Below are positions 1 through 64,000 of a DNA stretch of 64,000 nt, piece by piece; position 1 is the first letter of the stretch; every line of letters starts with the position of its first letter. A program made the translations under genes and the position numbers. The notes beneath the pieces are model-generated. The model saw only the letters and a list, made by a program, of their open reading frames with translations. It had not been told where the DNA came from and made no database searches. This stretch comes from Nitrospirota bacterium (GTDB taxonomy: Bacteria; JACPQY01). The stretch spans positions 238,628-302,627 of the forward strand of contig JACPAV010000002.1 in the NCBI GenBank assembly GCA_016180645.1, in the 5' to 3' direction.

Positions 1-98
1 CATGCCGACTCGAAGGGTGACCCGGCCGGCCGGCTCCTGCGCAAGCGAGATGGATGGCAGAAGGACCAAGGTCGCGACCGATAGAAGTTCGGAGAACT

Positions 99-1400
99 TC
101 ATGCCGCCAGCCTCGACCAGAACCAGAACAAGCCCCAGGCGAGGACGACCGACGCACAGGCGTACCCGACATGTCGACGCATCGGCTCAATCTTCGAGGC
201 GGCTTTGTAGATGAGAACAAGCGCAAGAAGGACCCCGATCTGCCCCAATTCCACACCCACGTTGAATCCCAACAGGGCGGGAAGGATGTCCCCTCCTTCA
301 AGGCGGGCGGAGAGAAGGGCGCCGGCGAATCCAAAACCGTGGATCAGGCCGAACATGAAGACCACAAGCCATTGAGCCGCACTCCTCCCGCCATCGCGGG
401 CATCCCGCCCGCCTAATAGGTCAGGAGTACGGCCGGCTTCGTGCCGGGCCGTACCGTGCGAGGCGCTGTGCGGGGCGAGCGCAAAATAGCTCAGCGCGAA
501 CAAGATCATGCCCACCCAGGCGACGGCGGGAAGAGGCGATCCCCCAAAGATGGAAACCAACGCGCCCGTGGCTACGATGCCAGTTGCGGTCAGTGCGATC
601 GCCCGGAATCCCATCCCCGCGAAGCTCTCCAAGGCCACGATGGCGATCGAAAATCCGATCAAGGATTCGACGCCGGTCCCTTCCGTCCGAACCCAACCCA
701 GCGTGGCTGCAGCCAGGGAGAGACTGTGGGCCGCTGTGAATCCGGTCACCAGCCCGGCCAGTCTTCCCCATGTCAGACCCAACAGAACCAGTCCCGCGAG
801 AAACAGCAGATGATCGTAGCCGGTGAGTATGTGCTCCAGACCCACCCGCAGGAATCCCATGAATCCGGCTCGGCCGCGCGATGCTGGGGGTCCTCCACGT
901 GGCATCCACGTCCGGTCCGCTGCGACCATTATCTTTTCCATGGGTCCTGGGACTCCTGCCGAACCTTCAAATCTCGCCACGTGCACGTGGCTGGGTGCGG
1001 CATCGAAAAACAGATCCGTGATCAACTCCAGCGTTCCTGTTTTCTCGCACACAACCTTCCAGGATCCCACCAAGGTTCCTTCATCGGTCACGGCCCGGAG
1101 GGTGGAGGTGGATGAAGCACAGTTTTTGGAACCATGGACGGCACTCAGGTGGTCTCGCAAGTAGTGGTCCACTCTCCCTGCCACATCGGGGGTCGACTGC
1201 ACATCAGATAACCGGGTACCGGCCAGGCCCGGCATCGCCCGCTCGAACTCGATCCAGGGCGCCTTGACGGTGACATCGAGTGCGTCACCCTTCTCGCGCC
1301 AAGTCGAATAGGACAGCGTCCGTGTATGAGCGGAAGCGGAGGACGTCCAGATTGTCGCCGCGGCGAGACTGCATCCCAGCAGGCGCATCCTGAGAATCAT
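99..1400 (-). CDS. HupE/UreJ family membrane protein with N-terminal extracytoplasmic domain
   Basis: Signal peptide ending ASAH; motifs GLEHILTGYDHLLF, FTAAHSLSL, FGLIHGFGFA, GFNVGVELGQ; start overlaps upstream stop. Confidence 0.85.
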   Translation of the reverse strand: MILRMRLLGCSLAAATIWTSSASAHTRTLSYSTWREKGDALDVTVKAPWIEFERAMPGLAGTRLSDVQSTPDVAGRVDHYLRDHLSAVHGSKNCASSTSTLRAVTDEGTLVGSWKVVCEKTGTLELITDLFFDAAPSHVHVARFEGSAGVPGPMEKIMVAADRTWMPRGGPPASRGRAGFMGFLRVGLEHILTGYDHLLFLAGLVLLGLTWGRLAGLVTGFTAAHSLSLAAATLGWVRTEGTGVESLIGFSIAIVALESFAGMGFRAIALTATGIVATGALVSIFGGSPLPAVAWVGMILFALSYFALAPHSASHGTARHEAGRTPDLLGGRDARDGGRSAAQWLVVFMFGLIHGFGFAGALLSARLEGGDILPALLGFNVGVELGQIGVLLALVLIYKAASKIEPMRRHVGYACASVVLAWGLFWFWSRLAA

Positions 1401-2287
1401 TCACTCTCCAAGTGGATCTTGATGTCGGCCTGCGCGCGGAGATTCTTGATATAGGACTGCACCTGTTTCGCCTTCCTCTCCTCCTGGAAGGCCCGCCGTA
1501 CCCCATCTCGGACTTCTTCGAAGGCGGGCACGGACAAAGGCTCCTTCGAGACCACCTTGAGCAGATGGTAGCCTCCCACCGCCCGAACGGGACCGCCGAT
1601 CTTCCCTGCTTCCGTTTCCATCGCCGTCCGCGCCGCCGTGGGGCCCAGGTATTCTCGCAGTTTCTCCGCCGTGAGGAAGCCCTCCGGCAGTCTCACAAGG
1701 GGATCATCGCCCCAGACGCGTCGAACTTCGCTCCACGACTTTCCATTCCGCCACGCCTCGGCGGTAGCCTCCGCCCGCTCCTGCGCGCCCCCATCTTCAC
1801 CGTTGCCGGCGCGGATGAAGATGTGCTCCACACGAAGCCGACCGTCCCGCGCGAAAAGTTGTCGCCTCTTTTCGAAAAAAGATTTCAGTTCCGATTCATC
1901 GGGAGGATTCGTCTCCTCGCCGCTCCCTATGCTGTCGATCATGGAGCGGACCAGGAGGCGGCGAGCCACCGGATCTTTCTGTGCCATGCCCATCTCCACC
2001 GCCCTCTGAAGAAGAAGTTCCTCACTGATCCACTGGTCAAGGATTTCCCGTTGGCGTTCCCGCGTCAGTCGGATGTTCGAATCCTTCTCCGTGATGGATC
2101 CCAGCATTCGATCAAACTCCACCTTCGAGATGGACCGCCCGTTCACTTCAGCTACTGAATCGCCGGATGCGTTCGATCCGCGGACGGCCGAAAAAGATTT
2201 AGGCCGGAGGATCGACCCCAGCGTCAGTGCCAATCCTCCCAGGATTCCCACCCAAAGCCAGAACGACGGCCGATTCACTCCACTCAT
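1397..2287 (-). CDS. PpiC/parvulin-type peptidyl-prolyl isomerase with SurA-like N-domain
   Basis: N-terminal TM anchor, VAEVNGRSI, RVEHIFI, GPVRAVGGYHLLKV; ATG at 2287 overlaps upstream stop (ATGA). Confidence 0.8.
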   Translation of the reverse strand: MSGVNRPSFWLWVGILGGLALTLGSILRPKSFSAVRGSNASGDSVAEVNGRSISKVEFDRMLGSITEKDSNIRLTRERQREILDQWISEELLLQRAVEMGMAQKDPVARRLLVRSMIDSIGSGEETNPPDESELKSFFEKRRQLFARDGRLRVEHIFIRAGNGEDGGAQERAEATAEAWRNGKSWSEVRRVWGDDPLVRLPEGFLTAEKLREYLGPTAARTAMETEAGKIGGPVRAVGGYHLLKVVSKEPLSVPAFEEVRDGVRRAFQEERKAKQVQSYIKNLRAQADIKIHLESE

Positions 2288-4425
2288 TCCCCCCACTCCA
2301 CGTAGATCGGGGAGGACCACGCGCGCTCTTCACCTGAATCGGCGCAGGAATCTCCCTTACCTCGGTACCCGGCGAAACACGGCTTGATGGACATACATTC
2401 GCCCTCGCGATTCAGTGTGCACCTCAAGCCCGCGGCGTTGATTTGAGGCGTCGGTTCCTGAATGGCGCGAACGTAGTAGGCCGTGAGGCGTTTCGCCCCA
2501 GAGAACTCCAAGTCCTCGAACGTGGCGGAGCACCCTTCAGGGTTGTCAGGGCACTCCAATACCTTCCAGGGATCCTCGATCAGTTTTCCTAAAGATTCAT
2601 CCTCCCGGATCTGGGGCCGGATTCGCACCACTTCGATACGGGTGATTCGATAACGCTCGTCCGTCGGGTTGTAGCATTCGCCGAAACACCGGCGTTCCAC
2701 GAATCCCGGCCGCGCCTTCCTGACGGATTCCGCAGGGCAGCCCGGGTTCTGTTTGAAGGCGCCAATCGCCTTCACCTCGAAGTGTGGGACCTCGCTCAGC
2801 CGGACCTCGGAACCCATGGGAAACCGTTCAGCCCCTTGGTCGCCCACCAAGTCGAACCAAAGCAGGAGTCGGTCGCCGGAGGTCCCATATGTCTCCCGCC
2901 TTTTCAACGCATTCCAGATCGCCCGGCGGCTCCTTCCCTCCGAATGCACGGCAGCCAGTGCTCCGGTGAACCAATAGCTGCCCTGGCGCTCCCACTCCGG
3001 CCAGATGGAACTCCATAGCGGCGTTGCGAGGGCATCAAAATCCGGACTCGTGGCGCCGTTCAGTTCGGAAAACCTTTTGTCTTCTCTAAAACCGGACCCG
3101 GGCGAGCTGCGATGCTCGTCTGTCGAACCGATGAAGCCCCAGCGATAACGAAGGGATTCGCCGGTCTGAGCCCGCTTCGTCCGCGCGAGGGCGGCCTGAA
3201 CGCTTTGAGTAGGCACGTACTTGAATGCAGGCTGGAAGCAGTCACGGCACTGGCCGCAATCCAGCCACGCCTCAACGGGAACGTCCGGAAAGGCCAATGC
3301 TCCGCGGAGGCCGCTGTCCATATGGTCCTGTTGCGCCTGGCGCACGGCTTGCAGGCACTCGTTTCCCTCGGGTGCGGATGTGCACTCGGGAGTTCGTTCC
3401 CGAATGATCTCACCCGCCCGCCGGCAGCAGGGCAGGTAGTTCGCCGTCGGCTCCGGGCAGACTTTCTTTCCATCGACCCATCGATAGGCCGACCAAGACC
3501 GGTATTCTTCCGAATTGCCGTGCCCGGAGAAGATTTCGACGAGCCTTTGGCGTTCGGGGTCGTCGTTCCGAACGTCGAGCTGGTTATCCCAATCGGAGAG
3601 AGGAGGATGCGGCATTCCCCAGGTGGTTCCGTGGGGGATCACCAGGCTTTCGAAACCCCATTGGGTGAGTTTCTCGAAAAGCACCGCCGGCGTCGCCGCG
3701 TACTCGCGGCAGTCGGCCGGCAATCCGCGCGTGTCCACTCCTTCCGGGCAAGTCTGCACGAACAGCGTGTGACGGAGGAATTTCCCAAGCGACTCGTATT
3801 CCTGTGCGTTTGCGGGATCGATCGACGAGGCCGCGCGCACGAGGATATCCAGCTCGGGACCTTGCAACCTCGTGATCACGCTGCCCATCGGCCCCACACT
3901 CGACGCGGCGATCGGGCGCGCCGGCACCCTGTCTTCCTCCGTGTCCAGCAGGATGACGTTCTTGTGCCCGTAGCCCGTTTCAGGCTCATTGGACATCTGG
4001 GTCCATTCCCACCCCAGAAAACTCACCATGTCCGGGTCTTTCCCGTACCCGCCGGTCGACGCATTGCAGGCTCGGATAGCTTCCTTGGTGTCCGCCCATG
4101 CCTCCGGCGAGACGAACTCAGCGTGATCATTGATGCTCCAGAAATCGAGCTGCGAGCAGAAGCGGGCGAAATCGCAAGCCTCCGACGGCGGACTCACACC
4201 GTTCCCGCTCATCGCATCGAGAGAAAGGAAGTAGGCGTCCATGGAATAGGTCGTATGCGCGTGGAGGTCGCCGAAAAGAACTTGTTTGCCGTCCGGTCCG
4301 GTCGGCGATGGGGGTCGAAGGGTACTGTTTCCATTGCATCCCGCCGCGAAGACGAGGGTGAGCGCCGAAAGCCACACACCCACCCGACTTCGTCGTTCCG
4401 CCTTGTCGGATGCCCCTCTCGCCAC
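2284..4425 (-). CDS. DUF3604-like PHP-fold metallohydrolase lipoprotein (copy 1); start approximate
   Basis: Lipobox FAAGC; FGDLHAHTTYSMDA, NDHAE, GHKN, IPHG, STDEH, ETYGTSGDR, YYVRAIQEPT, ERAWSSPIY. Confidence 0.8.
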   Translation of the reverse strand: MARGASDKAERRSRVGVWLSALTLVFAAGCNGNSTLRPPSPTGPDGKQVLFGDLHAHTTYSMDAYFLSLDAMSGNGVSPPSEACDFARFCSQLDFWSINDHAEFVSPEAWADTKEAIRACNASTGGYGKDPDMVSFLGWEWTQMSNEPETGYGHKNVILLDTEEDRVPARPIAASSVGPMGSVITRLQGPELDILVRAASSIDPANAQEYESLGKFLRHTLFVQTCPEGVDTRGLPADCREYAATPAVLFEKLTQWGFESLVIPHGTTWGMPHPPLSDWDNQLDVRNDDPERQRLVEIFSGHGNSEEYRSWSAYRWVDGKKVCPEPTANYLPCCRRAGEIIRERTPECTSAPEGNECLQAVRQAQQDHMDSGLRGALAFPDVPVEAWLDCGQCRDCFQPAFKYVPTQSVQAALARTKRAQTGESLRYRWGFIGSTDEHRSSPGSGFREDKRFSELNGATSPDFDALATPLWSSIWPEWERQGSYWFTGALAAVHSEGRSRRAIWNALKRRETYGTSGDRLLLWFDLVGDQGAERFPMGSEVRLSEVPHFEVKAIGAFKQNPGCPAESVRKARPGFVERRCFGECYNPTDERYRITRIEVVRIRPQIREDESLGKLIEDPWKVLECPDNPEGCSATFEDLEFSGAKRLTAYYVRAIQEPTPQINAAGLRCTLNREGECMSIKPCFAGYRGKGDSCADSGEERAWSSPIYVEWGE

Positions 4426-4500
4426 CGTGGGGGAGCATTCCACGTGGACCGACGCGAGGCCCGGTTTGACTCGTTCAGGGCCGGGTGTTAGTAGCCGATC

Positions 4501-4995
4501 ATGATTCGTGCGACGACCAAGGTATTGGTCAAAGGAAAATCGCCGCGTCAGATCGAGCAGTTCATGTTCGATCTGGATAATGAGGGGTGGCGCGGAATGT
4601 ACCGCGATCATCTGGAATGCCGGAGATTGGGAGACACGCGCGAGGGACTGGGAAGACTCTTCTTTCTGGATCAGTATGCGGACGGACTCCGATTTCGAGG
4701 ACGGTTCGAGTTGATCCGAGTCAGCGAGAACTGTTTTTCCCTGAAGGCCCGCTCTCTCTACCCTGTCGGCCGCCTGGCCTGGCTCTACCCTGTCGGTACC
4801 CTGATGACGCTGAAGGCCGCCGGGAACGATACCGAACTCACCCATGAGGTTCTGGTCGGTTACTCGGCGCCTCTTCCTGCGGCCGTGCTCGATTGGGTCG
4901 TTCGGAAGACCGTTCTCACTCCCGACAGGATCCGGCGATTCGACCAGCACATCATCGACGAATTCACGAGCTTGGAACGGCTCATCGCCACCTGA
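4501..4995 (+). CDS. Hypothetical protein, possibly SRPBCC/START-like ligand-binding fold
   Basis: 164 aa ORF with natural composition filling the gap between the two DUF3604 genes; beta-rich middle and C-terminal helix. Confidence 0.55.
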   Translation: MIRATTKVLVKGKSPRQIEQFMFDLDNEGWRGMYRDHLECRRLGDTREGLGRLFFLDQYADGLRFRGRFELIRVSENCFSLKARSLYPVGRLAWLYPVGTLMTLKAAGNDTELTHEVLVGYSAPLPAAVLDWVVRKTVLTPDRIRRFDQHIIDEFTSLERLIAT

Positions 4996-5040
4996 TCTTT
5001 CCGAGGTAGGCGCGACGCGCCCGAAGTTTTTCAATTCCCG

Positions 5041-7143
5041 TCACCGCTCCAGGAAGATCGGAGAAGACCACGCCCGCTCTTCATCCGACGCCATGCAATC
5101 GTCGGACTTGCCCCGGTAGTCCGGGTAGCAGGGTTTGGTGGAAACACAATTTCCCTTGTCATCCCACGAACAACGGATTTCCGCGGCATTGAATTGCAGC
5201 GTGGGCTCCTGAATCGCCCTTACATAGTAGAGGGCCGGGCGGCCGGTGGCCGGGTAGTCCGGATCTTCAAAAGTCAGCGTACACCCCTCGGGATTCACCG
5301 CGCAGGGGATCACCTTCCAGGGATCGTCGATAAGTTCGCTCATCGGTTCGTCCTTCCGCGCTTGAGGACGAATTCTCACGACCTCGATTCTCGTGATCAG
5401 ATGCCGCTGGTCCGTGGGGTTGTAACACTCACCGAAACACTTGTTTTCGATGAAACCCGCGGGCGCCTTCCTGATCGTTTCATCCGGACACCCCGGCGCC
5501 TGCTTGAACGCACCGAGCGCGGTCGCCTCAAACACCGGGGCATCGGTAAACCGAATCTCCGAGCCCATGGGAAGCTTCTTTCCTCCAGGCCCGTTCACAA
5601 GATAGAACCAGAGCAGCATCCGGTCGCCGGAGGTCCCGTAGACCTCGCGCCTCTTGAGCGCATCCCAGATCGCGCGACGGCTCCGGCCCTCCGAATGGAC
5701 GGCGGCCAGAGCGCCCGTGTACCAGTAGCTCCCCTGTCGCTCCCACTCGCCAACTCCAAGATCAAGGAGCGGTCGGAGCAAACCCTCATACCTTTCCTCC
5801 GCCGGACCATTGATGTCTGAGAATCGTTTCATTTCCCGGTAGCCACTCCCCGGAGCGGCGCGATGTTCGTCCGTTGATCCGATAATGCCGAACTTGAAAC
5901 GCACCGGGTTGGCGGGGTCCGACGGGTCGGAACCGGCGAGCACCGCTTGCACCGCGGCCTTGGGGGTGTAGTTGAAATCCGGCTGGAAACAATCCCTGCA
6001 CTGGCCGCAATCCAACCATTCCTCCGCCTTGACGTCAGGAAAAGCGCGATGCCCACGTGTACCCGCCTTGATGTAGTCCTGTCGCGCACCCTCCACCCAT
6101 CTTGAACACTCCTCCCCGGTCGGTTCAACCTCACACACCGAGGTGGTTTTCCGCATGATTTCACCCGCCTGCCAGCAGCAAGGGAAGTAGTCCTTCGTCG
6201 GCTCGGGACAGACCGTTTTTCCATCCACGACTTTGTACGGCTCCCATGACCGGTACTCCTCCGAATTGCCGTGTCCGGAGTAGATCTCGATCAACCGCTG
6301 TCGTTCCGGATCATGCTGCATCCGACTCGTCTGGATACTCCAGTTCGCAAGCGGCGGGTGGTGGAGCCCCCACGAAGTTCCATGCGGAATGACCTGGCTT
6401 TCGAATCCCCACTGGGTGAGCTTTTCGAAGAGCGTGGCGGGGTCGGCGGCGAATTCCCGGCAATCCGGTGGAAGGGACCGCACGTCGACGCCATCGGGAC
6501 AAGCTTGGACACCGGCCGTTTCGGAAAGGAACTCGCCCATGGCGACATAGTCGCTTACATGATCCGGGTCGATGGACCGGCCCAGTTGGGTGAGCAGACT
6601 TGCGGCGGGGCCCTGGACGAGCGACGCGATGGATGAGAGCGCACCCAGCCCGGAGGCCGGAATGGGGCGGGTCGGCGTCTTCTCATCCGCCGTATCAAGG
6701 AGCACAACGTTCTTGTGTCCATAATCTTCTTCCGGCGTATTGCCTATTTGGGACCACTCCCACCCCAGATAGCTCACCATGTCCGGGTCCGACCCATTCC
6801 CGCCTGTGGAGTCGTTGCACGCCCGGATGGCCTGCTTCGTGTCCTTCCATTGCGCAGGGGTGACGAATTCGGCGTGGTCGTTGATGCTCCAGAAATCCAG
6901 TTGAGAGCAGAATCGCGCGAAATTGCACGCTTGCGTCGGAGGACTCACCCCCCCACCGCCGACCGCAGGCAGGGACCAGAGGAATGCGTCCAGAGAAAAA
7001 GTTGTATGCGCATGAAGATCGCCGAACAAGATTTGTTTTCCTTCCGGGCCGGTGGGGCCCTTCCGCGCCGATCCCGTCTTTTCCTCGCACGCCCAGAGGA
7101 AAACAACCGCCACCGACAACACAACTCCGATCCTAATCCGCAT
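5041..7143 (-). CDS. DUF3604-like PHP-fold metallohydrolase lipoprotein (copy 2)
   Basis: Signal MRIRIGVVLSVAVVFLWAC; same motif series as copy 1 (CxFARFCSQLDFWSINDHAE, ERAWSSPIF). Confidence 0.85.
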   Translation of the reverse strand: MRIRIGVVLSVAVVFLWACEEKTGSARKGPTGPEGKQILFGDLHAHTTFSLDAFLWSLPAVGGGGVSPPTQACNFARFCSQLDFWSINDHAEFVTPAQWKDTKQAIRACNDSTGGNGSDPDMVSYLGWEWSQIGNTPEEDYGHKNVVLLDTADEKTPTRPIPASGLGALSSIASLVQGPAASLLTQLGRSIDPDHVSDYVAMGEFLSETAGVQACPDGVDVRSLPPDCREFAADPATLFEKLTQWGFESQVIPHGTSWGLHHPPLANWSIQTSRMQHDPERQRLIEIYSGHGNSEEYRSWEPYKVVDGKTVCPEPTKDYFPCCWQAGEIMRKTTSVCEVEPTGEECSRWVEGARQDYIKAGTRGHRAFPDVKAEEWLDCGQCRDCFQPDFNYTPKAAVQAVLAGSDPSDPANPVRFKFGIIGSTDEHRAAPGSGYREMKRFSDINGPAEERYEGLLRPLLDLGVGEWERQGSYWYTGALAAVHSEGRSRRAIWDALKRREVYGTSGDRMLLWFYLVNGPGGKKLPMGSEIRFTDAPVFEATALGAFKQAPGCPDETIRKAPAGFIENKCFGECYNPTDQRHLITRIEVVRIRPQARKDEPMSELIDDPWKVIPCAVNPEGCTLTFEDPDYPATGRPALYYVRAIQEPTLQFNAAEIRCSWDDKGNCVSTKPCYPDYRGKSDDCMASDEERAWSSPIFLER

Positions 7144-7255
7144 GGTTCGCCGTTCCACGTTCACGATTCCGGCGCGCTTTCGCCGGTTCGGCCAGGGTTT
7201 CCTCGGGCCTCCGATGAATGGGCTGCTTCTCGCGGTGTGGCACCGGAATGTCTCG

Positions 7256-8101
7256 TTACTTCGCCTGAGCCTGCTCGGATCGTGATCGCACGATTTGACC
7301 GAGGCGGCTGTTCGCGGCCACGGCCCGCTGGGGAAAGAGTGCCCGCACCCACATGGCAAATCGCACCCAGGGATGCGGGAGGAGAAGGAACCGGTTCTTG
7401 CGAATGGCCTTCACGATCTTCGCCGCCACCGCCTCCGGTGGAATCCCACGGTCCAGCACCTGTTTTCCAATCTGTTTCATTGTGGCCTGCTCCGGTGCCG
7501 AGCCGGCATACCGGGCGGCTTTGAAAATCGGCGTGTTTACGAATGCGGGACAGACCACCGTCACCCCAACTCCCGTCCCGTGGAGGTCCGCCGCAAGGGT
7601 TTCGGCCAGACCGACGACGGCAAACTTGGTTACGTTGTACGCGATAAGCATGCTCGGCGCGAGAAGGCCCGCCGCCGAAGCAAGGTGGACCAAGTGTCCG
7701 CTCTTTCTTTCGAGCATGTGGGGCAGCAGGGACCGCACGGTGTAGATATGGGCCCAGACGTTGATGTTCATGATCCATCGCCAGTCTTCAAGCGGGAGAT
7801 CCTCAATCCGTCCGTTGACGGCCACACCCGCGTTGTTGACCAGCACGTCCACCTTCCCGAAATGTTTCAAAGCGGCCTGGCACATCCCCTCGGCCTGCTC
7901 CTGAACCGACACGTCGGCCACGAGCGCCAAGGTCCGGCGACCCATGGCCTGGATCTCCTTCTCGACGGACTCCAGGGACTCCCGGCGGATGTCGTTCAAT
8001 ACGAGGTGGCAACCGGCGCGAGCCAACTCCAAAGCGGTGGCGCGTCCGATCCCGCTCCCGGCGCCCGTGACCAACGCAATGCTGTCTGTAAGATTATTCA
8101 T
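7256..8101 (-). CDS. Short-chain dehydrogenase/reductase
   Basis: TGAGSGIG, NNAG, YNVTK (YxxxK). Confidence 0.95.
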   Translation of the reverse strand: MNNLTDSIALVTGAGSGIGRATALELARAGCHLVLNDIRRESLESVEKEIQAMGRRTLALVADVSVQEQAEGMCQAALKHFGKVDVLVNNAGVAVNGRIEDLPLEDWRWIMNINVWAHIYTVRSLLPHMLERKSGHLVHLASAAGLLAPSMLIAYNVTKFAVVGLAETLAADLHGTGVGVTVVCPAFVNTPIFKAARYAGSAPEQATMKQIGKQVLDRGIPPEAVAAKIVKAIRKNRFLLLPHPWVRFAMWVRALFPQRAVAANSRLGQIVRSRSEQAQAK

Positions 8102-9168
8102 GAAAAGTGCGGCATGACCTTCTCCGCGAATGTCTTAAGCGATTCCGCGATCAGTTCATGAGGCACGGTCCCCATCTGCATCACCATGATCAATTCGTCC
8201 ACCCCTGCTTTCTGGAATCGGGCGATCGTCTCCCGCGCCGCCGCCGGATCGCCGACGATCGCCGCAACGGTCGATCCCTCCGCATTTCGGAACTTCATCG
8301 CCTCCTCCAATTCCTCCGGCGGGAGGAAATCGCGCGCCACCTCCAGGTAGCCGAGAGGCCGGGTACCGGCAAAATAGTAGCGGGCCATGCTCTCCGCGAA
8401 GAAGCGGGCGCCGCGGAACCCGTACTCGCAGGCCTTCCTGTCGTCATCCAACACAAGCGTCGGCGGCGTGGACGCGAAGTGGTTGTTCTTCATGTAGCCG
8501 TTGGTCTTGGCCGAGGCGACCGCTTTCTTGTAGTTGCGGACTTTGTCCACCAGGGATTCGTCGTTCCCGACCGCGAAATTCAGCGCCCCTATCCCGAGAG
8601 CGCCCACGGCCTCGGCGGAATCCGGCTTGGAGCACGCGGCAAACATCGGGGGATGCGGTTTCTGAACCGGTTTCGGAATCACCTGCGTGCGCGGGACGTT
8701 GAAGTGGCGACCCTTCCACTCGAAGACGTCGCTCTGCCACATCTTCGGGATCATTTCGATGGCCTCGAGCCACTGATCGTGCAGTTTCGGAATGTCATTC
8801 TCAAAGGCCATCTGTTCCACGAGGCTGGAACTCTTGCCGGAACCCCAGTTCACCCGGCCGCCGGATAGGATGTCCAGGGTCGCGATTCGCTCCGCGATTC
8901 GAATCGGGTGGTTGTAACGGAAAGGCGTGAGCGTCACCCCGTGTCCCAATCGGATCCGTTTGGTCCGTGCGGCCACGAAAGAGAGAAAAATCTCCGGAGC
9001 CGAAGAGTGGGAGTATTCGAGGAGGCCGTGGTGCTCGACCTCCCAGACACAGTGGTAGCCAAGTTCATCGGCCAGCACGGCCTGGTCCACACATCTCAGA
9101 AACGTTTCGCGCTCCGACTCGCGCGTCGGTTTCGACATCTGCATCTCAAAGAAAATAGAGAATTTCAT
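8098..9168 (-). CDS. LLM-class (luciferase-like) flavin-dependent oxidoreductase
   Basis: MKFSIFFE, WEVEHH, HPIRIAERIATLDILSGGR, PKPVQKPHPP. Confidence 0.92.
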   Translation of the reverse strand: MKFSIFFEMQMSKPTRESERETFLRCVDQAVLADELGYHCVWEVEHHGLLEYSHSSAPEIFLSFVAARTKRIRLGHGVTLTPFRYNHPIRIAERIATLDILSGGRVNWGSGKSSSLVEQMAFENDIPKLHDQWLEAIEMIPKMWQSDVFEWKGRHFNVPRTQVIPKPVQKPHPPMFAACSKPDSAEAVGALGIGALNFAVGNDESLVDKVRNYKKAVASAKTNGYMKNNHFASTPPTLVLDDDRKACEYGFRGARFFAESMARYYFAGTRPLGYLEVARDFLPPEELEEAMKFRNAEGSTVAAIVGDPAAARETIARFQKAGVDELIMVMQMGTVPHELIAESLKTFAEKVMPHFS

Positions 9169-9170
9169 TC

Positions 9171-9647
9171 TTAACCTCCCGATGGAAATGTGTGTCCCGT
9201 CCCCGATTTCCGCAGAACCCGGTCCGTCCACCAACGCGCAAGAACACCCGCCAACCCTTTCGTCTTTCGCAGGGTATCCACCTGGGTCACGATCCCCCCC
9301 ACCATCATGCCGGCGTGACCTTCGCCCTTGACGCGCACACGTCCCGTGAGGCCCGCGGTGTACGGGGAGGTCTTCCCCGCCAGCATCTTGAAAAAGTCTT
9401 CGACCGAGAGGGTGACGGTAGCTCGGGCGTTGGCCTCCGCCCCGGGAAAGAAGCGTACGTAGTTCTTGGCCACCACACAGTGCCACGTGCTTCCGCCCGC
9501 GCCCGTGAATTCCATGTTGATGGATCCCGTGAAGCCCGTCAGGTCCACCTTCTCGCCCCCGCCTCGAACTTTCCCACCGGAAAGACGTGTCAGGAGGACC
9601 AGAGTCCCGAAGAAGGCCCTGAGCCCGGGATTCGCTGAGTTGTTCAC
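9171..9647 (-). CDS. SCP2 sterol/lipid-binding domain protein
   Basis: TGAGGSTWH...ARATVTLSVEDFFKMLAGKTSP...GRVRVKG pattern. Confidence 0.8.
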   Translation of the reverse strand: MNNSANPGLRAFFGTLVLLTRLSGGKVRGGGEKVDLTGFTGSINMEFTGAGGSTWHCVVAKNYVRFFPGAEANARATVTLSVEDFFKMLAGKTSPYTAGLTGRVRVKGEGHAGMMVGGIVTQVDTLRKTKGLAGVLARWWTDRVLRKSGTGHTFPSGG

Positions 9648-10549
9648 GGGGCCCCCTTCATGAACTCGACGATCCGTTCAGCAAATTCTTCCCCCTTGTC
9701 CTCCTGTAGAAAATGCCCCGCCCCTTTGATCGTGGTGTGGGGCTGGCCCTTGCAGCCCGGGATCGCCATCTGAAGGAACCGGTCGGCGCCGCGCGTGATC
9801 GGATCGGAGTCGGAGAACATCGTCACAAATGGTTTTTCCCACTTCATCAGGACCTGCCATGCCTTCCGATTGGCCTCGGAGGCCGGATCGTCCGGCCGGA
9901 TCGGGACGAGCATGGGAAACTGCCTGGCCCCGGCTTTGAATCGGTCATCCGGGAACGGCGCATCGTACGCCGCGATCACGTCGGCAGGAAGATCGTTCAC
10001 GCAGCCGCCCTTCACCACTCCACCAACGTGGAAATCCGGCGTCTCCTGCGAAAAACGCTGCCAATTTCTGAAGGCATCACCCGGATCCATATCGCCCGTG
10101 GGGAGAAACGTATTTGCCGCCACCACGCGCGCAAAGCGCTCCGGGTTCTCCCCCACGAGTCGAAGGCCGATGAGACCGCCCCAATCCTGACAGACCAGCG
10201 CGATTCCGCGAAGATCGAGGGCCAGGATAACCTCGCGCATCCAGTCGACGTGACGTTCGTACGTGTAGTCGTCCCGTCGTATCGGCTTGTCCGAGCGGCC
10301 GAAGCCGACAAGATCGGGCGCCACGGCCCGATGGCCCGCCTTGACCAGAATCGGAATCATCTTTCGATAAAGATACGACCACGAAGGTTCGCCGTGGAGC
10401 ATGAGAACGGGTTGCGCGGAGGGCGGTCCTTCATCCACATAGTGGATGCGCAGTCCGCCGATTTCTGCATAGTGTGGCTGGAATGGATAGCCGGGGAGAT
10501 TCTCGAAACGGTCGTCCGGCGTTCGCATGCATTCGAGTTCCGTACTCAT
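9644..10549 (-). CDS. Haloalkane dehalogenase-family alpha/beta hydrolase
   Basis: RTPDDRFENLPGYPF, HGEPSWSYLY, QDWGG nucleophile, GHFLQED. Confidence 0.92.
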   Translation of the reverse strand: MSTELECMRTPDDRFENLPGYPFQPHYAEIGGLRIHYVDEGPPSAQPVLMLHGEPSWSYLYRKMIPILVKAGHRAVAPDLVGFGRSDKPIRRDDYTYERHVDWMREVILALDLRGIALVCQDWGGLIGLRLVGENPERFARVVAANTFLPTGDMDPGDAFRNWQRFSQETPDFHVGGVVKGGCVNDLPADVIAAYDAPFPDDRFKAGARQFPMLVPIRPDDPASEANRKAWQVLMKWEKPFVTMFSDSDPITRGADRFLQMAIPGCKGQPHTTIKGAGHFLQEDKGEEFAERIVEFMKGAP

Positions 10550-11226
10550 GCTGCGGATAATTCTGCCGGAAGCGGGGTCCCGGCCCGCCCGGGCTTCACG
10601 AGAGCGTCTCGCCAGAGGGCGGAGAGATTTTCGACCAGACGCAGTTTCTCCATCTTTGGATCATCGCTCCACTGCTGGGCGACGAGGGCGAGCGAGCCGA
10701 CCATGGCCCAGGCCGCCGTTTCGAGGGACTCGGCATCGTCCGTTCGGAGCACGTGGAGGGCTTGGGCGATTCGGAGGCGATCCCGCGTGTCGTCGACGAA
10801 TGCCTGAAACACGTTCCTGAAGGTCCCGGAGAAATCCGGATCGGCCATCCATCCTTCGCGGAAGATGAGGGCGAACGCCGCCCGATTCGATTCCACAAAA
10901 TCAAAGAAGGCTTCGAAAGACAACCGGATTCCTTCCTCCGGCGTGGTGGCGCTCTTGAATCGATCGTCGATCTGGGACCGAAGTTCCGTCAAATAGCGGC
11001 GGAGGAGTTTCCGGAAAACCTCGCGCTTGTCCTTGAAATGGAGATAAAACGTCCCGAGGGCGCAGCCCGCGCGCCGCGTGATATCGCGGATCTGGAGGTT
11101 CCGGTATCCCCGGCGGAGGCATTCTTCCATGGCCGCGCGTTCGATGTCCTCCCGCGTCCGCCCGGCCTGCCTCTCGCGGAGTCTCGATGCCCTTCCGGCC
11201 CTCCCGTTCGATCGATGTGAACGCAT
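10546..11226 (-). CDS. TetR/AcrR family regulator
   Basis: IRDITRRAGCALGTFYLHFKDK HTH. Confidence 0.92.
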   Translation of the reverse strand: MRSHRSNGRAGRASRLRERQAGRTREDIERAAMEECLRRGYRNLQIRDITRRAGCALGTFYLHFKDKREVFRKLLRRYLTELRSQIDDRFKSATTPEEGIRLSFEAFFDFVESNRAAFALIFREGWMADPDFSGTFRNVFQAFVDDTRDRLRIAQALHVLRTDDAESLETAAWAMVGSLALVAQQWSDDPKMEKLRLVENLSALWRDALVKPGRAGTPLPAELSAA

Positions 11227-11231
11227 GTTCA
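11218..11231. promoter_or_regulatory. Candidate TetR operator TGAAC-N4-GTTCA overlapping the tetR start; second imperfect IR at ~11248-11270
   Basis: Palindrome TGAACGCATGTTCA; CCACAAAT..ATTTGTTGG next to a minus-strand TTGACA. Confidence 0.45.
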
Positions 11232-11315
11232 GTTAATGAATATCCGTCCACAAATATCAGGATTTGTTGGCTTGTCAAGTCCCTTTTTTGCATCGCGAAC
11301 CGGCGCCGGCGCGGT

Positions 11316-11344
11316 TTGCAAGTCCCCCAGCCCGCCCCTATAAT
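11316..11344 (+). promoter_or_regulatory. Sigma-70-type promoter
   Basis: TTGCAA-N17-TATAAT, 6 nt before an in-frame GTG at 11351. Confidence 0.6.
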
Positions 11345-11350
11345 CCGCCT

Positions 11351-12052
11351 GTGCCTGAGCAGACCTCGTTCATGAAGAAAGAGGTGTACTGTCCCATCTG
11401 CGTCTTCAAGATTCCCGTTCTGAAACCGAAGGTGGGATCCGCGGTCCCCGTCAAGCGCGAGTCGGACTTCCACTCCATTTGCACGGGGGTTAATCCACTG
11501 CTCTATGAGGTGGCCGTCTGTCCCAAGTGCTCCTACGCGGCCTACGAACCGGAGCTCCGCCAGATCAAGCCCGAGGAAGTCCGGAAGGTTCAACAGGTGA
11601 AAGAGCCGATTCCGGATGCGGTGAAGCAGATGAAATTCGCGGAGGAACGGGACATCCCCACGGCCATCGCCGCGTACCATCTCGCCATCAGGCAGTACGG
11701 CGCCCGCCCCAAGCAAGATGAGACGCTGGCTTCCATCTTTCTCCGGATTGCCTGGCTCTATAGGGAATCGAACCAAGCCGAAAAGGAAACCCCGATGCTC
11801 CTCAAGGCGGCGGAGTACTACGAGAAGTCGTTCACCTCGCAGCGGACATGGAAATCCACCCTGGGGGAGGCAGGGCTCTTGTACCTTGTGGGTGAGCTCT
11901 ATCGAAGGGCAGGCGACCGGGAGAAGGCCGTATTCTGGTTAAGTAAGTGCATTTCGCATCCGAATACCAAACTTAGAAAAGATCTCGACACTCTAGCCCG
12001 GGATGCGTGGATGGACCTCAAGAAAGAGGCACATCCGGCCCCTAAATCGTAG
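11351..12052 (+). CDS. DUF2225-like protein (Zn-binding CxxC pairs plus TPR)
   Basis: CPIC...VNPLLYEVAVCPKCSYAA, LRIAWLYR, YLVGELYRR; alternative ATG at 11372. Confidence 0.8.
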   Translation: MPEQTSFMKKEVYCPICVFKIPVLKPKVGSAVPVKRESDFHSICTGVNPLLYEVAVCPKCSYAAYEPELRQIKPEEVRKVQQVKEPIPDAVKQMKFAEERDIPTAIAAYHLAIRQYGARPKQDETLASIFLRIAWLYRESNQAEKETPMLLKAAEYYEKSFTSQRTWKSTLGEAGLLYLVGELYRRAGDREKAVFWLSKCISHPNTKLRKDLDTLARDAWMDLKKEAHPAPKS

Positions 12053-12217
12053 TCCCAGGCCCTTTTTTCCGAAACCCCAGCACGTAAGTCCGGTCACAGT
12101 TCAACCCATTATAATTACTTGTATTTCCAAGGGCTTCTAAACTTGCAGCGATGGACGTGCCAGGAATAGGACAGACGTCCTATTGATGACGCACCACTTC
12201 TCCGGTATTCTTCCAAA

Positions 12218-13825
12218 ATGCTCGATCTACTCGTCAAGCTCCGGGCCGTCAGGCGGCTTCGCGAGATTATTCGGTCGTGGTGGGGGATCGAATTGATGTT
12301 CGTGGATTTGGAGGGAAACGTGAGGGGGTTTTCCCCCGGTGAGCGATTCCCGGCACCGACGCCTGTGTGCGGTCCGATCCTGGATTCTCCACCAGGGTTT
12401 CTGCGTTGCATCAGCGCCCTGAAACAGGGGCATCTGAGCGCGCTTCAGATGTCGCTCGATTCGCGATCCGACTTCCCCACGAAACGATTCTTCGAGGGCC
12501 GATGCCACGCGGGGTTCGCCCACCTCGCGCTCCCCATCCGCGTCGAAGGCGCGCCCATCGGATTCATACTGTGCGACGGAATCGTTTCCAAACCCCTGGG
12601 TGAGGTAGACTCCGACAAACTCCGCTCGCTCGAAACGGATCTCCATCTTTCCGAAGGCACGCTGACGCGGGCCGCCGCCGACATCCGGGGGACGTCGGCG
12701 GACAGTCTGGAAAAGCTGAAGGATCTCCTGTCGATGATTTTCGAGGAGGCCGCGAGCTACCTGCGCGAGATCCGGGAGCGCGATGAGCGGATCTCCGAGC
12801 TATCCGATGAGCTTAAGGACACCTACCACTATCACGATCTTATTGGGAAGAGCGCATCCATGCGCCAGGTTTTCTCCATGATCAAGAAAGTAGTTGAAAC
12901 CGATGTGACGGTCCTGATCCAGGGCGAGAACGGCACCGGCAAGGAACTCGTCGCTCGCGCCCTGCACTATCAGGGATCGAGAAGTCACAAGCCGTACATC
13001 GCGCAGAACTGCGCCGCCATCCACGAGAATCTTCTGGAGTCCGAACTCTTCGGCCACCTGCGGGGCGCTTTCACGGGAGCGGTGCGTGACAAGCGAGGGC
13101 TCCTGGATGTGGCCGATGGGGGGACGTTCTTCCTGGACGAAATCGGGGAGATGCCTCCGGCTCTCCAGACCAAGCTGCTCCGATTCTTGCAGGAGGGCAC
13201 CTTCATCCCGCTGGGTGGCACTTCCGAGAAAAAAGTAGACGTGCGGATTATCGCCGCAACGAACCGGGATCTCGCCTCGCTCGTGCAGCAAGGAAAGTTC
13301 AGACAAGACCTCTACTACCGCATCCAAGTGATTACGATCCAACTGCCGCCCCTGCGCGAACGAACGGAGGACATTCCCGTTCTCGTCGAACATTTCCTTG
13401 GGAAGCAGGCCGCCAAGGGCCGGAGCAAGACGCTCTCGCCCGAAACGCTCCATCGCCTCCTCAATTACTCGTGGCCCGGCAACGTTCGGGAACTGGAGCA
13501 CGAAATCGAGCGGCTGGCCGTGCTGTCCGGAGGGGAATCCACGATCGGCCCCGATTTGCTCTCACCCAAGATCAAGGATGGCGGAAGCGAATCGACGGAT
13601 TCAAAAGGCTGGGGATCGCTCCATCGGGCCATTCACAGTCTGGCGCAACAGCCTTGGCATCGCGCCAAGGAACGCTGGGTGGGGCTGTTCGGTCGACCTT
13701 ATCTGGAGGAAGTCCTGCGTTCCGTGGACGGCAACGTCAGCAAAGCCGCCAAGATTTCCGGCCTCCCCCGTTCCACCTTCTACCGCCTCCTCCACCGCCA
13801 CGGCCTGATGGCCAAACCGCACTGA
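12218..13825 (+). CDS. Sigma-54-dependent transcriptional activator with PocR-like sensor domain
   Basis: CHAG in N-domain; GENGTGKE, ESELFGH, GAFTGA, FLDEIGE, WPGNVRELE, Fis-type HTH. Confidence 0.92.
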   Translation: MLDLLVKLRAVRRLREIIRSWWGIELMFVDLEGNVRGFSPGERFPAPTPVCGPILDSPPGFLRCISALKQGHLSALQMSLDSRSDFPTKRFFEGRCHAGFAHLALPIRVEGAPIGFILCDGIVSKPLGEVDSDKLRSLETDLHLSEGTLTRAAADIRGTSADSLEKLKDLLSMIFEEAASYLREIRERDERISELSDELKDTYHYHDLIGKSASMRQVFSMIKKVVETDVTVLIQGENGTGKELVARALHYQGSRSHKPYIAQNCAAIHENLLESELFGHLRGAFTGAVRDKRGLLDVADGGTFFLDEIGEMPPALQTKLLRFLQEGTFIPLGGTSEKKVDVRIIAATNRDLASLVQQGKFRQDLYYRIQVITIQLPPLRERTEDIPVLVEHFLGKQAAKGRSKTLSPETLHRLLNYSWPGNVRELEHEIERLAVLSGGESTIGPDLLSPKIKDGGSESTDSKGWGSLHRAIHSLAQQPWHRAKERWVGLFGRPYLEEVLRSVDGNVSKAAKISGLPRSTFYRLLHRHGLMAKPH

Positions 13826-14197
13826 GAAGCAAGCATCACGGCTCCCCTCGCGGCAGGCGATTCTCGCCCGGCACGCTACCATCGCCAATGCAGCCAGATC
13901 CTCCCGATGGCGGGACAGCAAATGTCGCTAGCCGATACCCGGCAAGGAGTACCAAGAGTCATGATACCCCGCCGCAAGCCATCACGCTCCGTAAGGGTCC
14001 GAACGAAATCCTTGCATTACGATGGTTGGCCCCTCATCCCGAAGGGTCGGCTGTGGAATGGTCAAGAGATGAAATATACGATGTACAGAGTTGACCCCTA
14101 CCCGACCCCTACCCCCCTACCCCCCCGATAGGGGAGAAACTGTAGATTGAAGCCTGGCACCCGGATCCCCATCAAAAGTCCTATCTTCCAGTAGCGG

Positions 14198-15067
14198 CTA
14201 TCGATCATGGCCATTCGAATCTTTCTTTATTTTTCGGCGCAACATGACGCTGATTTGTCCCGGCACTGGACCCAACGACCTGTGAGGAATACCGAAATAT
14301 ACCTGCACATAGTCGTCACCCCTTTCAAGTGGGATGAACCAATAACACTGAACCTCGACCGTCCATCTATAAACCATGTCGCACAACTCGCCGGACGATG
14401 GTGGACCAAGAGCAGCCGATAGTTTCTTGATGGTCACCTGGTACTGCGATTCGGAATAGTCTACAAGGTTCATGGTGACTTTGTGGAATCCCTTCAAGAA
14501 CCCTTCGTAGCCGAATCCGAATGCCGCCAGTCGTTTCTCTGGCGACCTGCCTGCTGGCCAGTTTGCCCATACCACCTGTTTCTTGTCATTCTTCACAAGT
14601 TCCCAGCCGGAGCCCACTGGGTCAGGCAGCGACCTCGTCACGGTTTCCACATTTGCCCCCCAAGGGATTCCACCCCACCCGTGCTTCACTGATTCCTTCG
14701 ATGTAATTGCATCAAGCCACATTGCAGGTGAGCTAATCCGAGACTCTCTGACGCCCTGCCGTTGGGTCTTCTTGCCCCTCTTCGGGGCTCCAACCAGTTC
14801 AATCTCGTCTCCATGAACCCAACCAGGGGCTTGACCATCGGACAGATCGTCATCGATCAAGAACCAGGGTCCAGCCTGTTCCAAGATGGTTATGTTGGCG
14901 TCCTTCCGGAGGGTTCGGAACAAGCGTGCGTCTTCCCGAAGCGCCTGCTTCAGAGCCACGTGTCTTTTTGTGACCCAGGTCCCCTCGCCTCCCTGCGAAC
15001 TGTGGGCAAGTAAACAAATTACGACCACACTGAATAATATGGCCTTCATCCTTCTCCCCTTTCTCAT
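14198..15067 (-). CDS. Hypothetical exported protein with SH3b-like N-domain
   Basis: Signal peptide; ITILEQAGPWFLI...GWVH; GIPWGA motif; lower GC than flanks. Confidence 0.6.
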   Translation of the reverse strand: MRKGRRMKAILFSVVVICLLAHSSQGGEGTWVTKRHVALKQALREDARLFRTLRKDANITILEQAGPWFLIDDDLSDGQAPGWVHGDEIELVGAPKRGKKTQRQGVRESRISSPAMWLDAITSKESVKHGWGGIPWGANVETVTRSLPDPVGSGWELVKNDKKQVVWANWPAGRSPEKRLAAFGFGYEGFLKGFHKVTMNLVDYSESQYQVTIKKLSAALGPPSSGELCDMVYRWTVEVQCYWFIPLERGDDYVQVYFGIPHRSLGPVPGQISVMLRRKIKKDSNGHDR

Positions 15068-15589
15068 TCAGGACCTAACGGACCGCTTCTCAACGGTGAG
15101 GGGCCATGCCACTAGACTGCGGTAGTTCGCGGGCTGGAGCAACACCACGGCCTTTTCTGACAGGAAGCTCGGAGAGCGGCGGCGCGACGTCAACCAACGG
15201 CGAAGAGCTGTGACCGGCGTATCTTCAGTAAGGCATGGAATGGAACGACCGATCAGATCAACGCGCCGCCCGATGTACTTTGGCCGGTTGGATGAGCGGC
15301 CGAATTTTGGATTTCCGAAATCACGATCCACGACACGCCGAGATGGAAAGCTGAAGTTCGGGTGAGCGCGATAGAACGTCCAGACGTCGAAGTCATTGAT
15401 TCCGTTTCGACGGTTCACAAAGTGAAGAGCCGCGCCCTGGCAAAGCGCGGTACACAGCACGAGGCCTGACAGCGCGGCGAGATTCGGTCTGCGGGCGAAA
15501 AGTTCGGACCGGTCGGCTTCAGCAATTGCCGCGAGCCGCTCAAGGTCGGTGCGGTCGATCGGTAGAAAAGATTTCTCTCCGTGGTCCAT
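15068..15589 (-). CDS. Hypothetical protein with Pol-beta nucleotidyltransferase-like signature
   Basis: LCQGAALH...GINDFDVWTF (G..DxD) and RRVDLIG. Confidence 0.6.
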   Translation of the reverse strand: MDHGEKSFLPIDRTDLERLAAIAEADRSELFARRPNLAALSGLVLCTALCQGAALHFVNRRNGINDFDVWTFYRAHPNFSFPSRRVVDRDFGNPKFGRSSNRPKYIGRRVDLIGRSIPCLTEDTPVTALRRWLTSRRRSPSFLSEKAVVLLQPANYRSLVAWPLTVEKRSVRS

Positions 15590-15713
15590 GGCGCGGTCCA
15601 ACGCTTCCGACCAGGGGGTCAGAGGGCATTAGCATAGAAGATAACTTGCTGGGAGGAGACTTTCGGCCTTGGTGGTCCGGTTTCTTGTTCTCGCGCATCC
15701 CGGCCGGCGGAAT

Positions 15714-15926
15714 TCAGGCGGCCTTCGCAATGATCGACCTGACTTCGAAGGGGAGGTCGATGGAGCGCCGACGCTGTTTCATGAAGTTGAATACGGCCAC
15801 ACCGAGAAGCCGACCTTTCGCGTCCACTCTCTGATAGATATCCGGGCGGATTCGGCGAGAATAGCCCTTCGCCTTTCGGAACGTGATCTCAAGGAAGTCA
15901 CCCTCAGCATCGTATCGGACTCTCAT
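15714..15926 (-). CDS. DUF2283-like small protein (putative antitoxin)
   Basis: MRVRYDAEGDFLEITF...DAKGRLLGV; ATGA overlap with upstream gene. Confidence 0.75.
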   Translation of the reverse strand: MRVRYDAEGDFLEITFRKAKGYSRRIRPDIYQRVDAKGRLLGVAVFNFMKQRRRSIDLPFEVRSIIAKAA

Positions 15927-16228
15927 CTCTCAAACACAATCTTACCGCCTTCCTGCTTGTTCGTAAAGAATGCGGTGATGACGAATGGATCCTCGGAAAC
16001 CTTTACGGCCACGAGGAGGGATTTCCTGGTCACGGGCGTCCGATCGAACTTATGGAAGTAAAGATGCACAGATGGATCATTTTCGCTCTCCCGAACCACA
16101 TCGGGCTCTCGGAGCGATATTTCGATCTTGTCGAACTGGTCGCCCATTTCCGGATGCTCAAGAATGTGCTGCTCCCTCTCCTCCGGGAGACGAATCGCCC
16201 AACCCTCATGATTCGTGAAAGTCCGCAC
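15923..16228 (-). CDS. Putative RelE/BECR-like ribonuclease toxin
   Basis: ERxxHIxxHPEM...PDVV...FVITAF pattern, paired with the DUF2283-like gene. Confidence 0.65.
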   Translation of the reverse strand: MRTFTNHEGWAIRLPEEREQHILEHPEMGDQFDKIEISLREPDVVRESENDPSVHLYFHKFDRTPVTRKSLLVAVKVSEDPFVITAFFTNKQEGGKIVFER

Positions 16229-16505
16229 GCGAGACGCTTATCATGCCCGCGTAGGATTTACGACCAGCGGATTGGGGGCGTATTCTGAAGCAAGTTGTAA
16301 TTCGAGGGCTTCCGGGCTTGGGGACCGCGCTTCCAGCCTTTGCGGAGTTCACGGCTTCCGACAGGCACACGCACAGTGTGTCCGTCGGTCCGTTCCATGC
16401 CAGGTCCGATCGGTCGATCTGGGAAAAGGGGGCTCCTGTTCGACACGCGGATGCGCCCTCCGGCTGCAAAGAGCTTGGGCTGAAGCGGGCCGAGCCCGGT
16501 CGATA

Positions 16506-16534
16506 TTGACCTCGGTATGTATGGCTGTTAGTAT
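16506..16534 (+). promoter_or_regulatory. vapBC promoter (probably leaderless) with GTATG direct repeats
   Basis: TTGACC-N17-TAGTAT, ATG 6 nt downstream; four GTATG copies in 16515-16543. Confidence 0.6.
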
Positions 16535-16540
16535 GGCGGT

Positions 16541-16750
16541 ATGAACAATGTGAGGCGAGTCACCGCAAATCTACCCGCCGAGCTTCTCTCGGAAGCGCAG
16601 GAGGTCACGAAGAAGGGCATCACTGAAACGCTGGTCCACGGGCTCAAGCTTGTTCGAAGGTCGCGCGCCTATGAGAAGGCCATGGCCTTGAAGGGCAAGA
16701 TTCATTTGGATTTGAACATCGACGAGCTGCGTGGACGCCCTCGTCGTTGA
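16541..16750 (+). CDS. vapB: VapB-like antitoxin
   Basis: 69 aa, RVTANLPAELL ribbon-helix-helix-like; overlaps PIN gene. Confidence 0.75.
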   Translation: MNNVRRVTANLPAELLSEAQEVTKKGITETLVHGLKLVRRSRAYEKAMALKGKIHLDLNIDELRGRPRR

Positions 16751-17123
16751 CACCAGCGTCTGGATCGAGTTCTTCAAGGGCCGCACTTTTACCGCGTTGG
16801 AGACGGCCTTGGCAGAAAGCCGCGTGGTCCTCGCGCCGATCGTGGTGGCAGAGCTGCTGTCAGGCCGGTTGTCGTTGGCCAGGAGACGATCCATTGAAGA
16901 CTTCTTGATCGAACTCCCGCTACACGAAACGCCTCTGTTTCACTGGGCGAGTGTGGGCAGTCTGCGAGCCCGACTCGCGGAAAATGGCATCGCCGTGTCC
17001 GCTCCTGACGCTCACGTGGCACAATGCACATTGGAGGTAAACGGCGCTCTGCTGACGCTGGACCGAGTGTTCGATCGCGTCGCGTCGCGAACTCCTCTGA
17101 AGCTCCTCCGCGTCGCCGACTAG
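16731..17123 (+). CDS. vapC: VapC PIN-domain toxin
   Basis: VVDTSVWIEF, VVAELLSG, DAHVA, LLTLD. Confidence 0.9.
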   Translation: MDALVVDTSVWIEFFKGRTFTALETALAESRVVLAPIVVAELLSGRLSLARRRSIEDFLIELPLHETPLFHWASVGSLRARLAENGIAVSAPDAHVAQCTLEVNGALLTLDRVFDRVASRTPLKLLRVAD

Positions 17124-17248
17124 TCTTTGTTTGAAAACGCGTCTCTCCGGTAGGCGCAGGCTTCAGCCTGCGTCCGAGGACGCACCCGTAAAGGGTGCGA
17201 CTACCAAGATTTCATTCGGCAACGATGGGGTTTTCAAACAGAGCCTAG
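17120..17248. mobile_element. MITE-like element (CTAG-bounded, TIR core TGTTTGAAAAC) containing a GTAG REP doublet at 17150-17204
   Basis: CTAGtcttTGTTTGAAAAC...GTTTTCAAACAgagcCTAG; inner GTAGGCGCAGGCTTCAGCCTGCG...CGCACCCGTAAAGGGTGCGACTAC. Confidence 0.65.
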
Positions 17249-18566
17249 TAATCTACCTCCTCCCGAACACGCCACTGCCGGGAGGTCGTGGCATCAGGTC
17301 AGGAGGCTGTTCGCGTCCGGGGCGGGACCGAGGAGTGTGAGGGAAAGATTCTTCTCGGAGTAGATTTCATTCGCGGTACGGATCACGTCGTCCACTTTGA
17401 CCGCTTCAAAATTCGCTATGACTTCTTCGAGGGGGACGTGCCGTCCAAATAGAAACTCGTCCTTCGCCAGTTTCTGCATGATGTTGAAGGTGCTTTCCAT
17501 GCCGAGAAGGAGCTGGCCCTTGATCTGGGTCTTGGTTCGATCAAGATTTTCGCGGGTGAACTCTCCCTTGAGGATGCGCCCGATCTCCGCGCGGGTGACA
17601 TCCACGCACTCGCGCACTCCTTCCCGGCCCACCCCCGCATAGACGCCGACGTAACCCACCGCTCGGTAAAGCGAAGCGTAGGAGTAGATGGAATATACCA
17701 AGCCGCGCTTCTCACGAACTTCCTGGAAGAGTTGACTGCTCATCCCCCCCCCCAGATACGTGTTGAGGAGGCTCAGGGGATAGCGGCGTGGGTCTTTCTC
17801 GGCGAACGCCGGAAACGCCAAGCAGACGTGGATTTGCTCCAAATCGCGCTCGTGGGTCCGAAGGGATTTCCGGTACGGCGGAACGATCGGGACAACGGGG
17901 TCCGCCCCTCGGTCATTCATCGGGCGGTCAAATTTCTCACGCGCCATCTTCAGAACCGCATCGGCGTCCAAACGGCCCGCGGCGGACAAGATCACGCGCC
18001 TCGGCCGGTAGTACGTCTTGAAAAAGTCCACCACCTGCCCGCGCTGGATCGACCGGACCGTGCCCGCCGTGCCCGCGATGGGCATGCCGAAAGAGTTTTC
18101 TCCCCACAAGTTCTGGTGCAGGAGGTCGTGGACCAAGTCGTCCGGCGTGTCCTCCACCATCTTGATCTCTTGGAGGATGACGGCGCGCTCCTTTTCCATC
18201 TCGGTGCCGTCGAAGAGAGGGTTGTAGAAAATATCCGAAAGAATCTCCATGGCGAGAGGCAAGTCCGAGTGAAGGACGCGGATGTAGAAGCACGTGAACT
18301 CCCGGCCCGTGAAGGCATTCAGCATCCCGCCGACGCGCTCGATCTCCAAGGCAATGTCCTTTGCAGATCGCGTGGTCGTTCCCTTGAAAAGCAGATGTTC
18401 GATGAAGTGAGAAAGTCCCGCCTGCTCCTTGGGCTCGCTCGAAGAGCCGGAATCGACCCAAAGGCCGATGGAGACGGAGTGGACCTGGGGAATGTCCTGC
18501 GTCAGCACTCGGAGACCGTTGTCGAGGACGGTCTTCCGACTGCCGTTTGTTGCGGGCTTGATTCCC

Positions 18567-20855
<2,289 letters not shown>

Positions 20856-20893
20856 GTTGGCGGTACCTCCTTAAACGGGCGAGAGTCTTTTCC

Positions 20894-21163
20894 CTACTTC
20901 CGCAGGCCGAGGCGCTGAATCAACCCCTTGTAGCGGTCGGGGAAGTGCTTTTTCAGGTAGTCGAGGTGGCGGCGACGCTTGCTCACCAGCATCAGCAGAC
21001 CGCGCCGGGAACTGTGGTCCTTCTTGTGGGCATCGAAATGCTTCGTCAGCGATTCGATGCGATCCGTCAGAAGGGCCACCTGGACTTCAGGCGATCCGGT
21101 ATCCTCCTTGTGATGCTGATACGTCTTGATGACGTCGCGCTTGGTTTTCCTCTTCTCCGCCAT
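20894..21163 (-). CDS. rpsO: 30S ribosomal protein S15
   Basis: [23 protein letters not shown]. Confidence 0.99.
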
Positions 21164-21201
21164 TCGTCCTCCGTTCTCTACCTTATCGGCTGGGGGAGCC
21201 T

Positions 21202-22173
21202 TCAGGTGGCCTGCAGGACCTTGAGCGGTTTGAGGAGCAGTTCACCCGGCCGCGCGGGAGGGATTTCATCCGCGGGGCTGGATCGCTCGGCTTCTGCCAC
21301 CACGGACAGATTGCCGTCGATATCACAGACTCTCATTCTTATTTTTTCTCCATTCTTGACCGGGACTATAGCACTTTTCTTGAAAAGCTTCACCGCATGT
21401 CCCGCCCGAAGAATTTCCAGTTCCTCCTCCTCGAGTTTCACGGCCGGAAGGAACGACAAGATATCCACCATCGCCACACCCTTTTGGAAAATCGCCGCCG
21501 GACCGCTGATGGCGTCCGCTGAAAGCGCAGCCTCCACCTTGTAAGGCCCCCACTTCGTCCGGCGAAGTTCCGACAAATGCGCTCCAACGCTCAACTTCTG
21601 GCCCAAATCCGACGCGAGCGCACGCACGTAGAATCCCTTGCCGCAGAGGACGCGCAATCGCGCGACGGGCGGCGTGTATTCCAGCACGTCAATCCGATGC
21701 ACCTCCACCTCATGATCCCTCTCGGGAACCTCTTCCCCCTCCCGGGCCAGTTGATAGAACGGCTTTCCCTGGTGTTTCGCCGCGGAAAACTTGGGGATGC
21801 GCTGCTTGATGGTTCCCTCGAACGTTTTCAGAACCTCGAGGAGGGTCTTTCGGTCCGGCCACGGGCCGTCCACTTTCTTCGTCACCTTTCCCGTCTTGTC
21901 CTGCGTATCCGTCTCCTCGCCCAGCTTCACCGTAGCGAGATACTCCTTCTCCAGATCGGAGAGGTAATCCGACAGCTTGGTGGCCTCCCCGAAAAGAGTG
22001 AGGAGAAGCCCCGTGGCGAAGGGATCGAGCGTTCCCGTGTGTCCGATCTTCTGATCGGGAATGGCCTGCTTCAGTCGCCGGATCACATCGTAGGACGTGA
22101 TGCCCTCCGTCTTGTCCACCAGAAGCAGACCATTCAGTTTCACTGCCGGGGGACGCTTCGGAGCCGATCTCAT
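21202..22173 (-). CDS. truB: tRNA pseudouridine(55) synthase
   Basis: [24 protein letters not shown]. Confidence 0.96.
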
Positions 22174-23282
22174 TTGTTCACCTCTTCCAAAACCTTCTCG
22201 ACTTCGGCGGTCAGCCGCCGCTCCGCTTCTTCCAAGTTCGCCTGGAGGGTGAGTCCGGCGGCGTTGCGGTGTCCGCCGCCGCCGAAGACCTGGGCTACAC
22301 GCGACACGTCCGCGCGATCCTTCGCCCTCAAAGATACCTTCACTTTGTCCGCGCCGTGTTCTTTCAGAAGGGCCGCGACCTCCACCCCATCCAGTTGCCT
22401 GATCATTTCCACAAAACCGTCGTTGTCCTCGAAAGTCGCCCCGCATTCCCGGAGCATGGCCTGTGTGACGTTCATGAGTCCAAGCCGGCCGCCCAGTTCC
22501 AGACGGAGAGTGTTCAGGGAATGGGCGAGCAGACGCCATTTCTTTTCGGGCACATGGTAGTGGAGACTCTCCGTGACGACCTCGGGTTTCACTCCGAGCG
22601 CCACCATCTCCGCCGCCACGCGAAGTGTTTCAGGCGTGGTGTTGGAATACTGGAACGAACCCGTATCGACGACCAGGGCCGCGAAAATATTCCACGCCAG
22701 CTCCGAAGTGATCTCGACGCCCAACGCTTTCAGCAGGTAGTAGACGACCTGCCCGGACGCGCTCGCGTCCGGGAGGATCAGGTTGTGGGTCCCGAACCGG
22801 GGGTTGGTCACGTGGTGGTCGATGTTCACCAACGGGGGTTTCGGCTCCGCGCCGAATCCGTCCCGGATCCGGTCCACGTCTCCGCAGTCGACGATGAAGA
22901 CGCCGTCGAAAATCTTGAAGGACGGGATGTCTGAAGTCAGAGACTCCCACCCCGGCAGGAACCTGAGATTCTGAGGGACCGGATCCCTGTTGTACGGCAC
23001 CACCTGCTTGCCCAATCGCTTGAGTCCCATCGCCAAGGCCAGCGTGGAAGCCAAGGCGTCGCCATCGGGGCCGACGTGAGAAGCCACGCTGAACTTTTTC
23101 CCCTTGTGGATGAAACGGACGATGGCATCGAGATCGGCTCGATGGGCCCCCAGATCCGTGCCCACGAAGGGCTTTGCGGCTGCCTTGCGCGTGGCGCCGA
23201 CCGCCGCCCGGCGCTGCGACCGCACCACAGGGCGAGCGTGCTGAGATCGTTTTTGAAGACGAGCCGCGGCCACGGAGATCAC
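22170..23282 (-). CDS. nrnA: DHH/DHHA1 oligoribonuclease-PAP phosphatase
   Basis: HVGPDGD, IDHH, DTGSF, GGGGHRNAAG. Confidence 0.92.
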   Translation of the reverse strand: MISVAAARLQKRSQHARPVVRSQRRAAVGATRKAAAKPFVGTDLGAHRADLDAIVRFIHKGKKFSVASHVGPDGDALASTLALAMGLKRLGKQVVPYNRDPVPQNLRFLPGWESLTSDIPSFKIFDGVFIVDCGDVDRIRDGFGAEPKPPLVNIDHHVTNPRFGTHNLILPDASASGQVVYYLLKALGVEITSELAWNIFAALVVDTGSFQYSNTTPETLRVAAEMVALGVKPEVVTESLHYHVPEKKWRLLAHSLNTLRLELGGRLGLMNVTQAMLRECGATFEDNDGFVEMIRQLDGVEVAALLKEHGADKVKVSLRAKDRADVSRVAQVFGGGGHRNAAGLTLQANLEEAERRLTAEVEKVLEEVNK

Positions 23283-23671
23283 TCTTCCTCGTCGTCACCC
23301 CTCGGGGGTGGTGAGGGGGGTGCAGCTTCGATTTGCCTGAACAGGTTTTCGATCCGGCTTGCGCGTTCCAAGGTGGCATCATACTCGAACTTGAAGCGGG
23401 GGATGACATGAATGTGCAGAACCTTTCCAAGATGGGTTCGGATGAAGGGCTCGGCACTGCGAAATCCCTTCGCGGCGTTGCGGATTCGATCCTCGTCTCC
23501 ATGGACCTGGAAGTACAGGACGGCTTCCCGGAGATCGCCGGTCAGTTCCACGCCGGTCACGGACACGTCCTCCAGTCGGGGGTCCTTCAATCCCTTGTGC
23601 AGGAGTTGAGCGACCTCTTTTTGGATGAGATCCCCCACGCGCACGGATCGTTTCACGCCGCCCCACTTCAT
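23279..23671 (-). CDS. rbfA: Ribosome-binding factor A
   Basis: KDPRL, IPRFKFEYD; operon position. Confidence 0.96.
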   Translation of the reverse strand: MKWGGVKRSVRVGDLIQKEVAQLLHKGLKDPRLEDVSVTGVELTGDLREAVLYFQVHGDEDRIRNAAKGFRSAEPFIRTHLGKVLHIHVIPRFKFEYDATLERASRIENLFRQIEAAPPSPPPRGDDEEE

Positions 23672-23686
23672 GCCGTTCCTCCGGAA

Positions 23687-23721
23687 CGCATTTGAGATCT
23701 CAGATTTGAAATTTCAGATTG
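23687..23721. repeat. Degenerate heptamer tandem repeat (AAATYTS on minus strand)
   Basis: CAATCTG AAATTTC AAATCTG AGATCTC AAATGCG. Confidence 0.7.
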
Positions 23722-23732
23722 AAGAAGAGTGG

Positions 23733-24020
23733 TCATGACAGATGAAAGAACTCCAAGTCCTGGCGGCACACCTGCACGTCTCCCCACGAATCGATCAGGC
23801 GGGGGATCTGGCTGAGCACGCTCTCGATCACGCGGCGATCGTTGGCCACCATCGTCACGCCGAGGCCGCTCCGCTGCCAGAGATCGTTGAATCCGGTCTC
23901 CGCAATCGAGACGTTGAATTGATTGCGCACGCGATCGATGATCTTTCGAAGCACATATCTTTTTTCCTTGAGCGATTGCCGGCCCGGGATGAAAAGATCC
24001 AGCGCCAGCACTCCCACCAC
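23733..24020 (-). CDS. DUF503 (YlxP) family protein
   Basis: SLKEKR...FNVSIAE...DLWQR; between infB and rbfA. Confidence 0.92.
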   Translation of the reverse strand: MVGVLALDLFIPGRQSLKEKRYVLRKIIDRVRNQFNVSIAETGFNDLWQRSGLGVTMVANDRRVIESVLSQIPRLIDSWGDVQVCRQDLEFFHLS

Positions 24021-24157
24021 AACCCTGTTTTCCTCCCGTTCGATTCGTCTGGGCATCCGTCCAACTCCCGTGGGCTGCAACTCTCCCACGCAATAATCTT
24101 ACCACATTCCCTCCACGATCCGCCCGAAACGACCCCCCAAAGGTCCGGCCCAGGATC

Positions 24158-26539
24158 TCAGGCGGCGACTTCTTCCTTGGTGTAAAACTCGAGAAGATCG
24201 CCCACTTTGATTCCCTCGTAGTTGGCGATGGCGATGCCGCACTCCAAGCCGGCGGGCACTTCGCGCGCATCGTCCTTGAACCGTTTCAACGAGCCGAGTT
24301 TCCCTTCGTGAACCATCGCGTTCTCCCGCACGACCCGCGCAAAGGCGTTCCGGTTGACCTTCCCGTCCTTCACGAAGCATCCGGCGATCACGCCGGCGGT
24401 GGAAAGTTTGAACACCTGGCGAACCTCCGCGTGGCCGATGACCTCGATGCGGTGAACCGGCGAGAGCTCCTCTTTCATCAAGGACGTCATTTTTTCCAGC
24501 AGCTCGTAGATGATGTTAAAATTCAGTATTTCGACCTTTTCCTTCTCGGCTGCCTGGAGCGCCTGCATGTCCGTCCGAACATTGAATCCGACGACCAGGG
24601 CCTTCGATGCGGAGGCCAACATGATATCGCTGGTCGAAATGTTCCCGACCGCCGATCGAATGATGTTCAGCGTCACTTTTTCGGTTCCGCCGGCTTGCTC
24701 CAATGCGGCCATCGATTTTCGAACGGCCTCCATGGATCCCTGCACGTCCGTTTTCAGAATCACGCCCAACTGTTTCTTGCTTCCGTCCCTGGCCTGGATG
24801 AGCATCTCCTGAACAGACATGCGGATGCCCATCTTTTGAGCTTCCGCCTCCCTCAGTTTCTGTCCGCGCACCGCGACGATGTCCGCCGCCTTGCGCTCAT
24901 CGTCCAACACGAGGAGCGTGTCGCCCGGCACCGGCACGCCGCTCAGGCCGACGATCTCGATGGCGGTGGAAGGACCGGCCTCCTTCAGGCGTTCCCCGTG
25001 TTCATTCGACATGGCCCGGAGGCGGCCGTAGGTGGCTCCGCAGAGCATCACATCCCCGGTCTTGAGCTTGCCCTGCTGAACCAGAACGGTGGCCACAGGT
25101 CCCTGCGTCTTGTCCAACTTCGATTCGATGATCGTGCCTTTGGCAGGCCCCTCGAAAGTGGATTTCAATTCCAACACATCCGATTGGAGAAGAATTTTTT
25201 CCAGCAGGTCGTCCAACCCCATCCCGGTCTTGGCCGAGACATGCGCGTAGAGCGTATCACCGCCCCACTCTTCCGGATTCAACCCTTTTTCCGCCAGTTG
25301 CTGCATCACCCGCCGGGGATTGCAGTCGGGCTTGTCCATTTTGTTGAGCGCCACGATCAGCGACACCCCGGCGGCCTTGGCGTGGTCGACCGCCTCGAAC
25401 GTTTGGGGCATGGCGCCATCATCCCCGGCCACCACCAGGATGACAAGATCCGTCACCTTCGCGCCCCGCGCGCGCATTTCGGTGAAAGCTTCATGGCCCG
25501 GCGTGTCGAGGAACGCGATCGTTTTCCCTTTGAGTTGCACCTGGTAGGCGCCGATATGTTGGGTGATTCCTCCCGCCTCCTTCTCCGCCACATTCGTTTT
25601 CCGGATCGCATCCAGGAGCGACGTCTTCCCGTGGTCGACATGCCCCATGATCGTGACCACCGGGGCCCGGGGTTTCGGCTCGCCCACCACCGCAATTTCG
25701 GGGTCCGCGAGTCCGGGTTCCTGCGGCGCCGTATTCTCAATTTCGAATCCGAACTCCTGGGCGACCAGCCCGGCCGCGTCCGCGTCGATCGATTGATTCA
25801 AACTCGTAAACTTGACCCCCAAGCCCATCAGTTTCTTGATCACCTCGTTCGCCTTGAGGCTCATGCGTTTCGCCAGTTCGGTGATGGGAATGGATCCGCT
25901 GATCCGGATTCGCCGTTTGATCGCTTTCGGAGTGGTGATCGCCGTCTTCTGATACTGACGCGCCACAGGCGCTTCGCGACGCACAGGCGATGCCTTAGGT
26001 GTGTGGACCACCATGACTTCTTCCTTGATCACGCGCTGAAGATCCCTCGGCCGGTCTACCTTGGGAATGGGCTTTTCAGGGGCCTTCTTGCCCTTGTCCG
26101 CTATAAGCGGTCGGAGCCCGATTTCACCCGCCGGTTTCGGGGCTGCACCCCCCGCCTGGACGGCCGGCTTGGGCGCGCCTTTGGCCGCCTCCGTCGGGGC
26201 GGCCGGTTTGGGTGCGGGCGTGGCGCTGGATGGAGGCTGACCTGGGGCTGCCGGAGTGGCTCCCGCCGGAGTGACGATCGGCGGGGCGGCTTCGACTTCG
26301 ACCGTACCCGCTGCCGGAGCGGCGGCCGTCGGTTCCGCGGACGCCGGGGCGGCGACCTGGCGAACGATCGAGAATTTCCTGCCCTTCGGCTTGGAAAACT
26401 TGTCCCGAACTTTCTGCGCCACCTCGTCGTTCAGATTCTTGGTGGAACTCTTGGCCACGATGCCGAGCTCACCGAGGAATTTGATGATGTCCTTGGAATC
26501 GACCTTGAGGTCCTGTGCCAGCTCTGAAATTTTCGGCAT
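24158..26539 (-). CDS. infB: Translation initiation factor IF-2
   Basis: [35 protein letters not shown]. Confidence 0.99.
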
Positions 26540-26564
26540 GGGGTGGGGTTGAAGCGGGGACCCG

Positions 26565-27836
26565 CTATTCGCTCTTGCGAAGCGCGCGGCGGGATTCCAG
26601 AAGCGCCTGGGCACTCTGCCGGATGGGCTCGGCCACCGCGGCCTCGACGCCCAGCGTTTCCGACAGCTCGGGAACCGGCATGGTCGAAATATCCTCGATC
26701 GAGTAGACCCCCTCCTTGTAGAGCTGCTCGGAAAGATCCTCCGTGACGCCGCTGACCTGCATGAGGGCTTTCTTCACCTGGTCTTTCAGTTTCTGCACTT
26801 CCGACTCGGATCGGATATCCAGATTCCATCCCGTCAACTCCACCGCCAGCTTGACGTTCTGGCCCTTCTTCCCGATGGCGACGGAGAGTTGATCATCCGA
26901 TACCACGATTTCCATCTGCCGGGCGTCCTCATCGATGATCACGCTCTTGATCTTCGCCGGGGACAGCGCGTTGCAAACGAACATGATCGGGTCTTCGCTG
27001 AACGGGACGATGTCGATCTTCTCCCCGCTCAGATCCTGCACAATGGCCTGAACGCGCGATCCCTTCGCGCCGATGAATGCGCCGACCGGATCCACTCTCT
27101 TGTCGTTGGACGAGACCGCCACCTTGGCCCTCCAGCCGGGCTCGCGGGCCACGGCAACCACTTTCACCAGGCCCTCACCGACTTCCGGGACTTCATTCTC
27201 GAACAGCTTGATCAGAAACCCCGCCGCACGTCGCGACAGGATCAGTTGATGGCCCGCATGATGGTTGATGACGTCCAGTATGAAGCACCGGACCGTGCTC
27301 CCTACCTTGTATCGTTCCTTCGGAATCTGCTCTTTCTCTGGGAACAGCGCCTCGGTTCGGCCGATATCGACGATGATGTCCCCCCGTTCGAAACGCCTGA
27401 CCACACCGACGATGACGTCGCCCTTCCGGTCTTTGAATTCGTTGTAGACGTTCGCCCGCTCGATCTCGCGCAGTTTCCGGGAAATGAGTTGAAGCACGTT
27501 GCGGGCAAACACGCGGTCCAGCTCGCGCGTATCGAACCGTTCGCAGAAGAGATCCCCGATGGCGATGTTTTCCTCACCCGATTTTTCACGGGCCTCAGTC
27601 AGGGCGATCTCCCCGACCGTCACCGGCTCAACCCCTTCCACCACTTTCTTGTACTCAAGAATCTCAAGAGTGTCGGTTTCGAGGTCGTACGTGGTCTTGA
27701 TCTCCACCTTGGGGCCGAATTTCTTCTTGGCCGCCTCCTCCACGGTAGAGACCACAAGCTCGCGGATCAGGGCTTGGTCGATCCCCTTCTCCCGGGAAAT
27801 CTCATCGATGACTTGTTTCAGTTTCAGTTCGTACAT
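26565..27836 (-). CDS. nusA: Transcription termination/antitermination factor NusA
   Basis: AREPG, DPVGAFIG, IGKKGQNVKLA; S1/KH and C-terminal HhH. Confidence 0.97.
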   Translation of the reverse strand: MYELKLKQVIDEISREKGIDQALIRELVVSTVEEAAKKKFGPKVEIKTTYDLETDTLEILEYKKVVEGVEPVTVGEIALTEAREKSGEENIAIGDLFCERFDTRELDRVFARNVLQLISRKLREIERANVYNEFKDRKGDVIVGVVRRFERGDIIVDIGRTEALFPEKEQIPKERYKVGSTVRCFILDVINHHAGHQLILSRRAAGFLIKLFENEVPEVGEGLVKVVAVAREPGWRAKVAVSSNDKRVDPVGAFIGAKGSRVQAIVQDLSGEKIDIVPFSEDPIMFVCNALSPAKIKSVIIDEDARQMEIVVSDDQLSVAIGKKGQNVKLAVELTGWNLDIRSESEVQKLKDQVKKALMQVSGVTEDLSEQLYKEGVYSIEDISTMPVPELSETLGVEAAVAEPIRQSAQALLESRRALRKSE

Positions 27837-28039
27837 TTTTGTGCAAACGGCGAATCTAGCACATCTTGCTTTGAAACGGAAGATCTTTCCAATTTCGTTT
27901 AGGTATGAGGCGTCACACCCCCGGCAACATGGTGACAGATTTTCCCCTCCTGTCGTAACTGCGGACAGCCCCGGCCACGTCAATCTGACGGGAGTCTTGT
28001 CAGTATATTGAAATTCCTGTATCACACACGCACGTCATT

Positions 28040-28055
28040 TGGCACCTGAATTGCT
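28040..28055 (+). promoter_or_regulatory. Sigma-54 -24/-12 promoter
   Basis: TGGCAC-CTGAA-TTGCT consensus match; upstream palindromes TGTC-N9-GACA (27951-27967) and CGTCA-N3-TGACG (27978-27990). Confidence 0.8.
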
Positions 28056-28065
28056 CACTAAGTAG

Positions 28066-28170
28066 GTGGCGATCCAAGGTGGGGAAAGCACGAAGGCCAT
28101 GCAGGCCGAACTGTCCCGGAGAGCCGGTGGGGTTGTGAAGCCCGATAAACGGGTCGAACTTCCCAAAGGA
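28066..28170 (+). ncRNA. Candidate structured 5' leader / cis-regulatory RNA of unknown class
   Basis: Starts at the predicted sigma-54 TSS; several hairpins, two similar GAAG-stem-loop-CGAACT modules; ends at the SD AAGGAGG. Confidence 0.45.
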
Positions 28171-28178
28171 GGTTAGTT

Positions 28179-28709
28179 ATGGGGACCATGCAACGACCTG
28201 AGAAAAGCACGTCCGATGTGATCGGAAGCCGGAGGGGTCTGCGCCTTCTGAAGCGCTGGGAGGTCGTCGAGCTGATCAACTGGTGTCAGCGGCAGGACGA
28301 GGAGGACCTCCTTCATCTCCAGGTCAGCGAGCGCGGCCCGGATACCATCGCCATCGAGGCCACGGATGACCGTGTGTCATCGACACTGGTGGTCGATTGG
28401 CAGTCGGGCAAGGCGAACATCGAGACGGAGCAGATGACCCGGCGGGACAGCACGAAGTTCTGGGCCGAAATTCTCTGCCAGGCCTTGGACGGCAAGATCG
28501 AGAAGGCGATTCACCGCGGCTATTTCCGGTGCACCATCTGCAAGGAAACGATCTGGCTCTCCGGACCGCTTGATATCCGGGAACACCTGACTCAACACAA
28601 GATTCCCGTGGAGCAGGTCATGGTGGGCGAAGGAATCTCCCTCAAGGTCGGTGAGAAGACGGTTGATCTGGACAGCTTCCTGGTCGGCGAAGATACGCCG
28701 ATTCAGTAG
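28179..28709 (+). CDS. Hypothetical protein with C2H2-type zinc-finger motif
   Basis: Strong SD; FRCTIC-x14-HLTQH. Confidence 0.75.
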   Translation: MGTMQRPEKSTSDVIGSRRGLRLLKRWEVVELINWCQRQDEEDLLHLQVSERGPDTIAIEATDDRVSSTLVVDWQSGKANIETEQMTRRDSTKFWAEILCQALDGKIEKAIHRGYFRCTICKETIWLSGPLDIREHLTQHKIPVEQVMVGEGISLKVGEKTVDLDSFLVGEDTPIQ

Positions 28710-28733
28710 GAATACGTCCGGAAACTACCTATC

Positions 28734-28792
28734 GTAGGGGAGGACCTTCAGGTCCTCCCAAGAGGAGGGAGCAGCCAAGGCTGCTCCCCTAC
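28734..28792. repeat. GTAG-family REP doublet
   Basis: GTAGGGGAGGACCTTCAGGTCCTCCC...GGGAGCAGCCAAGGCTGCTCCCCTAC. Confidence 0.85.
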
Positions 28793-28827
28793 CAAGATAG
28801 GATTACCGGCCAAGCTGCTCCCTTAAG

Positions 28828-29373
28828 CTATTTCTTTTTCGCTGATCCCTTTCCCGGCTCCGATAGGAGTTTCTCCAGCCCACGGTTCACGGCCAGCAGG
28901 TTTGGCTTGATCAGAACGAAGATAAATTTCTCGACCTGCGGCTGAATCGTCCGCGCCAGCAGACGGGGCACCCGCGGATGCTTCGTGGCATCAATCGTAA
29001 ATTCCCCCGATAGGCAGACTTTCGTCTTCCCTTTTTCGTCGAAGAACTCATTCTTCCCGCTGGCCTGAACGTAGTCGTCCAAGCCGGGGATTTCGAATCG
29101 CCACGCCACCCTGTGCGCGTCATCGTCCCAGTCGGCGTGGTCCAGCCACATCACCTGATCGAGCCCGATGATCTTCCGGACGACACCCGGGACCTGCGTG
29201 CGCGCGGTCCACCGATTGACGAGCCGGAGTCTTTTCCCCTTGCGCTCTTTCTCCAGAATTTCGATGGACTTGACGTCGGGCAGGTACGGGACCAACGAGA
29301 CGAGCTTGTCCCGGTAGGTGGGGTAGACCGATTCGAAGGGGTGATGGATCTCGTCTTCGATGGAGAATTTCAT
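28828..29373 (-). CDS. SRPBCC/START-like (DUF2505-like) protein
   Basis: Lipid-binding helix-grip-like pattern; TTGACT-N16-TATAAT promoter at 29415-29388. Confidence 0.65.
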   Translation of the reverse strand: MKFSIEDEIHHPFESVYPTYRDKLVSLVPYLPDVKSIEILEKERKGKRLRLVNRWTARTQVPGVVRKIIGLDQVMWLDHADWDDDAHRVAWRFEIPGLDDYVQASGKNEFFDEKGKTKVCLSGEFTIDATKHPRVPRLLARTIQPQVEKFIFVLIKPNLLAVNRGLEKLLSEPGKGSAKKK

Positions 29374-29454
29374 TTCGTCAGGTCAAGATTATAGGTGCCC
29401 CTAGCGCGAAGTCAAAGAGAATCCCCCGGCCGCGCAGCCGACAGAATGCCCTGC

Positions 29455-29513
29455 GTAGGGGAGCATCTTCAGATGCTCCCTCTTGTCGGGAGGGTCTGAA
29501 GACCCTCCCCTAC
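29455..29513. repeat. GTAG-family REP doublet
   Basis: Reverse complement of the copy at 57640. Confidence 0.88.
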
Positions 29514-29560
29514 ACCTCCTGCTCGTCGAACCATGAGCGTGGCGCTTATCATCGGACGCT

Positions 29561-31069
29561 TCAGCCGTGATATGCCACCTCGCCGTGTTCGGCCAAATCC
29601 AGGCCCTGCGTCTCCACTTCGGGCGCCGGCCGAAGCCCCAGGGTGTGCTTCAGCAGAAGGGCAATGACGGTCGTTCCGACAACCGCCATGGCCAGTGTGA
29701 GGCCAATGGCCTTCAACTGCTCCAACCAGAGCGTGTGGCCGACGATGCCGTGAAGGTTTGTGATTAGGTTGGCGTTGACGTCCTCCGTTGCGAGGATTCC
29801 CGTGAGGAACGCGCCCAGCGTTCCGCCGACGGCGTGGACGCCGAAGGTGTCGAGCGCGTCATCGTAGCCGAGCCATCCCTTGATCTTGTAGCAGGCGAAG
29901 AAAGGAACGAGACCCGCGAGAATCCCGACGATAACGGCCGAACCGGGCGATACAAATCCGCAGGCCGGCGTGATGACCACGAGTCCCGCCACCGCGCCCG
30001 AGCAGAAACCGAGGATGCTCGGTTTGCCGCGAAGCAGATACTCGGCCATGGCCCACGTGAAGGAGGCGACGGCCGTGGCGATTGTCGTGGTGGTGAAGGC
30101 GTTTGCGGCCACCCCGTCCGCGGCGACGGCGCTCCCCGCGTTGAACCCGTACCAGCCCACCCACAGCATGCCCGTGCCGATCATGCAGAGAACCATGCTG
30201 TGCGGCGGCATCGGCTCCTTGCCGAAGTTGAGGCGTTTGCCAAGGATGAGGCACAGGATGAGCGCGGACCAGCCGGAAGACATGTGGACCACGGTTCCGC
30301 CGGCGAAGTCGATGGCCTTGATCTTTGCCTCTGCGTTCCACACCCCGTTCATCAGGCCGGAAATGCCCCAGACCATGTGGGCGAGGGGAAAGTAAACAAC
30401 GAGCATCCAAATGGTCACGAAAAGAATGATCGCCGAGAATTTCATACGTTCGGCGATGGCCCCGATGATGAGCGCCGGAGTGATGATCGCAAACATCATC
30501 TGATACATGGCGAAAACATTGTGGGAAACCCAATACGCGTAATTCGCGTTCGGATTCGAGTCGACCCCTTTGAGGAAAGCGTGCTGGAGGCTGCCGAAAA
30601 TCGAGCCGCCGGGCGCGAAGACGAGGCTGTAGCCGACGGCCCACCACAGGATCGTGACGAGTCCCGCGATGCCAAGGCATTGCGCGAGAACGGAGAGGAC
30701 GTTCTTGCTGCGAACGAGGCCGCCGTAGAAGAGGGCCAACCCCGGCAGAGTCATGAACAGAACGAGCGCAGCGGCCGTCATCATCCAGCCGTTGTGGCCG
30801 GGCCCGGCGCCGCCGACCTTTGAAGCCACGCCTACGCCGGGGACATCGGCCCCTCGGGCGGTATTGTTGATGTACGCTTCGAGGTCCGCCACGCGCTGAT
30901 CGAGGCTGGGTTCAATCAGCGATCCCGGTGCGGGCGCAGCCGCCACCGGGAGTTCGGCCTGTGCGATGCCGGGGGTAGCGCCGGCCACCGAATCCTCGGC
31001 ATTCGACCGAGCGGCGAATCCGAGAAGAAAGAGGATTCCAAGAAAAACCATCCTGCTCAGATGGACCAT
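29561..31069 (-). CDS. amtB: Ammonium transporter
   Basis: PGLALFYGG, DFAGGTVVH, WYGFNAGS, DDALDTFGVH. Confidence 0.97.
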   Translation of the reverse strand: MVHLSRMVFLGILFLLGFAARSNAEDSVAGATPGIAQAELPVAAAPAPGSLIEPSLDQRVADLEAYINNTARGADVPGVGVASKVGGAGPGHNGWMMTAAALVLFMTLPGLALFYGGLVRSKNVLSVLAQCLGIAGLVTILWWAVGYSLVFAPGGSIFGSLQHAFLKGVDSNPNANYAYWVSHNVFAMYQMMFAIITPALIIGAIAERMKFSAIILFVTIWMLVVYFPLAHMVWGISGLMNGVWNAEAKIKAIDFAGGTVVHMSSGWSALILCLILGKRLNFGKEPMPPHSMVLCMIGTGMLWVGWYGFNAGSAVAADGVAANAFTTTTIATAVASFTWAMAEYLLRGKPSILGFCSGAVAGLVVITPACGFVSPGSAVIVGILAGLVPFFACYKIKGWLGYDDALDTFGVHAVGGTLGAFLTGILATEDVNANLITNLHGIVGHTLWLEQLKAIGLTLAMAVVGTTVIALLLKHTLGLRPAPEVETQGLDLAEHGEVAYHG

Positions 31070-31108
31070 GTGTCACCTCCTGCTCATCTCTGAGCCCTGT
31101 CAGACCGA

Positions 31109-31167
31109 GTAGGGGAGGGTCTTCAGACCTTCCCGGCGAGAGGGAGCATCTGGAGATGCTCCCCTAC
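31109..31167. repeat. GTAG-family REP doublet
   Basis: GTAGGGGAGGGTCTTCAGACC...GGGAGCATCTGGAGATGCTCCCCTAC. Confidence 0.88.
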
Positions 31168-31177
31168 GCATCAATGC

Positions 31178-31215
31178 GAAAGGCGACGGCCCCCGAACGC
31201 CGGGGGCCATCGCCA
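31178..31215 (-). terminator. Candidate intrinsic terminator between the two amt genes
   Basis: GGCGATGGCCCCCG-loop-CGGGGGCCGTCGCC followed by a short TTTC. Confidence 0.55.
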
Positions 31216-31238
31216 GTCTTCGTTCCTTGAAGGAGGAC

Positions 31239-32771
31239 CTACGTTTGATGCACGGGTTCGGGGACCATCATGGGCGCGCGTTGCGGCTGGGGGGCCACTT
31301 CCGCGTGACCCACGCCCACCATGTGGCGCGTGCCGAAATCCGGGTAGCATTCCTGTCCATGCTCCCCGATGTCGAGTCCTTCCTGTTCCTCTTCCGCGGT
31401 CACCCGGATTCCGCCCGTGATGATCTTGATGATGCTCCAGATGATCAAGGCGGCCACGAGTGTGTAGCCGGCCACGGCCACCACGCCGATCACCTGCGCG
31501 GTCAGGAGCGTGAATCCGCCGCCGTACAGCAGACCCATTCCGGGCCCTTTCACGAAGGCGTCCGAGCCGAACAAGCCGAGGGAGAGGGTTCCCCACACGC
31601 CGTTGACGAGGTGGACGGACAGCGCGCCCACCGGATCATCCAACTTCAGCTTGTCGAACATCACGACCGCAAGAACCACGAGGACTCCCGCGATCAGGCC
31701 GATGACCAGCGAGGCTTTCACGCTGACGAACGCGCACGGCGCCGTGATGGCCACGAGGCCCGCCAGGATGCCGTTCAACATCATCGTGAGGTCCGGCTTT
31801 CGGAACATCAGCCAGGCGGTGACGGTTGAAGAGAATGCAGCGGCGGCGGCTGCCGTATTCGTCGTCACGGCGATTCCGGCAATCGCACCCCAATCCGCGG
31901 CCATGGTCGATCCGGGGTTGAACCCGAACCAGCCCAGCCAGAGAATGAAGACGCCGAGCGTGACGGACGTAAGATTGTGGCCCGGGATCGGATTCACCTT
32001 GCCGTCTTTGGTGTATTTGCCGATCCGCGGGCCGAGCAGGATGACACCTGCGAGCGCGGCCCAACCTCCGACGGAATGGACGACGGTGGAGCCCGCAAAA
32101 TCCCAGAAGCCTTTCTGGGCCAGCCAGCCGCCCCCCCAGATCCAGTGACCGGTGATGGGGTAGAGAGCGATGCCCATGAAGAAGGCGAAGATCATGAAGG
32201 AGGAGTACTTGATCCGTTCGGCCACGACGCCGGAGACGATGGTCGCCGCCGTTCCCGCGAACACGAGTTGGAAGAAGTACTTCGCCCAGAGCGGCGTGCC
32301 GGTCCAGGCGATGGACTTATAGACGCCCTGGTAGGCGTCGCCCGTGTACGGGCTATTGTCCGCGCCGCCCATGAACCAGACGCCGGTCGTGCCCGTGAAG
32401 CCGTTGCCGTCCCCGAACATCAGGCCGAAGCCGAGGAAGAGGAAGGCGAGGGACGACATTGCGAAGACGATGACGTTCTTGGACAGGATGTTCACGGAGT
32501 TCTTCGCGCGGCAGAGACCCGACTCCACGAGCGCGAATCCCGCGTTCATCCAGAAGACGAGCATGGCGGTGATGAGCGTCCACAGCGTGTCCGCCATCAC
32601 CTTCGGCGCGTCCAGCGGCGGCGGTCCGGCTGGAGCCGCAGGGGCCGCTTCCATCGGAGGCGCGGCCATTTCCGGCATCGCCTCCTGGGCGATCGCCCAT
32701 CCCGCCCAAAGGAGCGTTCCCGCGAACGGGACGAGGCTCCCCGGGCTCAGAAATTTCTTCAGCTTATTCAT
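31239..32771 (-). CDS. amtB: Ammonium transporter (second, divergent type)
   Basis: AGFALVESG, DFAGSTVVH, WFGFNPGS, DDPVGALSVH. Confidence 0.96.
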   Translation of the reverse strand: MNKLKKFLSPGSLVPFAGTLLWAGWAIAQEAMPEMAAPPMEAAPAAPAGPPPLDAPKVMADTLWTLITAMLVFWMNAGFALVESGLCRAKNSVNILSKNVIVFAMSSLAFLFLGFGLMFGDGNGFTGTTGVWFMGGADNSPYTGDAYQGVYKSIAWTGTPLWAKYFFQLVFAGTAATIVSGVVAERIKYSSFMIFAFFMGIALYPITGHWIWGGGWLAQKGFWDFAGSTVVHSVGGWAALAGVILLGPRIGKYTKDGKVNPIPGHNLTSVTLGVFILWLGWFGFNPGSTMAADWGAIAGIAVTTNTAAAAAAFSSTVTAWLMFRKPDLTMMLNGILAGLVAITAPCAFVSVKASLVIGLIAGVLVVLAVVMFDKLKLDDPVGALSVHLVNGVWGTLSLGLFGSDAFVKGPGMGLLYGGGFTLLTAQVIGVVAVAGYTLVAALIIWSIIKIITGGIRVTAEEEQEGLDIGEHGQECYPDFGTRHMVGVGHAEVAPQPQRAPMMVPEPVHQT

Positions 32772-32789
32772 TTGATACCTCCCGATTGA

Positions 32790-33869
32790 CTAGAACGTGT
32801 ACGACATCCCCAGGCTGGCCGTGAGGTTCGTGTTCTTTGCATTGCCCTCCGCATCGGTGAAGGCTTTCTCGCTCGCGAAATCGAGCCGGACTTCCGGGCG
32901 AACGGCGAAGCCCTCCGCAGGCTTCCATGCCGGGGTGATGGTGAAATTGTGCGCTAATAGATCCGCGACCGTCGTACGATAGCCGTCCTTGTCCGAAAAA
33001 ACCTCATATCGAAGGCCAAGCGCCATCGTGTCCGAGAGGCTATAGACGGGCTGTATTCCCGCACCCCACCAAGTAGCGTCGGTCCCCTGGCTCTTGGCGT
33101 CGGAATTCCCGAAATTGAATTGGAAGTTGATGGGCATGCCGCTGACCACATTGGTCACGCCGGTGACGTCGATGGACATGTTGGCCACCGTCCCGCCGAA
33201 GTACGGGGAGATTCCCAGCGTCAATGGATCCCCGAGGTTCAGCCCAAGCCGACTGATCAGTGTCCGCTTGCTGGTCTTGAAGATGACCGAATCCCAATCG
33301 TTGACGTACCCGAGCTTGATATCGAACATGTCGCTCGGTGCGATCGTGAAATACGTACCGGTCAGCGTGTACGCTTCCGCCAGACCGAACAGATAGCCGC
33401 GAGACACCGTCGGATTGGCTGGGCCCTCGATAACCTCGATGCCCTGGAAGGTGACGAACTTGCCCATCGTCCACTTCACCTTGTCGTGGAGGTTGTAGGA
33501 CATGTAGGCCTCCTGCACATCCACGTAGCCGGTCGTGGCCAGCACGGGGTCTTTGTTGACCGCCGCGTCGCTTCCCGCATCGAGTTCCACAGTGTAGGTC
33601 AGGCCTTCCACACCATCGCCGGCCAGCATCACGTGGGCGGCGTTGAGGGTGAATTCATTCGCCCGGTTATCGTAGCTACGAAGCTCATTCACGTTCTTGC
33701 CGCCCTTCTTCATGAGATTGAAGTTGAACGTGGATTCGACGTGGCCCCCCATCTTGGGACCTTCTTTGGCCGTGGCGGGCGCCGTGTCGATCAGTACCGC
33801 CAATCCGGCCGTCAGGGCCAGCAGAGCAGTCCTCTTCAAAACGTTTTTCGGGCAGACCTGTACCTTCAT
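32790..33869 (-). CDS. Outer-membrane beta-barrel porin (putative)
   Basis: Signal peptide, GKFVTFQGIEVI, LRYEVFSD, VRPEVRLD, terminal YTF. Confidence 0.8.
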   Translation of the reverse strand: MKVQVCPKNVLKRTALLALTAGLAVLIDTAPATAKEGPKMGGHVESTFNFNLMKKGGKNVNELRSYDNRANEFTLNAAHVMLAGDGVEGLTYTVELDAGSDAAVNKDPVLATTGYVDVQEAYMSYNLHDKVKWTMGKFVTFQGIEVIEGPANPTVSRGYLFGLAEAYTLTGTYFTIAPSDMFDIKLGYVNDWDSVIFKTSKRTLISRLGLNLGDPLTLGISPYFGGTVANMSIDVTGVTNVVSGMPINFQFNFGNSDAKSQGTDATWWGAGIQPVYSLSDTMALGLRYEVFSDKDGYRTTVADLLAHNFTITPAWKPAEGFAVRPEVRLDFASEKAFTDAEGNAKNTNLTASLGMSYTF

Positions 33870-33995
33870 AGTTAGACCTCCGTTTTTCCTTTCTCCCGCC
33901 TTCGTTTGCCTTCCTGGCTCTCGGCGGCTTTCGGCCTTCCTGGCCGGGGTTTCGGCCCCCCGCCTCCTCAGCGAGGGGCCCTCTCGATTATTTCA

Positions 33996-35405
33996 TCAAG
34001 CGTCGTAATACAGATGAAACTCCAACGGCGTGGGGCGGAGTCGGATCGGATCGATCTCCTTCTCCTTCTTCCAGCTGATCCACGCCTCGATCATGTCATC
34101 CGTGAACACGTTTCCCTTCTTGAGGAATTCGTGATCCTTCTCCAATTCCTCGATCGCCTCCGAGAGGCTTGAGGGGAGTTGCGGCACTTTCTTCGCCTCG
34201 GCCGCGGGCAAGTGATAAATGTCCTTGTCGAGCGGTTCGCCCGGCTTGATCTTCTTCTCGATGCCGTCCAACCCCGCCATGAGCATGGCGCTGAACGCGA
34301 GGTACGGATTGCACGACGGATCGGGGAATCGCACTTCGACGCGCTTCGCCTTGGGGGACGGGCTGTACAAAGGGATTCGGCAGCAGGCGCTGCGGTTCCG
34401 CGCCGAGTAGGCGAGGTTTACCGGGGCCTCGAAGCCCGGCACGAGCCGGCGGTAGGAGTTCACGGTGGGGGCCACGATCGCGGCCAGCGCGCGGCCGTGT
34501 TTCAGGATTCCGCCGATGTAGTGCAAGCCGAGATCGGAGAGACCGGCGTACCCTTCGCCAGCCATGAGCGGCTTGCCGTTCTTCCAGACGCTTTGGTGCG
34601 TGTGCATGCCCGAACCGTTGTCTCCGAAGATCGGCTTCGGCATGAACGTGACGGTCTTCCCATGTTTCCAGGCGACGTTCTTGCAGACGTGCTTGTACCA
34701 CATGAGCTTGTCCGCCATGTCGACCAGCTCGGAGAACCGCATGTCGATTTCCGCCTGACCGGCCGTGGCCACCTCGTGGTGCTGCTTCTCGACGATGATG
34801 CCCACTTTCTGCATGGTGAGAAGCATCTCGGTGCGAAGGTCTTGGAAGGTGTCGTTCGGCGAAACCGGGAAATAGCCCTCCTTGTGGCGCGGCTTGTATC
34901 CAAGGTTGTCTTCCTTGTCGCCCGAGCCCCAGATGCCTTCCTTGGATTCGATGTGGTAGTAGCTGTGATCGACTTGCGCGTCGTAGCGGACGCCGTCGAA
35001 AATGAAGAATTCAGGTTCCGGCCCCATGTAGGCCGTGTCGCCAATGCCTGTCTTCTTCAGGTGCTCAATGGCTTTCTTTGCGATGTAACGCGGGTCGCGC
35101 GAGTACGGCTTGCGGCTGATCGGGTCGAGAATGTCGCAGATCAGGCTCAGCGTCGGCTCGGCGCAAAACGGATCCATCACGGCCGTTTTCGCATCGGGGA
35201 TCACGAGCATGTCGCTCTCCTGGATCCCCTGCCAGCCACGGATGCTGGACCCGTCGAACCCGAGACCTTCTTCCAAGGTCTCCTCGGTAATTTCCGACAT
35301 CCCGGTAGTGAAGTGCTGCCAGGTGCCGAGCATGTCGCAGAATTTCAGGTCACAGACCTTCGCGCCCTGCTCCTTCGCGAATTTCAAAACGTCTTTCGAT
35401 GTCAT
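33996..35405 (-). CDS. glnA: Glutamine synthetase type I
   Basis: [31 protein letters not shown], adenylylation-site DIYHL. Confidence 0.99.
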
Positions 35406-35481
35406 TCCTGCTCTGTCTCCTTTCTTGCTGCTCTCACTGCTGCTCTTCTTAGTGGGCATGGGACGGCTGTTTCTTGACGGC

Positions 35482-35871
<390 letters not shown>

Positions 35872-35884
35872 CTACACGCCCTAG

Positions 35885-35900
35885 CGCAAGGTCGGTGCCA
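35885..35900 (-). promoter_or_regulatory. Sigma-54 promoter of the glnB-glnA operon
   Basis: Minus strand TGGCAC-CGACC-TTGCG. Confidence 0.88.
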
Positions 35901-35969
35901 ACGGCAAACGCATCAACGTATTGTGTTTTCATTGTTTTCAATGGGTACAGGTTATCCACAAGCTCGGAG

Positions 35970-36007
35970 AGCACATCGAAAGTGCGTTGATGCACCATTG
36001 AAGTGCA
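35970..36007. promoter_or_regulatory. Tandem NtrC-type binding boxes
   Basis: AGCAC-N7-GTGCG (35970-35986) and TGCACCATTGAAGTGCA (35991-36007), centres 21 bp apart. Confidence 0.82.
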
Positions 36008-36042
36008 TATTGCCAGACCCTCCAGCCGGTCCCTGCTGCTGC

Positions 36043-37407
36043 TCATTCGGCCATTTTCCGATCATATATTTTGCGCACACTCAACATGAACTGCCTGAGC
36101 CTGTCAAGAAATCTATCCCCGTCCTTCGGCTTGTCAGGCCAGGTTGATGCTCGCACCAAAGCCGAATAGTTCATCTTCGAAGGAGAGATTTGGTTGCCCG
36201 CCTTACCTTCCACGAGGCGAACCCGCCCAATGATTTTCTTGAGTTCATCGTACGCCTCGAGGAGGGATTCCGCCTCACCGGCGCTCAACCACCCAATGGA
36301 CCCGAGCGCGCGAATCGCGCCGCGCGTGGACCGCGTCCGCAATTCCGGATGCTCATGACCGAAAGCCAGCTGGCCCGCCTGGGAGAGGAACTCGATGTCC
36401 ATCGTTCCCCCCCGGCCAAATTTCAAATCGACAAAAGAAGATCCGATGGGCGCGTAGTTCTTCTCCACCAGTAGCTTCATCTCATGAACTTTGCGGAACA
36501 CTCCCGATGGCTCGCGCTTTTCGTACACCATCCCGGAAATTTGAGATTTGAAATTTGAGATTTGAGATTTGGCCAGAATCCGGGCCTTGATGAGGGCCTG
36601 CTTCTCCCAAAGCTCGGTGGACTCCCGGTGGTATTTCAGGAATCCTTCCTGCGAGATCACCAGAACGCCCCCGCGGCCGTGCGGTCGCAGATCGGCGTCC
36701 ACCGCGTACAGGAGGCCCGAGGGACCCAGCGTCGAGATGTCGCGTATGAATCGCTGGGCCGACCGGATGACCTGCTCGCCATTGTCTGTGTTGTGGAGAA
36801 AAATCAGATCGAGATCCGATTCGTACGTCATCTCGGCCGCGCCGAACTTGCCCATCGCCAGGATGAAGAAGTCCTTCTCCGACATGCCCGGGCCGCGGTA
36901 CACGCGGAGCGCCTCCTCCACGAGCGCATCCGCGGCAAGGGTGATGGCCTCTTCAACCTCCCTTTGAGCGAGCTGCCCCATCAACTCACGGGCAAGGATT
37001 TCGATGGTCAGCACCTGCCGGAGGACTTGGAGAGCCTCCATTTTCTCGGCGGCAGGCTTCTTCGCGATGGCGCCAAGCCCTGCGTCAATTCGGTCCCTCC
37101 AGACGGGCGCCGCTCCGGAGGGAATGAATGCGGAGAGAACTTTCGCAGGTTCGCTCAGGACGAAGCGGGAGATCGGCCACGCCAGACCGAGGACATACGC
37201 GAGGGCCTTGTCATCGATCCCCTGGGGAATGCCGCCCCGCTCCGCTTCGCTTCGGGGACGGCGATCGGAATAGACATGGAGATCCCCGCCGCCGCGTTCC
37301 ACGCTCTGAGACAGCGTTTCCCAATTCCGCCTCGCCTGCGCCGGGTCGGGCGAGGATTCGAAGATTTCGCCGGGTGGAAATCGGACGATGAGATCCCCCC
37401 AGCGCAA
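36043..37407 (-). CDS. glnE: GlnE-like adenylyltransferase, second half; start uncertain (TTG)
   Basis: MGKFGAAEMTYESDLDLIF, VDADLRPHG, WEKQALIKAR, DLKFGRGGTMDIEF. Confidence 0.8.
   Translation of the reverse strand: MRWGDLIVRFPPGEIFESSPDPAQARRNWETLSQSVERGGGDLHVYSDRRPRSEAERGGIPQGIDDKALAYVLGLAWPISRFVLSEPAKVLSAFIPSGAAPVWRDRIDAGLGAIAKKPAAEKMEALQVLRQVLTIEILARELMGQLAQREVEEAITLAADALVEEALRVYRGPGMSEKDFFILAMGKFGAAEMTYESDLDLIFLHNTDNGEQVIRSAQRFIRDISTLGPSGLLYAVDADLRPHGRGGVLVISQEGFLKYHRESTELWEKQALIKARILAKSQISNFKSQISGMVYEKREPSGVFRKVHEMKLLVEKNYAPIGSSFVDLKFGRGGTMDIEFLSQAGQLAFGHEHPELRTRSTRGAIRALGSIGWLSAGEAESLLEAYDELKKIIGRVRLVEGKAGNQISPSKMNYSALVRASTWPDKPKDGDRFLDRLRQFMLSVRKIYDRKMAE
36536..36570. repeat. In-frame heptamer repeat (AAATYTC x5) within glnE half
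   Basis: Encodes SQISNFKSQIS. Confidence 0.8.
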
Positions 37408-37410
37408 TCA

Positions 37411-37474
37411 CGCGGGCTGAAGCCCGCGGCTACCACAGAGGTGGAACCCAGGTAGGCGCAGGCTTGAGCCTGCG
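37411..37474. repeat. Two back-to-back GTAG REP palindromes between the glnE halves
   Basis: CGCGGGCTGAAGCCCGCGGCTAC and GTAGGCGCAGGCTTGAGCCTGCG. Confidence 0.8.
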
Positions 37475-37511
37475 TCCGTTCTGCGCCGAGGCTTCATCTG
37501 GGCACTCGTGC

Positions 37512-38948
37512 CTATTCTCCGGCGTTGGGGGGATCGAAATCCCCGAGGAACCGCTCGAAGGCCTCGCGGGAGACGGTGCGGTAGACCTGGAGATCCTCTT
37601 CGAAATCGTCCAGCTTCTCCGCCGCGGCGCCGGTTTTCTTCAATCCATAGCCCATGGAGCGGGCCAGCGTCAGCCGCGCGGCGTGATCGGTCTTCAGGTG
37701 GTAGGTCTGCGACTCCTCCTCCATCTGGAGGTGCGTTTCCAGTCGGCGGAGAAACAGGTAGGCCTCCTTGAGCTGATCCCGCTCGCCCGGCGAAATGTAC
37801 TGCTCTTTGGAGAGTGCCTCCAGCGCCTTGAGCGTCACGGGCGTTCTCAGAGTCGGTTTCTTGCCGGCATTCAGGATCTGATGCCCCTGCACAAAAAATT
37901 CAATGTCCCGGATCCCCCCCGCCCCGGTCTTCACATTCCATTTCCCGGGCTGTTCGCGCAGGCGGGCCTGCTCATCTTTGATCTTCTTGACGCTTTGGAC
38001 GTCACCGAGGCTGAGGTATTTCTTGAATACAAACGGCTCCACGCTCTCGAGGAATCGCGCCCCGAGCGCCAGGTCTCCGGCGCAGGGCCGCGAGCGAAGC
38101 AGAGCGAAACGCTCCCACGGGAGGCCCCAGGTTTCGTAGTAGAGTTCGGCGGCATAAACGGAATTGACCAGCGCGCCGGAGGCTCCCTCCGGTCTCAGAG
38201 CAAGATCCACGCGATAGAGGAACCCCTCCTCGGAGGTTTTCTGAATCCGCGTGAGAAAGTCCTGGGCGATCCGGGCGGCGATTTCCTGCATCTCCACCGG
38301 CGTGGGCGTATCCGGATCCTGCCCGGCGTAGACGAACTGGATGTCTACATCCGAACTGTAATTGAGTTCCTGGCTGCCCAGTTTCCCCTGTCCGATGATC
38401 GTCAGCCGGGGACGATCGCTCTCGGCGACATTCGACGCGAGTACGGCCTCCTCCAGGATCCAGTCCAGGATCGAGTCGGCCAGCCCGGAAAGCTCCGAAA
38501 GAATCGCGTCGTACGGGCCGATTTCGGCCAGGTCCTTGATCGCGATGCGAAGCAACTCATCGTACTTGAACCGAAAAATGGAACGTTCCCGTCCTTCCGG
38601 CGCTCCTCCTCCATCTCCGGCGAGAGCCCTTAACCTCGCGCGGTAGGCATCCGGCGCGCGGACCTCCGCAAGAGCCTTGGGCTGCGCGAGAATGGCCGCG
38701 GAGGATGGATTGCGAAAGAGATACCGGGAAAGGGACTGGGAATAGCCGAAGACCCTCACCAGATTCTGCCGGCCAGGGAGGGGGAGCGAATCCCACGCTT
38801 CCGCTCCTTCTTTTTCGGAAAGAAAGCGTTCCAAATTCGCCTCGGCCAATTCCGGATCGGCGGCGAATTTCTTCAGATCGACAACGAACCCTGGCGCGGA
38901 CACGCCTTGCTCATAGGCCAGCGAATCATGGATGTCAACGCGCTCCAT
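37512..38948 (-). CDS. glnE: GlnE-like adenylyltransferase, first half
   Basis: GKLGSQELNYSSDVD, YRVDLALRPEG, WERFALLR, NVKTGAGGIRDIEF, AYLFLRRLE. Confidence 0.88.
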   Translation of the reverse strand: MERVDIHDSLAYEQGVSAPGFVVDLKKFAADPELAEANLERFLSEKEGAEAWDSLPLPGRQNLVRVFGYSQSLSRYLFRNPSSAAILAQPKALAEVRAPDAYRARLRALAGDGGGAPEGRERSIFRFKYDELLRIAIKDLAEIGPYDAILSELSGLADSILDWILEEAVLASNVAESDRPRLTIIGQGKLGSQELNYSSDVDIQFVYAGQDPDTPTPVEMQEIAARIAQDFLTRIQKTSEEGFLYRVDLALRPEGASGALVNSVYAAELYYETWGLPWERFALLRSRPCAGDLALGARFLESVEPFVFKKYLSLGDVQSVKKIKDEQARLREQPGKWNVKTGAGGIRDIEFFVQGHQILNAGKKPTLRTPVTLKALEALSKEQYISPGERDQLKEAYLFLRRLETHLQMEEESQTYHLKTDHAARLTLARSMGYGLKKTGAAAEKLDDFEEDLQVYRTVSREAFERFLGDFDPPNAGE

Positions 38949-38964
38949 CAGGATGTTTCGCTTT

Positions 38965-39025
38965 GTATAATCGGTGACAGTATACTGTTATTCACTGTCA
39001 TAGAGTATACTGTCACCGATTATAC
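38965..39025. repeat. Long palindrome (22-bp perfect arms), family GGTGACAGTATACT
   Basis: GTATAATCGGTGACAGTATACT...AGTATACTGTCACCGATTATAC. Confidence 0.9.
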
Positions 39026-39083
39026 GCGATGAAGGCATGCGCTTGTCCTGTCCGGAATCGGTGGCGTAGAATCTCTGATCGAG

Positions 39084-39653
39084 GTGACGAACACCATCGG
39101 GAGATACATTCTCATCAGGCACATTCCGAATGCGATCACTTTCCTCAGGCTGCTGCTGTGCATCGCCTTGGCGGCCTTTCTCATCCGTCAGAACTATCAG
39201 GGGGCACTCTTCGTTTACATTGTCGAGGAAGTTCTGGACCAGGCGGACGGGAAGCTCGCCCGGCTCCTCAGCGCCGGATCCGAGACCGGCCGAGTTTTCG
39301 ATCCTTTCGTGGACACCTTAGTCCACCTCACTGCGTTTTCCGGCTTGCTCACCATGGGCGCCATCCCTCTGTGGATGTTCCTCGTGATCCTCTTCCGCGA
39401 ACTCCTCATGGGCTTCCTCCGTCTTCTGGCCTCGGTTCAGGGAGAAAGGATCGGTGCCCATTGGCCCGGCCAGGCCAAGGCGCTTCTTCACGCCGTGGCG
39501 ATTGTTTTTTCGCTGGCCACGCTGGCTTACCCCCGAGAGTACGGGCTTGGGATCTCCGGTTGGATGGCCGTAGCCGCCTCCGCAAGTGTCGCCTCCGGGG
39601 CCATTTATCTCTGGGTGTATCGGCTCGTCCTTCGAAAGGCCTTTGCGACGTGA
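39084..39653 (+). CDS. CDP-alcohol phosphatidyltransferase (PgsA-like)
   Basis: IPNAITFLR, DQADGKLAR...GRVFDPFVD. Confidence 0.9.
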   Translation: MTNTIGRYILIRHIPNAITFLRLLLCIALAAFLIRQNYQGALFVYIVEEVLDQADGKLARLLSAGSETGRVFDPFVDTLVHLTAFSGLLTMGAIPLWMFLVILFRELLMGFLRLLASVQGERIGAHWPGQAKALLHAVAIVFSLATLAYPREYGLGISGWMAVAASASVASGAIYLWVYRLVLRKAFAT

Positions 39654-40648
39654 GAGATGTCGCAATCCGGTTGGATGAAGAAACTTCCGCCGGAGCCGGA
39701 CTTTGGATTTGGAATCAGACCGTATTGGAACGCTTGTTGAGACTTTGTCGCGATTCGGGAGTTGCCGTTAGGACGGGAGCCCACTCTCCGGGTGATCTCC
39801 CCGCCCATCTCGTTTGCTCCACCCGGTTCTTCAAAGCCTATCTGGAGTCCGGGCAGTCTTTCGATCCATTCGCCTGCTCAACGCGTTTTGCTTTTGATTT
39901 GTGCTCGGATCCGGGATCCGTCCGTCGCGCCAAGCGACGGCTCTTCGCGGATGCGAAAAAGCCGACGGATGGCTGGGTGTCCAGAAATCTCAACGCGAAA
40001 CTTTCGATCCCGCTGTCGCGGATCCTGGCGGAGCTGCCGCTCCACCCGAATGGGATCACCTTCCTGAACGTCCCCTTGGGCATTGCCGCTGCATGGCATG
40101 CCGCCCGTCCCGGATACGGGGCGGCGGCGACCGCCGGCCTCTTGTTCCAGTTCGCCTCCGTATTCGACGGGTGTGACGGGGAAATCGCCCGGACAAAACT
40201 TCAGGTCACGAAACTCGGCGGTTGGCTGGATACGATGGTTGACAATCTGGCCTATCTCCTTTTCTTTCTTGGGGTGGGCATCTGGCAGGCGCAGCAGAAA
40301 GATCAAGGCGTCTACCTCCATGCCATGGGAGTGGCCCTAATGTTCCTCGCCGGCTCACTCATTCTTACCTACGTCGGCATGAAACGAATGGGCACTGAAT
40401 CTCATCACGAATACCGACAAGCCCTGGATCGGCTCTTCCGAGATCGCGCTCCCCTGAGGCTCTTCCATCGGATCTCCTTTCTCAGCAAGCGGGAGAATTT
40501 TGCGTTGGGGATCTGCCTCCTCTGTCTGCTGAATCTCCGAGAAGTCGTGTACTGGGGTGTGCTGGTCGGCCTCGGTCTCTATTCCGCCGTGGTTTGCTCC
40601 TCCTTCCCGGCCTTGATCGAGAGGCTTGGCAGGGGACGGGAGCGATAA
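39650..40648 (+). CDS. CDP-alcohol phosphotransferase with soluble N-terminal region (DIPPS-like)
   Basis: KPTDGWVSRNLN, PNGIT, DGCDGEIAR...GGWLDTMVD; GTGA overlap. Confidence 0.85.
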   Translation: MRDVAIRLDEETSAGAGLWIWNQTVLERLLRLCRDSGVAVRTGAHSPGDLPAHLVCSTRFFKAYLESGQSFDPFACSTRFAFDLCSDPGSVRRAKRRLFADAKKPTDGWVSRNLNAKLSIPLSRILAELPLHPNGITFLNVPLGIAAAWHAARPGYGAAATAGLLFQFASVFDGCDGEIARTKLQVTKLGGWLDTMVDNLAYLLFFLGVGIWQAQQKDQGVYLHAMGVALMFLAGSLILTYVGMKRMGTESHHEYRQALDRLFRDRAPLRLFHRISFLSKRENFALGICLLCLLNLREVVYWGVLVGLGLYSAVVCSSFPALIERLGRGRER

Positions 40649-40655
40649 GCAGCAC

Positions 40656-42131
40656 ATGCCCAAGATCATCTTCATCGACGCCCCGACAACGCCCCAGGAG
40701 CGGATCGGGAAGCTTTCACGGATCATCAATCTGAGTCGGGACCGCCCCCATCTCGGTATCCTGACCCTTGCGGCAGTGGCCCGTCAGAACGGGTGGAACG
40801 CGGCGGTCGTCGATCCATACCCGTTCCAGTGGACGGATGAAGCTATCGCGACGCAGGTACAAGAGTTCGGTCCGGATATCATCGGAATCTCCTCCCATAC
40901 CTTGGGCGTCTTGAATGGGAACCGGCTGGCCGGGCTGCTGAAGGAGCGCTTGCCGGGTGTGCCGATCCTCAACGGCGGACCTCACGCCACCTCGGCGCCG
41001 GCGGACACCCTCCGTGAGTGCGGGAACTACGACATTCTCGTCATCGGCGAGGGCGAGGAGACGCTGCTGGAGTTGCTGAAGGCGCTTCCCGGCCGTCCGT
41101 TGGAGGAGACGCTAAGCTCCATCAACGGCATCGCGTTCCGCGCGGCGGACGGCCGCATCGTGCTTAGCGGGCACCGGGATAACACGCAGCCTCTCGACTC
41201 ACTTCCCATGCCGGCTTGGGATCTCCTGCCACAGTATCCTTTTCTTTACAGCCCTTCTCTGTCGTCCGGCGCAGGGAGTCGCCCGACAGGCTCCCTCTTC
41301 ACCACGCGGGGCTGCCCGTGGAATTGCACTTTCTGCGACCGGGGCGTGTTTGGAGATCGACTCCGGGCTTTCTCCGCCCGGGCCGTGATGGACCAGGTCC
41401 TCCACCTGTACCACGTGTACGGCATCCGGGAACTCATGTTCGGCGATGACACGTTATTTGTGGACCGGGACCGGATGTTCGAATTGGCCGAGCTCCTGAT
41501 CGGCGCGAAGCTGGATCTCCGCTGGGAGTGCATGGCGCGGGTGGTGGATGCCAACGACAAGCTCTACGCGGCCGTGAAACGGAGTGGGTGCTTTGAAATC
41601 TCGTACGGGATCGAGAGTGCCGTAGACGAGGTTTCCCAAAACGTCGCCAAGCCTCTCACGCGCAAGATCGCCCGGCGCGCAGTCGAAATCACGAAGAAGG
41701 CCGGTATTCGGGCGCGCGGATATTTCATCTTCGGTCTGCCCGGGGACACGGAGCGGACCCTTCAAGAGACGGGACATTTCATTCTCCATTCCGGCTTGGA
41801 CGATGCCGCCATCTTCGCCTGCACGCCGTACCCCGGATCGGCGCTCTACGAAAGGGCGCACGAGTACGGTACGTTCGAGAAGCGGTGGGACAAGATGAAC
41901 AATGTGGACATCGTGTTCGTACCCCACGGACTCACGCCCGAGAAGATCGAGGCAATGAGGATGGCCGTGATGCGCAAGTTCTACGTCAATCCCCGGTTCA
42001 TGTGGAATTGGGGGCGAAGACTCGTCCGGGACAACGGCTGGGCGGAACTCGGTCGACGTGCCGGTGTGTATACACGCTTTTTCGGCCATATGCTGGGGGA
42101 GTTTGTGTCGGGCCTAGGGAGGGGGGCATGA
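40656..42131 (+). CDS. Cobalamin-binding (class B) radical SAM enzyme
   Basis: PHLGILTLAA, GGPHAT, GEGEET, TRGCPWNCTFC, YGIES, FGLPGDT. Confidence 0.92.
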   Translation: MPKIIFIDAPTTPQERIGKLSRIINLSRDRPHLGILTLAAVARQNGWNAAVVDPYPFQWTDEAIATQVQEFGPDIIGISSHTLGVLNGNRLAGLLKERLPGVPILNGGPHATSAPADTLRECGNYDILVIGEGEETLLELLKALPGRPLEETLSSINGIAFRAADGRIVLSGHRDNTQPLDSLPMPAWDLLPQYPFLYSPSLSSGAGSRPTGSLFTTRGCPWNCTFCDRGVFGDRLRAFSARAVMDQVLHLYHVYGIRELMFGDDTLFVDRDRMFELAELLIGAKLDLRWECMARVVDANDKLYAAVKRSGCFEISYGIESAVDEVSQNVAKPLTRKIARRAVEITKKAGIRARGYFIFGLPGDTERTLQETGHFILHSGLDDAAIFACTPYPGSALYERAHEYGTFEKRWDKMNNVDIVFVPHGLTPEKIEAMRMAVMRKFYVNPRFMWNWGRRLVRDNGWAELGRRAGVYTRFFGHMLGEFVSGLGRGA

Positions 42132-42139
42132 AAGGGAAG

Positions 42140-42243
42140 CTAGAGCGTCTAACAGAATGCGTAGGGGAGGGTCTTCAGACCCTCCCGACAAGAGCGAGCA
42201 TCTGAAGATGCTCCCCTACGAATCGGCATTCCGTCAGAGTCTC
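42140..42243. repeat. REP doublet (42161-42219) inside MITE-like shell
   Basis: CTAGAGCGTCTAACAGAATGC-GTAG...CTAC-GAATCGGCATTCCGTCAGAG; near-identical to the copy at 57627. Confidence 0.8.
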
Positions 42244-42278
42244 TTGGCAGTTTTCAGTCATCCGTCATCAGCCCATAC

Positions 42279-43409
42279 ATGAAGAATTGGATTTTGGGAC
42301 GGATCGTGCATGGATTGCTCCGTCTCCTGTCGATGGCTCCAGGACTGTCGGCTCGGCTCATGGGCCTGGTCACCGGAAACAAGAAGTTGAAGGCCTTTGC
42401 CGCCCGGCCCCTGCTCGTCCGCAGGGCCGCCGAAGCCCTCCTGCATAACGGCGTGCTCCTATCGCAGCTCAACGTCACCAACGCCTGCAACGAGAAATGC
42501 CCCATGTGCAACCTGTGGGAAGAGGGCACGCGGATGCCGCTGGACCAAGTCAAGCTGTGTATCGACCGCATCGCCGAAATGGGGTCTTTCATCCTCACGA
42601 TCACGGGAGGTGAGCCGTTCACGCATCCGGATATCGGAGAGATCATTGATTACGCGCGCGACAAGCCGTTCTTCCTCAACCTCAATACCAACGCAAGTCT
42701 GCCCCTGAAAGTGTACCAGAGGGCCGACCTTGACAAGATCGATCTGGCCATCGTCTCATTCCATGCGCTGGACGAGCTCAAACTGGAAAGAATTACGGGC
42801 GTCAGGGGTACTCTGGCGAGAGTTGTGGACACCCTGAGATACTTCCGGGACGAAACCACGATGCGCGTCGTCCTGAAATTCGTCATTCAGCGGGACAATC
42901 GCGGGGAAGTCGAAAAAGTACAGGAGTTCGCCGACCGCGAAGGATTCACCGTCGAGTATCACCCCGTCATGGTGGACGGCGCCAACCGGCCCGTGACGAC
43001 GGACAAGACGGAGCTTCTCCTCGGGCAAGAGGAGTACATGGATACGCTCCTTCGAATCCGTGAGATCAAGAAAACGGGCCGCAATTTCGAGTCTTCCGTT
43101 TATTATGACTTTTGCTTGAAGGCCGCGAGGAGAGGGTCTTGGGGATGGGGTTGCGATGCCGGCATCAACTACCTCAGCGTGTATCCGGACGGCCGGTTCG
43201 GCATATGCAAGGACGTCTACACGTCGGCGAAGATCACCGACGTCGATTTTCCAGACCGGTACCGCAGCGGGGCGTTTCAGGAGGAGATGAGGGCGCTACG
43301 CGAATCTTGCTCAGGCTGCAACTGGAGCTGCTACGTCACCGCCTCGAAGTTGGCCGGGCTGGCGCGGAACCCCGATCTTCGGGAATTCCGCCTCCTGCAG
43401 GCGATCTGA
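42279..43409 (+). CDS. Radical SAM protein with SPASM/twitch domain
   Basis: CNEKCPMC, TGGEP, CDAG...YPDG..IC, CSGCNWSC. Confidence 0.9.
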   Translation: MKNWILGRIVHGLLRLLSMAPGLSARLMGLVTGNKKLKAFAARPLLVRRAAEALLHNGVLLSQLNVTNACNEKCPMCNLWEEGTRMPLDQVKLCIDRIAEMGSFILTITGGEPFTHPDIGEIIDYARDKPFFLNLNTNASLPLKVYQRADLDKIDLAIVSFHALDELKLERITGVRGTLARVVDTLRYFRDETTMRVVLKFVIQRDNRGEVEKVQEFADREGFTVEYHPVMVDGANRPVTTDKTELLLGQEEYMDTLLRIREIKKTGRNFESSVYYDFCLKAARRGSWGWGCDAGINYLSVYPDGRFGICKDVYTSAKITDVDFPDRYRSGAFQEEMRALRESCSGCNWSCYVTASKLAGLARNPDLREFRLLQAI

Positions 43410-43468
43410 TATATTCGGTGACCGTATACTATTATTGATGTAAATAGAGTATACTGTCACCGAATATA
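43410..43468. repeat. Long palindrome, second copy of the GGTGACAGTATACT family
   Basis: TATATTCGGTGACCGTATACT...AGTATACTGTCACCGAATATA. Confidence 0.88.
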
Positions 43469-46400
43469 CTACGGCGCGCCGGCCAGGGGCACTTCGTAGA
43501 CGACGGCCCCGTTCGTTCCCACGGTGATGCGGGTGGTTGCGCCGACCGTCCGGAGGCTGAGGGTGGAGTCCTGAGCCGAGACGCCCAGATTGAACGGATA
43601 GCCCTCGTTCCCACCCACCAAGGTGCCGGGAGCCACGCCGTCTGTCGAGCTGCACGAGGTCTCACTCTCGTTGTCGCAGAGGGCCTCCACCGCGTAGAGC
43701 TTCCCTGAATTGGAGATGAGGTATACGATCCCATTCACGATGAGGGGTTCGCGCAGGGGGACGCCGCTCTCGAGCATTTTCGGAAAGTTTGCGTTGCAGG
43801 TGGCGCCCTGCGTACAAGGTGCGTTGCCGGTTTGGCAGACACAATAGAGCCGGCCTCCCACGTCAACGGAATAGACTTCGTCCGTGAAGCTCTGCCAATA
43901 GATCTTGGCCCCCACGGCGATGGAATTGGAAACGGAGTAGGGCGTGATCAGGTCCGAGTAGGCGTCGGGCGGGATGGCCGAGCAGGCCACGTCGTTTTCA
44001 GTGTTTTGCAGCATGTACAACTTGGCCGAGGCCCCGCCCATCGTGCCGAAAAAGAGTTTGCCGAAACTGCCCGTGATCCACGCCTGGATCTCGCCCGCCA
44101 AGCCGCTTCGGCTACAACCGACCGCAACGGGAGCCGTGGGCGGCTCCAGCTTGACTCTGTGGATCGAACCGGTGGAGCAGTTGCTTCCAGTGTGCATCCA
44201 CTTCGGGTTCCACGTACCTTTCACGGCCGGCGTGGAGGTGACGCTCACGCTCGCACCCGTGCATCCGCCGAGATTGACGATCTGTTCACGGAAGGTTGTG
44301 TCGCCGTCATAGGCATCTTCGTTTTCGACCCCGAATAGGCAGGTGGTTTTGTTCGCTCCTGAGTCCGACGTACCGCCGAAGTAGACCAGCTTGTCGTCCA
44401 CCACCGGGCCTGTGGTGGCGACCACCGGCGATACCTTGCAGGTTCCACCCGACGTCTCCAGGACCTTGGGCCAGCCGGCCGAAACGGAAAGGGGAGACGC
44501 CGGCGTGCCGTCCGGGTCGCCGGTTTCGGTGTTCTGGATCTTGAAGACTTTTCCCGCATCAGTCGTCACGAAGAGGTAGTCGTTCGTTCCCGAGTCGTAC
44601 CAAGAATAGGGAGCGCCCACGACGCTTCCGCTTCCCACGCCCAAGTCCAATGTTTGGACGAGAGAGAAAGAGGAATTGAGCAGATAGATCTTGTTCCCGT
44701 TCGCGGCCACGTAGGTACCGATGTAGACGGCCCCCGTATCGACGGCGGAGAGGGGGAAGCCGCGCACTTTCACCGCGTCGCCCTCGGCCCCCTGGAAGCT
44801 CTCATGGGCCTTGAGCGCTGCGGCACAGATCTGCGTGGTGTTGGTTTCAGGGGTTCCCGCGTTATTTACGGCCCGAACGGTGTAGCAGTACTTTGTGTTG
44901 GCCGAGAGCGACTGGCCGTTGTCCGTGCAGTTGCCGTCGCCGGTTCCATCATCGTAGCACGCACTCGTGGAGCCATCGACCAGAAGGGATCCCGGGGCGC
45001 CGCACGAGGGCGTGCATCGGTAGAGCACGTGCTTCTGGATGCCGGACTCGCCATCGGAGCCCCCGGTCCAGGTCAACTTGAGCGTGCGGTCGCCGGATTC
45101 CACCACCGCGAAGGAGGTCGGCGACGTCGGCGCCGTGGTGTCGACCTTGTACTCATTGAGGCTCGCGCAGCCGGTCCCATCCGTGCAGTAGGTCACGGAG
45201 TTGTTGACATTGTCCGTCACGACATAACGGTATTGGTAGCAGCCGGTGGTCAGACCCGTGTCGCTGACCGGCGAAGAACCCGGATCGGTGGAGATGGTGG
45301 ACCACGAACCGTACCCGCTGCAACTCCCGGCGGAGAGCGTCCCTGACCGCCGCTGAACGAGACGGCCTGCCACGCCGGACCCGCCATCCGTCGGGTTGAC
45401 GAAACTGACGGATGCGCTTGTTGAGGATGTGAAAGTGTTTGAATAGGAGACGGAGCCACCGGAAGGAGCCGTGTTGTCATACGTGTAGGTGAACGTGCAG
45501 GTGGTTGAGTTCGCGGCCTTGTCGTATACAGTCATTGTGGGTGTAGCTGAAGCCGTGTCCGAGGTCCACGAGTAGAGCTTGTTGAATGCGGCGGGTTGGA
45601 TCACATTTGCAGTGGCGGTCTGGAGGGCGGCAGGAAAGTTCACATAGGCCACACCGGCAGTCGCATCGGCCGCACCCGAATTGACGGTGAAATCGCCGGC
45701 CACCGCGTTGTTGTAGTAGACCGTGGCCCCCGTAGCATATTGATAGGCGGCGGACGTGCCCTCGGTGATTGACACGGAGCAGGTGGGAATCGTCCAGTCC
45801 GCACCGTACTCCTTGGTCATCGTGGCGGTGTTGTTGACGTGATCGGCCAGATCGAGCTTGACATCGCACAGGTTGGAACCCTGGTCGCGGCAGTTCAGCC
45901 CCGCCCCAACGGACACGGAGTAAGTCCCAAAGGGAGCACGATCGGCCCCGTTGACGGTGACCGTGACATTGCTGGTGACCGTCCGGGTGCTCGCTCGGAA
46001 CGCACCGGTATGATCGAAATACGTGGAGTTGTTGTAGAGCGTGTAAGCCCATCCATTCAGTGTAACGTTATCGAGGCAAACGGTGGTGGCATCCACGGCG
46101 AGCGGTACCCATTGATCGCGCTGGGCGGGGAAGGAACCTTGAGAGCGGCGAGAACATGTGCCATCCGTGCCCCACGCGATGCTGTTCGCGCCCCAATAGG
46201 CGCGCTGCTCCCAATCGGCGTCGTTGAATTGGAGCATGACTTCGGTGGGTACGCTCGTGGATGGAACGTAGATCCACTGGTACAGCCAACCGCCGCTGGG
46301 AACGGTGATCGTTTCGCTCGCTCCGGAGAAATAGTGCTGGTGGGGATTGCCCGCATTGTTGTCGTAGTTGGCCTGCGTGCCGGTGTATTTCGTCGCCCCG

Positions 46401-48886
46401 CTCCACGCCCACGTGTCTCCTTGCGTGGCCCCGGGTGGGAGGGCGTCCTCGCCCCATCCCAAGTTGTCGTAGTCCAATCCGCTGACGTTGAAATTGGTTT
46501 TGTGCCAGTAGCGCAGAAGCTCGGCGTAAATGTCCGGCGTGGCCGAGTCGACCGCATCGGTTCGCACCACACATCCCTTTCCATAGCAGTGCATCGAGGG
46601 ACCGCTCTGGTAATCGGCTTCTTCGTACAAACGGTAGAGGCGCGGGTTATTCGTGCATTCGCTGTATCCGGTGGTCATGCCCGTGGCGGAGGTGGGCCGA
46701 GTATCCGTGCCGGCGGTGGCCGCCGAGTTGGGCACGAGATTTGATCCATCAGACGACTTGTTCCGAGTCTGGGCGGATCCGGCCGAGGTGATGTCCACAC
46801 AGACGCGGTCGTCCCCCGCGGTGTTGAGGTCTGCCGCTGCCCCGCAGGAGTAGTAGAAATTCCAGCCCCCGGCCTCAAACCAGAACCCACCCGCATTTGC
46901 GTATTGCCGGATGAGGTTGAGCACCGTCTCGCCGGACGTTTCTGGATAGTATTCGCCGTACGGGTTCAGGATGGCTTTGTAGGCCTGCATTTCGGCCAGG
47001 GTGTCGATCTGGGCTGCGGTAACGGCGGTGACATTGAGCCCACGCTTCTTAAGTTCGTCCTGCCACCATGAGGAGCACGAGGCTCCGGCGGCGCCGGTCC
47101 ATGAGCAGGAGCAGCTTCCGTCGCTCACCACTGCGACCGTATCGGCCCCGATCGGCGCGATGATCGCGGTGGAGGGCACGGTCTTGTCGATATAGTAGAC
47201 GTTGCTGGTCTGAGTCGACTGCATGTTCCCAACATCGTCCACGCTGTAGTAGCAAATGCGACGACGGCACGTGCTCCCGGCGGAGCAGGTGGCGCTTCCG
47301 GAAGTGCCGCTGTTCCAACCCGAGCAAGTGGCGCTCTGCCCCGGGCAGGCGGAACCATCCTCAACTTGCGACCAACAGGTATAGCCAACGGCTCCCGCGA
47401 TCGTGCCGCCGTTGTCGCCGGGCCGCGTGTCGGCCGGAGTGAGAGTGAAGGCCACGTTTGCATTCCCCCATGCCTGCCCATTGGGGGCGATCGAGGTGGT
47501 CGGCTCGATCCAGTCCACGTAGGCGTAGACGTGCATGCCATCCACAAAGAAATCGAAGTCCTCGGTTCCGCCGCCAATGTTGCGGAATCGGATCTTGAAC
47601 TCCGGGCAGAACTTGTGGGTGGTCGTGGCCCGCTGCTTGAAGTAGTCCTTCATGTACAGTGCGGCACCCGACGAATAGTTGACCCAAGTCGTCTTGTCCA
47701 CGGCGATCGCGCCGCCGGTGCCGGACTCCACGCAGGTGAGCCCGGCGCCGTCACTGGGCCCGTCGTTGTTCATGGCGTGGACATAGCCCGACTCGGGCGC
47801 CACGTCGGATGCGTCCGACCCCCAGCCCCCATCGCAGAACGGAATGCCGGCTTCCCCCGAATTGAATGTCGTCAGCGTTCCATCGCACGCCGTACCGTCG
47901 TTGTTGTTGTCCTCGTGTAGGTACATGAGCACTGTGAAGAAATCCCTGTTGCCGTCCCAGTCTTCGCGCCGGAAGCGGTATCGCCACTGCATGGAGGCGT
48001 CGTAGATCTTGGAATAGTCGAGGCCCGTTCCGTAGAGCGCCCAGTCGATATCGAACGCGCTCCCCTTGATCCACGCGGTGCCCTGTGCGTTTTCGTTGGT
48101 GCAGCACTCCTTGAAGTCCGGCTGCCAAATGACTTCGTCTTCGCCCCAGGTGCCATCTTGGTAGTACTCTCCCGTTCCGGGATTGACGGTCCTCCATTGG
48201 TTGGCGCGGTAGGTGTCGTCCCATGTGCCCGCGTCCGTCCACCAGCCGCACTGCCAGCCCTCGTCCCACCAGAAGCTGCAAATGGCCTGACCGTTCGATC
48301 CCTCGCCCGTTTGAATATCCTGATTGTCCATCGTGCCGGCAAAGGCGAGATCCACGCGGTTGTAGCTCAGGTTGAGGAACTTGATCTCGTGGAAGCCGTC
48401 GCCGGAGTCATCGCCGCAGAAATCGTAGCCTTCGCAATCGAGATACGACTTCACATTCTGCTCCCATTGGATCACGCCGCCTTCATCATTGTAGATGTAC
48501 AGGCGAGCCCAGTAGGTGTAGCCGCTGTCGTTCGCCGTGTCGTCTTCGTTTCGGAATCGCCAGTCGCGCGGATCGTCGAAATCACCGTCCGCGAAGCAGC
48601 CTCCAGGCAGATCCTGCACCCCGCCATCGTCGCACGTCACGTCGATGAGAACCGTGGTAAGGTAGGCGCAGTTGTTGCTCGGGCAGCCGTCCGTCCGCCA
48701 CGTGCGCTCCACCCAGCTTGAGGTTCCGGTATCCCAATACCCCAGGCCCCAGAGCGTGTCGGTGTCATACGTATGCTGGAAGCCGTATTCCAGGTAGACC
48801 TTGCTTACACTCGCCGCCTGAGCCGCCGAGGCGGCTCCGAGCGCCAGAGCGATCACCACGAAGAGGGATGCGAGTCGCGGGTTCAT
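43469..48886 (-). CDS. Large secreted Cys-rich multidomain protein (Ig-like/FN3 repeats, probable C-terminal beta-propeller)
   Basis: Signal peptide; DxTxP Ig junctions, FN3 (LTWT...YCYTVRAVN), WD/PQQ-like repeats; Thr/Gly/Cys-rich. Confidence 0.85.
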   Translation of the reverse strand: MNPRLASLFVVIALALGAASAAQAASVSKVYLEYGFQHTYDTDTLWGLGYWDTGTSSWVERTWRTDGCPSNNCAYLTTVLIDVTCDDGGVQDLPGGCFADGDFDDPRDWRFRNEDDTANDSGYTYWARLYIYNDEGGVIQWEQNVKSYLDCEGYDFCGDDSGDGFHEIKFLNLSYNRVDLAFAGTMDNQDIQTGEGSNGQAICSFWWDEGWQCGWWTDAGTWDDTYRANQWRTVNPGTGEYYQDGTWGEDEVIWQPDFKECCTNENAQGTAWIKGSAFDIDWALYGTGLDYSKIYDASMQWRYRFRREDWDGNRDFFTVLMYLHEDNNNDGTACDGTLTTFNSGEAGIPFCDGGWGSDASDVAPESGYVHAMNNDGPSDGAGLTCVESGTGGAIAVDKTTWVNYSSGAALYMKDYFKQRATTTHKFCPEFKIRFRNIGGGTEDFDFFVDGMHVYAYVDWIEPTTSIAPNGQAWGNANVAFTLTPADTRPGDNGGTIAGAVGYTCWSQVEDGSACPGQSATCSGWNSGTSGSATCSAGSTCRRRICYYSVDDVGNMQSTQTSNVYYIDKTVPSTAIIAPIGADTVAVVSDGSCSCSWTGAAGASCSSWWQDELKKRGLNVTAVTAAQIDTLAEMQAYKAILNPYGEYYPETSGETVLNLIRQYANAGGFWFEAGGWNFYYSCGAAADLNTAGDDRVCVDITSAGSAQTRNKSSDGSNLVPNSAATAGTDTRPTSATGMTTGYSECTNNPRLYRLYEEADYQSGPSMHCYGKGCVVRTDAVDSATPDIYAELLRYWHKTNFNVSGLDYDNLGWGEDALPPGATQGDTWAWSGATKYTGTQANYDNNAGNPHQHYFSGASETITVPSGGWLYQWIYVPSTSVPTEVMLQFNDADWEQRAYWGANSIAWGTDGTCSRRSQGSFPAQRDQWVPLAVDATTVCLDNVTLNGWAYTLYNNSTYFDHTGAFRASTRTVTSNVTVTVNGADRAPFGTYSVSVGAGLNCRDQGSNLCDVKLDLADHVNNTATMTKEYGADWTIPTCSVSITEGTSAAYQYATGATVYYNNAVAGDFTVNSGAADATAGVAYVNFPAALQTATANVIQPAAFNKLYSWTSDTASATPTMTVYDKAANSTTCTFTYTYDNTAPSGGSVSYSNTFTSSTSASVSFVNPTDGGSGVAGRLVQRRSGTLSAGSCSGYGSWSTISTDPGSSPVSDTGLTTGCYQYRYVVTDNVNNSVTYCTDGTGCASLNEYKVDTTAPTSPTSFAVVESGDRTLKLTWTGGSDGESGIQKHVLYRCTPSCGAPGSLLVDGSTSACYDDGTGDGNCTDNGQSLSANTKYCYTVRAVNNAGTPETNTTQICAAALKAHESFQGAEGDAVKVRGFPLSAVDTGAVYIGTYVAANGNKIYLLNSSFSLVQTLDLGVGSGSVVGAPYSWYDSGTNDYLFVTTDAGKVFKIQNTETGDPDGTPASPLSVSAGWPKVLETSGGTCKVSPVVATTGPVVDDKLVYFGGTSDSGANKTTCLFGVENEDAYDGDTTFREQIVNLGGCTGASVSVTSTPAVKGTWNPKWMHTGSNCSTGSIHRVKLEPPTAPVAVGCSRSGLAGEIQAWITGSFGKLFFGTMGGASAKLYMLQNTENDVACSAIPPDAYSDLITPYSVSNSIAVGAKIYWQSFTDEVYSVDVGGRLYCVCQTGNAPCTQGATCNANFPKMLESGVPLREPLIVNGIVYLISNSGKLYAVEALCDNESETSCSSTDGVAPGTLVGGNEGYPFNLGVSAQDSTLSLRTVGATTRITVGTNGAVVYEVPLAGAP

Positions 48887-49953
48887 GGGACCACCAGCGG
48901 GATGGTGAGGTAGCGCTCGGCCACGCGCCTCTTCTCCCCACTGCCGTCGACGGGAATCAGTGTCAGCGTGATCGGTTCTCCCTCAGGAGAGTTCGGACCT
49001 CCCGTCGGCTGGCGCCGGACCACCCGCGCCTTGACGGGGAGCGGTTTGCCGGTTGGGGGGTCCGAGATGTTCATGGCCACGATACCGAGATAGTACGTCC
49101 CGGCCGGTGTCTCCGCTGGCACTTTGAAGGCTCCCTCCCATGAAGCACTTCCTTGATGGAGCGAATACGTCTTGCCGCGGAATTCGACGAAACCTTTTTC
49201 CCATTCGCCGCCCGTCAGCTCGATTCGCAGCGGCTCTCCAGGCCGCGTCTTGACGGCCGGGGAACTCGGCTTGACCTCGCGGCCGCCCAGCAAGACAATG
49301 GGAGATTCGACCACCAGCGATTCCGACTCCGAGATCACCAAGTCCAAGGGGCGAATGCTTCTTATCTTCCCATCGGGCCCCATTCTGAATTCAAGCTCGC
49401 CCGTAAGCTTTTCATTCGGCACCTGCGGCAACCCCGCTTCCGGCGCCTCGCTCCGCTCTTGATTCACGGCGGAATGATCCACCACGGCTTGGATGGCCGC
49501 CACGAAAGTGTCGGCTCCCGTCTGTTTCACCTGGGTGAACGCCACGTCCGCAAGCGGGGGGAGGGAAAAAGGCGACCCGGGCCGTGCAGGGATCTGGGAG
49601 TTCTCCTGGGAGGTGTTCCGCTCCGGCTGTTTGAGCTCCACTTCCGGCGAATTGAGTGACACGAAGGGCGGCGCCACTCCCAGCGCGGCGAGGATTTCAT
49701 CTTTGCCAAAACCGTTGTAGGCAAAATCGGTCGACATGGATTCAGCCATCTTGACCAACGACTTCTGATCTTCCGGATCGGAAACGGCTTCCTGAAGGGC
49801 CTCGGTGAAGTCTTCCATGGATTCCCGTGCCCCGCGTTCGGCGGGTGACTCATCCCGATGTTTGGAGCATCCGACCACAGCCAGAGCCACAGCGAAGCAG
49901 ACGGCCCGAAACGCCATTCCAATGGGACTCCCGTGATCCACATCACAATTCAT
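48883..49953 (-). CDS. Hypothetical lipoprotein translationally coupled to the large protein
   Basis: Lipobox VVGC; SD CAGGAG; ATGA overlap; TTGACT-N17-CATAAT promoter at 50058-50030. Confidence 0.7.
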   Translation of the reverse strand: MNCDVDHGSPIGMAFRAVCFAVALAVVGCSKHRDESPAERGARESMEDFTEALQEAVSDPEDQKSLVKMAESMSTDFAYNGFGKDEILAALGVAPPFVSLNSPEVELKQPERNTSQENSQIPARPGSPFSLPPLADVAFTQVKQTGADTFVAAIQAVVDHSAVNQERSEAPEAGLPQVPNEKLTGELEFRMGPDGKIRSIRPLDLVISESESLVVESPIVLLGGREVKPSSPAVKTRPGEPLRIELTGGEWEKGFVEFRGKTYSLHQGSASWEGAFKVPAETPAGTYYLGIVAMNISDPPTGKPLPVKARVVRRQPTGGPNSPEGEPITLTLIPVDGSGEKRRVAERYLTIPLVVP

Positions 49954-50115
49954 GACAGTCTTCTCCTGCATCATGTGGCGCAATTTGCGTACCTCGCTCT
50001 ATTCACCCCTCGCGTAACGTACTTATTCCATTATGATTTTATGGACGATCGAAGTCAAGGTTGTGGGAATGGTCGACTGGTGCGCAGGAAATGACTAACC
50101 GGCATACAGAATCGG

Positions 50116-51225
50116 TCAGGCCGGTTGTTGTTGGGTGACGCAATGGCAGGCGCCAAGGCCCCAGATGAGATCGCGGGAGGGAATGGAAACGATGCGTCGC
50201 CCCGGGAAGAACTTTCCGATGGTTCGCATTGCGTCCCTATCCCTTCGGCCCCCGAACGTCGGCACCAGCACCACCCGATTTCCGATGTAGAAGTTCGCGT
50301 AGCTCGCCGGCAACCTCTGCCCCTGAAACACCACGGGGTCAGGCATTGCAATCTTTACAATATGAAACGGGCGTCCTCGACAGTCCTTCATCTTGCGCAG
50401 GCGCTTGTAGTTGTCGGCCAGCGGTTTGCAGTTCGCATCGGAAGGGTCATCTTCCCAAGCGCACAGGATCGTCCGGGGATTCACGAAGCGCGCGATGTCG
50501 TCGATGTGGCCGTCCGTATCGTCGCCCACAATGCCGTCCCCCAGCCAGAGAATCTTTTCAACGCCGAGGTATTCCTCAAGGTACGATTCGATCTGCTTGC
50601 GGTTCAGGTGGGGATTCCGGTTGCGATGGAGCAGGCACGATTCGGTGGTCAGGAGGCACCCCTCGCCGTTCAGGTCAATGGATCCTCCTTCAAGCACGAT
50701 TCTGGGTTCGAACAGAGGAAGTTTCAGCCATCCGGCGATCTTCCTGGGGATCGCATCATCATGCACGAACGGATGATATTTACCTCCCCAGCAGTTGTAG
50801 ATCCAGTCGGTAATCGCCGTGAGCCGTGAGCCGTGAGCCGTGAGCCGTTGGATGAAGATCGGACCGTGGTCGCGGATCCAGGCATCGTCCGTAATCGTTC
50901 GAAAGAATTCTACGTTTGAGGAAAGTGCGCCCGCCTTTCGGAGCAGCGCCCTTGCCTCGCGTTCGAGAACGGCGTCTTTCACCAGAATGCGGACTTTTTC
51001 GCCGATTTGAAGCGCCTTCGTCATGGCCGCCCAGATCGGGGGGATCCGTTCAATGATGCCGGGCCAGGATTTGGAGTTGTGCGGCCATGACAGCCAGGTG
51101 GCCTCGTGCGGTTCCCACTCTGCCGGCATGCGATATCCGAGCGCCCGCGGGACGCGGGCACCGTGAAGGGTGATGGGTGATGGGTGATGGGCAGTAGAGG
51201 CCCGGGGTTTCACTTCACTCTTCAC
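50116..51225 (-). CDS. aguA: Agmatine deiminase (start may be later)
   Basis: MPAEWEPH, WIRDHGP, EGGSI, DTDGHID, ASYANF, GACHCVTQQ. Confidence 0.96.
   Translation of the reverse strand: MKSEVKPRASTAHHPSPITLHGARVPRALGYRMPAEWEPHEATWLSWPHNSKSWPGIIERIPPIWAAMTKALQIGEKVRILVKDAVLEREARALLRKAGALSSNVEFFRTITDDAWIRDHGPIFIQRLTAHGSRLTAITDWIYNCWGGKYHPFVHDDAIPRKIAGWLKLPLFEPRIVLEGGSIDLNGEGCLLTTESCLLHRNRNPHLNRKQIESYLEEYLGVEKILWLGDGIVGDDTDGHIDDIARFVNPRTILCAWEDDPSDANCKPLADNYKRLRKMKDCRGRPFHIVKIAMPDPVVFQGQRLPASYANFYIGNRVVLVPTFGGRRDRDAMRTIGKFFPGRRIVSIPSRDLIWGLGACHCVTQQQPA
50816..50848. repeat. In-frame heptamer repeat (TCACGGC)n within aguA
   Basis: GCCGTGA x4+; encodes RLTAHGSRLTA. Confidence 0.85.
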
Positions 51226-51240
51226 TCATCACGCTTCACG
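51168..51240. repeat. Heptamer repeats at the aguB-aguA junction
   Basis: GGGTGAT x3 and minus-strand CGTGAAG/CGTGATG/AGTGAAG. Confidence 0.7.
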
Positions 51241-52117
51241 TGTCCAGCAGCCGCTTCGTGAGTCCCTTGTAGGCGTCCACACGCCGATCGCGAAGGAAGG
51301 GCCACCCTTGCCTTGTCTTCCCCACTGAGGTGAGGTCGCATTCCACGATCAGATCTTGCTCATGAGTTCCCGACGCCTGCGCAAGTTGCTCCCCAAACGG
51401 GCCGGACACAAACGACCTTCCCCAGAACGTCAGGTTCCCTTCGCGCCCGACCCGGTTCGCGGCCGCCACGAAAACGCCGTTGGCCACGGCATGCGATCGT
51501 TGAATGATTTCCCATGCTTCCTCTTGGCGGCGATTGATTTCCGGTTTCTCCCCGCGCAACCAGCCGATGGCCGTGGGGTAGAACAGGATCTGCGCACCCC
51601 TGAGCGCGGTCAGTCGTGCCGCCTCGGGAAACCACTGGTCCCAGCATATCAGAACCCCGATTTTCGCAAATCGGGTCTGGAACGCCTCGAAGCCCAAATC
51701 GCCGGGGGTGAAGTAGAATTTCTCGAAATAGCAGGGGTCGTCCGGAATGTGCATTTTGCGGTATCGGCCCAGGAGGGTTCCGTCCGCATCGATGACGACC
51801 GCGCTGTTGTGGTACACGCCATCCGTCCGCTTCTCAAACACGGGCGCCACGATCACGATCCGCTTGGAACGAGCGAGATCGCATAGGGTCACTGTGGACT
51901 CTCCGGGGATCGTTTCGGCCAGGCGGAAGAACGAGGCGTCCTCCTTTTGACAGAAGTACCGGGAACGGAAGAGTTCCTGCAGACAGACGATCCGCGCGCC
52001 CTTTTTCGCGGTTTGGAGAATCCGGTCGCAAGCCTTGGAAAGATTCTTTTTCGGCGAATCCGAGCAGGACATCTGAATCAGGCCGATCCTCACAGGATTG
52101 GAACGTTGGTTCTTCAC
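51236..52117 (-). CDS. aguB: N-carbamoylputrescine amidase (nitrilase family)
   Basis: LQELF, RKMHIPDDP, EKFYFTPGD, ICWDQWFPE, FLRDRR; adjacent to aguA. Confidence 0.93.
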   Translation of the reverse strand: MKNQRSNPVRIGLIQMSCSDSPKKNLSKACDRILQTAKKGARIVCLQELFRSRYFCQKEDASFFRLAETIPGESTVTLCDLARSKRIVIVAPVFEKRTDGVYHNSAVVIDADGTLLGRYRKMHIPDDPCYFEKFYFTPGDLGFEAFQTRFAKIGVLICWDQWFPEAARLTALRGAQILFYPTAIGWLRGEKPEINRRQEEAWEIIQRSHAVANGVFVAAANRVGREGNLTFWGRSFVSGPFGEQLAQASGTHEQDLIVECDLTSVGKTRQGWPFLRDRRVDAYKGLTKRLLDT

Positions 52118-52269
52118 CGGCGGAAGATTAGCGCACTTGGATGCGGCTTCCAACTCCGCTCCGATGTTCGCGCGCCTCGCCGGGACTCGACGGATGCGTA
52201 ATGGGGTCTCTGCGCCGCGAATGGAACGGTCATCATGACTTGCGCCGCAGGCTGCGCGCCTTGAGCGCA

Positions 52270-52424
52270 CTAAGAATGCGTCCGGAAATGCCCAGAAATG
52301 CCAATTGAGCCGGTTCGTTGTCTGGGAGCAAGCAGCGTGTAGGGGAGCAGCTTTAGCTGCTCCCAAGGAGGGAGGACCTGAAGGTCCTCCCCTACGGCAG
52401 GTGAGTTTTCGGACGCACTCTAAG
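52270..52424. mobile_element. MITE-like shell containing a REP doublet (52339-52395)
   Basis: CTAAGAATGCGTCCGGAAA...TTTTCGGACGCACTCTAAG; left end resembles 28707-28724. Confidence 0.6.
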
Positions 52425-52453
52425 GAATTCGGGTTGGGTTCTTCCAAGTGCCG

Positions 52454-52545
52454 ACCCTTCGACAATCCGCCTGAGGCGGACAGGTTGAGCGGAACAGGTT
52501 TCGCGCAACGGTCGAAACCGCTCGTGGTGAGCCCGTCGAACCACG
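52454..52545. repeat. Second palindromic repeat type (CCCTTCGACA...GTGGTGAGCCCGTCGAACCA)
   Basis: TTCGAC/GTCGAA-bounded hairpin; fragment also near 29524. Confidence 0.45.
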
Positions 52546-52576
52546 CCGGATCGAAAGAAGTCTATTGTCGGAACGC

Positions 52577-53938
52577 TTACAGAGCCGCGGGCACGGCGGC
52601 CACGCCGGCTGAAGGATCCTCCGCGGACACGGAGACCGGCTTGGCCGTGAGGCGGTCAAACTTTGCTTTCTCCAGAAGCGGGGCGGGGTCGTCCGGGAAG
52701 GTCTTCGCGAGCCAATCCAGCCAGTTTTCGACCACGGCGTGGTCCCCCCACTGACCTGCGTGCTGGAGGCCGGGCCAGAGCTGGGCGCCCAGGAGTTCAC
52801 TTCCCGGCCGGTGGGTCTTCTTCATTCTCGCGAAGGCCGGAAGGACGGTCGATTCGTAGTCCTTCTCCATTCGCACCAGGAGATTGTTCAGCGTCTGCAC
52901 GGGTAGATTTCCCAGAAACTCCTTCATCTGATCGTAGTGCAACCCGGCGCCGGCGCCGCCGGACAGAAGGTGCATGGATCTCAAGTTTTTGAGGAGCGTC
53001 TCCCGTGTATAGCTGTTCAGAAGACGTTCGATCACGGCGCCATGGCGGTTCCCATGCTCCGGACTGACCGGGTGCCACAAATGGAATACGCCCACGCGCT
53101 CGTCCGTGATTTCGAGATACTCGACGGCGTAGATGCACAGTCGTTCCGTGAAATCGATGCTCTCATAGCCCCACGTCTCGAATCGTTCGTTGTGCCCGCC
53201 GATCCAGCCCGCCCATTTTTTCTTCACGGCCCCAAAATGCATGTCCCCCCAGGTGGCTTCCTGGTCGTTCTGCTGCACATCCGGCGGCTGGAAGGTCCGG
53301 ATGAGGTTGGAGGCGTCCTTTCTCCATTCCGCCTTGTCGATTTCCTTCAACGCCTTTTCGGAAACACTCCACGGCCGGACGGTGGTGACCAAATCCACTT
53401 CGCTGCTCTTGTGAACCTCCAAGCAGAGCCGCAGGGATGACGGTGTCAGCAGACATTCCGGCGGCATGAATGCGACAAGCCACCCTCGCGCCACCCGCGT
53501 GCCTTGGTTTCGCGCCCGTGTGAGGCCCCGGTACGGCGCCCCATTGCCCTTCAGGAGTTCATGGCGAATTTGGAGTGGGGCCTTCCCGGTAGGGGGGAGT
53601 GAGAAGGCGGCGCGGGTCGAATTCGGGTCGCCGTAATCCACCACGATCACCTCGAAGCGCTCGGGATCCAGGTCCTGGGCCGAGAGGGAAATCAGAGCCT
53701 TCTCAAGATAGGGGGTTCGATTACACGTCGGGATGACGACGGAGAGCTCCACCTTCGCGTCGATGGCGGAGGGGTGTCTCGGACCGGCATCCGTTCTCGT
53801 AGGGGATTTCGGCGCTTGGGAAGGAGAGCCTTTCTTCGCTGCCACGGGATCAGCACTCACCCCATCACCTGAAACAGCCCGCCGATTGGCGGGCTCCGCC
53901 GCGTCCGGCCTTCTGCCGGTTTCAGGTGGTGGGTTCAT
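52577..53938 (-). CDS. GT2-family glycosyltransferase-like protein (degenerate DxD)
   Basis: LSVVIPTCNR, FEVIVVD, ARNQG, NERFETWGYE, FHLWH. Confidence 0.85.
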   Translation of the reverse strand: MNPPPETGRRPDAAEPANRRAVSGDGVSADPVAAKKGSPSQAPKSPTRTDAGPRHPSAIDAKVELSVVIPTCNRTPYLEKALISLSAQDLDPERFEVIVVDYGDPNSTRAAFSLPPTGKAPLQIRHELLKGNGAPYRGLTRARNQGTRVARGWLVAFMPPECLLTPSSLRLCLEVHKSSEVDLVTTVRPWSVSEKALKEIDKAEWRKDASNLIRTFQPPDVQQNDQEATWGDMHFGAVKKKWAGWIGGHNERFETWGYESIDFTERLCIYAVEYLEITDERVGVFHLWHPVSPEHGNRHGAVIERLLNSYTRETLLKNLRSMHLLSGGAGAGLHYDQMKEFLGNLPVQTLNNLLVRMEKDYESTVLPAFARMKKTHRPGSELLGAQLWPGLQHAGQWGDHAVVENWLDWLAKTFPDDPAPLLEKAKFDRLTAKPVSVSAEDPSAGVAAVPAAL

Positions 53939-54017
53939 GGAGGAGGCTACATACCATACATCGTCCCAGGATTTCTACAGTTTAGATCAGGCTTGAAAGT
54001 TTTGCGAGATCCTGCCG

Positions 54018-55316
54018 ATGATTGTGAAGATGGCCGTCGAAATCTCGGTGGTCCTATGCGCCTACAACCGTGCCGAGCTGCTCCTCCGGGGCCTTCAGGC
54101 GCTGCTCAACCAGGACTTTCCTCGCGAAGCGTTCGAGGTGATCGTGGTGGACGACGGTTCCACCGATCAAACGACGGAGGTTCCGCCCCTTTTCCAATCG
54201 CGATTTCCCGAGGGGCATCTCCGGTACTTGAGGCTTGAGAAACCGCCGGGGTTCTACCGGAGCCCGGCCCGCGCTCGAAACACCGGCCTCCGTGCCGCTC
54301 GTGGCGGGTTGGTCGTGTTCTCCGATCCGGAAATTGTGGCTTCGCCGCGCGCGCTCTCAATTCACCATGAACTTCACCGCAAATCCCCGCAGGATCTTAT
54401 CATTACCACCTCGCCCTGGATGGTGGGCAAGGCCGCCACGGCCGCCCTCGATGGAATCGACTGGCGCGCGGATCTCCACGAGCTCCGACGGCGATTTCCC
54501 CCCCCCGAGGTCTTCCGCGCCACCGTAGAGGGACAGTGGCTCGACGCGCATTTCATTTCCTTCAAACGCTTCTGGGCGTATCTCAACGGTGGTGTCAACG
54601 AACGTTTCGAGGCGTGGGGTTTCGAAAGCACCGACTTCTCGCGCCGGCTGTACTGGCATGGTCTCCAGCATAAGCAGGACGTCAGCCCGGAAGCGGAGGT
54701 CTACCACCTTTGGCACGATCCCGTTAAGGGGTACGGCGATCGACGCATGGCCCTCATTGAAGGGCTTCTGAACAGCTACGATCCCGACAGTCTCTTCCGC
54801 TGCCTGGCCCGACGTGGACAAGACCTTGCGGCCTTCGGACCCCGCAAAGCGTATGGGAGGGCGCGGCTGTTTCTTCTCCGCCGGAAGGCGGAAGAGATAA
54901 ACGCGATACGGGACGAATTGGCCGACGAAGCCGAGAAAGATTTCTTCAAGAGAATCGGAGCCGCGCGAGGCCATTTCCCGGGCGATTCCTTCTTCGGGCT
55001 GGAACCCTGGGTCGGCCTCCGCCACCTGGTCGAGTGGGAGGACTACTCCGCCGCCCTGGAGTGGGTTGAACTGGCCTGCCGCGAATGGCCGGGCATCACC
55101 GGGCTACTGGTCGAAAAAGCGAAGCTCCATCTGAAAATGGGTCGGCGGGAGGAGGCTCACGCGATCTTCACCACGATCGTCGAACGCGAGCCCGACAACG
55201 CTTCGGCGAAACACGGTCTCAAGGAAATGGCCACCTTGCAAAGCTCCAACCGAGTGCCACTCCCGCCGAATCCCGAGAGGCCCATGGCGAAACCCACCAG
55301 CCCTGGGCATCTCTGA
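54018..55316 (+). CDS. GT2-family glycosyltransferase with C-terminal TPR
   Basis: ISVVLCAYNR, VVDDGSTD, ARNTG, FSDPE, NERFEAWGFE, YHLWH. Confidence 0.9.
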   Translation: MIVKMAVEISVVLCAYNRAELLLRGLQALLNQDFPREAFEVIVVDDGSTDQTTEVPPLFQSRFPEGHLRYLRLEKPPGFYRSPARARNTGLRAARGGLVVFSDPEIVASPRALSIHHELHRKSPQDLIITTSPWMVGKAATAALDGIDWRADLHELRRRFPPPEVFRATVEGQWLDAHFISFKRFWAYLNGGVNERFEAWGFESTDFSRRLYWHGLQHKQDVSPEAEVYHLWHDPVKGYGDRRMALIEGLLNSYDPDSLFRCLARRGQDLAAFGPRKAYGRARLFLLRRKAEEINAIRDELADEAEKDFFKRIGAARGHFPGDSFFGLEPWVGLRHLVEWEDYSAALEWVELACREWPGITGLLVEKAKLHLKMGRREEAHAIFTTIVEREPDNASAKHGLKEMATLQSSNRVPLPPNPERPMAKPTSPGHL

Positions 55317-55815
55317 TATCGTCGATCCCCAGGTAGACCTCCGCACCCGCCGCCAAGCCGAACATGAACCACCCCACCCAAAACTGCGGATCCATGGGAC
55401 GTTGGGGGTCCAGAAATTCATCCCGGGCAGCGCTTTCAACCATCACACCCAAGCCAACGGATTTGACGCCGAGGAGCGCCAGGCTGGCGGCATAACGACC
55501 ATTAATAAGATGACCCACCGAGGGGCCCAGTCCGGCGAGCGCCATCCCGGAAACCCATAGGTCTCGATTCGGCGCCGCAGCGCCCGCGAGCGAAAGAACC
55601 AGTCCGGTGGCCGCGGGACCCGCTGTCAGCACTCCGCCGATCGTTTGCCGCACCTCCCCGGCATCGGCCCAGCCGGAGGACGGCACGGCAAGAAGCAGCG
55701 CGGTGATCATCGCCCAGGTGCGGGGTTGACCCCACCACCGGAAACCGGCCCGAAGGGCCAAGAATTCCGGCCGCCGCAGGCGGTGTTTCAGGTGGTGGGG
55801 TTGACCCCATTTCAT
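55219..55815 (-). CDS. Hypothetical membrane/exported protein; start uncertain
   Basis: Several Gly/Ala-rich hydrophobic segments, GPSVGH motif; 3' end overlaps the GT2 gene. Confidence 0.5.
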   Translation of the reverse strand: MKWGQPHHLKHRLRRPEFLALRAGFRWWGQPRTWAMITALLLAVPSSGWADAGEVRQTIGGVLTAGPAATGLVLSLAGAAAPNRDLWVSGMALAGLGPSVGHLINGRYAASLALLGVKSVGLGVMVESAARDEFLDPQRPMDPQFWVGWFMFGLAAGAEVYLGIDDIRDAQGWWVSPWASRDSAGVALGWSFARWPFP

Positions 55816-55866
55816 CGCCTCGATATAGTTCGATGAACACTTCGAATCAAGCCAAAGGAGCCTGGG

Positions 55867-57567
55867 ATGGAAAAAGAGCCTGAAACAATAGATGTAGACG
55901 TATTGTTCGTGGGGGCGGGTCCCGCCAACCTCGCCGGCGCTTACCACCTTTGCCGGCTGATCGACGATCATAACCGAGCGGTCGAAAAGGGCGAAAAGAA
56001 AGGGGAAAAGCTTCAAGACCTCACCATCGCCGTGATTGAAAAGGCCGGGCAAGTGGGGGCTCACGGTTTTTCCGGCGCGGTGATGGATCCCATCGCGCTC
56101 AAAGAGTTCATGCCCGATTACAAGGACAAGGGCGCCCCAATCGAGAAAGTCGTCGAGAAGGACTACATCTACGTGTTTACGAAATCGGCCGGGATCCGGC
56201 TACCCTTCGCCCCCCCCCCGATGCAGAACCATGGAAACCTCGTCATCTCGCTGTCCAAATTCACTCAGTGGATGGCCGGCCTGCTCGATTCGAACCGCGT
56301 GATGCTCTTCACCGAATTCGCCGGCGCGAAACCGATCTACGAGGGGGATCGCGTGGTCGGCGTGCGGACGGGTGAAAAGGGCATCGGCAAAAAGGGCCAG
56401 AAAAAATCGAGTTACGACCCCGGAACGAACATCCGCGCAAAAGTGACGATCCTCGGCGAGGGTCCGCTCGGCCCGCTCACGCGGCAAGTGGTGGACAAGT
56501 TCAAGCTCAACGAGGGGCGAATGCCGATCAGCTACGCCACGGGCGTCAAGGAAGTCTGGCAACTCCCCAAGGGCCGGATCAAGCAGGGCTGGGTCCTCCA
56601 TTCGATGGGATGGCCCCACCCGTTCGTCAAGAACGATTCGATGGGCGGTGGATGGGTCTACACCATGGACAACGACCAACTGTCGGTTGGTTTCGTGACC
56701 TGGCTGGACTACCGTAATCCCTACACCGATCCCCACCGGCTGTTTCAGCTTTTCAAGACGCACCCGACGATCAAGGCTCTGCTCAAGGACGCCGAACTCG
56801 TGCAATACGGAGCCAAGACCGTGCCCGTAAGCGGGTACTGGTCCGTCCCGAAACTGTATGCGGACGGTGTGATGATTGTCGGAGACTCCGCTGGAATGTG
56901 CAACGGCATGCGGCTCAAGGGCGTTCACATCGCGATCAAGTCCGGCATGCTCGCCGCGGAAACCGCTTTGGGAGCCCTGGTCAAGAAAGACTTCGGCGCC
57001 GCGACGCTCCGTGGATACGAAGAAGCCGTGCACAAGAGCTGGATCTGGAAGGAACTCCACAAGGCGCGCAATTTCCACCAAGTCTACCATCACGGGATGC
57101 TGGTCGGTCTCGTCCGCACGGGCATCCAGACCGCGCTCGGCGGTCGCGATCTGTTCGGCGACCGTATCGACGCCAAGGCGGACCGCGCCTATATGAACAA
57201 GAAACTTTGGTACAAGGACGGCGGCGGAATGCCGGAGATCAAGTTCGACAACAAGTACCTCTGCGACAAGATGACCGACATCTACAACTCGGGCACCACG
57301 CACGAGGAGGATCAACCGAGCCACCTTGTTGTAGCGGACCTCGACCTGTGTGAGAACCGCTGCACGAAGGAGTACGGCAATCCGTGCCAATATTTCTGCC
57401 CCGCGCAGGTTTATGAGCCGCGCGTCGAAGAGGGCGGGAAATTCGCGCTCCACCTCAATCCCTCGAATTGCGTCCACTGTAAGACGTGCGACATCAAGGA
57501 CCCGTACAATAATATCCTCTGGGTCCCTCCCGAAGGCGGCGGCGGCCCGAAGTACACGGTATTGTAA
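55867..57567 (+). CDS. Electron transfer flavoprotein-ubiquinone oxidoreductase
   Basis: VGAGPA FAD motif, KGVHIAIKSG, HEEDQPSHL, CPAQVY, NCVHCKTCDIKDP. Confidence 0.96.
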   Translation: MEKEPETIDVDVLFVGAGPANLAGAYHLCRLIDDHNRAVEKGEKKGEKLQDLTIAVIEKAGQVGAHGFSGAVMDPIALKEFMPDYKDKGAPIEKVVEKDYIYVFTKSAGIRLPFAPPPMQNHGNLVISLSKFTQWMAGLLDSNRVMLFTEFAGAKPIYEGDRVVGVRTGEKGIGKKGQKKSSYDPGTNIRAKVTILGEGPLGPLTRQVVDKFKLNEGRMPISYATGVKEVWQLPKGRIKQGWVLHSMGWPHPFVKNDSMGGGWVYTMDNDQLSVGFVTWLDYRNPYTDPHRLFQLFKTHPTIKALLKDAELVQYGAKTVPVSGYWSVPKLYADGVMIVGDSAGMCNGMRLKGVHIAIKSGMLAAETALGALVKKDFGAATLRGYEEAVHKSWIWKELHKARNFHQVYHHGMLVGLVRTGIQTALGGRDLFGDRIDAKADRAYMNKKLWYKDGGGMPEIKFDNKYLCDKMTDIYNSGTTHEEDQPSHLVVADLDLCENRCTKEYGNPCQYFCPAQVYEPRVEEGGKFALHLNPSNCVHCKTCDIKDPYNNILWVPPEGGGGPKYTVL

Positions 57568-57626
57568 GCGGTGCGCGGTTTCCAACCGGATCCGGCATGA
57601 GGTACAATCTCCTCAGTGCGTCTACG

Positions 57627-57717
57627 TCTAACAGAATGCGTAGGGGAGGGTCTTCAGACCCTCCCGACAAGAGGGAGCATCTGAAGATGCTCCCCTACGA
57701 ATCGGCATTCTGCTAGA
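57627..57717. repeat. REP doublet (57640-57698) inside MITE-like shell
   Basis: TCTAACAGAATGC...GCATTCTGCTAGA outer IR. Confidence 0.85.
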
Positions 57718-57741
57718 GGCTTTTAGGAATAGAGGAGTGCG

Positions 57742-58134
57742 ATGAGCAAGCCGATCCGGGATGTTCAGGTCACGACGCTCGACGACAAGACCCGCCAGGT
57801 CAAAGCCGTCATCGACACAGGCTCCTTTTACACGATCATCAGGGAGGATCGTTTGCCCTCCACGACGACACTGGCAAGACGCGCGGTCCCCAGGGAATTG
57901 AGGGCCGCGCAAGGCGGCAAGCTGCGGGTCACCGGCGATGTTTCCATCGTCATGCTGGTTGAGGGAAAAATGATCGACGACGTGGCGATGGTTTCCCCGG
58001 AGCTCGCCCAAGAAATGCTCATCGGCGCGGGAACCATGCAGAAGTGGGATATCAGCGTCCTGCACGAGAACGGTCACACCTCGGTCCGCGTCGGCCGCGA
58101 CATGCGCGACCCCGAAATCACCGAGGTTGACTGA
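57742..58134 (+). CDS. Single-domain retropepsin-like aspartic protease
   Basis: AVIDTGS and MLIG; SD GAGGAG. Confidence 0.82.
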   Translation: MSKPIRDVQVTTLDDKTRQVKAVIDTGSFYTIIREDRLPSTTTLARRAVPRELRAAQGGKLRVTGDVSIVMLVEGKMIDDVAMVSPELAQEMLIGAGTMQKWDISVLHENGHTSVRVGRDMRDPEITEVD

Positions 58135-58137
58135 CCT

Positions 58138-59028
58138 CTACCAACTCGCTCCTACTCCCGTCATAGCCACGAGCCGGTCGACGTAGGTGGCCGGTTCTCC
58201 GAAAACTGAAAATTCACCCACCCCAATGTATTTCAATTGCGCGCCAAGTTCCCACGGCGGCGCCAGGTGAATTCTCACCCCTGCATGTGCGGTTATCGGC
58301 CCTACTCCCATCGTCCCTACACCGGGCGTGAGCAGGCTCGCGCCTGCCCCGAGATAGGATCCCACATGCCTCGTCATGACCGGGTAGAAGTTGATCCCAA
58401 CAGGAGAGAACATCAAGGGTAGTGGAACCGAGAATAGGGTGCTCCACCCCGGTGAGTGCGGACGAGGTTCCTCGCGAGGATCCCAGAAACGGAGGGCAAA
58501 CATCTCGAAAAAGAGTTCGACCCTGTGGAAACCTCGGCGACCGTACGTCAACCACGCCTGTCCCCAATTCGTTCCCAAGCTGCGCCGAGTCTCATCCCCA
58601 TAGGCAAGGGTATAGCCCCCATGCAAAGTCACGCGGTTTCTACGCCAAGGCTGACATTCGAATTGGAGCAAGCGGAGGACCGATGCGTCCGAGTCCGGCT
58701 TCGGTTGGAGAGTGGCGAACGCCCCGATCGCGCCATCAACAATGATGCCAGGGATACCACCGCCCAGTGTAAGCAGCGCCGACCAGCCGATATCGGTGCT
58801 TTTCAGAGTCGCCTGACCTACCGGTGAATCTTCCCTCCTGATCTCAACCACATGGTCTCGCGTTCGATCGAGAGCAAGGCACTCACCCGGCTGTCTCGCC
58901 TCGCCATCCACATAATAAGCCGCTCCCTCTGGAGAAGGCATGACCCGGACGTACTCCGTACGCCCCCGCGCCAAGAGCACGCAGGCGCCCAAGGGGAAGG
59001 TTCCCAGCACTGAGATGCACACTCGCAT
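58138..59028 (-). CDS. Hypothetical lipoprotein (PEGA-like N-domain plus beta-barrel-like C-domain)
   Basis: LGAC lipobox, SPEGA..YVDG, IVDGAIGA, terminal W. Confidence 0.55.
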   Translation of the reverse strand: MRVCISVLGTFPLGACVLLARGRTEYVRVMPSPEGAAYYVDGEARQPGECLALDRTRDHVVEIRREDSPVGQATLKSTDIGWSALLTLGGGIPGIIVDGAIGAFATLQPKPDSDASVLRLLQFECQPWRRNRVTLHGGYTLAYGDETRRSLGTNWGQAWLTYGRRGFHRVELFFEMFALRFWDPREEPRPHSPGWSTLFSVPLPLMFSPVGINFYPVMTRHVGSYLGAGASLLTPGVGTMGVGPITAHAGVRIHLAPPWELGAQLKYIGVGEFSVFGEPATYVDRLVAMTGVGASW

Positions 59029-59274
59029 CCTTCGCCGGATGAACGACCCGATGTGGAATCTCCACCGCTACCGTCCGAGTATACGCCTGAAGACTCCGGT
59101 TACAACGCCTTAGCGCTCCGGTTGACTCGCCACGGAGGAGTCTGACAGACTCCGCGCGATCAGATGGACCCCGCACCTATCTTTGAACCGCGAGGATCCG
59201 TTGGAAGAACGACCCTCCAGCGCCGGATCGAGAGTCCGCTCAGGTCGAGGCAATCCTAGACGGATAGGTGCGGG

Positions 59275-61071
59275 GTGGATCGGATCGTCATTCTTGATGC
59301 CGGAGGGCAGTACACCCACCTGATTGCGCGAAACGTCCGGGAGCTCGGTGTCTATTCGGAGATCGTGGAGTTCGCAGCGGCCGGTGAGAGATCAAAGGGC
59401 GCCAAGGGGATTATCATTTCAGGTGGGCCGAGAAGCGTTCTCGAAGCAGACAGTCCGCGACTGGATCGTTCGTTCTTCGAAAAACTCCGCTGGCCCGCAC
59501 TGGGTATTTGCTACGGTCACCAGCTCCTCGCGTACGCTCTCGGCGGCGAAATCAAGCCGGGCCTCATCCGCGAGTACGGCCACGCGGCCCTCAACATTCG
59601 CAAGCCGGGATCTCTTCTGAGAGGCCTCGGGAGGCGCGAGCCGGTTTGGGTGAGTCACGGCGATACCGTTGTCCGCCCGCCGGAAGGATTCCAAATCCTC
59701 GCGTCAACCGCCGATTGCGAAATCGCAGCGATGGGCGACCCACATCGCAAGTTCTACGGCGTGCAGTTCCATCCGGAAGTCATTCACACGCCGCGGGGAA
59801 AACAAGTCCTGCGAAATTTCGTGCGCCATGTGTGCGGCTGCCAACCCACGTGGTCCGCCAAACGCCAAGTCGGAAAATTCGTGCGCGAAATCCGGGAGAA
59901 AGCCAAAGGGCGCCCTGTCCTATTTCTCGTCAGTGGGGGCGTGGATTCCACGGTCGCCTTTGTGCTCTGCGTGAAGGCGCTGGGACGAAAACGCGTACAA
60001 GGAATCTATGTAGATACGGGGCTAATGCGGAAGGACGAGACAAACCTGTTCAAAGATCGCATGGCCCGACTCGGATACGACAATATCGATGTGCTGGATC
60101 GATCCGATTCCTTCCTGGGACCTCTGCGGCACGTATCCGAACCGGAGCGTAAAAGAAAGATCATCGGTGAAGCGTTCGTCGCGGTCTATCATGAGCTGTT
60201 CAAATCATGGTCCGGAAAGGGGGATTCGTGGATGTTGGGCCAGGGCACGATCTATCCGGACACCATCGAATCCGGCGGCACGGCCCATGCCGCCCTCATC
60301 AAGACCCACCACAACCGCGTGCCCGAGATTCAGGAACTCCAGAAGCAGGACCGCCTGATCGAACCCATTCACCAACTCTACAAGGACGAGGTTCGTCAGC
60401 TCGGGCGACGCCTCGGGCTTCCGAAGACCATCCTCGGACGGCTGCCCTTCCCCGGCCCGGGCCTCGCCATCCGGTGCCTGGCCACATCCAAGGATCAAGC
60501 GGTATCCGCATTGACGCTCCCGAAGGAGATTCGGGGCCAACTCGGCGTTTCCGCCTATCGCCTGCCTGTTCGCTCCGTGGGCGTGCAAGGTGACAGCCGC
60601 ACTTACGCCCACACAGCCGTGCTGACCGGCCGCCTCAGCTTTGCTCAACTCGGAGAATTGTCCTCGGCCATCACGAACAAAATCCGCGAGATCAACCGCG
60701 TGGCGTGGTTGGTTGCCTCCCGACCGGACGCGGACGTCTTGCAGGCCCGCATCGTTCGCTCCGAGCTCACCCACGCCCGCCTAGACCTGCTGCGGGAAGC
60801 CGATGCAACCGTGAATGAAGCCATCGAGAACCTCATTGCTCGTTGCGAAATCTGGCAGTGTCCCGTGGTGCTTCTACCGCTGCGCTGGCGCGAGGGGGAA
60901 ACCGTGGTGATCCGACCGGTCAGTTCGCGGGACGGAATGACCGCAAACTTCAGCCATCTGCCTTCAGCACCGCTCCGGCGATTGGCCCGCCGCTTGCTGA
61001 ACATCCGCGGAATCGACGCTGTTCTCTACGATGTAACGAACAAACCTCCGGGAACCATTGAGTGGGAATGA
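59275..61071 (+). CDS. guaA: GMP synthase (glutamine-hydrolysing), long type
   Basis: LDAGGQY, GICYG, QFHPE, SGGVDS, IKTHHN, PFPGPGL, KPPGTIEWE. Confidence 0.97.
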   Translation: MDRIVILDAGGQYTHLIARNVRELGVYSEIVEFAAAGERSKGAKGIIISGGPRSVLEADSPRLDRSFFEKLRWPALGICYGHQLLAYALGGEIKPGLIREYGHAALNIRKPGSLLRGLGRREPVWVSHGDTVVRPPEGFQILASTADCEIAAMGDPHRKFYGVQFHPEVIHTPRGKQVLRNFVRHVCGCQPTWSAKRQVGKFVREIREKAKGRPVLFLVSGGVDSTVAFVLCVKALGRKRVQGIYVDTGLMRKDETNLFKDRMARLGYDNIDVLDRSDSFLGPLRHVSEPERKRKIIGEAFVAVYHELFKSWSGKGDSWMLGQGTIYPDTIESGGTAHAALIKTHHNRVPEIQELQKQDRLIEPIHQLYKDEVRQLGRRLGLPKTILGRLPFPGPGLAIRCLATSKDQAVSALTLPKEIRGQLGVSAYRLPVRSVGVQGDSRTYAHTAVLTGRLSFAQLGELSSAITNKIREINRVAWLVASRPDADVLQARIVRSELTHARLDLLREADATVNEAIENLIARCEIWQCPVVLLPLRWREGETVVIRPVSSRDGMTANFSHLPSAPLRRLARRLLNIRGIDAVLYDVTNKPPGTIEWE

Positions 61072-61201
61072 CGGGAAGAATGTGGGGATGTGATCATGGA
61101 GTCATGGAATCAGTTCCAATACCGAGAAGGTATCCGTCGAATGCTGATCTAATTCCTGGGACTCAGGGCTGACCGCTGAATGCTGTTGGCTGAGTGCTTC
61201 T

Positions 61202-61708
61202 CTAGTGCTTCCGTCCGTTGCCGTTTCCGTTCCCGTTGGAGAGAACGTCGATCTGAGTGAAAACCTTGTCGCACTTCTCCTTGCGCACGTGGGCAATTTC
61301 CTCACCCAGCAGGCGGCGGGCCGTTTCATACATCCGCTTTTCGCAGAAAGACAGCGGCTTCTGCTCTTTGAGTTGGCTGAGATCCCGGATGATCTGAGCC
61401 AATTCAAAGGGACTGCCGGACCGGATTTTCTGGAGGAACTCTTTGTTCCGGTCTTTCCATGATTGGGCCTTCACCGGGCCATTGGCCTTCGAAATGATGC
61501 TCATCAATTCGGAAGTCGTGTTCTTGGAAATCACCGGTCGGATACCCAGCATCGCCAAATTATCCTTCGGCACCATCACGGTCATGCTGGAACTGGCCAC
61601 GCGCAGGACGAGGACTTCCTTGTTCGATCCGTCGAATTCCTTTTGCTCTACGCTTTCAACTTTCGAGATGCCGTGGCCGGGAAAGTAGACTGTCTCGCCT
61701 TGCCTCAT
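61202..61708 (-). CDS. carD: CarD/CdnL family transcription factor
   Basis: GETVYFPGHG, MTVMVP, WKDR, LSFCEKRM. Confidence 0.9.
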   Translation of the reverse strand: MRQGETVYFPGHGISKVESVEQKEFDGSNKEVLVLRVASSSMTVMVPKDNLAMLGIRPVISKNTTSELMSIISKANGPVKAQSWKDRNKEFLQKIRSGSPFELAQIIRDLSQLKEQKPLSFCEKRMYETARRLLGEEIAHVRKEKCDKVFTQIDVLSNGNGNGNGRKH

Positions 61709-61759
61709 CGGAAGCCCCCTTCATGACTCACGCTGATCTCATTCACATTGTTTCCAAGC

Positions 61760-61788
61760 TTTATAGCAACTATTACGCAATGCGTCAA
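61760..61788 (-). promoter_or_regulatory. Sigma-70 promoter of carD
   Basis: TTGACG-N17-TATAAA with TGn extension. Confidence 0.7.
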
Positions 61789-61889
61789 GGTGAGACACCC
61801 CATTTTTCGATGGGAGAATCCTACCCCCTTGACATTTTCCCGTCGATTTTGACGCAAACGCGCATTTGCGACGCCGCACCGCCCCTGAG

Positions 61890-63734
61890 CTAATTGAGTT
61901 TCGCAATCCGCCCGCGCCGAATGGTCAGGAGGTTGAGCGATTTCTGGACCTCGCCATTGGGGAGAACGGTCATCGGACCGGTCACGCCGGGGAAATCCTT
62001 GACGTCGAGAAGCGCGTCTTTCACCTTGTTGCGCGAAAGCTGCGGGATTCCGCCCACGGTGTTGAGAACCAAGGCCGCCGTGTCGTAGGCCAACGATTCG
62101 ATGTCCCCCAAAGGCTGTCCATATTTCTGCTCAAAGAGGGTCGCGACGTTCCGGGCTTTTTCATACTCGGTCTCGGCGAAAAAGACGTCCACAAAGACGG
62201 CTCCGTCCACATGTTCGCCGGCAATCTTGACCAGTTGGGGATAGTTCCATCCGCTCGGGCCCAGCAGTTGGGCGGTCTTGATCTCATAGAACGCCAGTTG
62301 GGGTGCCAATAGCCCTACACTGTCGTAGTAATCCGGGACAAACAGCCCCGTCCTCTCCGGGGGGGGGGCGTCTTCCGGCAGGTCGGGGAATGCCTCGGCT
62401 TTGATCTTCTCGATCGGCGCCTTGAAATCGGTGGACTTGGGCTCGTAGGCCGCTTCCGAAACGAGAACCCCGCCTTGGGCCGCCAGTTCCGCCTTGAAGA
62501 GCGATTCCATATCCGTTCCGTAAGGCTCCAGCGGGAAGAGGATCGCAAACCGCTTCAGACCCAGGTTCTGCATGGCGTAGGTCACGAGGGCTCGGACTTG
62601 TGCGGAAGCGGTGAGCGCGTGCCGGAATGCGTATTCACCCAGATCCGGCAATCCCTCGCGCGGGGCCATCAACATGATCGGAAGTTTTGCAGAGTCCGCC
62701 AAAGGCCCCACGGCGGCCGCCGTCTTAGAAAGAAGAGGGCCGATGACCGACAGCACCTTTTCGTTCGCCGAGAAGGCTTTGAAGAGCGCCGCCGCCGCCT
62801 CGGGGTCACCCTTTGTGTCCTGACAATCCACGTCCACATCCTTGATCTCGCTGGAAAGCGTGTCGAGCGCCAACTCGATGCCCCGCCGGGCGCGTTGACC
62901 GTAGATCGACGGTTTTCCGGTGAGGGGAAGGAGGCAGCCGATTTTCCATTTCCCCTTTCCCAACACGGTCTTGATCTCTCCGAGCAGTTTCCGGGCTTCC
63001 TGTCCGTAGTCATCCTGGCGATCGGCGAGGGTCTCCAACAGGCTCCGCGCTTCCACGAATTCCGACTCCGCCCTCAGCGCGCGCGCGAGGGCCAGCGCCG
63101 CCATGGCGTCGAAGGGATAGACCGGCTTCAGTTCCACGATACCCCTCAATTCCTTTGGGTTGAGTTTCTGGGTGATCATCAAATCGACGCGCGAACGGAT
63201 TTCGCCGGCCTCGTCGTAATTCTGCGAGCCCTGAAGGTACTTGAGGTACCACTGGGTGCTTTCGAAGAATCGCCCCTGATCGAAATGACTTTCCGCGATG
63301 AGCGTCATCACGTGCTGCGCGAATCCCGCGTCGCCGGCAGGGTCGTAGGCTCTCGTGAACGCCTCGGCGGCCTCTTTGAAGTGGCTGAGCCCGCGTTCGA
63401 TCTGACCCAAATAGTAATGCGAGTAGCGCTGGATCTTGGAACTTTCGAAGGTTGTTCCGATCTCGAATTGCTTTCGGGCACGATCCAGATCTTTGAGTTT
63501 GTAGTAGCACTGACCCAGGCGATAGTGGGCGTTTGGGGCGCGCACGGAGGCCGGATACGTCTTCAAGAATTCTTCGAAACGCTGGGCGGCGGCGGTGAAA
63601 TCGCCCTCCTTGTAGGATGCCTCCCCGTCGTCGTAGAGGCGTATGCCCGCTTGAGGAACCGTTTCCTGTCCCCACGCCGTCGTAGTGAGCAGACCAAGGA
63701 AAAGGATCCCGAACCAATGCGCCGCGAAGGGCAT
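61890..63734 (-). CDS. TPR (BamD/CpoB-like) plus type-1 periplasmic-binding domain protein, LpoA/LppC-like
   Basis: Signal peptide; FLKTYP..APNAHYRLG TPRs; IGCLLPLTG, IGPLLS, FPGVTG. Confidence 0.82.
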   Translation of the reverse strand: MPFAAHWFGILFLGLLTTTAWGQETVPQAGIRLYDDGEASYKEGDFTAAAQRFEEFLKTYPASVRAPNAHYRLGQCYYKLKDLDRARKQFEIGTTFESSKIQRYSHYYLGQIERGLSHFKEAAEAFTRAYDPAGDAGFAQHVMTLIAESHFDQGRFFESTQWYLKYLQGSQNYDEAGEIRSRVDLMITQKLNPKELRGIVELKPVYPFDAMAALALARALRAESEFVEARSLLETLADRQDDYGQEARKLLGEIKTVLGKGKWKIGCLLPLTGKPSIYGQRARRGIELALDTLSSEIKDVDVDCQDTKGDPEAAAALFKAFSANEKVLSVIGPLLSKTAAAVGPLADSAKLPIMLMAPREGLPDLGEYAFRHALTASAQVRALVTYAMQNLGLKRFAILFPLEPYGTDMESLFKAELAAQGGVLVSEAAYEPKSTDFKAPIEKIKAEAFPDLPEDAPPPERTGLFVPDYYDSVGLLAPQLAFYEIKTAQLLGPSGWNYPQLVKIAGEHVDGAVFVDVFFAETEYEKARNVATLFEQKYGQPLGDIESLAYDTAALVLNTVGGIPQLSRNKVKDALLDVKDFPGVTGPMTVLPNGEVQKSLNLLTIRRGRIAKLN

Positions 63735-63778
63735 CCGTCGGCGATTCGAGAAGTCAGAATGGGCTCTTGCGAACCCGA

Positions 63779-64000
63779 TCACGACTTCCAGAACTTCCTC
63801 GCTTTTTCGAGGAAGCTTCGCCTCCGGGGGGCTTCCGAATCCTGGCTGACCCGTGCAAACTCCTCCAGGAGCCGCTTCTGCTCGCGCGAGAGACGATCGG
63901 GAACTTCGACAAAGATTCTGATCAAGAGGTCGCCGCGCCGCCCCGAACGAAGGTCCGGAATGCCACACCCCTTCACGCGCAGGGTATCGCCGGTCTGAGT
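63779..64000 (-). CDS. dnaJ: DnaJ chaperone, C-terminal end (truncated by window)
   Basis: TQTGDTLRVKGCG...RGDLLI...VEVPDRLSREQKRLLEEF. Confidence 0.88.
   Translation of the reverse strand, partial: TQTGDTLRVKGCGIPDLRSGRRGDLLIRIFVEVPDRLSREQKRLLEEFARVSQDSEAPRRRSFLEKARKFWKS

Follow-up and report, generated by a model that had tools for sequence, protein, structure and literature searches.

A predicted sigma-54-type promoter and a probably plain leader ahead of an orphan gene for a putative C2H2-like finger protein

Sigma-54 promoters are recognized by a GG at position –24 and a GC at position –12 held at a fixed spacing, accompanied by an activator site some 80-150 bp upstream; their use requires a genome with sigma-54 (rpoN) and enhancer-binding AAA+ activators, and the transcript begins about 12 nt beyond the GC. 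Canonical C2H2 zinc fingers follow the pattern C-x2-4-C-x12-H-x3-5-H, and the sites bound by CsrA are GGA motifs in hairpin loops. The Ros/MucR proteins (PMC9779718, PMC7710501) are prokaryotic zinc-finger regulators of small size, each with one Cys2His2-type site. The locus described here places a sigma-54-type motif and a leader RNA ahead of ORF176, an open reading frame for a small protein with a C2H2-like finger, and an earlier note had read the leader as an undescribed riboswitch or a structured protein-binding element. Our analysis points instead to an overall ordinary regulatory layout ahead of an unknown protein: the locus is probably an activator-dependent sigma-54 transcription unit of the common kind, with no riboswitch and, most probably, just a plain 5′ UTR for a leader.

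ORF176 (28179-28709, + strand; 176 aa, start ATG at 28179) lies in a window of 64,000 nt, by which we mean the whole stretch of DNA that was analysed. The window belongs to genome G000, and the sole orthologous leader compared comes from a sister genome, G001. A Shine-Dalgarno sequence, AAGGAGG (28166-28172, + strand), can be read ahead of the start codon. The divergent neighbour is nusA (26568-27836, – strand), with Pfam matches to NusA_N, KH_5 and S1 that are all above cut-off, followed by infB (24158-26614); nusA is also the neighbour in the sister genome, where the synteny of nusA, ORF176, ORF181 and amt-type ORFs is retained. ORF176 has an orthologue and paralogues, and belongs to a tiny, lineage-restricted orphan family with about six relatives in very large libraries. 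A scan of GTDB genomes for relatives matched the sister genome alone, at three loci, and 39 of the 41 genomes searched for relatives had no match; in the JGI metagenomes, the protein scan gave 0 relatives among 455 pattern matches, and the promoter DNA pattern gave 0 matches. A third orthologue-like protein (P0002) shows 60% identity. Nearer relatives of the locus (~90% identical) were represented by contigs of four sequencing runs at 80% likeness, including X5 and X6. The variants discussed below are the best-supported differences in these contigs, 66 more being left unlisted, and no contig piece covers the whole stretch. Comparison with these relatives shows ORF176 to be a genuine gene on which purifying selection acts, with 14 of its 16 listed variants at third codon positions (manual count).

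The motif of the consensus sigma-54 promoter reported in the earlier note was confirmed. The –24/–12 type sequence TGGCAC-N5-TTGC (28040-28054, + strand) is an exact match, consisting of TGGCAC at 28040-28045, CTGAA, and TTGC at 28051-28054, and TTGGCAC-N5-TTGCT is present ahead of the orthologue in the sister genome. The chance of finding the exact motif in the intergenic strand is p ~2.7e-4 here and 5.6e-4 in the sister genome, while across the genome the bare motif is mildly enriched (16 observed, 7.4-11 expected). The genome carries one copy of rpoN (PF04552, 200.6 bits), and the activator family PF00158 is matched 39 times, in 36 cases with E ≤ 1e-29. A search of 27700-28900 for sigma-70-like promoters gave none. 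A putative sigma-54-type promoter ahead of ORF176 is supported by this comparison, and transcription would start near 28066, as judged from the position of the –12 element. The window also holds a positive control: the same motif occurs at 35886-35900 (– strand), ahead of a glnB/K-like gene and then ORFs that, by eye from their translations, appear to be of the ammonium-transporter type. Much like the ORF176 promoter, the glnB/K-amt promoter combines TGGCAC-N5-TTGC with inverted repeats lying some 100 bp ahead of it, but its repeats are TGCAC-N7-GTGCA, which we take to be NtrC-like sites, whereas the one ahead of ORF176 is built on GACAG-N11-CTGTC.

The candidate upstream activator site of ORF176 is the inverted repeat GTGACAG-N11-CTGTC (27931-27954; core GACAG-N11-CTGTC at 27934-27954, as read in the sequence), with its centre some 122 bp ahead of the predicted start. 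Overlapping 15-nt windows beginning at 27930, 27935 and 27940 are identical to the sister genome at 14/15, 13/15 and 14/15 positions, and a third half-site, GGACAG (27963-27968), is invariant between the two genomes. Of the enhancer-like palindromes that had been proposed upstream, this one is conserved, but the second, CTGAC-N9-GTCAG (27985-28003), is found in this genome only, with 3/15 identities in the corresponding windows. When the genome was scanned for sigma-54-like sites by a relaxed motif, 43 were obtained, and that of ORF176 alone has both GACAG and CTGTC within 220 nt upstream. Genome-wide, GACAG-N10-13-CTGTC occurs at four places (eight strand-wise matches), and at the two of these inspected by eye (C36:3611 and C37:19366) no sigma-54 motif was seen nearby. 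Directly before the –24 element lies an A+T-rich block, TTGA.ATT.CTGTA followed by ACACGCACGT (28005-28035, + strand), in which 28007-28026 is identical to the sister genome at 13/20 positions and ACACGCACGT (28026-28035) is fully identical; the order of inverted repeat, ACACGCACGT and TTGGCAC-N5-TTGCT is the same in both genomes. Conservation thus supports a putative enhancer-like role for the repeat at 27931-27954, and the A+T-rich block may possibly be the site of a bending protein.

In the unit that we favour, one of the many enhancer-binding proteins of the genome would bind GTGACAG-N11-CTGTC and GGACAG, about 100-130 bp upstream, and contact the sigma-54 polymerase at TGGCAC-N5-TTGC, perhaps helped by a DNA bend in the conserved A+T-rich spacer. 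The resulting mRNA, beginning near 28066, would consist of the leader and the coding sequence for the 176-aa protein with its C2H2-like metal site. Small GC hairpins in the leader, one of which is predicted to pair the Shine-Dalgarno sequence in this genome, may influence how stable the mRNA is or how readily ribosomes reach it. The locus offers an example of a conserved sigma-54-type promoter with a distinctive upstream site, in a host from a barely sampled groundwater lineage with about three dozen activator genes. Since activators are many and the site is distinctive, the locus could help to assign a target to one of these activators.

The protein belongs to an orphan family, and searches with ORF176 of Pfam, NCBIfam, PDB sequences and Foldseek gave nothing above threshold; Atlas matches scored 0.84-0.85 and are leads at best. 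The C2H2 zinc-finger gene named in the earlier note is recovered in part. All seven family members share the ligand pattern C118-x2-C121-x14-H136-x3-H140, and in the predicted models (pLDDT 74 and 80) two strands, 115-118 and 124-126, are followed by a helix, 130-139, as a beta-beta-alpha unit. However, no Pfam zinc-finger family matched ORF176 at E ≤ 1, and none of the seven members reached a cut-off in the zinc-finger scan, where one of them matched below threshold at E 0.025-0.028. In comparison with the classical C2H2 finger (zf-C2H2, PF00096), ORF176 has the invariant Cys-x2-Cys and His-x3-His with F/L hydrophobic positions alongside and, in the model, a beta-hairpin and helix, but its spacer is 14 residues instead of 12 and its one finger sits between two other domains. 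Like the Ros/MucR proteins, it is small, bacterial and equipped with one site of the Cys2His2 type; its domain order is different, and the Ros/MucR family is absent from the Pfam matches of the seven members at E ≤ 1. We describe the ORF176 finger as C2H2-like, a putative metal site with no Pfam membership. An orphan family with a bacterial finger of this kind has some modest bearing on how such fingers arose and spread.

As modelled, the protein comprises an N-terminal alpha-beta4-alpha domain (residues ~20-105), the C2H2-like unit and, at the C terminus, a beta region. The first of these aligns, in the model, with the N-domain of RNase H3 at Z 8.0 (rmsd 2.5 Å over 68 residues) and with the KA1/VCR domain of METTL16 at Z 6.5-6.6, where a Z of up to 8 is the typical best score for models that have no true relative. 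The best match of the C-terminal part in fold searches reached Z 3.4, and zinc-finger matches in the structure searches were weak (Z 2.4-2.6; Foldseek E ~2-4). The family profile also cross-matches a poly-C2H2 protein at E 1.3e-7 over 12 stretches (hhalign E 4e-4, probability 34%). A further profile match, to the ricin-lectin repeat protein P0007 (E 1.5e-10), was rejected as probably a repeat artefact.

The predicted 5′ untranslated leader (28066-28178, + strand) is about 113 nt long. On the same strand, hairpin 1, GGCC-AUGCA-GGCC (28095-28107, –5.8 kcal/mol), and hairpin 2, GCCCG-AUAAA-CGGGU (28140-28154, –6.4 kcal/mol, outside the minimum free energy (MFE) fold of the whole leader), are each preceded by GAA; between them is CCGG-AGAG-CCGG (28116-28127, –4.7 kcal/mol), seen in this genome only, and AACUUCC-CAAA-GGAGGUU (28157-28174, –7.1 kcal/mol, present in the MFE fold) pairs the Shine-Dalgarno sequence. 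The GGCC, CCGG and GCCCG hairpins of the earlier note are present, but its GTG-GGGAAAG-CAC hairpin is worth just –0.5 kcal/mol, and its outer stem, GCGATCC with GGGTTGT, can pair but with three G-U among seven pairs. Its repeated module, GAAG-hairpin-CGAACT, is indeed seen twice, in the form GAA(G)-hairpin-(C)GAAC. The description of the leader as densely structured is not borne out: against shuffled sequences, the MFE gives a z of –0.79 for 28060-28185, –1.73 for the leader at 28066-28178 and –1.73 again for the leader of the sister genome (11 and 12 of 200 shuffles equally good), and –0.04 for the proposed junction at 28069-28136, where 91 of 200 shuffles fold as well. None of 4227 Rfam models matched anywhere in the window at gathering score, and the three matches obtained at E ≤ 10 in 27840-28850 (E 8-9.8) are at chance level and include no riboswitch. 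This is in line with the earlier observation that the GEMM core is absent; likeness to c-di-GMP-I (GEMM) riboswitches extends to the 5′ leader position and a GAAA-like loop only. A BLAST search of both genomes for a second copy of the leader found none.

Identity between the two genomes is 22/30 over the promoter and 31/43 over the upstream block at 27928-27970, but 40/113 over the leader (35% in the alignment). The leader of the sister genome is about 38 nt shorter and has no outer stem, no GGGAAAG hairpin and no CCGG hairpin; a reading of this purine-rich leader by eye turned up no run of pyrimidines that could pair with the Shine-Dalgarno sequence. What the two leaders have in common is two GC hairpins of 4-5 bp with 5-nt loops, each following GAA(G). 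The counterpart of hairpin 1 is GAA-GGGCA-GUGGA-UGCCC, with a stem sequence that differs from the GGCC of this genome (GGGCA/UGCCC), and the counterpart of hairpin 2 is CCCGA-GGGAA-UCGGG, in which the stem core CCCG/CGGG is plainly conserved and there is thus no covariation. The RNAalifold consensus of the two leaders is –1.4 kcal/mol, a value of low power at n=2. In near relatives, differences are denser in the stretches that hold the leader than in coding sequence, pointing to faster divergence there: X6 has 16 differences over 161 nt at 28068-28228 (leader and first 50 nt of ORF176) against 16 over 270 nt of coding sequence, and X5 has 13 over 183 nt at 27997-28179 (leader and promoter) against 5 over 202 nt. 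The eight leader variants listed (seven substitutions and one deletion) all fall outside the three local hairpin stems, with a chance of about 0.07, an estimate made with the 66 further variants unlisted. As both leaders fold slightly better than shuffled sequence (z –1.73), two hairpins are shared and the listed variants avoid the stems, one orthologous leader and these variants leave room for a small two-hairpin RNA element common to both.

Several other readings of the leader can be weighed against a plain 5′ UTR. The first would have the two tandem GAA(G)-hairpin modules bind an RNA-binding protein, possibly the product of ORF176 in an autoregulatory manner. Both modules are kept in both leaders, with 5-nt loops and partly different stem sequence, and are spared in their stems by the listed variants, while the modelled N-terminal domain aligns with alpha/beta domains that bind nucleic acids, namely those of RNase H3 and METTL16. 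However, the comparison has two sequences, the hairpin 2 core does not covary, and the module flanks are altered in relatives: X6 has lost the initial G of GAAG (28092), and X5 and X6 both carry a change at the C of GAAC (28111). Neither is the module enriched, as GAA-hairpin-GAAC has 42 matches genome-wide against 9-43 with scrambled flanks, and the Z of 8.0 is within the range seen for models with no true relative. We consider protein binding unlikely, and a more specific form of it very unlikely, in which ORF176 would be a new type of RNA-binding protein whose TBP/KA1-like N-domain and single C2H2-like finger would together bind the tandem modules of the leader transcribed from its sigma-54 promoter and regulate translation of the ORF176 mRNA.

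Translational control of the CsrA type, with CsrA binding GGA in hairpin loops and at the Shine-Dalgarno sequence, could in principle act on such a leader, and the genome does encode CsrA (81.5 bits). In the sister genome GGA is found in both hairpin loops (GUGGA and GGGAA) and in the Shine-Dalgarno sequence, and in this genome in the GGGAAAG loop and the Shine-Dalgarno sequence. The loops of the two shared hairpins here (AUGCA and AUAAA) have no GGA, however, and both leaders are purine-rich, so that GGA is frequent by composition; we regard this control as distinctly unlikely.

A translated upstream ORF coupled into ORF176 would use 28099-28176 (25 aa), or 36 aa from a GTG at 28066. Its stop codon, TAG at 28174-28176, ends 2 nt before the ATG of ORF176, and four of the seven listed substitutions fall at its third codon positions (manual count), but a proportion of this size lacks significance, with a binomial p of ~0.17 even before the three possible frames are taken into account. 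The ATG at 28099 has no good Shine-Dalgarno sequence at a suitable distance, the leader of the sister genome, as we read it, codes for no similar peptide, and the GTG there at 2905 shares the frame of the main ORF; we hold such coupling to be highly improbable.

A riboswitch, that is, a ligand-binding aptamer exposing or hiding the Shine-Dalgarno sequence, is hardly credible: it can draw on the ~113-nt length, the several hairpins, the alternative pairings of the Shine-Dalgarno sequence and the z of –1.73, but the leader matches no Rfam riboswitch, the proposed junction folds like shuffled sequence, the outer stem, two hairpins and, as read by eye, the Shine-Dalgarno hairpin are missing in the sister genome, the 28134 T>A change in X6 (among the variants listed) breaks a pair of the outer stem, and leader-holding stretches diverge faster than coding sequence. 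The leader is neither conserved nor covarying in the sister genome, an outcome that the earlier note itself named as refuting; its central inference of an undescribed riboswitch or structured protein-binding leader is not supported, and the evidence goes against it. The main practical value of the analysis is in this respect negative, as the proposed new riboswitch is not to be carried forward without more orthologous leaders.

The neighbours of the ORF176 paralogues differ and offer no shared hint, as far as types could be read by eye from translations: one paralogue adjoins an OmpR-type response regulator, and another adjoins an alpha/beta hydrolase-like ORF and an outer-membrane-type ORF. 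Downstream of ORF176, and outside the promoter unit, lies a double-hairpin repeat element (28734-28792) that contains the inverted repeats I1, I7 and I8, and its pattern, GTAGGGGAG...C[TC]CCCCTAC, has 117 matches on the given strand of the contigs scanned.

The minus-strand genes infB (24158-26614) and nusA (26568-27836; Pfam NusA_N, KH_5 and S1) border a 342-nt intergenic region, on the other side of which lies ORF176, a plus-strand open reading frame of 176 aa (28179-28709) preceded by the Shine-Dalgarno sequence AAGGAGG (28166-28172). Convergent to it is ORF181 (181 aa, 28828-29373), with only a weak Pfam match to DUF2505, and the ORFs beyond, read from translations alone, are of the ammonium-transporter type. 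Gene order is identical in the sister genome, G001.

A sigma-54 promoter, TGGCAC-N5-TTGC, had been noted at 28040-28054 (+), and the exact motif is found there. Exact copies number 16 in the genome versus 7.4 expected under a first-order model or 11.0 from base composition, and by a rough test several fall within long open frames. The bare motif would thus be little proof by itself, and the case for a promoter depends on conservation. TTGGCAC-N5-TTGCT is kept in the intergenic DNA before the G001 orthologue of ORF176 (64% protein identity), at the end of a conserved order of GGTGACAG-N-CTGTC, GGACAG, an A+T-rich block ending in CTGTA, and ACACGCACGT; the promoter segment aligns with 22/30 identities. 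An exact motif would arise by chance on the correct strand with a probability of 2.7e-4 in the intergenic region of the source genome and 5.6e-4 in that of G001. One sigma-54 gene is present in the source genome, where the activator AAA+ domain is matched 39 times (36 of these at E <= 1e-29); a search of 27700-28900 for a sigma-70-like promoter gave none. Judging from the -12 position, transcription would start near 28066, giving a predicted leader of ~113 nt (28066-28178). Several of the activator-domain matches sit in open frames of 1700-1950 aa, and one activator gene lies in the window itself (12839-13342, +), ~15 kb before the promoter. The G001 intergenic region also holds a second sigma-54-like string, TGGCACCTTAGGCAT (~2790-2805 of its locus), ~60 nt 5′ of the conserved promoter and absent from the source genome.

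As a positive control, an identical motif 7.8 kb away (35886-35900, -) precedes a glnB/K-like gene (35482-35820, -) and has TGCAC-N7-GTGCA repeats upstream (region 35820-36040, -). Long ORFs 3′ of this gene, down to 29561, read as ammonium transporters (translations only), and the whole looks like a nitrogen-regulated sigma-54 operon.

The enhancer-like palindrome described upstream of the ORF176 promoter holds up: the inverted repeat is conserved in G001, where the site block aligns at 31/43 identities and the stretch between it and the promoter at 15/36. Among 43 relaxed sigma-54-like sites in the genome, that of ORF176 is the only one with GACAG and CTGTC within 220 nt upstream. Because the candidate site is unique in this respect and differs from the glnB/K repeats, a dedicated activator is likely. 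In another part of the intergenic region, 27841-27871, immediately 5′ of the nusA start codon, relatives from read runs X6 and X8 show 9 listed differences over 31 nt, a variability far above that of the adjoining nusA coding sequence.

Of the ORF176 variants listed in relatives, 14/16 fall at third codon positions, a pattern of substitution which indicates a real gene. Besides the orthologue there are paralogues, one further copy in the source genome and two in G001. The family is tiny and its protein an orphan: it forms 4 clusters among 5.8 billion proteins, a profile search of 1.84 billion representatives finds 6 matches with E <= 0.001 (three at E <= 1e-30), and nothing in Pfam or NCBIfam scores above its family cut-off. 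C36, H112, C118, C121, H136 and H140 are among the invariant residues. The reading as a zinc-finger-like gene gains from the invariance of the ligands C118/C121 and H136/H140, and a C2H2-like finger is supported by profile cross-matching: the family profile matches P0008, a poly-C2H2 protein (Pfam zf-C2H2, 1.7e-39), at E 1.3e-7 over 12 stretches, and hhalign gives a C2H2 cross-match at E 4e-4 (probability 34%). The spacer between the Cys and His pairs is 14 residues, however, as against 12 in the C2H2 finger. AlphaFold (pLDDT 74.2 overall, 80.5 for residues 105-176) predicts an alpha-beta4-alpha N-domain (residues 20-105), two short strands and a helix bearing C118/C121 and H136/H140, and a beta-rich tail. 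The best structural matches of the modelled N-domain are the N-terminal domain of RNase H3 (Z 8.0; rmsd 2.5 A over 68 residues) and KA1 domains (Z 6-7), scores of a size typical for models without a true relative; structure searches with the C-terminal part gave no clear match (best Z 3.4; E >= 0.6 in Foldseek). Gene neighbours differ between paralogues, and no sigma-54 motif was seen by eye in their printed upstream regions. One paralogue pair, L003 in the source genome and L007 in G001, has a common upstream block, CCTCTCATGAA.TC...CCGAATA. Judged by sequence conservation, the sigma-54 promoter, enhancer and zinc-finger-like gene appear real and conserved. The ORF176 unit is a known kind of transcription unit placed before an orphan protein.

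The earlier note had also proposed a densely structured leader RNA, which our analysis leaves unsupported. Each of the named hairpins can form on paper, yet the fold ensemble is unremarkable against shuffles (MFE z = -1.73 for 28066-28178, -0.79 for 28060-28185), and the supposed junction (28069-28136) has z = -0.04, with 91/200 shuffles folding equally well. The computed energy is -0.5 kcal/mol for the GUG-GGGAAAG-CAC hairpin and -4.7 to -7.1 kcal/mol for the GGCC, CCGG, GCCCG and Shine-Dalgarno hairpins, and the outer stem requires three G-U pairs. The Rfam search that had been suggested gave no match at gathering score in the whole 64-kb window, and only three chance-level matches (E 8-9.8) at E <= 10 in 27840-28850. 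Neither genome holds a second copy of the leader, and the genome as a whole shows no enrichment of the GAA-hairpin-GAAC module (42 matches versus 9-43 with scrambled flanks).

Comparison covers one orthologous leader, that of G001, and the variants listed in relatives. The G001 leader is ~75 nt long, aligns at 40/113 identities, and is without the outer stem and the GGGAAAG and CCGG hairpins; no stretch pairing with the Shine-Dalgarno sequence was seen in it by reading. The RNAalifold consensus of these two sequences reaches -1.4 kcal/mol. Common to both are GUAG...CCAAGG and two hairpins following GAA(G), each with a 5-nt loop: GGCC-AUGCA-GGCC versus GGGCA-GUGGA-UGCCC in G001, with differing stem sequences, and GCCCG-AUAAA-CGGGU versus CCCGA-GGGAA-UCGGG, with a common CCCG/CGGG core.

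Contigs from two groundwater runs, X5 and X6, carry relatives 87-93% alike. The comparison lists the best-supported differences and counts 66 more; those listed in the leader are 28092 deleted, 28111 C>A, 28112 T>A, 28113 G>C, 28121 G>U, 28134 U>A, 28146 U>G and 28155 C>U. None of these eight touches a stem of the three local hairpins; the estimated chance that eight changes would miss all 32 stem positions of 113 is ~0.07. Several disrupt long-range helices of the MFE fold, that at 28134 breaks one pair of the proposed outer stem, and the GAAG and CGAAC flanks are altered as well. Contig pieces holding the leader diverge more than purely coding ones, with 16 differences in 161 nt (28068-28228, including 50 nt of the ORF) versus 16 in 270 nt for X6, and 13 in 183 nt (27997-28179, including the promoter) versus 5 in 202 nt for X5, which is the reverse of the pattern expected for an aptamer. 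From these comparisons, a riboswitch is unlikely.

A small two-hairpin RNA element is possible. Binding of a CsrA-type protein would fit the CsrA gene in the genome and the GGA motifs in the hairpin loops of the G001 leader, but the homologous loops of the source genome are without GGA. An upstream ORF (28099-28176, or from a GTG at 28066) would end 2 nt before the ORF176 ATG, yet no G001 counterpart was seen by reading and 4/7 variants at third codon positions is not significant.

Downstream of ORF176, a nested double hairpin (28734-28792, within 28728-28801) is a member of a repeat family spread through the genome, ~59 nt long and with the layout GTAGGGGAG-hairpin-spacer-hairpin-CTCCCCTAC. 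Its pattern has 117 matches on the given strand of the contigs scanned, and the repeat probably breaks assembly, since many of these sites sit no more than 300 nt from the start of a contig. Among copies, the stems of both hairpins show compensatory variation.
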